From contig NC_014833.1 of the NCBI RefSeq assembly GCF_000179635.2, positions 3,150,001 to 3,182,000 on the forward strand: a stretch of DNA of 32,000 nt, in the 5' to 3' direction. Shown in pieces: positions 1 through 32,000 of this stretch. Under the pieces are notes generated by a model. That model ran no database searches, was not told where the DNA came from, and saw only the letters and a program-made list of their open reading frames with translations. Every line of letters begins with the position of its first letter. Positions within the stretch are counted from its first letter, which is position 1. The position numbers were made by a program, and so were the translations under genes. Source of the stretch: Ruminococcus albus 7 = DSM 20455. GTDB lineage: Bacteria > Bacillota > Clostridia > Oscillospirales > Ruminococcaceae.

Positions 1-434
1 CGCGTACTGACGGTGAGATATACATACAGACACTGTACAACCCCGTGGAGTACTTCAAAGACTGGAAAATGCTTGTAGAGTATGCTGAAGGAAAGATAGA
101 TAACTTCAACAAGATAGTTAAGGACGGTGCTGAAAAGGACGGTGTACATCACTACAATGTCATCGACGTAGGCAACCAGTTCGAGGGCAGGAATTCTCAG
201 CTGACTAACATAGCAGACTACGATATCCACCCGAATGCAGAGGGACACAAGGTCATCGCAGACACCGTGGATAAGGAACTGCGCAAGGGAAAATACTCCT
301 ATATGGTCACAGTACCGGGTAATGAACACTGGACTTCGGAAGCAAAGACGGGATTTATCATACTGACAGCAATCGTAGTATTAGCTGCAGGCGGGATCAT
401 TATCGTGCTATTGAAGAAGAAAAACCACGGCTGA
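1..434 (+). CDS. SGNH/GDSL-family hydrolase, C-terminal part with a C-terminal TM anchor (5' end lies outside the window)
   Basis: The reading frame is open from base 3, upstream of the listed GTG at 45. It carries the block V catalytic motif D-x-x-H (DYDIHPNAEGH) typical of SGNH hydrolases. A hydrophobic tail (FIILTAIVVLAAGGIIIVLL) is followed by KKKN. Confidence 0.6.
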   Translation, partial: RTDGEIYIQTLYNPVEYFKDWKMLVEYAEGKIDNFNKIVKDGAEKDGVHHYNVIDVGNQFEGRNSQLTNIADYDIHPNAEGHKVIADTVDKELRKGKYSYMVTVPGNEHWTSEAKTGFIILTAIVVLAAGGIIIVLLKKKNHG

Positions 435-468
435 TGCCGCGGTAAACATCATAGGATATACTGTTACG

Positions 469-510
469 GCGGGCGGTCACAGCAACAAGTGACCTGCCCG
501 CTGTTTTTGT
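469..510 (+). terminator. Rho-independent terminator of the SGNH hydrolase gene
   Basis: A 12-bp GC-rich stem with one bulge pairs gcgggcggtcac (469-480) with gtgacctgcccgc (489-501). It is followed by tgttttt. Confidence 0.7.
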
Positions 511-617
511 ATGCAAATCTCCCCAAGAGATGAATTTTATAAAATGCACACAAATCCGTATTAAATCCTATGAAATATAAACAAAGCTACAAAAATATCC
601 AGGTCATAAAAAATTCA

Positions 618-646
618 TTGAAATCCGCGATATATAGTAGTATAAT
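618..646 (+). promoter_or_regulatory. Sigma-A type promoter for the SulP transporter gene
   Basis: TTGAAA (618-623), a 17-nt spacer, then TATAAT (641-646). This predicts a 5' leader of about 210 nt before the start at 866. Confidence 0.6.
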
Positions 647-683
647 GTATAAGCTGTGCCGTTTTCGGCAAAAAATATTATGG

Positions 684-839
684 TTATCCCTTTAACACAT
701 CATTACAAAGTGCTATATAACAATGAATCATCATGTTGATATTATCCTTTCTCCGCCTGCGGCGGGGAAAGGATAACCGCCGAGCATTTCTAGTTGTGAT
801 ATTACACCAAATTAATTGGTGTGTAAACGGGATAATCAG
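684..839. repeat. 156-bp structured insert in the SulP leader, bounded by imperfect terminal inverted repeats and flanked by a 14-nt direct repeat (MITE-like element or RNA switch)
   Basis: The direct repeat AAAAAATATTATGG occurs at 670-683 and 840-853. The inverted ends are ttatccctttaacac (684-698) and gtgtaaacgggataa (821-835). An internal 16-bp hairpin pairs 742-757 with 761-776. Confidence 0.4.
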
Positions 840-865
840 AAAAAATATTATGGAGATGAAATAAT

Positions 866-2545
866 TTGGAGCAGGTCAGAAAAAAGCCTACCGAAAGCAA
901 GCTGAAACCAAAGCTTTTCTCGGTAATGAAAAACTATTCAAAGGGTCAGTTGGTAAATGATGTCACAGCAGGTGTGATAGTCGCTATTATCGCACTGCCG
1001 CTTTCCATCGCGCTGGCGCTGGCATCGGGTGTAGGTCCTGAACAGGGTTTGTATACCGCCATCGTTGCAGGATTCATAGTTGCATTTCTGGGAGGCAGCC
1101 GCGTGCAGATAGCGGGTCCTACCGCCGCATTTGCCACCATCGTTGCAGGCATCGTTGCCACAGAGGGTATGGACGGTCTTGTGATATCCACCATTATGGC
1201 AGGTGCTATAATGATCGTCATGGGCTTATGCCGCTTTGGTGCGCTGATAAAGTATATCCCCGGCACTATAACCAGCGGCTTCACCTTTGGTATAGCCGTG
1301 ACCATTCTTATCGGTCAGATCAAGGATTTCTTCGGACTGACCTTCAAAAACTCCCCTGTTGAGACCGTTGACAAGGTAAAGGAGATAGTTCTCTGCTTCG
1401 GCAGCCTTAACCCGCAGGCACTTCTTGTGGGCGCTGTATCACTGGCAATACTCATCTTCTGGCCTAAAAAGCTGGAGAAGATACCTGCTTCGCTAATAGC
1501 TGTAATAGTCGGTTCTGTTATGGTAGGCGTGCTGGATATGAAGGTAAACACCATAGGAAGCCTGTACAAAGTTTCAAAGGATCTTCCTCCCTTTACAGTA
1601 CCTCACTTCACATTTGCAAGAGTAAGGGCACTTCTGCCCAACGCTTTCACCATAGCAATACTCGCGGCTGTTGAATCACTGCTTTCATGCGTTGTTGCTG
1701 ATGGTATGATAGGTTCAAAGCACCGCTCCAATATGGAGCTTATCGCACAGGGTGCTGCAAATATCGGCTCGGCGCTGTTCGGCGGTATACCTGCAACAGG
1801 CGCTATCGCACGTACCGCAGCCAATGTCAAGAACGGCGGCAGAACTCCGATCGCAGGTATGGTACATTCTGTCGTAGTACTTATAATACTCTGCCTGCTG
1901 ATGGATAAGGCATCGCTGATACCAATGCCCACCATTGCGGCTATACTCTTTGTGGTAGCATACAATATGTGCGGCTGGCGAAATATCCGCAACACCATTA
2001 AAACCGCACCCAAGAGTGATATCGCCGTACTTTTCGTAACACTGATATTCACCGTTGTATTCGACCTCGTAGTAGCCATAGGCGTAGGCATGGTAATGGC
2101 TTCACTGCTGTTCATGAAGCGTATGGCTGATGTTACCGAGGCTCATGCATGGGTAGATGTTGACGATGAGGACACCGACCCCGATAATATACTCCTGAAA
2201 AAGATACCAAAGAATACCAGAGTATTCGAGATAAACGGACCTATGTTCTTTGCGGCTGCCGATAAGTACAGCTATATGCTGTCGGATGAAAATATCGACG
2301 TTCTCTGCATACGTATGAGAAACGTGCCCGCAATTGATGCCGCCGGTGTCGAAGCACTTATGGGTATCGTCAAGCGCTGCGAAAAGAACGACGTGAAGGT
2401 AATATTCTCACACGTCAACGAACAGCCAATGCACGCCATGGAAAAGGCTGGCTTCATCGAACACGTGGGCAAGGAGAATTTCTGCGACCACATAGATACC
2501 GCACTCATGCGTGCCGAAGCCATCGAAAACAGCATCAGCAAATAA
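866..2545 (+). CDS. SulP-family inorganic anion (sulfate/bicarbonate-type) transporter with a C-terminal STAS domain
   Basis: 559 aa with many TM helices. The N-terminal signature DVTAGVIVAIIALPLSIALA is present, and the cytoplasmic C-terminus looks like a STAS domain (VFEINGPMFFAAADK ... IRMRNVPAIDAAGVEAL). The listed start is TTG at 866; ATG at 926 is an alternative. Confidence 0.9.
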   Translation: MEQVRKKPTESKLKPKLFSVMKNYSKGQLVNDVTAGVIVAIIALPLSIALALASGVGPEQGLYTAIVAGFIVAFLGGSRVQIAGPTAAFATIVAGIVATEGMDGLVISTIMAGAIMIVMGLCRFGALIKYIPGTITSGFTFGIAVTILIGQIKDFFGLTFKNSPVETVDKVKEIVLCFGSLNPQALLVGAVSLAILIFWPKKLEKIPASLIAVIVGSVMVGVLDMKVNTIGSLYKVSKDLPPFTVPHFTFARVRALLPNAFTIAILAAVESLLSCVVADGMIGSKHRSNMELIAQGAANIGSALFGGIPATGAIARTAANVKNGGRTPIAGMVHSVVVLIILCLLMDKASLIPMPTIAAILFVVAYNMCGWRNIRNTIKTAPKSDIAVLFVTLIFTVVFDLVVAIGVGMVMASLLFMKRMADVTEAHAWVDVDDEDTDPDNILLKKIPKNTRVFEINGPMFFAAADKYSYMLSDENIDVLCIRMRNVPAIDAAGVEALMGIVKRCEKNDVKVIFSHVNEQPMHAMEKAGFIEHVGKENFCDHIDTALMRAEAIENSISK

Positions 2546-2549
2546 AAAC

Positions 2550-2674
2550 CAACGCTCATTAGGGCGGATACTTATATAGAACGTTTGTGATCATTATTGA
2601 GGGAAACCCTTTTGAGAAAGGGTTTCCCTCAAACTCATAAATATTCTATATGAACATCGCCCTAATGAGCGTTG
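2550..2674. repeat. About 125-bp three-tier nested palindrome between convergent genes
   Basis: The outer arms are a perfect 17-bp match: caacgctcattagggcg (2550-2566) and cgccctaatgagcgttg (2658-2674). The middle arms (2571-2580 and 2645-2654) match 8 of 9. The inner stem is a perfect 15 bp (2597-2611 with 2618-2632). Confidence 0.6.
2597..2632. terminator. Probable bidirectional terminator hairpin shared by the SulP and AEC transporter genes
   Basis: A perfect 15-bp stem, ttgagggaaaccctt / aagggtttccctcaa, with a 6-nt loop, lies between two convergent stop codons. There is no clear U tract outside the stem. Confidence 0.55.
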
Positions 2675-2690
2675 TATTTATGTGGTATGC

Positions 2691-3572
2691 TCAGAGCATT
2701 TCGCCCAGCATTGTAACTATCGGCAGGGTGATACCGCTGAGCAGAGTTGTCACTGCGAAGAATTCCGAGCAGCGTTCGGGATTCTTATCGAACTGTATGG
2801 CGAACATGGTGCCTGTTGTTGCAACGGGGCAGGCGGATGCTATCAGCACCACCATTTTCACCATGTGGGGAGCAGGCAGGAAATGCACCAGCAAAAACGC
2901 TACCAGCGGCAGAGCCAGGAGCTTATAGACAGACACCATATAAAGCGCTTTATTTTTCAGGGCTTTAATGATATTTGTCTGTGCGGTTGCTGAACCTGCT
3001 ATCAGCATAGCCAGCGGAGTATTCATATCAGAAACATACTGCAGAGAGGTATGAAGTACATCGGGCAGACGTATCTGAGCGAGGTAGAAGACAAGTCCGA
3101 TAAAAACGGCAATTACCGACGGTGAGGATGCCGCCTTGACAAAGGACTTGAAGTCGCGGCTCTCTTTCATGGTCATGTAGCCGTGTGTCCACACGAGGAT
3201 ATTGAAAAGGGTGATGTACGCTGTGAGGTAAAGCACGCCCTCGGTGCCGTAAATGCCGCGTATCAGCGGCATTCCGATGAATCCGCAGTTTGAATACACC
3301 ACCGAGAAGCGCTCCAGCGAATGTTCGGGGCGCTTTTGGCTTATTATCAGCGTTGAAAGCAATATCATCACACCAAAGGAAATTCCCGACAATAAGAATG
3401 ACCACAGCAGACCTTTCAGCAGTGTGCTGCTGTACTCGCAGTCCTGGTATGACATGAATATCAGCATGGGATTGACGATATAAAGAGCGACCTTTGAGAG
3501 CTGCTTATTGCCCTCCTTGGTGATAAGCCCTTTCATACTGCACCCAAGTCCGATGATGAGTATAATGAACAT
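2691..3572 (-). CDS. AEC-family (auxin efflux carrier / malate permease-like) transporter
   Basis: 293 aa polytopic membrane protein. The N-terminal pattern IILIIGLG..KGLITKEGNKQLSKVALYIVNPMLIF is typical of AEC transporters. The N-terminus may be mis-set (see findings). Confidence 0.8.
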   Translation of the reverse strand: MFIILIIGLGCSMKGLITKEGNKQLSKVALYIVNPMLIFMSYQDCEYSSTLLKGLLWSFLLSGISFGVMILLSTLIISQKRPEHSLERFSVVYSNCGFIGMPLIRGIYGTEGVLYLTAYITLFNILVWTHGYMTMKESRDFKSFVKAASSPSVIAVFIGLVFYLAQIRLPDVLHTSLQYVSDMNTPLAMLIAGSATAQTNIIKALKNKALYMVSVYKLLALPLVAFLLVHFLPAPHMVKMVVLIASACPVATTGTMFAIQFDKNPERCSEFFAVTTLLSGITLPIVTMLGEML

Positions 3573-3763
3573 AATGACTATCTGTCGTAAAATAACTTCT
3601 GCTGCTTCCGTAAAAAGCCCCCCAAAATAATAATATCACTACATCAGTATAAAATTATAATATGAATATTTCGACTGAATTTTCTGAAAATACCTGCAGA
3701 CAGCTGCACAAAAGAAGCGTAGGATACCATACCCACGCTAATGGTATTCTCCGATTTACGGTC

Positions 3764-4471
3764 CTATATGCTATAGGACACTGTACAATACACTTTCCCA
3801 TGTTCATCTTTAAGGGATATTATACAACCATCTTCCGTATCATATCTGTAGGCAAATACCCTGTCACCATGCTTTATCGGGAATTTATATTCTGCACGAA
3901 GACGTTTAGCTTTGTGGCACTCGTTATATAGCTCATCAGTGATATCAAAATATCTTGCATTGTTGACGTGCTCATTCATATCTATATCGCTTCGTCTTAT
4001 CGGCACCTGACATACTATTGACGGGTCTTCATCAGGTATCGCTATCTTGCGCGGAAGATACTCCATTTCCAGCTTTTCATAGCTCCTGACCTGTGCTATG
4101 AGATCAGCAGACACCCTTATGGGTCTGCCTGTACTCATATCCATGAACGCGCCGCCTGCTATCGAACGTATGCATACATCGCCTTTTTCGCCAAGTACCA
4201 AAGTGTTTCTGGAGCCATACATTCTGTTGAGTTCATACGTCCATGTCTTTGTACGTATATGCTCACCGTACTGAGGACGTCTTATGATATCCACCTGACG
4301 ATGTGTAAGGAACATCACGCTGCCTGTTTCCCTGAAAAAAGGTGCCAGTACAGGGTGTTCCATAAGGTGCCTGTCAGATGTATCCTGAAGGATATCTACA
4401 AGACCGCTGTTGCGCACCTGTCCGCCCTCACCTATCTGCGAACAGTATATTCTTCTGTCAGTTTCAAACAT
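3764..4471 (-). CDS. Acyl-ACP thioesterase
   Basis: 235 aa with a double hot-dog layout. The signature D-x-N-x-H-V-N-N-x-x-Y (DIDMNEHVNNARYFD) is shared with FatA/FatB-type acyl-ACP thioesterases. The RBS GGGAGG precedes the ATG. Confidence 0.85.
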   Translation of the reverse strand: MFETDRRIYCSQIGEGGQVRNSGLVDILQDTSDRHLMEHPVLAPFFRETGSVMFLTHRQVDIIRRPQYGEHIRTKTWTYELNRMYGSRNTLVLGEKGDVCIRSIAGGAFMDMSTGRPIRVSADLIAQVRSYEKLEMEYLPRKIAIPDEDPSIVCQVPIRRSDIDMNEHVNNARYFDITDELYNECHKAKRLRAEYKFPIKHGDRVFAYRYDTEDGCIISLKDEHGKVYCTVSYSI

Positions 4472-4495
4472 AATGACCTCCCAAGTGTATAGTAA

Positions 4496-4521
4496 TAAAA
4501 AAGCAGCCGCTGCGGGCTGCT
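4496..4521 (-). terminator. Rho-independent terminator after the BY-kinase gene
   Basis: On the minus strand the stem agcagcc / ggctgct (4502-4508 with 4515-4521) is followed by UUUUUU (plus-strand A run 4496-4501). Confidence 0.6.
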
Positions 4522-4528
4522 ATTTATT

Positions 4529-5317
4529 TTATTCGTCGTTTTCCCCTTCATCAGAGGGTTTTCTGGAATAGCTGTAACCGTAGCCATAGCCGTAGCCGTA
4601 TCTATAGCCATACCTGTACCTATAGCCGTACTTTCCGCCGTATTTTCCGCTCATAACAGAAACATTGTTAACAACTACACCAAGCAGCGAACCATCCGCC
4701 ATCTTTATCGCTTCGATAGCCTCCTGAAGAGCATCGTAAGTTGACTGCGCGAACTTTGCAATAAGCAGTACGCCTGCTATCGAATCCAGAAGTGTAAGAC
4801 AGTCGGTAACGATATTTATAGGGGGGGTATCAATGATGATGTAATCATAGTGAGCAGAAAGCTGATCCAACAGCTGCTTCATATTATCCGAACCCAGCAT
4901 TTCTGAAGGGTTGGGAGGGATAGGACCGCAGGTAACTATATCGAGATTGTCGATAACATTGTGGTGTACTATCTCCTTAAAGGTGTTGGTACCGCTTATC
5001 AGCGTAGAAAGTCCAAGATCATTCGTCAGTGAGAATACTCTGTGCTGAACAGGCTTTCTCAAGTCACCGTCGATCAACAGTACATGGTTATTGTTCTGTG
5101 CGAGAGTTATGGCGATATTTGCAGCTACTGTGGATTTACCCTCAGAAGCCAGTGCACTGGATATAGCAAATATCTTATTCTTTTTGGTAGAAAGAGCAAA
5201 GGAGATATTGGTTCTAAGGTTCTTGTATGCCTCAGTAACAGGGAAAGCCACATTCTTATCCATAAGTGTTCTTCTTCTGTTCCTGTTACCGCCAGGGATC
5301 TTCTTAGTATTTGCCAT
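4529..5317 (-). CDS. CpsD/CapB-family bacterial tyrosine kinase (BY-kinase) with a long C-terminal Tyr cluster
   Basis: Walker A (SALASEGKST), Walker A' (LLIDGDLRKP) and Walker B (YIIIDTPP) are present. The C-terminal tail is YGGKYGYRYRYGYRYGYGYGYGYSYS. Confidence 0.9.
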   Translation of the reverse strand: MANTKKIPGGNRNRRRTLMDKNVAFPVTEAYKNLRTNISFALSTKKNKIFAISSALASEGKSTVAANIAITLAQNNNHVLLIDGDLRKPVQHRVFSLTNDLGLSTLISGTNTFKEIVHHNVIDNLDIVTCGPIPPNPSEMLGSDNMKQLLDQLSAHYDYIIIDTPPINIVTDCLTLLDSIAGVLLIAKFAQSTYDALQEAIEAIKMADGSLLGVVVNNVSVMSGKYGGKYGYRYRYGYRYGYGYGYGYSYSRKPSDEGENDE

Positions 5318-6104
5318 ACTTGCCGTTTCCTCCCCTCTCGTCCATGAAAATGTCGGGTATCTCTGCGAGGACAGGTACGCCGAAACGTTCCTTTATATCC
5401 TCACCGCTCTTAACTGTATTATCAAAGAAGCTGGTGATCAGCGCGAAACCTACAGACACTGCAAGACCTGCGATAAGACCGAGCATCAGATATTTTGATA
5501 TATTGGGTCCGCTGGGTGTTGTCGGCACCTTAGGAGGTGATACCGTTTCAACCGAACCTGCCTTGGTGGTACGTGTGATGACTTCCTGAGCAAGCTCTGA
5601 GATATAGGAACATATATCTGCCGAGAACTTAGGCACCTGGCTGGTAACTGTTACCTGAAGCACCTCAGTATTATTTACTGCAGATATATTTATAAGCCTT
5701 TTGATCTGTCCGTAGGGTATATACTCATTGCCCTTTTCATCGACAGATATGGTGAAGTAGTTCTTGAGATCGTCTACATCATAATCTTTAAGCAGCTTAT
5801 CTGAGATAGACTCATACAGCAGCGGATCGTCAAGTATTACGATATATGTTGTCGCAAGGCTTCTCGCAGTATTAAGATCCTGAGCGTTTATAAGATTATC
5901 ATCATTATCCTGATCACCGGTCTTACCGTTTGTTACGTATATCTTAATGCTGGCAGTATACTGGAGAGGCAGTACGAACTTTGCATAGCTGTATCCCACG
6001 ATACCTGCAAGTATCGTAACAACGATTATCATTCTGATATGGCTGAGCAGTATGCCCAGTATTTCCTGTATACTTATCTCTTTTCCTTCCATTATTTGCA
6101 ACAC
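5304..6104 (-). CDS. Wzz/CpsC-type chain-length determinant and tyrosine-kinase modulator
   Basis: 266 aa with an N-terminal TM helix, an extracytoplasmic domain and a C-terminal TM helix. It overlaps the kinase gene by 14 nt, the classic CpsC-CpsD arrangement of Firmicutes. Confidence 0.85.
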   Translation of the reverse strand: MLQIMEGKEISIQEILGILLSHIRMIIVVTILAGIVGYSYAKFVLPLQYTASIKIYVTNGKTGDQDNDDNLINAQDLNTARSLATTYIVILDDPLLYESISDKLLKDYDVDDLKNYFTISVDEKGNEYIPYGQIKRLINISAVNNTEVLQVTVTSQVPKFSADICSYISELAQEVITRTTKAGSVETVSPPKVPTTPSGPNISKYLMLGLIAGLAVSVGFALITSFFDNTVKSGEDIKERFGVPVLAEIPDIFMDERGGNGKYGKY

Positions 6105-6189
6105 CTACCTGATAATTTGACCTGATATTTTATTTAGACGATGTCCCTGCCAAGAGACAGCACGGACACATATAATAACGCACTATATA

Positions 6190-6218
6190 AGTATACACTA
6201 TACCGCGGATTTTGTCAA
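6190..6218 (-). promoter_or_regulatory. Sigma-A type promoter for the wzz/BY-kinase pair
   Basis: Minus-strand TTGACA (6213-6218), a 17-nt spacer, then TATACT (6190-6195), about 85 nt upstream of the start at 6104. Confidence 0.55.
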
Positions 6219-6304
6219 TCGCATTAACGCCAAATTTTCCATGTATAAAAATGTTTTATTTAATTATACTGTCAAAGCTTCGCAATATTATGGGCGGCAG
6301 TCTG

Positions 6305-7066
6305 TCAATAGCCGAGCAGTTCTCTCATTACCCAGCCAAAAGTTCCGTTATAGCTGGTATATACCCATACGTTGCCGTCAGGGCCTACAGTTTCTCCTAT
6401 ACCGAGCACCGAATATCCGTCGGGTATAGTAGTCTTTATGTCATAATCCTTGGACGGTCCGTATCTCAGGTTCAAATAAGTAGTATCTGAGGTAACGGTA
6501 TATTTTCTGCCTGAATCATATCTCATATCAGGCTTCATCTCAAACATCTTATCCGGCGCAAAAGATGTGGTTGTGACCGCAGAAGATCTCCTTGTGGCAC
6601 GTGCCGAAGGATCTTCTATGGCTATCGTTCCGTTCGCGGTGGTGGTAGTCTTTTCAGCACTCACGGTCACAGCAGGTGCAGTAGTGCCGTTATGTTCCGG
6701 CAGTGAATAGTAGGTCTTCGCCACGGTCCGCTGTGTTGCGCGGATATCTTCGTCCACATCATCACTGAACAGCTGATCATTCTCCAGCGTACCTGTCACG
6801 GTAGTGGTGGTAGTATAATTACCGTCTGCATCGCCGTCATCAGCATCAATATCACCAACAGCAAAGGTAGCAGTCTTGGTAGTATGCACCGAACGCTTTG
6901 TGTAGGATACGCCCGAAGTGAATATAGGCTCAGTTTCAGAAGAATCGCCCTTGCCCACCTGACCGCAGCTGCCAAGAGCAGCCATTGTCAACACTGCAAT
7001 AATTACTTTCCAGAAATTTTTACACATACTGATCTTTCCTTTCAAGCCGGTCGTCTGCTTTCTCAT
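6305..7066 (-). CDS. Lipoprotein with a Thr-rich linker and a C-terminal bacterial SH3 domain
   Basis: The signal peptide carries the lipobox LGSCG. The C-terminus YLNLRYGPSKDYDIKTTIPDGYSVLGIGE...WVYTSYNGTFGWV matches the SH3_3 pattern. The start overlaps the upstream stop by 4 nt (ATGA). Confidence 0.7.
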   Translation of the reverse strand: MRKQTTGLKGKISMCKNFWKVIIAVLTMAALGSCGQVGKGDSSETEPIFTSGVSYTKRSVHTTKTATFAVGDIDADDGDADGNYTTTTTVTGTLENDQLFSDDVDEDIRATQRTVAKTYYSLPEHNGTTAPAVTVSAEKTTTTANGTIAIEDPSARATRRSSAVTTTSFAPDKMFEMKPDMRYDSGRKYTVTSDTTYLNLRYGPSKDYDIKTTIPDGYSVLGIGETVGPDGNVWVYTSYNGTFGWVMRELLGY

Positions 7067-7866
7067 ATCCCTCCAAGCAGACGCGCAGCGTTACCCGAAA
7101 ATATCTTTTCCTTGTCATCATCGGAAATACGCAGCCGCATTATCTTTTTCTTTATCTCAAAAGGGCTGTCCCACGGGATATCGCTGGCAAACAGTATCCT
7201 GTCAGCGCCGTGTTTCCTTATGATCTTCTCCATCAAACTGTCAGGAAGGTATCTGCCTGTGAAAGCTGTATCAAAATACACCTCTCCGTCAACGCCCGCA
7301 AGTATCTCATGCACCTGCTGGTGACAGTCATTTCCGCCGAGATGTGCCAGTATCACCTTAAGGTGAGGATGCTTTTTCAGCATACGCAAAGCGGCCTCGG
7401 GCGGACAGTGTATCTTTGAAGGCGAAAATACATCGAACCCGGCGTGCAGCACAACAGGCAGACCGCGGCGCTCTATCTCATCATACAAAAGATCCACTCT
7501 GTCCTCATCGACCATAAATCCCTGATAATCAGGGTGAAGCTTGATACCGCGAAGCCCCAGCGATACTATCCTGTCCAGTTCTCCGGGGATATCCTCCGTA
7601 TCCGGGTGTACAGTACCGAAGCTTATGAATCTGCCTCCGTTATTTTCGGCACACCAGTCGTTTATCACTTTCACCTGCGAAGGGCGGGTAGCCACTGACA
7701 GCAGTACTCCCCTATCTATGCCCCATTCATCCAGCCGTGCCTCGGTAGTTTCTATAAAGCCGTCCGTCAGCGGTTCTATGTCAGCGCGGTCTTTCAGCTG
7801 GGTTATTGCTTTTTCGGCTATTTTAGGTGCAAAACAATGCACGTGGAAATCTATAGTCAGCATCAA
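7063..7866 (-). CDS. Amidohydrolase-2 / TIM-barrel metal-dependent hydrolase family protein
   Basis: N-terminal IDFHVHCF (HxH metal motif), internal ILAHLGG, and a late FASDIPW Asp. Together these fit the PF04909-like amidohydrolase pattern. Confidence 0.7.
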   Translation of the reverse strand: MMLTIDFHVHCFAPKIAEKAITQLKDRADIEPLTDGFIETTEARLDEWGIDRGVLLSVATRPSQVKVINDWCAENNGGRFISFGTVHPDTEDIPGELDRIVSLGLRGIKLHPDYQGFMVDEDRVDLLYDEIERRGLPVVLHAGFDVFSPSKIHCPPEAALRMLKKHPHLKVILAHLGGNDCHQQVHEILAGVDGEVYFDTAFTGRYLPDSLMEKIIRKHGADRILFASDIPWDSPFEIKKKIMRLRISDDDKEKIFSGNAARLLGGI

Positions 7867-7978
7867 CGCCTCCCTGTCTGTTTATATCACAGCGAATATT
7901 ATAGCACAAAACCTCCCCGTATTCAAGTAAGGTCACAGAACTTTCGTTTTTTTCCATACATATATCACATAAATCAGC

Positions 7979-8007
7979 TTGCATTAACGCAAAAAATGTG
8001 CTATAAT
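7979..8007 (+). promoter_or_regulatory. Sigma-A promoter with an extended -10, for the 8081-10644 operon
   Basis: TTGCAT (7979-7984), a 17-nt spacer ending in TGc, then TATAAT (8002-8007). The RBS GGAGGA precedes the ATG at 8081. Confidence 0.6.
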
Positions 8008-8080
8008 TATTAAGTATAATAAAGATCAGCCGCAGATCACAGAAATTCAAACTTTATCTGCGCAACGGAGGAAAGTATCA

Positions 8081-8623
8081 ATGGACAGTTTCAAGGAACA
8101 GATAATCAGAAAAGAAAATACAAGCAAGGACAGCACTATGCGCTTTCTCATAGCATTTGCCTGTGTAGCACTGTCATTCGCGGTGATAATGTTCACCATA
8201 ATGCTCTCGGGATTTTTTCCGATGGCACTATTCATATCAGGATTGATAGTTTACGGCGGAGTACATCTTATACAGAACCTGAACCTGGAATATGAATACA
8301 TATTCACCAACGGTGACCTGGATATAGACAAGGTCATAGCTGCAAGGAGCAGAAAGCATCTTGCAACGCTGAAAGTCAACGATGCCACCGACATAGGTGA
8401 ATACAAAGGCAGTGACAGCGGCAGCAGGACAATAATAATGGCTTCTGCAATGAACAGCGAGATGCAGGACTGGTATATGGACATAAAGCACGCTGATCTT
8501 GGGGATGTAAGGCTGATATTCACCCCTGATGACGATATGCTCAGGGTGATAAAGACCCACCTGCCCCGCACCATCCGCAGCAAGGTAAATGTATCCGACA
8601 AGCCCGCAGAGGACTTTGAATAA
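8081..8623 (+). CDS. Uncharacterised two-TM membrane protein
   Basis: 180 aa with two hydrophobic helices (FLIAFACVALSFAVIMFTIML and MALFISGLIVYGGV) followed by a soluble domain (LEYEYIFTNGDLDIDKV). It has a strong RBS, and its stop overlaps the acpS start (TAATG). Confidence 0.6.
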   Translation: MDSFKEQIIRKENTSKDSTMRFLIAFACVALSFAVIMFTIMLSGFFPMALFISGLIVYGGVHLIQNLNLEYEYIFTNGDLDIDKVIAARSRKHLATLKVNDATDIGEYKGSDSGSRTIIMASAMNSEMQDWYMDIKHADLGDVRLIFTPDDDMLRVIKTHLPRTIRSKVNVSDKPAEDFE

Positions 8624-9000
8624 TGGCTGCTTTCACAGTAGGCACTGACCTGGTGGAGGTAGGACGCATACGCAGGAGCTGTCAGAGAGAGAGCTTTATC
8701 AACAGAGTGTATGCGGAAGCCGAAAAGGAATACTTCAAAAAATTACGCGACCCTGCAGAGAGCATGGCAGGCTCATGGGCAGCCAAGGAGGCATTCTCCA
8801 AAAGCCTGGGTACGGGAGTCAGGGGCTTTGAACTTAACGAAGTGGCTGTGGTAAGGGATGAACTGGGCTGTCCGCACCTTGAGCTTACGGGCAGTGCAGA
8901 ACAGATCGCTGCTGACCGCGGACTGGATTTCTCCCTTTCAATAACTCATACAAAGGAATATGCATCGGCAGTTGTGATAGCTTTCCCGAAAGAGGGATGA
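8623..9000 (+). CDS. acpS: Holo-ACP synthase (4'-phosphopantetheinyl transferase)
   Basis: 125 aa. GTDLVEVGRIRR, AAKEAFSKSLGTG and SITHTKEYASAVV match the AcpS family along its full length. Confidence 0.9.
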   Translation: MAAFTVGTDLVEVGRIRRSCQRESFINRVYAEAEKEYFKKLRDPAESMAGSWAAKEAFSKSLGTGVRGFELNEVAVVRDELGCPHLELTGSAEQIAADRGLDFSLSITHTKEYASAVVIAFPKEG

Positions 9001-9054
9001 CTATCATTATATAAAAAATCAAGCGGCATGACCGCAGGATAAGGAGGAACGGAT

Positions 9055-10644
9055 ATGATTAAAGATAGGATACTGACAGTTGAGCAGATGAAAGCCTGTG
9101 AAAAAAGGTCGGAAGAACTGGGTTTTCCCGCTTCTGAGCTTATGGCTAATGCCGGCAAAGTGCTTGCTTCGCACGTTATCAGCGAGACACGCAGAGAAGA
9201 CCAGCCGGATACACCCGAAGTAGTTATACTTGCAGGCAAAGGCAATAACGGCGGCGACGGTCTTGTAGCAGCTAATTTTCTTAACAAGGCAGGCATAAGC
9301 ACCAAGATCGTACTATGCTGCGGCAAGCCTGCGACACCGGCGGCGATCAATGCTTACGATTCACTCAACAAGGATATCGATGTACTTTTCTACGACGGCG
9401 ACAACTCCCATCCATGGGCTGCTGCCATAGATGATGCTTCACTGGTAGTCGATGCCATTTTCGGTACAGGTTTCACAGGTGAGATCGAAAGAGATCTGCA
9501 GCCTCTGTTCATAAAGCTCAACACCTATGCCAGACGTGTCATAGCCTGTGATATCCCCTCCGGTGTAGATGCAAGGAGCGGTCAGGCAGGCGTACTTGCA
9601 GTACAGGCTGATATCACCGTTACCATGCACGCCAAGAAGCTTGGTATGCTGCTTTCTCCTGCAAAGTATTTCTGCGGATATATAAGGGTCGAGGATATAG
9701 GCATCCCTGCTGCGGCAACAACGGGAGATCCTATAATGGCAAATGAGATATACTCAAAGGCCTGTATGCTGAACAACCAGCAGCTCGGCGCTAAATTCCT
9801 GACCTCACGCAAGCCTTGGGCGCACAAGGGGACCTTCGGCAAGCTGGTATGCGTATGCGGAAGCAAAAGGTATATCGGTGCTGCAGGCATTTCAGCTTCT
9901 GCCGCTATGAGAATGGGTGTTGGTCTGGTTGAGATATGCACTCCCGGCAAAGTGATAGATTCACTTTCAGCTAATCTGTATGAATGCATATTCAACGAGA
10001 TGAAGACAGACGAAAACGGCTTCATGACCTCAGAAAACGTACCTTCCATACTCGATAGCCTGAAAGATGCAAAGGCACTGCTTCTCGGCTGCGGCCTTGG
10101 AAATACGCCTGAGACACAAAAGCTGGTAGCTGAGCTCATAGAGAAGTCGCCTGTACCTGTGATACTTGACGCTGACGGAATAAATTCGCTTGTACCGAAT
10201 ATAGATGTACTGTTGAAGAAACAGTCAACGGTGATACTCACTCCTCATCCGGGCGAACTGGCAAGGCTCTGCGGTGTTTCACAGGATGAAGTACTGACAG
10301 ACAGACTGAAATATTCCTACGGTTTCTCAAAGAAATACGGTGTCACGGTGGTGTCCAAGTCCTCTGAGACTATCGTATGCTGTGCTGACAGAACAGAGAT
10401 CGTCACTGCAGGCAACACTGCACTGTCCAAGGGCGGCTCCGGAGATCTGCTGGCAGGTCTGATAGCTTCACTTACAGCTCAGACCAAGCGTTCCTCGCTT
10501 ATCAACTGCATACTTGCCTGCATGGTACTGGGCAGATGTGCAGAGGAACTATGCGCAAAGCGTTCTGAGCGCGGTATACTCGCAAGGGATATAGTTGCTT
10601 ATCTGCCGTTCTTCCTGAAACATCTGGAAGGCGGAGAGGATTGA
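9055..10644 (+). CDS. nnr: Bifunctional NAD(P)H-hydrate epimerase / ADP-dependent dehydratase
   Basis: 529 aa. The YjeF_N motif is ILAGKGNNGGDGLVAA. The C-terminal carbohydrate-kinase-like domain carries TPHPGELARL and GGSGDLLAG. Confidence 0.9.
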   Translation: MIKDRILTVEQMKACEKRSEELGFPASELMANAGKVLASHVISETRREDQPDTPEVVILAGKGNNGGDGLVAANFLNKAGISTKIVLCCGKPATPAAINAYDSLNKDIDVLFYDGDNSHPWAAAIDDASLVVDAIFGTGFTGEIERDLQPLFIKLNTYARRVIACDIPSGVDARSGQAGVLAVQADITVTMHAKKLGMLLSPAKYFCGYIRVEDIGIPAAATTGDPIMANEIYSKACMLNNQQLGAKFLTSRKPWAHKGTFGKLVCVCGSKRYIGAAGISASAAMRMGVGLVEICTPGKVIDSLSANLYECIFNEMKTDENGFMTSENVPSILDSLKDAKALLLGCGLGNTPETQKLVAELIEKSPVPVILDADGINSLVPNIDVLLKKQSTVILTPHPGELARLCGVSQDEVLTDRLKYSYGFSKKYGVTVVSKSSETIVCCADRTEIVTAGNTALSKGGSGDLLAGLIASLTAQTKRSSLINCILACMVLGRCAEELCAKRSERGILARDIVAYLPFFLKHLEGGED

Positions 10645-10660
10645 TATCTGCCAATTATAC

Positions 10661-10695
10661 AAGCGGCTCTTCTTCACCGGAGAGCCGCTTTTTTC
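10661..10695 (+). terminator. Rho-independent terminator after nnr
   Basis: A perfect 10-bp stem, aagcggctct / agagccgctt, is followed by TTTTTT. Confidence 0.7.
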
Positions 10696-10707
10696 GGGAG
10701 GTATGTT

Positions 10708-11208
10708 ATGAAGACAATTATTGGGATGACCGCACTGTGTACATCTATAGCGGCAATACTACTTACAGGCTGCGGCGCTGAAAGGACAGCCGCAAAGCCT
10801 GCCGCGCTCGATAAAAACTTTGACAAGACCGCGGTAATAGAATACTTCGGACGGGAATACACAGCAAAGCTGCGACGGGGCGGAGAAGGTGTATGGGAGT
10901 GCAGTTTCATATCACCCGACACCGTCGCCGGATTGAAAATGACATCTGACAGTGAAGTCTGCCGCATGGAGTTTGATGATATTGAATACCTGTGCAGCCG
11001 CGGACAGTATCCCGAATACGGGCTGTTGCCTCTGCTGACAGGAAGTCTGGATGCTCTCATCACAGGAGAAGATATAAGCTGCACCGAGCATAGAGATCAC
11101 ACCGAGGAAAAGGGCGAGACAGCAGGTCAGCCCTTCACCGCAAACATCAGCGGCGGCGAGCTCCTTGAACTGGAGATAGAGGGATGTATGAAAGCTGAGT
11201 TCACATAA
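10708..11208 (+). CDS. Small lipoprotein of unknown function
   Basis: The signal peptide MKTIIGMTALCTSIAAILLTGCGA carries a lipobox. The RBS GGGAGG sits 7 nt upstream. Confidence 0.65.
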   Translation: MKTIIGMTALCTSIAAILLTGCGAERTAAKPAALDKNFDKTAVIEYFGREYTAKLRRGGEGVWECSFISPDTVAGLKMTSDSEVCRMEFDDIEYLCSRGQYPEYGLLPLLTGSLDALITGEDISCTEHRDHTEEKGETAGQPFTANISGGELLELEIEGCMKAEFT

Positions 11209-11247
11209 AACAAAAGGCACTCCCATTAAACGGAAGTGCCTTCTTTA
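11209..11247. terminator. Bidirectional terminator between convergent lipoprotein genes
   Basis: An 8-bp stem, aaggcact / agtgcctt (11214-11221 with 11235-11242), has A-rich sequence on the left flank and T-rich sequence on the right. Confidence 0.55.
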
Positions 11248-11256
11248 TGGTTTGTA

Positions 11257-12264
11257 TTACTTTTCAAGTACAACTGTACCGTCCTCAGCATACTCGATTA
11301 TGCCGTCGGAATCTGCATCAACAAGTTCTTCCTTCTCATAGGAAGCTCCTCCGGGGATAGCGCCCTCAGGGAGTGCGATAACGTTACCGTTCTCGTCCTC
11401 AAATACGATGTCAGCGATGTACATATCGATATCGCTCTTTGTTACCCAGCTCATAACTGTAGTAAAGTTGGTTTCGTTAGCGTGGTTGAACTTAGCATTT
11501 TCTTTAATACCTATCCTTGCATTAACTACGCTGTGAGCCCACTGGTTGCACCAGCCGTCACCTGCATCGGAAGCCATTTCGATAGTAGCCATATTGCCGT
11601 TCCATTCGCCTGCATTGTTAGTACCCATAGCGCCGCCGAACCAGCCTACGGTAACAGGGCCAAGGCCATCATCATATATAGCCTGCTCACGTGCGATAGT
11701 AACTATCTCCATCTTGATATTGAAGATATCATCCATCAGCTCGGGCTGTGCTGCAAACAGCTTGTTCATATCGAACTTGACCTTCAGTACCTTATGACCG
11801 TTGTTCTGAGTATCCTCGGTATCATAGATCTCCTCGTCGCACTTCAGCATAGGCACGCCTGCAACTTCCTGTATTGAGAAGTTTATCTTAGCCTCATCAC
11901 CTGTATAATCAGCATCGCCGGGCTTAGCTTCTTCCGAATCCTCATAGAAAGCGGATACTATGCCCTTGATATCGCTGTCTGCTGCAAATTTAACAGATGC
12001 ATTATCATAGCACTCGAGAGAATCTGCGATAGCGGAAAGAGGCTTCCAGTTGGAATTATCAACTTCGCTGCCCTTATCCTCCTCAGCAGTAGTTTCATCC
12101 TCTGTGGTCTCATCTGCAGTAGTGTCCTCAGGTGCTGTAGTTTCAGCAGCGGTGGTAGTTGTGGTCGCAGCCTTTGACTCAGTATTATCTTCCGTTTTTC
12201 CGCACGAAGTGAATACCATTGCAGTAATTGTAAGAGCTGCGGTCATCGCAAGTATCTTTTTCAT
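11257..12264 (-). CDS. Secreted lipoprotein of unknown function with a Thr/Glu-rich linker
   Basis: I placed the start at MKKILAMTAALTITAMVFTSCGK (lipobox) because GGAGGA lies 8 nt upstream; the listed start at 12279 is 5 codons further up. The C-terminal ~250 aa form a beta-rich globular domain with no motif I can name. Confidence 0.7.
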   Translation of the reverse strand: MKKILAMTAALTITAMVFTSCGKTEDNTESKAATTTTTAAETTAPEDTTADETTEDETTAEEDKGSEVDNSNWKPLSAIADSLECYDNASVKFAADSDIKGIVSAFYEDSEEAKPGDADYTGDEAKINFSIQEVAGVPMLKCDEEIYDTEDTQNNGHKVLKVKFDMNKLFAAQPELMDDIFNIKMEIVTIAREQAIYDDGLGPVTVGWFGGAMGTNNAGEWNGNMATIEMASDAGDGWCNQWAHSVVNARIGIKENAKFNHANETNFTTVMSWVTKSDIDMYIADIVFEDENGNVIALPEGAIPGGASYEKEELVDADSDGIIEYAEDGTVVLEK

Positions 12265-12325
12265 TTTTATATCCTCCATACATATTATTTATATGGGACA
12301 AAAGCCCCGATTTATTTACTATTGT

Positions 12326-12354
12326 ATTATATCACTTTTCACATATCTTTTCAA
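12326..12354 (-). promoter_or_regulatory. Sigma-A promoter for the 11257-12264 lipoprotein gene
   Basis: Minus-strand TTGAAA (12349-12354), a 17-nt spacer, then TATAAT (12326-12331). Confidence 0.55.
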
Positions 12355-12434
12355 TATAACATTTTCACAATATTTTTCCCATTTAGAGGGCGATTTATGC
12401 TGATATCGTTTACAAATTGACACACATCCGCAGT

Positions 12435-12477
12435 AAACAAAACCACAGCACTTCCATACTTAACAGAAATGCCGTGG
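12435..12477 (-). terminator. Candidate terminator after the CheX-like gene
   Basis: In minus-strand RNA an 8-bp stem with one G-U pair (12470-12477 with 12443-12450) has a large loop and is followed by UUUUGUUU. Confidence 0.4.
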
Positions 12478-12491
12478 CTCTTATATCACTT

Positions 12492-13376
12492 TTATTCGGT
12501 AGAGATTATAAAATCTACTTCACCGAAACTGAATACAACAGGTATGCAGAATGCAGGCTTTTCAAAGCTGATCTTTGCATCCTCAACGACCTCCTGAGGT
12601 GTCATTGTCAGCTCTGCTCCGCCTTCATTTGACTGGTTTACAGCAAACAGACCGTTTACTACATTCAGGAATTCACCGACAGTCTCATTTTCAAATCCTG
12701 CGATATCCACGAAATTCTCACCTGCGAATCTCTTTGCGAACTCAAAGTAAACATCCTTATCCGCAGTGATGCAGGTAACCGCATCATATGTGCCTGTGAT
12801 GCGCTGCTTTATAAGGTTCTCAGCATCGAATTCTCTTATAACTATAGCTTCCAGTGGCGTAAAATCACCGTCTATGAATCTTATGATGTTCTTGAACATC
12901 ATAGTTACATAGTCTGTCAGCATTCTGGCATTCGATGCTTCCTCAAGATGATAGAACTCTGTTACCAGCTTGCTCAGGCTCTCATTCTTGCTGCCCTCAA
13001 GGTCACTGTCCGTCAGCTCATTATCAGACTTATAATCATTGATCGCCTGTTCAAACTGCGCGTTTGAAAGCACGCCGTTATTTACAAGGGTCTGTCCCAG
13101 CAGCAGATACTCGGTAGGCTGCTGTGAAAGCAGTTTGTCGACCTGCTCCTCGGTGACATACCCAAGCTCTACCGCAAGATCACCGAAACGCTTATCAACA
13201 CTCTGCTGAGTTATATTAACGTGCTCGACCTGATCTGCGGTCATGAGTCCCGCATTGATAGCCAGCACGCCGAGACGCATCCTTGTATGCTTTTTGTCTT
13301 CAAAAGCCTGTGTCAGATCTTCAGAAGTGACCAGCTTTTTATTGAGAAGATATCCGCCAAAAAATTGTGCAAACAA
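12492..13376 (-). CDS. Fusion protein: N-terminal MshEN/T2SSE_N-like repeats (putative c-di-GMP binding) plus a C-terminal CheX/CheC-type phosphatase domain
   Basis: The start is TTG, with the SD AAGGGGG 6 nt upstream. Residues 34-57 (RLGVLAINAGLMTADQVEHVNITQ) and 63-86 (RFGDLAVELGYVTEEQVDKLLSQQ) are separated by 5 residues. The C-terminal motif is E231-x3-E235-x2-N238 ... P260. Confidence 0.65.
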   Translation of the reverse strand: MFAQFFGGYLLNKKLVTSEDLTQAFEDKKHTRMRLGVLAINAGLMTADQVEHVNITQQSVDKRFGDLAVELGYVTEEQVDKLLSQQPTEYLLLGQTLVNNGVLSNAQFEQAINDYKSDNELTDSDLEGSKNESLSKLVTEFYHLEEASNARMLTDYVTMMFKNIIRFIDGDFTPLEAIVIREFDAENLIKQRITGTYDAVTCITADKDVYFEFAKRFAGENFVDIAGFENETVGEFLNVVNGLFAVNQSNEGGAELTMTPQEVVEDAKISFEKPAFCIPVVFSFGEVDFIISTE

Positions 13377-13757
13377 TTACAGCACCCCCTTAGCGGCGTT
13401 TTCAAGTATAGCCTTTGTATCCTCATCGGATATGGGCTTTTGCAGAAAATCTGCAGCGCCTGCGCGCAATGCCTCCTTCAGATGTCCCTGAGTACCAACG
13501 CTTGAAGCCATAACGACCTTAGCATCAGGGTCAAACTCAATTATCTGCTTGAGTGCCTCGATGCCTGTTATTCTTGGCATAATAATATCCATAAATACCA
13601 CATCCGGCTTGTTCTCCTTGTATTTGGCAACAGCCTCTTCACCATCAGCGGCTTCAAATACTTCATTGATACCCAGTGCAGATATAGTCATGCTCATCTT
13701 TTTTCTAGCGAACATGGAATCGTCACAAATGAGGACTTTGAGATCTTGTATAACCAT
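13377..13757 (-). CDS. Single-domain CheY-like response regulator (receiver only)
   Basis: 126 aa. The acidic pocket DD (LICDDS), phospho-acceptor D (VVFMDIIMP), S/T (MASSVG) and K (FLQKP) are all present. The RBS is GGGAGG. Confidence 0.9.
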   Translation of the reverse strand: MVIQDLKVLICDDSMFARKKMSMTISALGINEVFEAADGEEAVAKYKENKPDVVFMDIIMPRITGIEALKQIIEFDPDAKVVMASSVGTQGHLKEALRAGAADFLQKPISDEDTKAILENAAKGVL

Positions 13758-13952
13758 ATATATACCTCCCTTGTACTTAGCTGAGGCAGTACAAAAGCAA
13801 ACAGCAAAATTTAAATTTACATTTACTATAAATCATGCTACCTCTTCTTAATAATTCTAACATATTTTGACGTAAAAATCAACAGTTTTTTATGCTGTTT
13901 TAATAGTGATTATGCATAAATTTTTTGCAATATTATTTTGCCGATTACCCAC

Positions 13953-13981
13953 TTGACTTTCGGTGCACTATGTGATATAAT
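13953..13981 (+). promoter_or_regulatory. Sigma-A promoter for tRNA-Leu
   Basis: TTGACT (13953-13958), a 17-nt spacer, then TATAAT (13976-13981), about 27 nt upstream of the mature tRNA 5' end. Confidence 0.6.
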
Positions 13982-14007
13982 ATTATGGTCAATTAATGCT
14001 AATATAA

Positions 14008-14091
14008 GCCGCTGTGGCGAAATTGGCAGACGCAGCAGACTCAAAATCTGCCGGTAGCAATACCGTACCGGTTCAAGTCCGGTCAGCGGCA
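14008..14091 (+). tRNA. tRNA-Leu (anticodon CAA)
   Basis: It folds by hand into a cloverleaf. The acceptor stem is GCCGCTG/CAGCGGC with discriminator A. The anticodon stem GCAGA/TCTGC carries the loop CTCAAAA. It has a long variable arm and a T arm ACCGG-TTCAAGT-CCGGT. No CCA is encoded. Confidence 0.93.
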
Positions 14092-14098
14092 TACAGGT

Positions 14099-14134
14099 AA
14101 ACGCAGACTCTTTCGGGTCTGCGTTTTTGTTTTA
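14099..14134 (+). terminator. Rho-independent terminator after tRNA-Leu
   Basis: The stem acgcagac / gtctgcgt (14101-14108 with 14117-14124) is followed by TTTTTGTTTT. Confidence 0.8.
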
Positions 14135-14204
14135 TTCGTATCTACGGAGCGTGGATTGACTTTTCGCCTGCTGTGAGTTAAAATATAGGCAAGAGGTGAG
14201 GATA

Positions 14205-14792
14205 ATGGATCAGATAAAAACTGGGGCTCTGATAAGGCAGCTGAGACTTGCGGCAGGGCTTACTCAGAAACAGCTGGCAGAAAAAGTCAACGTAAGCGAC
14301 AAGGCGGTATCAAAATGGGAATGCGGCAACGGTGCCCCCGATGTTTCTCTGCTTACCGACCTAGCGGAGATATTCGGCACAGATGTGAACACCCTGCTTT
14401 CGGGCAGTAAAGATATAAACGAAAGTGAGAAAGGCGATATGAAAAAGATAAGATTTTACGTATGCAAGGACTGCGGCGGCATAATGACTTCGACTTCGGA
14501 GGCTTCTGTCAGCTGCTGCGGTAACAGGCTTTCACCCATAGTGCCCAAAAAGGCGGAGGGTGATGATGTTTTGAAAACCGAGGTGATCGACGGCGAACTG
14601 TTCGTGACTGCCGACCATGAGATGACAAAGCAGCATTATATCTCATTTCTGGCGTATGTCTGCGACAGTACGGTGATGATGTTCAGGCAGTATCCCGAAT
14701 GGAAGATGCAGGCAAGGCTGCCCCTTGTGCGCAGGGGAAGGCTGATATGGTACTGCACCGAACACGGGGCTTATTTTCAGGATATCAGATAA
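14205..14792 (+). CDS. XRE-family HTH transcriptional regulator fused to a desulfoferrodoxin-like (desulforedoxin plus SOR-like) domain
   Basis: I placed the start at ATG 14205, preceded by the RBS GAGGTGAGG. The HTH is LTQKQLAEKVNVSDKAVSKWECG. The C-terminal part has C87-x2-C90-x13-C104-C105, then H138-x5-H144 (HEMTKQHYI) and C184-x2-H187 (YCTEHG). Confidence 0.75.
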   Translation: MDQIKTGALIRQLRLAAGLTQKQLAEKVNVSDKAVSKWECGNGAPDVSLLTDLAEIFGTDVNTLLSGSKDINESEKGDMKKIRFYVCKDCGGIMTSTSEASVSCCGNRLSPIVPKKAEGDDVLKTEVIDGELFVTADHEMTKQHYISFLAYVCDSTVMMFRQYPEWKMQARLPLVRRGRLIWYCTEHGAYFQDIR

Positions 14793-14800
14793 TATAGAAT

Positions 14801-14848
14801 ACCCGTTCTCCAGACGGTTTACGTCATGGAGAACGGGTGTATTTTTTC
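14801..14848. terminator. Terminator between convergent genes
   Basis: A perfect 12-bp stem, acccgttctcca / tggagaacgggt, is followed by gtaTTTTTT. Confidence 0.75.
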
Positions 14849-14858
14849 GCTCTTTAGT

Positions 14859-15776
14859 TTATTTATCCTCTTCCTCGTCATAAGATGTCCCTGAATAGCT
14901 TACCTCTGCACCTACTACCCATTCAGGACGTTCATCGTTTTCGTAAGTCGGATCCGGATACCTGCCTATATACTTTGAATCTTCGCTTTGGCGCCATAGA
15001 ACAGTAAAATTCCAGTTCTCGATATCGCCCTCAAACTTTACGCCAACTATTCCGTCGTTACCGTATGCAAGTTCTTTTGCTGCCAACTCGGCAGCCTCCT
15101 GCTCGGTAGCCTCGGACAGTTTACCTTGTATTTCCATATCCGTAAGATATTCAGCCACTGCATTATAGCCTGTTTTTGCATTTCCGTTTGCGGTTTTCAG
15201 CTTTGATTTGGACACATAACCACCTGACAGCACATCAACTAAGGCATCACCGAAAGAACCGCCGTTTCCGTCTGAAGTACCTGCATTTTCAGATGCACTG
15301 CACTCGCCCTCTGCATTTACATTCCACGCGGGGCTGTCTTCAGGGGTTTGTGCAGGGTCGGGATATTGTCCGACTATCTCGGGTTTGTCAGCTGAACGGA
15401 ACTGCACTGTGAAGTTTAGAAAGCCATAGTCATTCGCTTCATCGAACCTTACGCCCACAGTGCCGTTTATATCGCAGTTATTTTCAAGTTCTTTGAGTGC
15501 GCGTTCCGTTGCTTCCTGCTCGGTCGCTTCCGAGATCCTGCCTTGTGTTTCCAGATCGGCAAGATATTCAGCTACTGCGTTGTAGCCTGTTTTAGTACAG
15601 CCGTTAGCCTTTTTGAGTATTTCCTCATCGGAAAGAGAAGTTCCGCTGTTTTCTTCCTGCGATGCTGCAGCTGCAGCGGAAGATGTTTCTTCTGCTGGTT
15701 TATCTTTATCTTTTGAGCAGGCTGTCATGCCAAGTGCTATAACTGCTGCTGTAATGAGTGCTGTTGTTCTTTTCAT
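14859..15776 (-). CDS. Lipoprotein made of two tandem copies of a ~100-aa domain of unknown function
   Basis: The signal peptide ends ...GMTAC. The internal repeat has a 139-aa offset: LKKANGCTKTGYNAVAEYLADLETQGRISEATEQEA... versus LKTANGNAKTGYNAVAEYLTDMEIQGKLSEATEQEA.... Both copies end in G.YPDP. Confidence 0.7.
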   Translation of the reverse strand: MKRTTALITAAVIALGMTACSKDKDKPAEETSSAAAAASQEENSGTSLSDEEILKKANGCTKTGYNAVAEYLADLETQGRISEATEQEATERALKELENNCDINGTVGVRFDEANDYGFLNFTVQFRSADKPEIVGQYPDPAQTPEDSPAWNVNAEGECSASENAGTSDGNGGSFGDALVDVLSGGYVSKSKLKTANGNAKTGYNAVAEYLTDMEIQGKLSEATEQEAAELAAKELAYGNDGIVGVKFEGDIENWNFTVLWRQSEDSKYIGRYPDPTYENDERPEWVVGAEVSYSGTSYDEEEDK

Positions 15777-16108
15777 TTTTGTTCCTCCAATAGATCATAA
15801 TTTTTTGTACTGCCGTCTTCAAACGTCAGCCTGATGATTTTTGTATCTGTCTGTTCTGCGGATATCACCCATTTATCGGATATCTCGGTGCATACCATAT
15901 CGGGGATACGGCAGACAACAGCTCCGCAACCGTATACTACTGCGAAGCTTTCGTCTTTGCTTATCAGTGCGCCCTCGGGGTCGCCGTACATATCGCATAC
16001 GGGAAAAGTTCTGCCCGTTCTTTTATCGATAAGCACGGCGTCCTCGAAGCAGCTTTTTACTTTGAAATGTTCGCTTTCAGCCAGAAGTACGTCTGCGTTT
16101 GAAGCCAT
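15773..16108 (-). CDS. Hypothetical 111-aa cytoplasmic protein
   Basis: The ORF is packed tightly: 3 nt after the GH3 stop, with a 4-nt ATGA overlap onto the lipoprotein gene. The RBS is GAGGAT. I recognise no motif. Confidence 0.5.
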   Translation of the reverse strand: MASNADVLLAESEHFKVKSCFEDAVLIDKRTGRTFPVCDMYGDPEGALISKDESFAVVYGCGAVVCRIPDMVCTEISDKWVISAEQTDTKIIRLTFEDGSTKNYDLLEEQK

Positions 16109-16111
16109 CTC

Positions 16112-18868
16112 TCAGATATCCTCAACGCACAGACCTGTGCCCTCGGCGGGTCTTATCTTTTTGAATACTATCTTATCCATATCAAGTCCGCCCAGACCGA
16201 AGTGAAGCCTGAATATAGTATACCGGGAGAACATGGGCATTTCTTCCACGGCGAAGGTCACGGGTTTTCCGCCTGTGCCGTTCCATGTGAATGTGCCCCA
16301 TGCAGTACCCATGCTGAATACGGTCACGGGCATCTGTGCAAGCTCGCTCTGTGTGGAGCTTGCTGTCATTTCCATGCGGTACTGACCGAACTGTGCCACA
16401 TCTACAGTGAAGCTGTAATCGAGATTTCTCTCGGTCTTAACACCACTCATATCTATGGTCAGGTCGCCGTCCAGCAGGAACACTCTGTCGCCCTCGCCGT
16501 CATCAACGGTCTCGGCAGGCTTGTTGATAACTTCAACAGCCTCGTCCTCGCCAAGCTTTCTTGCCATAGCATGAGTGCTCATCATAAATGAGAGTATGTT
16601 CCTTGCAGACCTCTGAAGTTCTGCGCGGGTAAGTCTGCCGTCTGCCAGTGCCGCTATAACATTGTCACTGCCGCTTTCACCGTCTGCGCATACCATATAA
16701 ACATCATTCTGCGCACGTACCATAGCCGCAAAATTGTTCTTGTCAGGAGCACAGCCGCGGTCATTGATATTTGCCCACCAGTCAGTCATGGTAAAGCCGT
16801 CAAAGCCCCACTGCTTGCGGAGTATCATAGTATTAAGGTCAAAGCTGCCTGCTGTCCAGAGACCGTTTACCTTACCGTAGGTCGTCATAACAGAACGTGC
16901 CTTGCTCTTTCGTACAGCTATCTCGAATCCTTTGAGGTATATCTCACGGAGCGCTCTCTCACTTGCTACGGAGTCGATGAAATGTCTGTTGGTCTCCTGA
17001 TTGTTGGCGCAGAAATGTTTTATAGTACCCTCAACGCCCACGCTGTGCAGACCTTCAAGTTCTGCCGCAGCCATTGTACCCGTCAGGAAGGGGTCTTCAG
17101 AAAAGTACTCGAAATTTCTGCCGTTGAGGGGGTGGCGGTGGATATTCATACCGGGTCCCAGCAGACAATCCACTTTATTTGCCCGCATCTCCAATCCGAG
17201 ATATGTGAAAAGCTCGGTGATAAGAGACTTGTTGAATGTTGCCGCGATGAGTGTACCGTTAGGCAGGCTGAATGCCTTTGTACCTACATCAAGACGCATT
17301 CCCGAAGGACCGTCCGAACAGCACCCTGCAGGTATGCCAAGTTCTTCCAGGTGCTTAGCCACACCTCCGAATGCCGCAGCCGTACCGGGAGTGACCTTTG
17401 GAGAACACATACCCTCGCCGCGCACAAGGCAGTTAAGGTCATTGTCATCAAGCTGTGCTATGAACTCATCAAGGGTGTTCTTACCATGGGCCACATCGGA
17501 AAGGGCTATACCCTTATCACCTGTATATGCTGTTTCCGCAGGCAGATATCCAAGTCTGCGTGCAGCTTCGTCAACCTTTGAAAGAGGGGTATCCTCATAG
17601 GAAAGACCCTCTGCGGTGCGAACCATCCTCTTGAAAGGCGTAACAGGTGCCAGTGCCTGTTCAAGCTGTTCGATGACCTTGGTAGAATCCAGTGTGAAAG
17701 CAAAGCATTCCTTTGCACTGCGCACATCACTGCCTGCATAGAATGTGTACTCTCCTGCTTCCTCTACCCATGCGAAGGCATTTCCTGTAATGCCGCTGTC
17801 ATCGTAGGAAGCTATATCACGCTCGGTGACTTCTATCGTCAGCGTCTGTTCTTCATTCGGTGCAAGTACCTTTGTCTTTTCAAATCCGCAAAGCACACGC
17901 GCAGCCTTGCCAAGCTTACAGTTGGGCGCTTCAAGGTATACCTGCACGACTTCCTTGCCTGCCGCACTGCCGATATTCTTCACTTTAGCAGTTATGACAA
18001 CACCGTCATCAGTCTTTCTGCCCTCGGCACTTATCTCAAACTGCGTATAGCTAAGTCCGTATCCGAAGGGGAATCTTACCCTGTCCTTTGCAAAGGTATC
18101 AAAGTATCTGTATCCCACGAAGATATCTTCAGCATAGATATCCACATCCCTGTTGTGGAAATTTTTGTCAGAGGGATAGTCTGTGATATCATAAGCGATA
18201 GTATCGGGCAGCTTGCCGCAGGGAGATACCTCACCCAGCAGCACCCTTGCAGTGCCTGTACCGCCTGTCATACCACCCTGCCATACATACATTACAGCAT
18301 CGGGTGAGAATTCGTCGATAAAGCCCATGTCGATTATATTGCCCACATTGAGCAGTATCACCATTTTGCTGAAATTATCCCTTACCTTGCGCAGCATAGC
18401 CTTTTCACCGTCTGTCAGCAGATAAGAACCTGCCTTGCAGCTGTTGTCCTGTTCCTCGCCTGCGGTGCGTCCTATAATACATATCGCTGTATCGGAACTC
18501 TCAGCCGCCCTTTTTACAAGGCTGTCATCAAGAGGCATCTCCTCCTGACACCAGGGCTCGCCGCCCCAGCCCTCGCCGTAATCGTAGGGATGTTCAGCAA
18601 CATAGTCCTTGTAAGCCTTCAGCACATCCTCATTGAGTTTTGCACCTGCTTCTATAAGGCCATCGGTTATTCCCGTGACCTTTGCAACATTCACCATTCC
18701 GCCAGAGCCCGTACCGCTTTTATAATAATCCAGCTGTATACGTCCGAAAACTGCCGTAACGGCATTTTTATCCAGCGGCAGGACGCCGTTGTTCACAAGC
18801 AGCACTGCGCCCTCAGCGTTTACCTCTGCTGCCTTTTCGAGATATTCGTTCCAATCAAGCTTTATCAT
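16112..18868 (-). CDS. Glycoside hydrolase family 3 beta-glucosidase/xylosidase-like enzyme with permuted domain order
   Basis: 918 aa. The GH3 C-terminal-type alpha/beta domain comes first (AVLLVNNGVLPL), then the Fn3-like domain (FGYGLSYTQFEI ... VVQVYL). The catalytic TIM-barrel domain follows (KHFCANNQETNR, GFDGFTMTDWW), then an extra ~150-aa beta-rich tail. Confidence 0.9.
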   Translation of the reverse strand: MIKLDWNEYLEKAAEVNAEGAVLLVNNGVLPLDKNAVTAVFGRIQLDYYKSGTGSGGMVNVAKVTGITDGLIEAGAKLNEDVLKAYKDYVAEHPYDYGEGWGGEPWCQEEMPLDDSLVKRAAESSDTAICIIGRTAGEEQDNSCKAGSYLLTDGEKAMLRKVRDNFSKMVILLNVGNIIDMGFIDEFSPDAVMYVWQGGMTGGTGTARVLLGEVSPCGKLPDTIAYDITDYPSDKNFHNRDVDIYAEDIFVGYRYFDTFAKDRVRFPFGYGLSYTQFEISAEGRKTDDGVVITAKVKNIGSAAGKEVVQVYLEAPNCKLGKAARVLCGFEKTKVLAPNEEQTLTIEVTERDIASYDDSGITGNAFAWVEEAGEYTFYAGSDVRSAKECFAFTLDSTKVIEQLEQALAPVTPFKRMVRTAEGLSYEDTPLSKVDEAARRLGYLPAETAYTGDKGIALSDVAHGKNTLDEFIAQLDDNDLNCLVRGEGMCSPKVTPGTAAAFGGVAKHLEELGIPAGCCSDGPSGMRLDVGTKAFSLPNGTLIAATFNKSLITELFTYLGLEMRANKVDCLLGPGMNIHRHPLNGRNFEYFSEDPFLTGTMAAAELEGLHSVGVEGTIKHFCANNQETNRHFIDSVASERALREIYLKGFEIAVRKSKARSVMTTYGKVNGLWTAGSFDLNTMILRKQWGFDGFTMTDWWANINDRGCAPDKNNFAAMVRAQNDVYMVCADGESGSDNVIAALADGRLTRAELQRSARNILSFMMSTHAMARKLGEDEAVEVINKPAETVDDGEGDRVFLLDGDLTIDMSGVKTERNLDYSFTVDVAQFGQYRMEMTASSTQSELAQMPVTVFSMGTAWGTFTWNGTGGKPVTFAVEEMPMFSRYTIFRLHFGLGGLDMDKIVFKKIRPAEGTGLCVEDI

Positions 18869-18921
18869 ATCTTACCTCCGTATCACAGTCAGGTCAATTG
18901 ACAAAGAAACGTCACAGGGAT

Positions 18922-20706
18922 TCAGCTTTTGTGCATCAGTCCCAGTACTGTTTCTTCGTCAGGCTTTACGGTTATCGTATAATTATGTGTGAATATCACC
19001 ATACCTGGCTTCGAGCCTGCAGGCTTCTTCACAAACTTCACGAAGGTATAATCAACATCACACCTTGATGAATTCTTAGCCTTTGAGTAATATGCCGCTA
19101 TCATAGCCGCTTCCTCTATAGTGCGGTCAGGCGGCAGCTCATCGGGGGTGAACTTTGCAGCTTCTCCCCTGTCGGGACAGCTGATTATCACGTGACACCC
19201 GGTTATATCTTTCGCGTGCAGCCATACATCGGTCTTCTTTGAATCCTTGCAGGTCAGTCTGTCATTCTGGGCATTGTTCCTGCCGACACGTATATCGTAC
19301 CCCTCGCTGGAGGTAAACCTCATGGGGGGCATAGCCTTGGGCGGCTTGCCTTTCTGTCTGCTCCTGCTGATATAGCCCTGCTCGGTGAGTTCCTGCCTCA
19401 GTGCGGCGATATCGCCCTCTGTTCTGGCACGGGTAAGTGCATCGAGGACAGTATCTAAGTATTTTGCTTCTTCCTCGCCCTGAGCTATCAGTTTTTCAAG
19501 GACTTTTTCCGCGGTATCAAGCTTGCGGTACTCCTTGAAGTACTTCTGGGCATTCTGGACAGGAGTCAGGCGCTTATCAAGCTTCACCGTCACTTCGGGC
19601 TGGGCTTCGTCGTAAAAGTTTACGAGTTTAGCCTCTGTCATGCCTTTTTCAAGGGCATACAGATTCGCTGTGATGAGGTCGCCGTACTGTTTCAGCTGTT
19701 CGCGCCTTGCACAGTCTTTCAGTTCAAGCTGTTGATTTTTTACTCTTGATTCCGTCCTGTCGATGGTATTCGCAAGCAGCCTGAAAAGGTCCTGAGCTTT
19801 CTGACGTGTACGCGAAAGGCTGTCACGCTCGGAATAGAAGTAGTCCAGCAGTGCCGAAGGGCTTTCAAAGTGTTTGGTCACCATAAGTCCGCCGTACTGG
19901 TCTATATTGCAGAAACAGAAATCCTTCAGTTCACCGCCCGTAGTCTTTATCACAGTGAACTTGTTAAGGCTGTTTTCAAGCTGTTCCCTTATCTTCTTTA
20001 TGTAGAACCATAACCTGTCCTTATGGTCATCGGTCATATCCTCTACATTCACCTCAGCCGAATGGGATGTAAAGAATGCGCATTCTCTCGCAAACACAGG
20101 TGATATGCCCTGCAGGGTCTTCATTATGCCCTTTGAAAGCTCCTGCTTCGGGAACTCTGCAAGCCTGTCCTCGAATTCTTCCCTTGTACATCCTGTCAGC
20201 GATACTCTCCCGTCGCTTTCGGGCAGAGTGTACACAACTCCCGGCAGCACAGGTGTTTCGGATACCTCTGAGGATACTCTTTTTATACTGTCGATTATCC
20301 TGCCGTTTTCATCTGTCAGGAGAAGATTCGCTCTTCTGCCCATCAGCTCCACAGTGACCGTCAGTCTGACCATATCCCCCAGCTCGTTAGTTGCATCAAA
20401 ATCAAGCATTATCACTCGTTCATGTTCAGGCTGTCTAATGTCTGCAAGCTTCGCACCCGACAGGTGCTTTCTCATCAGCATACAGAACATAGGCGGCTGC
20501 TTGGGATTTTCTATCTCCGCAGCTGTAAGGTGCAGCCTTGCCGTACCTGCCACCGTATTTATCAGCAGCTTCTTTATACCGTCATAGGTGCGCAGCGCAA
20601 TGAGCAGCTCCCCCTTTGACGGCTGATGTATCTTATCCACCCTGCCGCCGATAAGCGGCATGAGCTCTTTTTTTATCTCACCGAGAAAAACTCCGTCCAG
20701 AGCCAT
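18922..20706 (-). CDS. rqcH: RqcH (NFACT-family ribosome quality-control factor, also annotated as fibronectin-binding protein A)
   Basis: 594 aa. The NFACT-N start is MALDGVFL...GGRVDKIHQP. A coiled-coil middle region is followed by an NFACT-R-like C-terminus (WLHAKDITGCHVII). Confidence 0.9.
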   Translation of the reverse strand: MALDGVFLGEIKKELMPLIGGRVDKIHQPSKGELLIALRTYDGIKKLLINTVAGTARLHLTAAEIENPKQPPMFCMLMRKHLSGAKLADIRQPEHERVIMLDFDATNELGDMVRLTVTVELMGRRANLLLTDENGRIIDSIKRVSSEVSETPVLPGVVYTLPESDGRVSLTGCTREEFEDRLAEFPKQELSKGIMKTLQGISPVFARECAFFTSHSAEVNVEDMTDDHKDRLWFYIKKIREQLENSLNKFTVIKTTGGELKDFCFCNIDQYGGLMVTKHFESPSALLDYFYSERDSLSRTRQKAQDLFRLLANTIDRTESRVKNQQLELKDCARREQLKQYGDLITANLYALEKGMTEAKLVNFYDEAQPEVTVKLDKRLTPVQNAQKYFKEYRKLDTAEKVLEKLIAQGEEEAKYLDTVLDALTRARTEGDIAALRQELTEQGYISRSRQKGKPPKAMPPMRFTSSEGYDIRVGRNNAQNDRLTCKDSKKTDVWLHAKDITGCHVIISCPDRGEAAKFTPDELPPDRTIEEAAMIAAYYSKAKNSSRCDVDYTFVKFVKKPAGSKPGMVIFTHNYTITVKPDEETVLGLMHKS

Positions 20707-20737
20707 TCACTTCATCTCCGTTTTCTGCTTGATCTTT

Positions 20738-21259
20738 TCACAGGACATTCTTACCTTTGAAATACTCGCCCATAAATTTCCTGTATATGGCAAATGCCGC
20801 ATTTCCCGGCGAATCGGGAAAGATAGTTTCTATCACCTTTTCCGCAGGCACCCAGTCAGCCCAGTCAACCTCAGATGACAGCACCAGCGGCTGCTTTTTC
20901 ACCCTTGCGATGAAACCATGCATAAGCAGACCCTGCTTCTCGAACCAGTAAGTTCCTGCGTAGTCAAGGCTGTCGATCTCAAGCCCTATCTCCTCCCTTA
21001 CTTCTCTCACCGCTGTCTGCTCAGCATTCTCCCCGGGAGTTATGTATCCCGAAACAAAGGTCGTGTACCTGTCCGACATATAATCCTGCCGAAGCAGCGC
21101 TATCTCATCGAACTCATTTGCCGCCAGCACTATCGAACAGCTCGGGAACGTATCGAACCACAGCTTTTCACAGTCCTCGCAGTATGGCACGAACCCTTCA
21201 TCGCCCGCAGGTCTTTCCACCAGCTTTTTTCCGCACTGCGGGCAGTAAATATACCTCAT
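20738..21259 (-). CDS. Nudix hydrolase with an N-terminal C4 zinc ribbon
   Basis: I placed the start at MRYIYCPQCG (ATG 21259), preceded by the RBS GAGGGAAGAG; the upstream extension in the ORF track is Cys-rich junk. The zinc ribbon is CPQC...CEDC. The Nudix box is GYITPGENAEQTAVREVREEIGL. Confidence 0.8.
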   Translation of the reverse strand: MRYIYCPQCGKKLVERPAGDEGFVPYCEDCEKLWFDTFPSCSIVLAANEFDEIALLRQDYMSDRYTTFVSGYITPGENAEQTAVREVREEIGLEIDSLDYAGTYWFEKQGLLMHGFIARVKKQPLVLSSEVDWADWVPAEKVIETIFPDSPGNAAFAIYRKFMGEYFKGKNVL

Positions 21260-21381
21260 GCTCTTCCCTCCGCAAAAAAGGCCGGAACAGTATGCAGCAA
21301 ATGTGATATCCTCACATTTGCTGTTATGCCGTCCCGACCGTAATGATTGTGGAACGTATGCCGTAACACTATTGCAAAATA

Positions 21382-21413
21382 CGCATATAAAGCTCATACG
21401 AGCCTTATATGCG
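21382..21413 (-). terminator. Candidate terminator after the SseB-like gene
   Basis: In minus-strand RNA a 14-bp stem with one G-U pair, cgcauauaaggcuc / gagcuuuauaugcg, has a 4-nt loop and is followed by UAUUUUG. Confidence 0.55.
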
Positions 21414-21455
21414 ATGATTTTGTTATAGGGTCAGACAAGCTCCCCCTGATAAGCA

Positions 21456-22073
21456 TTACTGCTCGTCAGAAGAAGATACTGTGATATCAGGCTTTTCGCC
21501 CTCAGCAGCCTCCTGAGCTTCAGCCTCAGCAGCGGCAACCATAGCAGCGTCCTTGCTCTTCTTAAAGTTTATAAGGGTCTGCTTGATGGATTCCAGCATA
21601 GGCTTGGTGAAAGGCAGGTTGTGCTCCCTGGTAAAGGGGTTTACAACAAAGCCTTCAACATTCGGGGTGCTCTCTGTCAGGAAAGCTATATCGCTGAACT
21701 TCATAGCAAAAGGTCTGTAAGACTGCTCTGTTTCCATCTTCTTCAGCTCTTCTGCATCTGTAAATACGGGGAAGAAAGATATTGTACCTGTCTGATTGCC
21801 GTTCTCGTCGCGTACAGCCTTGTTTACCAGCATGAACTTAGCTTCCTGCTTGTCCTTGAACTGTACGTGGTTGTTTTCGTCAGCCACCAGTTCCTGATTC
21901 TTCTCAATGATAGCGGGAATGAGGAATGTGGATCTCAGTGCATTGTTGATGACCTTGTTCTGTGCATCTGCACTGAATTCCTTTCTCATAGCGTTGATAG
22001 CCTCTACCAGTGCGGTATTATCTATCTTCTCATTGGAGACCTTTCCTGAGATCTGTAAATTCTGCTCTGCCAT
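21456..22073 (-). CDS. SseB-like family protein (function unknown)
   Basis: 205 aa. The pattern FLIPAI ... ISFFPVFTDAEELKKM ... GFVVNPF resembles the SseB N- and C-terminal domains as I recall them. It has an acidic Ala/Glu-rich tail. Confidence 0.5.
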   Translation of the reverse strand: MAEQNLQISGKVSNEKIDNTALVEAINAMRKEFSADAQNKVINNALRSTFLIPAIIEKNQELVADENNHVQFKDKQEAKFMLVNKAVRDENGNQTGTISFFPVFTDAEELKKMETEQSYRPFAMKFSDIAFLTESTPNVEGFVVNPFTREHNLPFTKPMLESIKQTLINFKKSKDAAMVAAAEAEAQEAAEGEKPDITVSSSDEQ

Positions 22074-22116
22074 TTTTCTTACTCCTTTTTAAATGAATTT
22101 TATGATTTACTCAAAC

Positions 22117-23082
22117 TTACTTTTCCTCTAAATTTATGTCAACAATAAACTTAGGTCTTGCCTTTGTTTCAAGATATATCTTGCCGATATATTCGCCGAT
22201 AACTCCTATAGCCAGCATCTGCAGTCCGCCAAGCGCCCACACAGATGTTATCGTCGAAGCCCAGCCCTTTACAGTCGAGCCGAACGCCTTTGTGAACAGG
22301 AAGTATATCAGCATTATCACCGAGATAACGAATATGAACACGCCCAGCGCAGTGATGAATCTGATAGGCTTTACCGAAAGGGAGGTTATGCCCTCCACTG
22401 CGAAAGCCAGCATCTTTTTCAGCGGATACTTTGATTCGCCCGCTACACGCTCGTTTCTCTCGTACTTTACTATGTCGCTCTTGAAGCCCACCATAGGCAC
22501 CATTCCTCTCAGGAACAGATTGACCTCCTTGAACTCTGCCAGCGTATCCACAGCCCTCTTGCTCATAAGTCTGTAATCAGCATGGTCGTAGGTTATCTCA
22601 ACGCCCATGAATTCCAGCATTTTATAATAGCTTCTGGCTGTGTTCCTCTTGAAGGCTGTATCGGTCTCTCTTGAAGACCTTACGCCGTACACTATCTCAC
22701 AGCCCTCGGCACGCTTTTCAAGCATACCGTCTATCGCATTGATATCATCCTGTAAGTCCGCGTCCATAGATATCAGTATGTCCGCATATTTTCTGGCTGT
22801 CATAAGACCTGCCAGAAGTGCATTCTGGTGACCCTTGTTCCTTGAAAGCTTTATACCCGTGAACATATTCGTCTGCTCCATATCATGCAGTTTTTCGATT
22901 ATCTCCCAGGTATTGTCCTTTGAACCGTCATCCACGAACATTACTTTGCTGTCACTGCTTACCTTTCCCTCTGCAATAAGCCCGTCCATTTTTTTCATAA
23001 GAGCCTTTGCGGTTATGGGCAGCATCTCCTCCTCATTATAACATGGTATCACCAAATACAGTGTTTCCGCCAATTTTTTCAT
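22117..23082 (-). CDS. Family 2 glycosyltransferase, GtrB/CsbB-like polyprenyl-phosphate glycosyltransferase
   Basis: 321 aa. The GT-A start is LVIPCYNEEEMLP, followed by DDGSKD, a DAD (DxD) motif, and two C-terminal TM helices. Confidence 0.9.
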   Translation of the reverse strand: MKKLAETLYLVIPCYNEEEMLPITAKALMKKMDGLIAEGKVSSDSKVMFVDDGSKDNTWEIIEKLHDMEQTNMFTGIKLSRNKGHQNALLAGLMTARKYADILISMDADLQDDINAIDGMLEKRAEGCEIVYGVRSSRETDTAFKRNTARSYYKMLEFMGVEITYDHADYRLMSKRAVDTLAEFKEVNLFLRGMVPMVGFKSDIVKYERNERVAGESKYPLKKMLAFAVEGITSLSVKPIRFITALGVFIFVISVIMLIYFLFTKAFGSTVKGWASTITSVWALGGLQMLAIGVIGEYIGKIYLETKARPKFIVDINLEEK

Positions 23083-23102
23083 CTCCAGAATTTTTCTTTA
23101 TT

Positions 23103-23903
23103 TTATCGGGCAAACGGCGCTATACCGAAAAGCCTGCAGGCATTCTCGTTTGTAGCCCGCAGTATCTCATCCGCTGTAACACCCTTCACCTCAGCCATTA
23201 CCTTTGCGGTCTCGGCTATCATAGAGCTTTCGCTGCGTTCACCCCTGTAAGGCGGCGGTGCCATATAAGGACAATCCGTTTCCAGCAGGAGCCTTTCGAT
23301 AGGCACAGCCTCGCAGGCACGTTTAGCTTTTTTGTTGTTTTTGAAAGCCAGCGAACCTGTAAAGCCTACGTACATACCAAGTCCCACAACTTCCTCAGCG
23401 GTCTCAGCCGAGCCCGAAAAGCAGTGCATAACTCCTGCAGGTCTTAGTTCGCTGAGTATCCTCATGCATTCCTCCGTCGCATCACGGCAGTGTACTATTA
23501 TCGGAAGCCCTTTTTCGTTGGCAAACTTCACCTGACTAACAAAAAGTTCCGTCTGCTTAGCGGCATTGTAACCCTCATAGTGGTGATCAAGTCCGATCTC
23601 ACCCACTGCCCTGAGTTTGCCTGTGCCCTCCGCTTTTTCATAGAGTGCCGTGAGCAACTCCATGTAATTATCGGGAACGTCATCGGCATACTCGGGATGA
23701 AAGCCTATGGAGGTATAATAATTTTCATACCTCTGAGCTGTTTCTATGCCGAACAGTGAGGACTTCTCATCTACCGCCGCATGAAGCATCTTATCGACCG
23801 TATGACCCTCATTCACAAGCAGTCTGTCCAACAGTTCATACCTGTCCTCATCGAAAGCCCTGTCATCATAATGACAATGAGAATCAAATATCAGTGCTGC
23901 CAT
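23103..23903 (-). CDS. TatD-family metal-dependent hydrolase (DNase)
   Basis: 266 aa. FDSHCHY, GEIGLDHHY, IVHCRDA, MHCFSGS and LLETDCPY are all TatD signature blocks. Confidence 0.9.
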   Translation of the reverse strand: MAALIFDSHCHYDDRAFDEDRYELLDRLLVNEGHTVDKMLHAAVDEKSSLFGIETAQRYENYYTSIGFHPEYADDVPDNYMELLTALYEKAEGTGKLRAVGEIGLDHHYEGYNAAKQTELFVSQVKFANEKGLPIIVHCRDATEECMRILSELRPAGVMHCFSGSAETAEEVVGLGMYVGFTGSLAFKNNKKAKRACEAVPIERLLLETDCPYMAPPPYRGERSESSMIAETAKVMAEVKGVTADEILRATNENACRLFGIAPFAR

Positions 23904-24002
23904 AGATATCTCCTTCCTGTTCGCATATACTCAACAGATATTATAGCACATTTTTCCTCTTTTGTAAAGAACTTTTTTTGTTAATTTCGTGAAAAACCAC
24001 GC

Positions 24003-24036
24003 AAAAAATGCGCCCACGTTTACGCAGACGCATTTT
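24003..24036 (-). terminator. Candidate terminator after the PASTA protein gene
   Basis: The stem aaaatgcg / cgcatttt (24005-24012 with 24029-24036) continues into a U run on the minus-strand transcript. Confidence 0.5.
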
Positions 24037-24075
24037 GCCGTTTTGTTGTCAGTTATGTTTTAAAATACTCTGTTT

Positions 24076-25677
24076 CTATTTTTGTGGAGTAATTGCCAGA
24101 AGTCCGTCCTTATCAAGACGTCCTACAAGCTCAGCAGTCTTATTAACGAAATTTACATTGAACACTGCGTAATCCACCGACTTTCCTGTGTCTTCACTTG
24201 TGATTTTAACTAAAAGAGTTTCGATCTTTTTACCGTAGATATCCAGCGTGATCGAGCCGCCTGCGACAGATGCACCATTAGCTATATGCTGGTAAGATAT
24301 AGGGTTACCTTCTTTGAATACATCAACATTATAAGAACCACGCAGGCCTTCGGGCACAGGCAGGCTTATCGTCAGTTCAGAACTAGCGTCGACACTTTTG
24401 GATATGCCGATATTATCATCTTCGCCGTTATTGTTTGAATTCGATGTTTCGCTCTTCGGAGAATTGATTGCGAGCAATCCTTCCGTATCCAGACGGCCTG
24501 CAAGTTCAGCTGTCTTTTTATCATAATTTACATTGAACACTGCGTAATCCACCGACTTGCCTGTTTCATCACTTCTGATCTTCACAGTAAGTGTTTCGGT
24601 CTTTTTACCGGAGATATCCAGATCGATCGTACGGCCTGCATAAGCCTCGCCCTTTAAAATAGCCTTTTGATATACAACATTACCGTCTTTGTATACATCA
24701 ACAGCATACGAACCGTTCAGACCCTCGGGCATAGGCAGACTTACCGTCAGATCAACAGGATCGGACTCACCGGTGGATACATAGATAGTGACTTCGCTGT
24801 CCCTATCAACTCTTCTGTCGCCCTCGATCGACTGATCGATAACCTTGCCCTTGTCACCGTCATGGGGCATTTCCAAAACCTTAACTTTCAGGTCGTTATA
24901 CTCGAGGATATTTGTAGCTCTCTCCTTGGTCAGACCGACAACATCCGGTACCTTTACCTGAGTATCAAGAGGACCCTTGCTGATGTAAAGTGTAACCATA
25001 TCATCGGCTGCAAATTCAGTACCTGCCGCCGGCTCGGTACCTATCGCCTGACCTTCCGAAACTTTATCGTCATACTTGGATCTGAGCATGACAGCAAATC
25101 CTGCAGCTTTAAGCTCACTTTCCGCCGCATCAGACTCATAGCCTGAAACATCAGGCACCTTGACTTTTGTCTTGCCGGCACTGATAAGAAGTTCGACTTC
25201 GTCTTCAGTACCTTCAATCAGTTCGGCACCTATTGCCTTACCCTCAGGCACTGTGAGATCATACTGTGTTCTGAGAGTTACAGTGTAGCCTGCCTCTCTC
25301 AGCACACTCTCTGCATCCGCCGCATCCATACCTGCTACATCCGGTATCGAAGCATAGCTGCCCAGCGGACTTGTACCGTCCTCGGCAGCCGACAAACTGC
25401 TTCCCGGATCTACTCTGTCATATCCGTCTTTGAGTAAATAAACTCCTCCGCCTACCGCAAGTACGCCTGCAATAGCTGCAGCAGCTATCCTGCCGCGTCT
25501 TCTTACCTTTGCCGTACCTGTTACTTTATTATTATCCGTATTGCTGATACTTATTGTTTTGTTCTCCATAATAATATCACCTGCTAAGCCTTTCCGAATG
25601 CGAGCCTTGACAGCGCTGTCTGCACGCACATTATCGAAAGCGGCTGTAAGCTTATTATCAAGATCCTTGTCTGTCAT
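24076..25677 (-). CDS. Putative membrane anti-sigma factor with three extracellular PASTA domains and two duplicated C-terminal beta-rich domains
   Basis: I placed the start at MTDKDLD (ATG 25677), preceded by the RBS GGGAGGGTGAG and 4 nt after the sigma-factor stop. There is one TM helix (IAAAAIAGVLAVGGGVYLL). The three PASTA repeats begin IPDVAGMD, VPDVSGYE and VPDVVGLT. Two ~100-aa repeat domains, 125 aa apart, follow. Confidence 0.75.
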   Translation of the reverse strand: MTDKDLDNKLTAAFDNVRADSAVKARIRKGLAGDIIMENKTISISNTDNNKVTGTAKVRRRGRIAAAAIAGVLAVGGGVYLLKDGYDRVDPGSSLSAAEDGTSPLGSYASIPDVAGMDAADAESVLREAGYTVTLRTQYDLTVPEGKAIGAELIEGTEDEVELLISAGKTKVKVPDVSGYESDAAESELKAAGFAVMLRSKYDDKVSEGQAIGTEPAAGTEFAADDMVTLYISKGPLDTQVKVPDVVGLTKERATNILEYNDLKVKVLEMPHDGDKGKVIDQSIEGDRRVDRDSEVTIYVSTGESDPVDLTVSLPMPEGLNGSYAVDVYKDGNVVYQKAILKGEAYAGRTIDLDISGKKTETLTVKIRSDETGKSVDYAVFNVNYDKKTAELAGRLDTEGLLAINSPKSETSNSNNNGEDDNIGISKSVDASSELTISLPVPEGLRGSYNVDVFKEGNPISYQHIANGASVAGGSITLDIYGKKIETLLVKITSEDTGKSVDYAVFNVNFVNKTAELVGRLDKDGLLAITPQK

Positions 25678-25681
25678 AGTC

Positions 25682-26158
25682 TCACCCTCCCAACTCTTTT
25701 TTAAGCTTTTTTCTTGCACGGTGTATATAGGAATATACTGTATTCTCACGGCATCTCATCAGCTTAGCGGTCTCTGCGGCGGTATAGCCCTCGTAGAGAT
25801 TCAGGTAAACTGCCATTCTTTCATTCTCGGGCAGACGCATCACCGCGTCTATAACCTCCCTGTACTGAAAAGCCACACCCTTATCTGCCGCGGCATCAAG
25901 CTCTACATCTTTCCTGTGATGCCGCCTCAGCATATTCTTGCAGACATTCTGTGCCGTAACTATCAGCCACGCCTTGGTATGCTCTCCCATTTCGGGAACT
26001 TCGTTCGCTTCAAGGTAATGCATGAATACCGTCTGAGCTGCATCTTCCGCATCGGCAGAATGACCGTGGAAATACACGTAGCAGATCCTGTACACCATAT
26101 CAAAATATTCATCATAAACGGCAGCAAAGCCGCTCAGCACGAAACAAGCTGTTTCCAT
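25682..26158 (-). CDS. ECF-type sigma-70 family RNA polymerase sigma factor
   Basis: About 158 aa. Region 2 is DMVYRICYVYFHGHSADAEDAAQTVFMHYL. Region 4 is an HTH (LPENERMAVYLNLYEGYTAAETAKLMRCRENTVYSYIHRARKKL). I prefer ATG 26158 over the listed TTG at 26164. Confidence 0.85.
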   Translation of the reverse strand: METACFVLSGFAAVYDEYFDMVYRICYVYFHGHSADAEDAAQTVFMHYLEANEVPEMGEHTKAWLIVTAQNVCKNMLRRHHRKDVELDAAADKGVAFQYREVIDAVMRLPENERMAVYLNLYEGYTAAETAKLMRCRENTVYSYIHRARKKLKKELGG

Positions 26159-26369
26159 AGTCAAACCACCCCCTTACTGTCCGCCGCCAAGGGGGAAGGC
26201 AGCGGTCGTTTTTGGTTTTCTGTATATAATACGTTTGAGAACTGCATTTCCTTGCAGCAAAAAAATATTTTTTTGAAAAAATTATTTCGATGTGCCAAAA
26301 CAAAGCTTTTACCGCATTTTATACCGATATTTTTATTCTGCAACAGACGATATTTTATGACATAACATA

Positions 26370-26396
26370 AGCGCAGGCAAAGATCATGCCCACGCT
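26370..26396 (-). terminator. Weak candidate terminator after araD
   Basis: In minus-strand RNA a 10-bp stem with two G-U pairs has a 7-nt loop and a moderately U-rich tail. Confidence 0.35.
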
Positions 26397-26420
26397 CATT
26401 ACCTTATGATCGTACATTCT

Positions 26421-27110
26421 TCAGTTCTGTCCGTAGTAAGCATTTTTGCCATGCTTGCGCAGATAGTGCTTGTCAAGGAGTTCCTGCTGTATCGGTGCGA
26501 TACCAGGATTCAGCATAACTGTATGGAAATTCATGAATGCCGCTTCTTCAAGTACAACAGAATTGTGTACCGCATCAAATGCATCCTTGCCCCATGTGAA
26601 AGGTCCGTGGCTGTGTACAAGCACTGCGGGTATGCTCATAGGGTCGATGCCCTTGAAACGCTCAATTATGACCGTTCCTGTTTCTTTTTCGTACTCCCCT
26701 GCTATCTCCTCGGGAGTCATCTTTCGGGTGCAGGGTATCTCACCGTAGAAATAATCGCCCTGTGTTGTGCCGTATGGGATAACGCCCTTGCCTGCCTGGG
26801 CAAAGCTGGCAGCCCACTTGCTGTGGGTGTGTACTATTCCGCCTACCTCAGCAAATGCCTTGTAAAGCTCCAGATGTGTAGGTGTGTCGCTCGATGGCTT
26901 GTAATGACCCTCAACAACATTTCCGTCAAGGTCAACTACAACCATATCTTCTGCTTTCATTCCATCATATTCAACACCTGAGGGCTTTATAACTACAAGT
27001 CCACTCTCACGGTCGATCTCGGAAACATTTCCCCAGGTAAATTTTACAAGTCCGTACTTGGGCAGAAGCAGATTAGCTTCCAGTACTTTCTGTTTGAGTT
27101 CTTCTAACAT
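26421..27110 (-). CDS. araD: L-ribulose-5-phosphate 4-epimerase
   Basis: I placed the start at [14 protein letters not shown] (ATG 27110), preceded by the [41 protein letters not shown] and HGPFTWG match the AraD / class II aldolase family end to end. Confidence 0.9.
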
Positions 27111-27132
27111 GATCTTACCTCCTGTTATACTA

Positions 27133-27585
27133 CTAGAAATTATAACACATAAAATTGCCGTTCTTTTTGAACCCGAAATCGGTATACAAAAGCACGCCCA
27201 TATCCGACGCAGTAATGTGCACCGCCCCGCATCCTGCTTTTCTTGCTTCATCGACTACCAGCGACAGTAACTTTTTCGCTATGCCTTTTCTTCTGTACGA
27301 TGGGTCTGTGAACATACTTGAAAGCAGTCCCAGTTTACCCGACGGGCAGCTGAAATAGGGCGGTTTCTCAACTATGGACATTCCGCTGGTACCGATTATC
27401 CTGTCACCGTCCAGCGCCAGCCACGAAACGAAGGTTCCGTCAGCCATATGCCTTTTGTAATAGTTCGCAAGGTTCGGGCGCAGGTCGATATCCTCCTTTG
27501 CACCCTCCTCCCGAAGCTGTGTTATACGCATGGTTATAAAAGTATCAAGGTCTTTTTCTTCGAGTTTTCTGTAGGTTATCTCCAT
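27133..27585 (-). CDS. GNAT-family N-acetyltransferase
   Basis: 150 aa. The acetyl-CoA binding motif A is [11 protein letters not shown], within typical GNAT beta-alpha topology. Confidence 0.85.
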
Positions 27586-27964
27586 CGTTTTTCTTGCCTT
27601 TCTTCTTATCCGTCAGCTGAAAGCTCTGCTCGATAAGCCCGAATATCTCGCCTTCCTCTATCTCGCTGTCGATGAGTATGCTCACCCACAGCCGCTTATT
27701 CATGTGGTACGCACGCAGAAAGCTCTCCCGCTGTACCAGTATATCTACCAACAGAGGGTCACACTTGACATTCATAACATCGACAGTACCCTCGCCTTCT
27801 ATACCAAGTGTACTGCATTTGACTTTCATTATTATGCCAAACCATTTCTTCGTATCGTTATGACGGAAAACAGCTGTGTCGAAATCCCCCTCAAAGAGGT
27901 ATTCGGGAGATACGCTGTATTCACTTTTTATATGTGCGATAACTGTTTCTCTTCTGCTTATCAT
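27545..27964 (-). CDS. MmcQ/YjbR-family protein
   Basis: 139 aa. AVFRHNDTKKWFGIIM ... NVKCDP ... YHMNKRLWVSILID matches the YjbR family pattern. The basic tail overlaps the GNAT gene by 41 nt. Confidence 0.7.
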   Translation of the reverse strand: MISRRETVIAHIKSEYSVSPEYLFEGDFDTAVFRHNDTKKWFGIIMKVKCSTLGIEGEGTVDVMNVKCDPLLVDILVQRESFLRAYHMNKRLWVSILIDSEIEEGEIFGLIEQSFQLTDKKKGKKNDGDNLQKTRRKRP

Positions 27965-27982
27965 TTTGTTCCAAGCCAGCTT

Positions 27983-29563
27983 TTATATCTCTCCGAAAGC
28001 CTTAGCACCTGCCAGACCTGCGGAGTAGTTTACCATATACTTCTTCCAGCCTGCATTACCTGCGGCATCGGGCAAAAGTGTTGACTTCTCCATGCCTGCG
28101 AAAGCACGCTTTTCTAGCCAGTCAGCAAGAGTTTCGCCCTGCTTTTCGATACCGAAAGCCGCCAGCAGAGCCATGCCCCATGCGCCGCCCTCGCCTGCGG
28201 TAGACATTACGCTCACATCGCTGTTAAGTGCGTCAGCAAGCATTTGCTGAGCCACGCCCTTAACCTTGAAAAGTCCGCCATGACCTGTTATGCTCTTAGG
28301 CTGAACGCCCTCTTTTTCAAAGAGGATATCGTTGCCCGCTTTCAGTGCCGCCATAGCACCGTAGAGTTCAGCGCGGAAGAAATCTGCCAATGACATAGTA
28401 CTGTCGGGCTGACGGAAGTATGCAGGCTTGCCGTTTGCAAGACCTACAACAGGCTCGCCCGATATAGTATTATATGAAACCACGCCTCCGCAGTCGGGAG
28501 CGCCATTCAGAGCGTTCTTATACAGCAGTTCATAAGCTGTCGATACATCAACGGGATCACCTGTCAGCTTAGAGAACTCTATGAACATATTCACCCACTT
28601 GTCCAGTTCACCGCAGCAGTTGTTGCAGTGGACCATAGCAACATCTGCGCCGTCGGGAGTGGTAACAACATCTATCTGAGGATAATGACCTTTCATGGGC
28701 TTTTCAAGCACTATCATCGAGAATATGGAAGTACCTGCCGAAACATTTCCTGTACCCTCACGAACTGCATTTGTTGCCGCCATGCCTGTACCTGCATCAC
28801 CCTCGGGAGGACAGAAAGGCACACCTGCTTTAAGATTTCCCGAGGGGTCGAGAAGCTTTGCGCCCGATTCGGTAAGTTTAGCTGTGCTGCCCTCCATAGC
28901 AGTATGTACCGCAGGCAGGATATCAGCGATATCCCAGCCGAAAACCTTCACCTTATCAAGTCCGCGGAATTCAGCCAGCATATCCTTGTCATAATCGCCG
29001 TCCCTGACAGGGAACATCCCCGAAGCATCACCAATGCCCAGTTCTCTTTCGCCTGTCAGCAGGAAGTGTACATATCCTGCAAGGGTATTTATATGAGCGA
29101 TATCCTTAACGTGTTCCTCGCCGTTCAGTATAGCCTGATACAGGTGAGCAATACTCCATCTTTCGGGGATATTGAAGCCGAAAAGCTCGGTGAGCTCTGC
29201 TGCAGCTTCGCCTGTGATGGTGTTTCTCCATGTTCTGAAAGGCACCAGCAGTTCATCATTTTTATCAAAAGCAAGATATCCATGCATCATGGCAGATATA
29301 CCCATACCTTTGAAAGTTGTCAGTTCAACACCGAATTTATCTGCAACATCTTTTCTGAGGTCTGCATAGCAATCCTGCAAACCACTGATGATATCTTCTT
29401 TTGAATAAGTCCACACACCGTTTTCGAGCCTGTTTTCCCAGCTGTGAGCGCCGCCCGCTACGGGGACAAGGTTTTCGTCCACCAGGCAAGCCTTGATACG
29501 TGTCGAGCCGAATTCAATACCCAGATATGCCTTACCCTGTTCGATGATCTCTTTAGTAGTCAT
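27983..29563 (-). CDS. FGGY-family carbohydrate kinase, probably an L-ribulokinase of the Bacteroides/Clostridia type
   Basis: 526 aa. The N-terminal ATPase phosphate-1 motif is LGIEFGSTRIKACLVD. The C-terminal FGGY_C motif is GHGGLFK. It lies in the same strand block as araD. Confidence 0.8.
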   Translation of the reverse strand: MTTKEIIEQGKAYLGIEFGSTRIKACLVDENLVPVAGGAHSWENRLENGVWTYSKEDIISGLQDCYADLRKDVADKFGVELTTFKGMGISAMMHGYLAFDKNDELLVPFRTWRNTITGEAAAELTELFGFNIPERWSIAHLYQAILNGEEHVKDIAHINTLAGYVHFLLTGERELGIGDASGMFPVRDGDYDKDMLAEFRGLDKVKVFGWDIADILPAVHTAMEGSTAKLTESGAKLLDPSGNLKAGVPFCPPEGDAGTGMAATNAVREGTGNVSAGTSIFSMIVLEKPMKGHYPQIDVVTTPDGADVAMVHCNNCCGELDKWVNMFIEFSKLTGDPVDVSTAYELLYKNALNGAPDCGGVVSYNTISGEPVVGLANGKPAYFRQPDSTMSLADFFRAELYGAMAALKAGNDILFEKEGVQPKSITGHGGLFKVKGVAQQMLADALNSDVSVMSTAGEGGAWGMALLAAFGIEKQGETLADWLEKRAFAGMEKSTLLPDAAGNAGWKKYMVNYSAGLAGAKAFGEI

Positions 29564-29597
29564 GTCGATTCTCCTTTACGATATGATTTTTTACGTT

Positions 29598-30212
29598 TCA
29601 ATTATTGTTAGTTTTTTTCGGAAGGTCCGCTTTATCATTGAATATGCTTTCATAGCCTGTAGCTATGGCTTTTCCCGATGCCAGCTCCATATATCTCTCC
29701 GCGTCCTTTGATTTCATTATACGCAGATCGCGGTCAGCACTGTGCTTATCAAACGGAAACCTCGGAAGACTTCTCAGCAGTTCAAGATCCGAAAGCACCA
29801 CACCCAGTCTGAAATACGCAAACAGCAGATATGCCAGCATCAGCAATATCTCAGCTGTAAATTCACCAAACAGATACATCACGAAGGGCACCATCAATGC
29901 CGTCGGGAAAAACATGAGCCAGCGCCGTCTGATGCCGACAGTGCTCATCACCACACCACTGACAGCAAAGCCGATATAGTAAAATGCCCTGCCCGCAGTA
30001 AAGCTCATAGCGCCCTTGACAAAACCCGAAGCTTCATATGTCAGAAAGCTCGTCCAGCCGATAAATCCATATACCACCAGTGCAGGCAGCAGAGGTACGA
30101 ACGTCATACGCGCCAGCCGCTTCTGCTCCTTCAGCCTTTTGCGGTATATATCTTTCAATTCCTCGTCAGGCATAGTCAGACAGCATTCATGAAGATCCTC
30201 CATATCATTCAC
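29598..30212 (-). CDS. Hypothetical membrane protein (about 4 TM helices)
   Basis: 204 aa with a hydrophobic core and charged termini. A -10 TATAAT with an upstream TGg extension lies on the minus strand (TATAAT at 30237-30242, TGg at 30243-30245). The antisense ORF is Lys/Arg/His/Gln-rich junk. Confidence 0.6.
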   Translation of the reverse strand: MNDMEDLHECCLTMPDEELKDIYRKRLKEQKRLARMTFVPLLPALVVYGFIGWTSFLTYEASGFVKGAMSFTAGRAFYYIGFAVSGVVMSTVGIRRRWLMFFPTALMVPFVMYLFGEFTAEILLMLAYLLFAYFRLGVVLSDLELLRSLPRFPFDKHSADRDLRIMKSKDAERYMELASGKAIATGYESIFNDKADLPKKTNNN

Positions 30213-30374
30213 TCCTTAAAATTGTACTTACAACTCATTATACCACATCACAGAGGTAATTACAAGTCAATGATCGTTGATCTTTATTCATAAATTGTTG
30301 TGTTTTTCACCAATGATACGCTCCATATGATCTCAAACCAGAACATATATTCCACACGGAACATTTTTACCTAC

Positions 30375-30410
30375 GCAAAAGGAGCAGTAATGCATCACAT
30401 TACTGCTCCC
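30375..30410 (-). terminator. Rho-independent terminator after the ABC permease gene
   Basis: A perfect 12-bp stem, ggagcagtaatg / cattactgctcc (30381-30409), is followed on the minus strand by UUUUG. Confidence 0.75.
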
Positions 30411-30416
30411 GAAATA

Positions 30417-32000
30417 TCATTCAACAGATTTAAGGCTCTCTGCCATATTTATCTTCTCCAGCTTGTTTTCCATTACAAGATTTACCAGAAGATTGAATAT
30501 GACCGTAAGACCTATGCTGTATATGTAGCTCTTGAAAAGTATACGTTCCTTGAAGCATACCATATCAACGACCAGGTAGGACATTACAAAGTGCAGCAGC
30601 ATATTTCCCAGCACCAGACCCACAGCTATGCCGAGCCCTGTCAGGAACAGGTTCTCTCTCAGCACATAAGCCGAAGTTTCTTTCTTGAAGAATCCCAGCA
30701 CCTTTATGGTGGCTATCTCCCTTTCCCTTTCGGTGATGTTTATATTTGTCAGGTTGTAAAGAACGATGAATGCCAGCAGTGCCGCACAGATTATGACCAG
30801 CAGCACCACGTAGTCTAGTGAAGCCATCGAATCTGTCATACGCTTTTTTACATCCTCGAACAGCGTGACATTCTTTACACTTTTCAGTTTCGATATATCT
30901 GTCTGTGCCTTGTAAGCATCCGTATTCTCAGGGAAGTTTATATAAGCTTCATTCAGCCCGACCTTCTCGCCAAGCTGTCTTTCCACAGCTTCATACGGCA
31001 CAAAAACATAGTTGTATACATGATTATCGAATACTGCCTTGACCTTGAATTCCATGACACGCATATTCTCATCGCGCAGTGTGATGGTGTCGCCATCTTT
31101 CACACCGTATCTGTTCATGATACTTACGCATACAAGTGCCTCATCACCCACGGGAGCATCTATACTGCTGCCATCGGGTCTGTTGAAATTCATACTTCCT
31201 TCAAGCTCTGCAAAATCAACAGGCGCAACAAGGCTTATGCTCTTTACAGCATCCTTTGTCACCAGATCCCATGAACCTGTATAAAGCTCAGCATAGGAAG
31301 CACCTGTATTATCCAGCTTTTCTTTGAGCTCAACGGGCATATCACCGCTGCTGTCGGATGAATAAGTGACCGAAGCATCCGCAGTTACGATCTCCTCATA
31401 CTGTACCACCGCAAAATCTCCGACCGAGTCGGACATACCGAATCCCGTGAGAAGCAGTGCCGTACAGCCGCTTATACCCACAACCATCATAAAGAATCTC
31501 TTCTTGTAACGGAAGATATTTCTTATGGATACCTTGTGAAGGAATTTCATTTTGTTCCATATAAAGGGTATACGCTCCAGCAGCACCCTTTTGCCTGCCT
31601 TAGGCGCTTTCGGGCGCATAAGTTCTGCTGCTGTTTCATTAAGCTCATATCTGCAGGACAGCCACGCCGCACCCACCGAGCATATCAGCGATACCGCACC
31701 TGCCAGCAGCGCAAGTTTCCAGTCAAAGAGATATTCAACATCAAGCTCGATATACATAAGCTTATAGTTCATCCATATTACCTGCGGGAATATATACGTT
31801 CCCAGTGCATATCCCAATGACCAGCCCAGTACTGCCGCACTGCCGGCATACAGCGTGAACTTGCTCATTATCGCCCTTTCAGAATATCCCAGTGCTTTGA
31901 GAGTTCCTATCTGGGTACGTCTTTCCTCAACCATACGGCTCATGGTGGTCATACACACAAGCGCCGCCACAAGTATGAAGAATACAGGAAACACCTTTGC
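30417..32000 (-). CDS. FtsX/MacB-type ABC transporter permease with duplicated FtsX domains (5' end lies outside the window)
   Basis: The frame stays open to base 32000. The first FtsX-domain motif is RRTQIGTLKALGYS and the second is EREREIATIKVLGFF. A large extracytoplasmic domain separates them. Confidence 0.85.
   Translation of the reverse strand, partial: AKVFPVFFILVAALVCMTTMSRMVEERRTQIGTLKALGYSERAIMSKFTLYAGSAAVLGWSLGYALGTYIFPQVIWMNYKLMYIELDVEYLFDWKLALLAGAVSLICSVGAAWLSCRYELNETAAELMRPKAPKAGKRVLLERIPFIWNKMKFLHKVSIRNIFRYKKRFFMMVVGISGCTALLLTGFGMSDSVGDFAVVQYEEIVTADASVTYSSDSSGDMPVELKEKLDNTGASYAELYTGSWDLVTKDAVKSISLVAPVDFAELEGSMNFNRPDGSSIDAPVGDEALVCVSIMNRYGVKDGDTITLRDENMRVMEFKVKAVFDNHVYNYVFVPYEAVERQLGEKVGLNEAYINFPENTDAYKAQTDISKLKSVKNVTLFEDVKKRMTDSMASLDYVVLLVIICAALLAFIVLYNLTNINITEREREIATIKVLGFFKKETSAYVLRENLFLTGLGIAVGLVLGNMLLHFVMSYLVVDMVCFKERILFKSYIYSIGLTVIFNLLVNLVMENKLEKINMAESLKSVE

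Follow-up and report, generated by a model that had tools for sequence, protein, structure and literature searches.

Proteins with an (MshEN_N)2-CheX architecture were catalogued in Deltaproteobacteria and Firmicutes by Wang et al. (2016, Nat Commun, Supplementary Table 4; PMC5013675), with Geobacter lovleyi Glov_2742 (ACD96455) as the exemplar. We found no binding or enzyme measurements for any family member in the literature searched, and the architecture is apparently biochemically uncharacterised. Each of its two parts has better described counterparts. The c-di-GMP receptor VcMshE (MshEN, PDB 5HTL) has tandem 24-residue motifs separated by a 5-residue spacer; the amide of the Gly at motif position 3 binds guanine, Leu29 (motif position 21) stacks on guanine, and the MshEN_C subdomain contributes Asp108. 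Several MshEN-type motifs within one polypeptide are also seen in Thermus thermophilus PilF, although its GSPII domains (6F8L, 8PDK, 8PFA) each have a C-terminal subdomain and control the ATPase of a type IV pilus. The CheX phosphatases are represented by the structures 1XKO/1SQU (T. maritima), 3HZH (B. burgdorferi) and 3HM4 (Desulfovibrio). A different arrangement is that of V. cholerae PlzC (PMC12799141), a separate PilZ protein that inhibits CheX in trans, reportedly independently of c-di-GMP binding; there too the CheX phosphatase that acts on CheY is under the control of a c-di-GMP receptor protein, whereas the Ruminococcus albus module described here is of the MshEN type and covalently fused. 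CdgR was considered as an (MshEN_N)2 precedent and dropped, as it is a ComFB-domain protein.

The locus lies in a 32-kb window of R. albus 7 (32,000 nucleotides, the whole stretch of DNA that was analysed) and comprises a gene for a CheY-type receiver with a 294-codon open reading frame directly 3′ to it, both on the minus strand and at the coordinates given in the first-pass annotation (Table 1). The larger product, ADU23280, has the database annotation "chemotaxis protein CheX". It shares its domain architecture with Glov_2742, a likeness drawn from the catalogue listing, and the listed distribution covers the R. albus phylum. This is therefore not a new system, the architecture having been in the literature since 2016, and the novelty that the first-pass annotation implied for an MshEN-CheX fusion was overstated. 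The catalogue entry comes without biochemistry, CheY linkage, uneven repeat quality or Clostridia-wide distribution, and it is the latter three that we describe here.

The TAA stop codon of cheY (13379-13377) abuts the TTG start codon of the fusion gene (13376-13374) in the same frame, and this start is supported because homologues share an MF-x-QFFG N-terminus. Judged by sequence, a promoter-like site upstream of cheY and a strong terminator hairpin downstream of the fusion gene appear to bound a bicistronic, two-gene unit. The hairpin has a predicted RNA folding energy of -29.5 kcal/mol (z = -6.3), which is equalled by none of 200 shuffled sequences, and the gene beyond it has its own promoter match (11/12) at 12354-12326. 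Among RNA elements sought in the window, c-di-GMP riboswitches included, a tRNA-Leu was the only one found.

Table 1. Features of the cheY and MshEN-CheX gene pair of R. albus 7, with positions in the window.
Feature	Position	Strand	Remarks
Sigma-70-like promoter candidate, TTGATT-17-TAGAAT with extended TG	13854..13882	-	Upstream of cheY; consensus match only
CheY-type receiver, stand-alone, 126 aa	13377..13757	-	ADU23281.1 of R. albus 7 (exact identity)
Shine-Dalgarno-like AAGGGGG	13385..13391	-	Within the 3′-terminal part of cheY, 8 nt 5′ of the TTG; read from sequence
Repeat and CheX fusion, 294 aa	12492..13376	-	ADU23280.1 / WP_013499395.1 (exact identity)
Repeat 1, residues 5-28	13293..13364	-	Degenerate: Phe at position 1, Lys at positions 10 and 24
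Repeat 2, residues 34-57, R34-L-G...G43...Q57	13206..13277	-	Proposed first half of c-di-GMP site
Repeat 3, residues 63-86, R63-F-G...G72...L83...Q86	13119..13190	-	Proposed second half of c-di-GMP site
Repeat 4, residues 92-115	13032..13103	-	Degenerate: Leu at position 1, Tyr at position 24
CheX-fold domain, residues ~140-294	12495..12959	-	Foldseek and Pfam CheX
Predicted catalytic E235-F-L-N238 (E-x2-N, CheC/CheX)	12663..12674	-	Aligned to 3hm4 E94/N97
Intrinsic-terminator-like hairpin and U-run	12435..12481	-	11 nt past the fusion-gene stop codon

The N-terminal part of the fusion protein contains four 24-residue repeats separated by 5-residue spacers (period 29), including, exactly as the first-pass annotation had claimed, R34...Q57 and R63...Q86 with QSVDK between them. 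The Pfam T2SSE_N profile (PF05157), which had been suggested as a check on these repeats, gives no match at E≤1, so the specialised NCBIfam model NF053729 (c-di-GMP_motif, MshE-related) was needed. This scores the protein at 89.5 bits (cut-off 38, E = 8.5e-26), with the VcMshE control at 86.8 bits. Because there is no T2SSE_N match, and a linker and CheX domain follow the repeats, we place the protein in the 'MshEN_N only' class of Wang et al. It differs from VcMshE in having neither the MshEN_C/T2SSE_N subdomain nor an ATPase, and in having two extra, degenerate flanking hairpins. Both phmmer and the profile align residues 32-86 with VcMshE 7-61 such that R34, Q57, R63 and Q86 coincide with R9, Q32, R38 and Q61, and the complete 53-residue unit of two motifs and spacer is in register with VcMshE 9-61.

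The repeats are of uneven quality at the key contact positions, for which we asked for R/K at 1, a hydrophobic residue at 2, Gly at 3 and 10, hydrophobic residues at 17 and 21, and Gln at 24. Repeat 3 has all seven and repeat 2 all except position 21. Both copies keep the R, G, G and Q positions of the original proposal, and repeat 2 departs from the motif in having Asn54 at the hydrophobic position 21 that is Leu29 in VcMshE; across the family this residue is Asn or His rather than Leu. Over all six reading frames of the window, the relaxed 24-residue motif of Wang et al. is matched a single time, by repeat 3, which together with the NF053729 and Pfam CheX matches speaks against a chance resemblance. 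Repeat 1 has two mismatches to this motif.

These departures bear on the leading alternative, that the repeats are a degenerate MshEN_N relic that has lost c-di-GMP binding and provides a constitutive CheX phosphatase, working on the partner CheY, with a scaffold for dimerisation or docking. Beyond the single match to the relaxed motif among four repeats and the Asn or His at position 21, it is favoured by the scores of isolated repeat pairs with NF053729 (39-46 bits, i.e. 39.1, 43.5 and 46.2, with repeats 3 + 4 the highest), which are barely over the cut-off and, for the core pair, about half that of VcMshE. There is also precedent, as some of the proteins listed by Wang et al. (PMC5013675) are without a recognisable binding motif and Xanthomonas XpsE has lost binding. 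However, the residues that contact the ligand and are dispensable for the fold (the basic residue 1, Gly 3 and Gln 24) are retained by repeats 2 and 3 even at 27% identity, and the same positions vary freely in repeats 1 and 4. In an alignment of 137 family members (27-49% identity), repeat 2 begins with K/R in 127 sequences and has Gly 3 and Gln 24 in 132 each, and G65 and Q86 of repeat 3 are present in 129 and 131. Repeat 1, by comparison, has F, Y, L or I at position 1 and a variable position 24. Retention in orthologues of the R/G/G/Q positions, and of the E-x2-N motif discussed below, had been raised as a test of the original proposal; positions 1, 3 and 24 of repeats 2 and 3 and the E-x2-N pair are conserved in this alignment. 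The structure model also argues against a relic, since repeats 2 + 3 superpose on ligand-bound MshE at 1.1 Å, and we regard the relic as unlikely.

The AlphaFold2 models are confident, with a pLDDT of 89.1 for the full length (pTM 0.80) and of 92.8 for residues 1-120. The best Foldseek match of the N-terminal model is c-di-GMP-bound MshE (5htl; 55 columns, rmsd 1.1 Å, 34% identity), with a four-helix-bundle fold like that of the ligand-bound protein; the probability is 1.00, and the E-value is 0.17 because the match is short. Comparison of a model with MshEN-c-di-GMP and CheX-CheY structures had been proposed at the outset, and Foldseek matches structures of both kinds (for the C-terminal ~150 residues, see below).

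Which two repeats would form the binding site is a separate question. The NF053729 scores of the isolated pairs do not discriminate, and the pairing was therefore decided by conservation and by the Foldseek identity values. The 34% identity (19/55) fits the register of repeats 2 + 3 only, as the values for 3 + 4 and 1 + 2 would be 38% and 27%. We considered the possibility that there are two separate MshEN_N bundles, 1 + 2 and 3 + 4, with c-di-GMP at 3 + 4 or at both rather than at the central pair. This is implied by the published label (MshEN_N)2, and it accords with several observations: the best single NF053729 stretch is residues 63-112, repeats 3 + 4 have the top isolated score, PilF GSPII domains align with residues 60-114 (PilF 300-384 aligning with three consecutive repeats), and the R. 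albus-type subfamily conserves G94 and G101. Against it, in the Lachnospiraceae subfamily repeat 4 has Val or Ile in place of its position-3 Gly, equivalent to the G40I change that abolishes binding in VcMshEN, repeats 1 and 4 have non-canonical or variable residues at positions 1 and 24, and the Foldseek identities match the 2 + 3 register and not 3 + 4. We consider two bundles quite unlikely. Repeats 2 and 3 keep the basic residue, Gly and Gln in the 137 sequences and repeats 1 and 4 do not, and the central pair R34-Q57 and R63-Q86 is the likely c-di-GMP site, with the outer repeats degenerate; the original choice of the R34/R63 pair is thus also favoured by family-wide conservation and the structure model.

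In the C-terminal part, the Pfam CheX profile (PF13690) that had been put forward as a check matches residues 193-283 at 29.7 bits, a margin of 2.7 bits over the cut-off of 27. The family profile reaches MshE and PilF among PDB sequences and no CheX at E≤1, so the CheX assignment rests on Pfam and fold comparison. Foldseek aligns the domain with seven CheX or CheC-like structures (E 2.8e-9 to 4e-6, target-normalised TM 0.70-0.80), which include CheX of T. maritima, Desulfovibrio and Vibrio and Borrelia 3hzh_B from the CheX-CheY3 complex, these at TM 0.74-0.80; 3hm4 has E 2.8e-9 and TM 0.76, and 1squ/1xko have TM 0.74-0.80, over ~150 aligned columns. As in the CheX phosphatases there is an alpha/beta fold with a single E-x2-N on the equivalent helix, here the second long helix, and a CheY gene as neighbour; reading the sequence, no second E-x2-N is visible on helix 150-168. 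The differences are the low identity (12-19%), the fused N-terminal sensor of ~140 residues and the absence of a che operon.

The first-pass annotation had identified E231, E235, N238 and P260 as active-site residues and all four are present, although two details were misjudged. First, E231 is not conserved and is Ala or Asp in most relatives. Second, the N-to-P spacing of 21 is not a deviation, since the crystallised 3hm4 has D90-x3-E94-x2-N97-x21-P119 and aligns residue for residue. All of 119 close homologues and all of 113 Lachnospiraceae-type sequences have E235 and N238, and in the 137-sequence alignment these positions are E/D in 131 and N in 129. It is improbable that the CheX-like domain is primarily a docking module for CheY-P (cf. 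FliM/FliY middle domains), with CheY-P as the input and, as the output, either the protein that binds c-di-GMP or the occupancy of its ligand site: the CheC/CheX/FliM fold family does include non-catalytic CheY-P binders, FliM middle domains are among the weaker Foldseek matches and the pair has no linked gene for a downstream target, but the catalytic Glu and Asn are near-invariant family-wide, the D/S-x3-E-x2-N-x21-P pattern is fully canonical in the Lachnospiraceae branch, and true CheX proteins rank above FliM among the structural matches.

The upstream gene had been described as encoding a complete stand-alone CheY, and this identification is secure. ADU23281 matches Pfam Response_reg at 93.6 bits, its top nine PDB matches are all CheY proteins (83-98 bits, with other receiver types at 65 bits or less), including T. 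maritima 1tmy (E 4.7e-27) and B. burgdorferi CheY3 (3hzh_A, E 1.7e-22), and residues D12, D13, D57, S85 and K107 are all in place, also in the 1tmy alignment. We note that Borrelia CheY3, among the best of these matches, is a substrate of CheX.

The linkage of the two genes is strict. A receiver gene is directly upstream of the fusion gene at 90 of 90 Oscillospiraceae loci, the order is reversed at the two unfused Lachnospiraceae loci examined, and there are two natural CheX-receiver fusions (P0270 and P0374). The pair is found in four unrelated genomic contexts. Family members fall into at least 319 clusters at 50% identity, and at least 305 species genomes carry relatives; as a broad alignment of 133 sequences spans too much diversity for the locus search, a subset sharing EFLN..NGLF served as the query, and the genome count is a lower bound biased to that motif. 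The reported absence of CheA, MCP and flagellar genes from the window is borne out, CheW is likewise absent, and none of these is a conserved associate across the 20-kb neighbourhoods of the 90 loci. The same neighbourhoods contain no third conserved gene of any kind (che, pil and GGDEF/EAL genes included), no kinase or output gene is linked to the pair in the window or the neighbourhoods, and GGDEF or EAL genes are not enriched, lying near only ~6 of 93 loci.

With moderate confidence, we favour a CheY and a dedicated CheX phosphatase with a fused MshEN-type sensor, in which c-di-GMP sets the lifetime of CheY-P. Points that speak against it are the low scores of the isolated repeat pairs, the Asn or His at position 21 of repeat 2, the missing MshEN_C subdomain with its Asp108 contribution, the weak sequence similarity to CheX and the lack of a linked kinase, MCP or output gene. 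Apart from the T2SSE_N profile and position 21 of repeat 2, every computationally checkable element of the first-pass interpretation holds (MshE-related and CheX profiles, folds, conservation and CheY pairing), and we infer c-di-GMP binding, phosphatase activity on ADU23281, and the coupling of the two and its direction. The cheY product would be a phosphorylatable stand-alone CheY, for which an unlinked kinase or acetyl phosphate are candidate phosphodonors, and the fusion product a CheX-type phosphatase dedicated to it, whose active-site helix carries E235 and N238. An eight-helix array of four MshEN_N-type hairpins is predicted for its N-terminal 118 residues, the outer two hairpins being degenerate structural flanks. 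Ligand binding would alter either how active the fused CheX domain is or how readily it reaches CheY-P, such that c-di-GMP most likely modulates dephosphorylation of the partner CheY-P and the cellular c-di-GMP level thereby sets the CheY-P lifetime. If so, the protein would tie the c-di-GMP network directly, at the biochemical level, to two-component phosphorylation in an organism that is a major degrader of fibre in gut and rumen, and a function would be assigned to a widespread orphan CheY/CheX pair.

R. albus is a non-motile coccus in the classical description of the genus, and the output of its CheY-P is therefore probably not a flagellar motor. A more specific and rather doubtful version is that in non-motile cellulolytic Ruminococcus the pair is a stand-alone converter of c-di-GMP into phosphorylation state, with an eight-helix sensor and no chemotaxis machinery. 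CheY would then be phosphorylated by acetyl phosphate or an orphan kinase, and the output would be non-flagellar, for example attachment to cellulose through type IV pili. The pair would then count among the very few c-di-GMP effectors that act at the protein level in R. albus, and its sensor would be a previously unseen eight-helix arrangement of one canonical bundle and two degenerate hairpins. Literature searches for chemotaxis, CheA, MCP and c-di-GMP in R. albus turned up nothing usable. For R. albus 7, Wang et al. (2016, Table S5; PMC5013675) list 30 GGDEF, 9 GGDEF+EAL, 5 EAL and 6 HD-GYP proteins, with 39 GGDEF-containing proteins, no PilZ protein and two MshEN proteins, one of which is probably ADU23280. 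There are thus about 50 c-di-GMP turnover proteins in this strain.

The 294-aa protein was read in the first-pass annotation as an MshEN-like c-di-GMP-binding motif fused to a CheX-type phosphatase and encoded beside CheY, and this finding is real and was correctly read. The two products are 100% identical to R. albus 7 ADU23281.1 (126 aa; annotation, response regulator or CheY) and ADU23280.1/WP_013499395.1 (294 aa; annotation, 'chemotaxis protein CheX'). The TTG start of the 294-aa ORF directly abuts the cheY TAA stop, in frame (13374–13379, minus strand), with an AAGGGGG Shine-Dalgarno-like run 8 nt 5′ of the TTG. The pair looks like a bicistronic unit, because a promoter-like site precedes cheY, a 19-bp hairpin with a U-run lies 11 nt past the stop of the 294-aa gene (−29.5 kcal/mol, z = −6.3), and the gene 3′ of the pair carries its own strong promoter match. 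The stand-alone CheY holds up well; it scores 93.6 bits with Pfam Response_reg, and its best nine PDB matches are all CheY proteins, including T. maritima CheY (1tmy; E 4.7e-27) and the CheX substrate B. burgdorferi CheY3 (E 1.7e-22). Non-CheY receiver classes score ≤65 bits in the PDB search, and residues D12, D13, D57, S85 and K107 are all kept.

Features of the cassette and its surroundings
Feature	Position	Strand	Remarks
cheY, 126-aa ORF	13377–13757	−	ORF call
MshEN_N-CheX gene, 294-aa ORF	12492–13376	−	ORF call
Promoter-like site 5′ of cheY	13882–13854	−	consensus match
tRNA-Leu(CAA)	14008–14091	+	between cheY promoter region and divergent HTH_3 gene
HTH_3 gene	14196–14792		divergent
Predicted lipoprotein, 340 aa	11257–12279	−	downstream of cassette
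Predicted lipoprotein	14859–15776	−	other flank of cassette
Wzz chain-length-determinant and AAA_31/ParA-type (BY-kinase-like) ATPase genes	4529–6104	−	14-nt overlap
GH3 glycosidase, 918 aa	16112–18868	−	permuted domain order

The C-terminal half of the 294-aa protein matches Pfam CheX above the cut-off (29.7 bits vs 27, residues 193–283). An AlphaFold2 model built with 119 homologues in the alignment (pLDDT 89.1, pTM 0.80) superposes through its ~150 C-terminal residues on CheX structures of Desulfovibrio, Thermotoga, Shewanella and Vibrio, and likewise on the CheX chain of the Borrelia CheX-CheY3-BeF3 complex (E 2.8e-9 to 4e-6; target-normalised TM 0.70–0.80), with CheC, FliY and FliM ranking well below. 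The E-x2-N pair of Desulfovibrio CheX 3hm4 aligns with E235 and N238, which are invariant in the 119 close homologues; among 137 sequences (136 representatives 27–49% identical, plus the query) these positions are E or D in 131 and N in 129. Two details of the proposed active site need revision. E231, taken as part of the consensus, is at a position not conserved among homologues, and the N-to-P spacing, thought one residue short, is that of 3hm4 (D90-x3-E94-x2-N97-x21-P119), so N238-x21-P260 is no deviation. In Lachnospiraceae-type sequences (n=113) the E235 and N238 positions are invariant and D231 completes a D-x3-E-x2-N-x21-P pattern. A very strongly conserved stretch, N-I-I-R-F-I-G-D-D-F-T-P (residues 159–174, ~12855–12902, minus strand), lies in the first long helix of CheX, outside the known active site, and could be where the domain meets the sensor or CheY. 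All 119 close homologues have R166, as do at least 90% of a 133-sequence set (27–49% identity); F167 and P174 are invariant among close homologues only.

The N-terminal part contains four 24-residue repeats with 5-residue spacers (residues 5–28, 34–57, 63–86 and 92–115), with Arg/Gly/Gly/Gln at motif positions 1/3/10/24 in repeats 2 and 3; the residues and spacings first reported proved exact on rechecking. The protein has no match to the Pfam T2SSE_N profile, and scores 89.5 bits with NCBIfam NF053729 ('cyclic di-GMP-binding domain, MshE-related'; cut-off 38), which supports an MshEN-like motif. Across all six translated frames of the window, the relaxed Wang et al. (2016) motif has a single match, repeat 3; in repeat 2, position 21 is Asn54, corresponding to Leu29 of V. 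cholerae MshE (VcMshE). Isolated pairs score 39.1 (1+2), 43.5 (2+3) and 46.2 bits (3+4) with NF053729, compared with 86.8 for VcMshE, and profile scores by themselves do not decide which pair would bind ligand. However, the central pair, repeats 2 and 3, is the probable ligand site, because it keeps the contact positions and the structure matches fit its register. In VcMshE the c-di-GMP contacts are made by the position-1 Arg, the amide of the position-3 Gly and the position-24 Gln. Among the 137 sequences these are K/R in 127, G in 132 and Q in 132 for repeat 2, and R/K in 112, G in 129 and Q in 131 for repeat 3. In repeat 1, position 1 is F, Y or L and position 24 varies; in repeat 4, position 1 varies and position 24 is Y or F. 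The Lachnospiraceae branch has Val or Ile in place of the repeat-4 position-3 Gly, and the analogous G40I change in the VcMshE N-terminal domain abolishes binding. The top PDB match of an AF2 model of residues 1–120 (pLDDT 92.8) is c-di-GMP-bound MshE 5htl (55 columns, rmsd 1.1 Å, 34% identity), followed by c-di-GMP-bound PilF-GSPIIB (21–24% identity); no PDB entry matches the entire eight-helix array. These identities fit only the residues 32–86 register, which gives 19/55 with MshE; repeats 3+4 would give 38% with MshE and 28% with PilF, and repeats 1+2 27% with MshE. In the model, helix 1 begins at motif position 2 in repeats 2 and 3 but three residues earlier in the two outer repeats, a pattern that would fit an open N-cap confined to the central pair.

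The pair is found in unrelated neighbourhoods in four lineages. A receiver gene lies directly upstream on the same strand at all 90 Oscillospiraceae loci (80 GTDB species representatives and 10 assembly contigs; gaps −4 to 56 nt), and no further gene family occurs in more than 12 of them, antisense shadow ORFs set aside. The order is CheX then receiver (REC) at two loci of the divergent Lachnospiraceae branch (Kineothrix and others), and two proteins, P0270 and P0374, are natural (MshEN)-CheX and receiver fusions. The family comprises 319 clusters at 50% identity (E≤1e-30), and relatives with the EFLN..NGLF motif occur in at least 305 species genomes. The zero-nt gap is shared by 18 of the 90 loci, and a REC-(MshEN)-CheX fusion would need only one stop-codon change, an order opposite to the CheX-REC of P0270 and P0374. 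GGDEF/EAL neighbours are occasional and not enriched (~6/93 loci). One Clostridiales contig (L092; CheX homologue at 10001–10885) encodes large TPR-GGDEF and GGDEF-EAL proteins divergently adjacent to the cassette (4568–9774, minus strand), a local link to c-di-GMP turnover and not a general one.

We propose that CheY would be phosphorylated by an unlinked kinase or acetyl phosphate, and that the fused CheX domain would dephosphorylate it, as fold, catalytic residues and genetic linkage suggest. The architecture suggests that c-di-GMP on the central MshEN_N bundle may modulate CheX activity, in either direction. The window contains no riboswitch and, the pair apart, no che, flagellar or pilus genes, in line with the lack of CheA, MCP and flagellar genes noted at first pass. 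R. albus is classically described at genus level as a coccus that lacks motility. According to a review (PMC13234629), it binds cellulose through its type IV pili, so the output could plausibly be non-flagellar.

Wang et al. (2016, PMC5013675) already state that MshEN is fused to 'phosphatase CheX', list (MshEN_N)2-CheX in Supplementary Table 4, and count two MshEN and zero PilZ proteins in R. albus 7 (Table S5). A literature search for experiments on an MshEN-CheX fusion found no paper, and the catalogued architecture appears uncharacterised. Functionally, the closest counterpart is V. cholerae PlzC, a stand-alone PilZ protein that acts in trans to inhibit CheX, reportedly independently of c-di-GMP. 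Added here are the strict link to CheY, which extends to a permuted gene order and to fusions, the conservation- and model-based choice of repeats 2 and 3 as the probable ligand site, the family's wide spread in Clostridia, and the placement of the locus in R. albus 7.

The cassette is at a strain-variable junction beside a tRNA, because contigs encoding an identical CheX protein (e.g. L001 and L002) have wholly different genes upstream of cheY, including a teichoic-acid-type glycerophosphotransferase, a sulfatase and a nucleotidyltransferase. The tRNA-Leu(CAA) has its own strong promoter match (13953–13981) and terminator (14099–14126). The Wzz and ATPase genes, with SH3_3 and Amidohydro_2 proteins encoded upstream, resemble a tyrosine-kinase and exopolysaccharide chain-length module. 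MshEN_N is present in some EpsG-type kinases (Wang et al. 2016), and this ATPase has no MshEN_N match in Pfam. In the GH3 glycosidase, the Glyco_hydro_3_C and Fn3-like domains precede the catalytic Glyco_hydro_3 N-domain, which is last. Both predicted flanking lipoproteins have a Thr/Glu/Ala-rich low-complexity linker and match no Pfam family. The 340-aa lipoprotein gene has an 11/12 promoter match at 12354–12326, and its product is 335 aa in near-identical strains.

Follow-up and report, generated by a model that had tools for sequence, protein, structure and literature searches.

A PASTA-domain membrane protein paired with an ECF sigma factor in Ruminococcus albus is a candidate cell-wall-responsive anti-sigma factor

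A two-gene operon for an ECF sigma factor and a PASTA protein

We analysed a 32,000-nucleotide stretch of the Ruminococcus albus 7 genome (contig NC_014833.1, positions 3,150,001 to 3,182,000), referred to here as the window and used for all coordinates below. On its minus strand, two genes lie in tandem: one for an ECF (group 4) sigma factor (25682..26158, minus strand) and one for a 533-aa membrane protein with three PASTA repeats (ORF 24076-25677, minus strand). The sigma ORF spans 25682-26164 if read from a TTG start; the ATG at 26158, which stands behind a ribosome-binding site, AGGGGGTGG (26166..26174, minus strand), that is kept in all loci of the family to which this one belongs (family A), is the likely start and would give a product of 158 aa. 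This length is inside the ~150-200 aa range of ECF sigma factors, and the protein consists of regions sigma-2 and sigma-4 only. Pfam places Sigma70_r2 at residues 17-84 (E 4.6e-11) and Sigma70_r4_2 at residues 102-154 (E 2.5e-15), the sigma70-ECF model TIGR02937 gives 69.1 bits (cut-off, 42.9), and the closest PDB relatives are the ECF sigma factors 6DXO and SigW 5WUQ; no NCBIfam equivalog scored above its cut-off on the sigma. The DAED-type acidic motif of region 2.2, whose absence marks the kinase-activated ECF43-type sigma factors (PMC8999054), is intact (...HSADAEDAAQ...). Counterparts in eight other Ruminococcus family-A loci are 75-92% identical.

The two genes are packed as tightly as the original prediction, made from the DNA sequence alone, had described: the TGA of the sigma gene is followed by GACT and then by the ATG of the 533-aa ORF, a gap of 4 nt, and the ribosome-binding site of the second gene, GGGAGGG, lies inside the 3' end of the first, an organization from which we predict that they are translationally coupled. 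A terminator-like hairpin with a T-run 3' of the PASTA gene, picked up in a consensus scan (24009..24026, minus strand), would close the operon at two genes, and the promoter that comes next, that of tatD, is a strong sigma-70-type one (TTTACA-17-TATAAT with TG, 23968-23940). We saw no other candidate regulator in the operon.

A conserved promoter and leader hairpin

Upstream of the sigma gene lies a candidate ECF-type autoregulated promoter, TGCAAGG-N16-CGTATTA (26227..26256, minus strand), of which TGCAAGG is invariant and (C)GTATTA conserved in all 15 family-A loci examined. Just 5' of its -35 element runs an A/T-rich tract (AAAAAAATTTTTT-like; 26257..26286, minus strand) whose conservation holds across an alignment of 10 family-A loci. 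The motif has a single exact match within the window, the one upstream of the sigma gene, and elsewhere in 248 kb of related loci there are two one-mismatch sites only; regulon members carrying it were found neither in the window nor in those 248 kb. The identical motif precedes operons of sigma factors of 39-45% identity in other gut Clostridia, and in some related Clostridia it stands 5' of 'secreted protein + sigma' operons. A metagenome-wide scan for it gave, among the matches listed, mostly random sites, together with sigma operons of related Clostridia and no targets.

The 5' untranslated region contains a hairpin, CCGCTGCC-TTCCCCCTT-GGCGGCGG (26181..26205, minus strand), that a comparison of family-A leaders revealed in every one of them. 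The stem, predicted at 9 bp by RNAalifold, differs in sequence from leader to leader, with compensatory changes at three pairs, and the CCCC(C) loop is constant. Its C residues make the loop complementary to the GGGGG of the ribosome-binding site. No known RNA family corresponds to the hairpin, Rfam giving just one tRNA in the window.

A short cytoplasmic module without known relatives

Hydropathy shows one peak only in the 533-aa protein, a transmembrane helix at residues 62-82 (GRIAAAAIAGVLAVGGGVYLL; 25432..25494, minus strand), which leaves a cytoplasmic tail of 61 aa and so bears out the earlier estimate of about 60 aa and one helix. The helix is highly conserved, its Ala run and GGG included. 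The basic sequence KVRRRGR just before it fits an N-in orientation, and the predicted topology, a single pass with an extracytoplasmic PASTA/Ig ectodomain, is the one expected of a membrane anti-sigma factor.

Within the tail, residues 1-34 (MTDKDLDNKLTAAFDNVRADSAVKARIRKGLAGD; 25576..25677, minus strand) form a conserved module that we regard as a candidate sigma-binding element, with 24 of its 34 positions invariant in an alignment of six members. It is modelled at pLDDT about 44-58, a model of the N-terminus alone reaching 44, too little for a fold search, and helices are predicted at low confidence at residues 3-15 and 21-31 (pLDDT about 55). Residues 35-61 (25495..25575, minus strand) are a variable Ser/Thr/Asn-rich linker ending in KVRRR; in the family-A alignment it is poorly conserved, the basic cluster before the transmembrane helix excepted. 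There is no Cys or His anywhere in residues 1-61 and hence no HxxxCxxC motif, as had been noticed from the translation. The conserved part, at 34 aa, also falls short of the ~70-aa helical bundle of class I anti-sigma factors and ZAS domains (zf-HC2, RskA). A search for an anti-sigma domain in this region, proposed earlier as a check, matched no known domain: Pfam had none for the N-terminus of any of families A, B or C even at E<=10, and PDB profile searches with the N-termini (cut-off E<=10) found no anti-sigma factor, the best E value of 0.081 being at chance level.

An ectodomain of the PrkC type

PASTA domains are textbook features of two classes of protein only, the class B penicillin-binding proteins and the PrkC/PknB/Stk kinases. 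Against the whole 533-aa protein, NCBIfam returned kinase and PBP2X PASTA models only. The three predicted repeats score far above the Pfam threshold for PASTA (PF03793; E 8e-36, 122.3 bits, the cut-off being 23.2) and begin with SIPDVAG (repeat 1, residues 110-171; 25165..25350, minus strand), KVPDVSG (repeat 2, residues 172-238; 24964..25164, minus strand, with the best Pfam stretch at 172-234) and KVPDVVG (repeat 3, residues 241-305; 24763..24957, minus strand). Repeat 1 is a duplicate of the PASTA-2 type, sharing 50-52% identity with the PASTA-2 repeats of its own protein and of PrkC against 22% with the kinase PASTA-1, and repeats 2 and 3 are 73% and 75% identical to PASTA-2 and PASTA-3, respectively, of the Ruminococcus PrkC P0005.

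The two ~100-aa beta-rich domains noted downstream, with their period of 125 aa, proved to be Ig-like beta-sandwich domains of 103-104 aa with 62% mutual identity. Domain 1 (residues 306-408; 24454..24762, minus strand) shares 67% identity with the C-terminal domain of PrkC P0005, has confident beta strands in the AlphaFold model and gives a weak, partial NPCBM match (26.7 bits); domain 2 (residues 430-533; 24079..24390, minus strand) is its tandem duplicate, modelled with pLDDT >90. Over the ectodomain, the model has pLDDT 80-95 (80-93 over residues 110-305) and predicts a linear array of PASTA folds, in which an alpha helix packs on a beta sheet. The closest fold is that of the complete ectodomain of S. 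aureus PrkC, 3PY9, which comprises three PASTA repeats and an Ig-like domain (E 2.6e-18, 293 columns), and other Foldseek matches are 5E12, 3M9G and 3OUV (TM-score 0.91 normalised to the length of 3OUV).

At the sequence level, the core ectodomain is 72% identical over 233 aa to Ruminococcus PrkC/Stk1. There is no Pkinase match in the 533-aa protein, and the Stk1/PrkC model NF033483 aligns at model positions 318-563 only, its C-terminal half, and at 126 bits stays far below its cut-off of 450. These identities indicate that the ectodomain is derived from the PASTA kinase PrkC of the cell, in the order PASTA-2', PASTA-2, PASTA-3, Ig, Ig. The same protein (97% identity) is present with the same neighbours on seven independent contigs and is thus not an artefact; a truncated or pseudogenised prkC was considered and rejected, as the N-terminus is conserved and unrelated to the kinase and the 533-aa ORF is intact in all seven.

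Conserved pairing with the sigma gene

Synteny with the sigma gene, on which the original prediction had been staked, is kept in relatives. An ECF sigma gene lies directly 5' in 8 of 8 kinase-less PASTA relatives from Ruminococcus-group assemblies and metagenomes, 4 nt away or with a 4-nt overlap, and the same N-terminal module follows 4-5 nt 3' of the sigma gene in all seven Ruminococcus genomes that have this sigma; the surrounding genes vary from one of these loci to another. The pairs fall into three unrelated sigma lineages, only 24-34% identical to each other, all of which have partners with PrkC-type ectodomains. Behind a more distant relative of the sigma (44% identical) comes a small protein with a single membrane pass and a short tail at its N-terminus, and two kinase-less PASTA proteins of other lineages that we looked at are not sigma-linked. 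The 533-aa protein is thus specified by a conserved gene directly 3' of, and predicted to be co-transcribed with, that of the sigma factor, the position typical of a membrane anti-sigma factor.

The protein might instead be a sigma-dependent surface protein with a role in peptidoglycan binding, adhesion or scaffolding, the sigma factor being controlled otherwise. In favour of this, no known anti-sigma domain matches its cytoplasmic element; ectodomains vary within the family and are large, their beta-propeller-like domains and Ig-like repeats being typical of surface proteins, and the same promoter drives the 'secreted protein + sigma' operons of related Clostridia. However, a mere target gene would hardly be expected to show such tight coupling and a gene order that never varies, or to specify a 34-aa cytoplasmic element with far stronger conservation than the ectodomain and a conserved transmembrane helix as well. 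Among close strains, moreover, sigma, promoter and N-terminal module are near-invariant, differing at 0-2 sites per 400 nt where the background is 1.4%, and the operon offers no other candidate for the regulator. We therefore consider a surface-protein role very improbable and treat the 533-aa protein as the putative anti-sigma factor.

A module that tracks the sigma factor and an exchangeable ectodomain

Among 1.84 billion representatives, the N-terminal module was found in 32 clusters, always from residue 1 and in proteins of 500-1100 aa with varied ectodomains, and so behaves as a modular anti-sigma scaffold; PASTA was present in 8 of the 26 clusters scanned. Divergence of the sigma factor is correlated with that of the module (r=0.89), of which linkage alone could be the source, and not with that of the ectodomain (r=0.36). 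PASTA copies in the anti-sigma family number 0 to 3, with none in the orthologues from R. albus strains KH2T6 and AR67. In most of the family a beta-propeller-like domain of ~400 aa is present, which is absent from the window protein; the primary sensor of these proteins may therefore be something other than PASTA. Across the sequences compared, these proteins have PASTA as an optional, exchangeable part. The original description, a PrkC-like ectodomain on an anti-sigma scaffold, therefore fits on both counts, with the ectodomain close to PrkC and the module a unit of its own, found on proteins with non-PASTA ectodomains as well.

Exchange with kinase genes is seen in family B. The N-terminal 200-240 residues of P0010 and P0006 are 95-100% identical to those of other family-B members, and their ectodomains, Pro/Ser-rich tail included, are 80-92% identical to that of the kinase P0011, so that by alignment both are clear anti-sigma/PrkC recombinant mosaics. 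Together with P0007, they nest within kinase clades.

Ectodomains this near to PrkC (72% identity in the window protein), along with the family-B mosaics and the nesting of P0007, P0006 and P0010, would also suit a switch coupled to the kinase itself, in which the ectodomain co-localises or hetero-oligomerises with PrkC and PrkC phosphorylates the cytoplasmic linker, freeing the sigma factor. Such a switch would be akin to the action of M. tuberculosis PknB on RseA and RshA, with the ectodomain itself recognising the partner. The linker is rich in Ser, Thr and Asn in families A and B, and phosphorylation of RseA and RshA, both anti-sigma factors, is known to depend on PknB (PMC8999054, PMC10027907). 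Yet conservation of the linker is poor, PASTA is missing from some family members, and the R. albus 8 ectodomain is nearest P0022 (71%) and not its own PrkC, P0031, a pattern that gives no sign of continuous within-genome homogenisation and for which we rejected ongoing prkC gene conversion in that strain. Control through PrkC in this manner seems to us decidedly unlikely.

A hypervariable or positively selected ectodomain was likewise considered and is not supported: divergence from strain L004 equals the background of 1.4%, and the dN/dS of 0.58 comes from 26 differences.

A proposed model for cell-wall-responsive transcription

We think it fairly probable that the locus is an autoregulated two-gene operon of the R. 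albus group, encoding an ECF sigma factor and its cognate, cell-wall-responsive single-pass anti-sigma factor with a PrkC-type ectodomain. The anti-sigma factor would be built of two units, a lineage-specific scaffold and the PrkC-derived ectodomain. Through its 34-aa two-helix element, Ser/Thr-rich linker and Ala/Gly-rich transmembrane helix, the scaffold would hold the sigma factor at the membrane, sequestered in the resting state by the N-terminal element. The PASTA/Ig ectodomain would engage, or lose, ligands of the PrkC type, that is, muropeptides, lipid II, nascent peptidoglycan and perhaps beta-lactams, and the anti-sigma factor would then be inactivated. Regulated proteolysis seems the likeliest way for this to happen, with an extracellular cut, an intramembrane cut in the Ala/Gly-rich helix and cytoplasmic degradation in that order, of which the conserved Ala run and GGG of the helix are an indirect hint; such proteolysis, and the exposure of a degron once the site-2 cut is made, are reviewed in PMC10202637. 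The released sigma factor would transcribe a presumed regulon from TGCAAGG-N16-CGTATTA promoters, its own included, so that cell-wall signals probably switch genes directly via a sigma factor.

An anti-sigma factor of this design could also act as a wall-integrity tether and not as a receptor for a soluble ligand, its PASTA/Ig part anchored where the wall is being made or to peptidoglycan that is intact, until damage or remodelling lays it open to site-1 proteolysis, much as lysozyme or beta-lactams trigger cleavage of RsiV or RsiP. The flexible number and order of PASTA repeats (0-3, with a PASTA-2 type replacing PASTA-1) suits generic binding or spacing better than a precise receptor, the duplicated Ig domains could be spacers, and RsiP and RsiV provide precedents for cell-wall-triggered site-1 cleavage (PMC8092216, PMC8844934). 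Every step shown here is, however, common to tethering and to direct ligand sensing, which the sequence does not separate, and we hold the tether to be unlikely.

Starting from the preferred reading of a ligand-sensing anti-sigma factor, a broader scheme can be drawn, which is tentative and on balance doubtful: the PrkC PASTA-Ig ectodomain of Ruminococcus, as a single peptidoglycan sensor, would be wired in parallel to the kinase and to up to three unrelated ECF pairs, its copies renewed by prkC recombination and the same ligand serving all outputs. Matched ectodomains may let the anti-sigma factors assemble with PrkC.

Relation to known systems

With the PrkC/Stk1/PknB kinases (NF033483; 3PY9), the Ruminococcus protein shares a homologous PASTA-then-Ig ectodomain and the same membrane topology. 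It differs from them in having no kinase domain, a 61-aa tail unrelated to the kinase, a PASTA-2-type duplicate in place of the kinase-type PASTA-1, a doubled Ig domain and a gene coupled to that of a sigma factor. Among short anti-sigma elements, those of class II (CnrY, NepR) are zinc-free and wrap sigma-2 and sigma-4 with two helices; the Ruminococcus element resembles them in size only, being very short, of about two helices (3-15 and 21-31, predicted at low confidence, pLDDT about 55) and without zinc, whereas sequence similarity to its N-terminus is undetectable.

In RsiV, the ectodomain of the anti-sigma factor is itself the receptor. The SigV-RsiV (lysozyme) and SigP-RsiP/PbpP (beta-lactam) systems of Bacillus and relatives respond to wall insults by site-1/site-2 proteolysis (PMC8092216, PMC8844934, PMC10202637) and likewise pair an ECF sigma factor with a single-pass anti-sigma factor, a role that is predicted for the Ruminococcus partner. 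Their ectodomains are unrelated to the Ruminococcus protein, however, and the proteolysis established there is proposed here; in addition, the penicillin-binding sensor PbpP of the SigP system is a separate protein, whereas in Ruminococcus a sensor domain of the PBP/kinase type is fused into the putative anti-sigma factor.

The SigI-RsgI and Sig24C-Rsi24C pairs of Clostridium (Acetivibrio) thermocellum use borrowed sensor modules such as CBM, PA14 and GH (PMC6852018), and SigI-RsgI is comparable in its related clostridial lineage, its several paralogous pairs per genome and its borrowed ectodomains. Neither hallmark of the RsgI type is found in Ruminococcus, where the membrane protein has no match to RsgI_N (PF12791) and the sigma is ECF-type, not SigI-type; its sensor module is also of a peptidoglycan type, whereas that of RsgI binds plant polysaccharides. 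In M. tuberculosis, a PASTA sensor, PknB, does control ECF sigma factors (SigE, SigH) by inactivating their anti-sigma factors RseA and RshA (PMC8999054, PMC10027907), but this takes two proteins and phosphorylation, whereas in Ruminococcus a single kinase-less polypeptide carries both the PASTA sensor and what is presumed to be the anti-sigma element.

An ECF sigma factor with its anti-sigma factor is a known arrangement, and a PASTA ectodomain within it would be a new variation. The original prediction knew of no characterised PASTA-type anti-sigma factor; the searchable literature yielded none either, and PASTA is not mentioned in the text of the ECF classification paper (Casas-Pastor 2021).

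Implications

The broader scheme of a sensor wired in parallel, if correct, would give PASTA sensing an output at the level of transcription that needs no kinase and has not been described before. The ligands of PASTA domains and the way in which they signal across the membrane are still debated. Placed on an anti-sigma scaffold, PASTA would yield a simple output, one sigma factor and one promoter, and hence a natural reporter for ligand screens and structure-function work in place of phosphoproteomics. For ECF biology, a cell-wall sensor would join the input domains of anti-sigma factors, and a very short, unclassified sigma-binding candidate would be added. The Ruminococcus hosts are major fibre degraders in the rumen and gut, habitats in which stresses that target the wall are frequent. 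In evolutionary terms, they would offer a clean case of two signalling systems of one cell sharing a sensor domain, complete with anti-sigma/kinase recombinants.

An ECF sigma factor and a PASTA membrane protein form an operon

The upstream sigma gene (sigma A; 25682-26164, minus strand) is an open reading frame with a TTG start, but translation probably begins at the ATG at 26158, which AGGGGGTGG precedes and which gives a 158-aa protein with Sigma70_r2 and Sigma70_r4_2 domains and an intact acidic DAED motif in region 2.2. It scores 69 bits against the general ECF model TIGR02937 (cut-off 42.9) and its nearest solved structures are the ECF sigmas 6DXO and SigW (5WUQ); because no NCBIfam equivalog matches it at cut-off, we class it as ECF-type without a named group. 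The gene for the 533-aa membrane protein (the window protein; 24076-25677, minus strand) begins with an ATG directly after the sigma stop codon and GACT (TGA-GACT-ATG), which bears out the 4-nt gap of the original prediction, and its ribosome-binding site, GGGAGGG, lies within the 3' end of the sigma gene. Downstream of it, a terminator-like hairpin (24026-24009, minus strand) is followed by a strong sigma-70-type promoter for tatD, and the two genes therefore constitute an operon of their own.

The domain layout read from the sequence alone is present in full: a cytoplasmic tail (residues 1-61), a sole hydrophobic segment (residues 62-82) just after KVRRRGR, three PASTA repeats (residues 110-171, 172-238 and 241-305) that match the PASTA profile with E 8e-36 and 122 bits (cut-off 23.2), and two beta domains (residues 306-408 and 430-533) with 62% mutual identity. 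The tail holds neither Cys nor His, in line with the zinc motif having been reported missing.

The ectodomain is of PrkC type

The closest relatives of the window protein are one 97%-identical orthologue and then Stk1/PrkC kinases of Ruminococcus, mainly from the R. albus group. With the Ruminococcus kinase P0005 it shares 72% identity across PASTA-2, PASTA-3 and the first beta domain (73%, 75% and 67% per domain, respectively), whereas its first repeat is a PASTA-2-type copy (50-52% identity) that is only 22% identical to the membrane-proximal PASTA-1 of the kinase. In an AlphaFold model (44 sequences), the entire ectodomain reaches a pLDDT of 80-95 and residues 1-108 are unstructured. The best PDB match of the modelled ectodomain is 3PY9 (E 2.6e-18, 293 columns), the complete extracellular region of S. 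aureus PrkC with three PASTA repeats and an Ig-like domain, followed by PASTA structures of PknB and PBP2x. Sequence and model comparisons show that the window ectodomain derives from that of PrkC. The protein is not itself a PrkC kinase, as it has no kinase domain (NF033483, whose cut-off is 450, matches with 126 bits and in its C-terminal half only). An ectodomain matched to that of a kinase could also serve to recruit it, with phosphorylation of the Ser/Thr-rich linker (residues 35-61) making the protein a PrkC-coupled switch, which we regard as distinctly unlikely.

Kinase-less PASTA proteins are coupled to three sigma lineages

The proposed synteny holds in relatives: an ECF sigma gene lies directly upstream, spaced or overlapping by 4 nt, in 8/8 kinase-less PASTA relatives whose genomic position we looked up. 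These fall into three families whose sigmas are only 24-34% identical to one another. Family A, which includes the window pair, has the N-terminus MTDKDLDNKLTAAFDNVRADSAVKARIRKGLAGD, sigmas of 155-158 aa and the neighbourhoods araD..tatD, uvrA..tatD and rnfD..PALP; family B carries ..DFADFGKDAQIPDDARERILSSV.. at the N-terminus, sigmas of 174-177 aa and the neighbourhood dxs..hydrolase (L001-L003), with a more divergent member, P0082, that follows an ABC-transporter/HATPase cluster (L014); and family C, found on short contigs, begins with MSEIKDFYSN.. and has a sigma of 176 aa. When sigma A was scanned against one genome per species, giving seven Ruminococcus genomes, the family-A N-terminal module, that is, tail and TM helix, began 4-5 nt past the sigma stop in all seven. 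An Agathobaculum sigma is nearer to sigma A (44%), and the gene downstream of it encodes a single-pass protein of 252 aa that lacks PASTA.

A sigma neighbour is absent for both control kinase-less PASTA proteins from other lineages (2/2; a widespread Zn-ribbon-PASTA protein and a secreted PASTA protein). P0103 (L025-L027), in which a Zn-ribbon, a TM helix and four PASTA-like repeats discernible by eye are combined without a kinase, is very common in gut metagenomes (216 index blocks) and has no adjoining sigma gene; it is another uncharacterised PASTA architecture.

The tail and TM helix form a candidate anti-sigma module

The conserved part of the tail spans only 34 residues, 24 of them invariant among six aligned members, F14, D15, R26 and I27 included. 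A Pfam search at E<=10 gave no family for it, a PDB profile search gave no solved anti-sigma factor, and it was modelled with low confidence as two short helices (residues 3-15 and 21-31). Among close strains, sigma, promoter and tail differ at 0-2 positions in 400 nt, where the background divergence is 1.4%. The TM helix carries a conserved Ala run and GGG, features that suit substrates of site-2 proteases and that yield Ala-rich C-terminal ends serving as degradation tags. Regulated proteolysis of anti-sigma factors as a general pathway is the subject of a review (PMC10202637).

We propose the window protein as a candidate anti-sigma factor on contextual grounds, because gene order is strict and tightly coupled in each of the three sigma lineages and in many different neighbourhoods, because the topology is N-in and single-pass, and because tail and TM helix are far better conserved than the ectodomain. 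Alternatively, it would be a surface protein that is simply co-transcribed with the sigma and has no anti-sigma role, which we consider the least probable of the alternatives.

The ectodomain is exchangeable on a conserved scaffold

An exhaustive profile search with the candidate anti-sigma module of family A among 1.84 billion representatives returned 32 clusters. Apart from a handful of the weakest, the matches begin at residue 1; the proteins themselves measure about 500-1100 aa, barring a few short fragments. PASTA occurs in only 8 of the 26 clusters scanned, and family-A architectures combine 0-3 PASTA and 0-3 Ig-like domains, usually after a beta-propeller-like domain of about 400 aa; the latter is absent from the window protein alone, and the orthologues in R. 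albus AR67 and KH2T6 lack PASTA altogether. Most family-A proteins have one or two copies of the beta-propeller-like domain between TM helix and PASTA (for example P0090, P0002, P0007, P0064 and P0070), with YVTxDGKYLF motifs and a weak Lactonase match, and in AR67 and KH2T6 (L016, L017) it stands alone. The ectodomain of the window protein could act as a wall-integrity tether instead of a ligand receptor, a role that we find unlikely, if less so than the other alternatives.

In a comparison of nine loci, module identity is correlated with sigma identity (r=0.89) but ectodomain identity is not (r=0.36); between the window and L011, for instance, the sigma is 92%, the module 75% and the ectodomain 54% identical. 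Linkage alone could explain the sigma/module correlation. In family B, residues 1-200 of P0010 show 98-100% identity to P0017, and P0010 matches the kinase P0011 at 85-92% over residues 284-520 and at 73% over the Pro/Ser-rich tail past residue 524; P0006 repeats this pattern when set against P0004 and P0011. The N-terminal 200-240 aa of both are 95-100% identical to those of family-B anti-sigma factors and their C-terminal ectodomains, Pro/Ser-rich tail included, 80-92% identical to PrkC kinase P0011, which marks them, by alignment, as clear anti-sigma/PrkC recombinant mosaics. In a tree of core ectodomains, P0010, P0006 and P0007 nest among kinases.

Continuous exchange of ectodomains was also considered and set aside, as the anti-sigma ectodomain of R. 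albus 8 is not nearest to the PrkC of its own strain. Profile-profile comparison links the tail-plus-TM modules of families A and B to each other (probability 90.7%, E 1e-6), the TM helix supplying part of the score. In these proteins the N-terminal module is the scaffold, and the ectodomain the exchangeable part.

A conserved promoter and leader precede the sigma gene

Upstream of all 15 family-A sigma genes examined we found the same order of an A/T tract, an invariant TGCAAGG, a 16-nt spacer, (C)GTATTA, a conserved leader and a hairpin. In the window, the promoter (TGCAAGG-N16-CGTATTA) lies at 26256-26227 (minus strand) and the hairpin at 26181-26205 (minus strand), between promoter and sigma start, a position it also has in L008, L011 and L015-L022. 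Its stems vary by species, but CCCC(C) forms the loop in every case and is the complement of the GGGGG ribosome-binding site located 6 nt further downstream; the hairpin, which matches no Rfam family, could control sigma translation.

The motif also precedes operons of a small secreted protein and a sigma 39-45% identical to sigma A in other gut Clostridia and, being common to these related-sigma operons, is consistent with an autoregulated ECF promoter specific to the clade. No further promoter targets were found in the window or in 248 kb of related loci. On three metagenome contigs (L042, L121 and L147), the motif is followed by a small secreted Cys/Asp/His-rich protein with DANGDGICDN-like repeats and then by a 160-aa ECF sigma; here the sigma A clade has a partner of another, uncharacterised type.

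Other features of the window

A 918-aa GH3 glycosidase (16112-18868, minus strand) has a permuted order, with the GH3 C-terminal and Fn3-like domains first and the GH3 N-terminal domain second. A Wzz chain-length determinant and a P-loop protein (AAA_31/ParA-like), encoded at 4529-6104 and 6305-7066 (both minus strand), have only Wzz and AAA_31/ParA/CbiA as Pfam matches and resemble tyrosine-kinase-type polysaccharide co-polymerases; together with an adjoining SH3_3-domain protein, they suggest a small capsule or exopolysaccharide cluster. A 340-aa ORF (11257-12279, minus strand) matches nothing in Pfam at E<=1e-5, and one tRNA gene (14008-14091, plus strand) is the sole Rfam match in the window.

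A probable one-polypeptide route from cell wall to sigma factor

Public databases annotate window-type proteins as 'PASTA domain-containing protein'. Full-text literature searches that combined PASTA with anti-sigma or ECF turned up no account of an anti-sigma factor with PASTA repeats, and PASTA goes unmentioned in the ECF re-classification paper. The window protein would work in the manner of cell-envelope anti-sigma factors of the RsiV or RsiP type (PMC8092216, PMC8844934) and of the modular RsgI sensors of C. thermocellum (PMC6852018), but it belongs to none of the RsiV, RsiP and RsgI families, as it lacks RsgI_N and the ZAS motif and has an unrelated ectodomain.

The domains, topology signals, PrkC ancestry, sigma coupling and conserved promoter are directly supported, and we consider it fairly likely that the window protein is the anti-sigma partner of sigma A and that its PrkC-type peptidoglycan sensor controls sigma release, probably by regulated proteolysis. 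The tail would bind sigma A, the PrkC-type ectodomain would sense a ligand, and proteolysis would release the sigma to a putative regulon. The window protein would thereby be a one-polypeptide counterpart of the PknB-RseA-SigE route (PMC8999054, PMC10027907).
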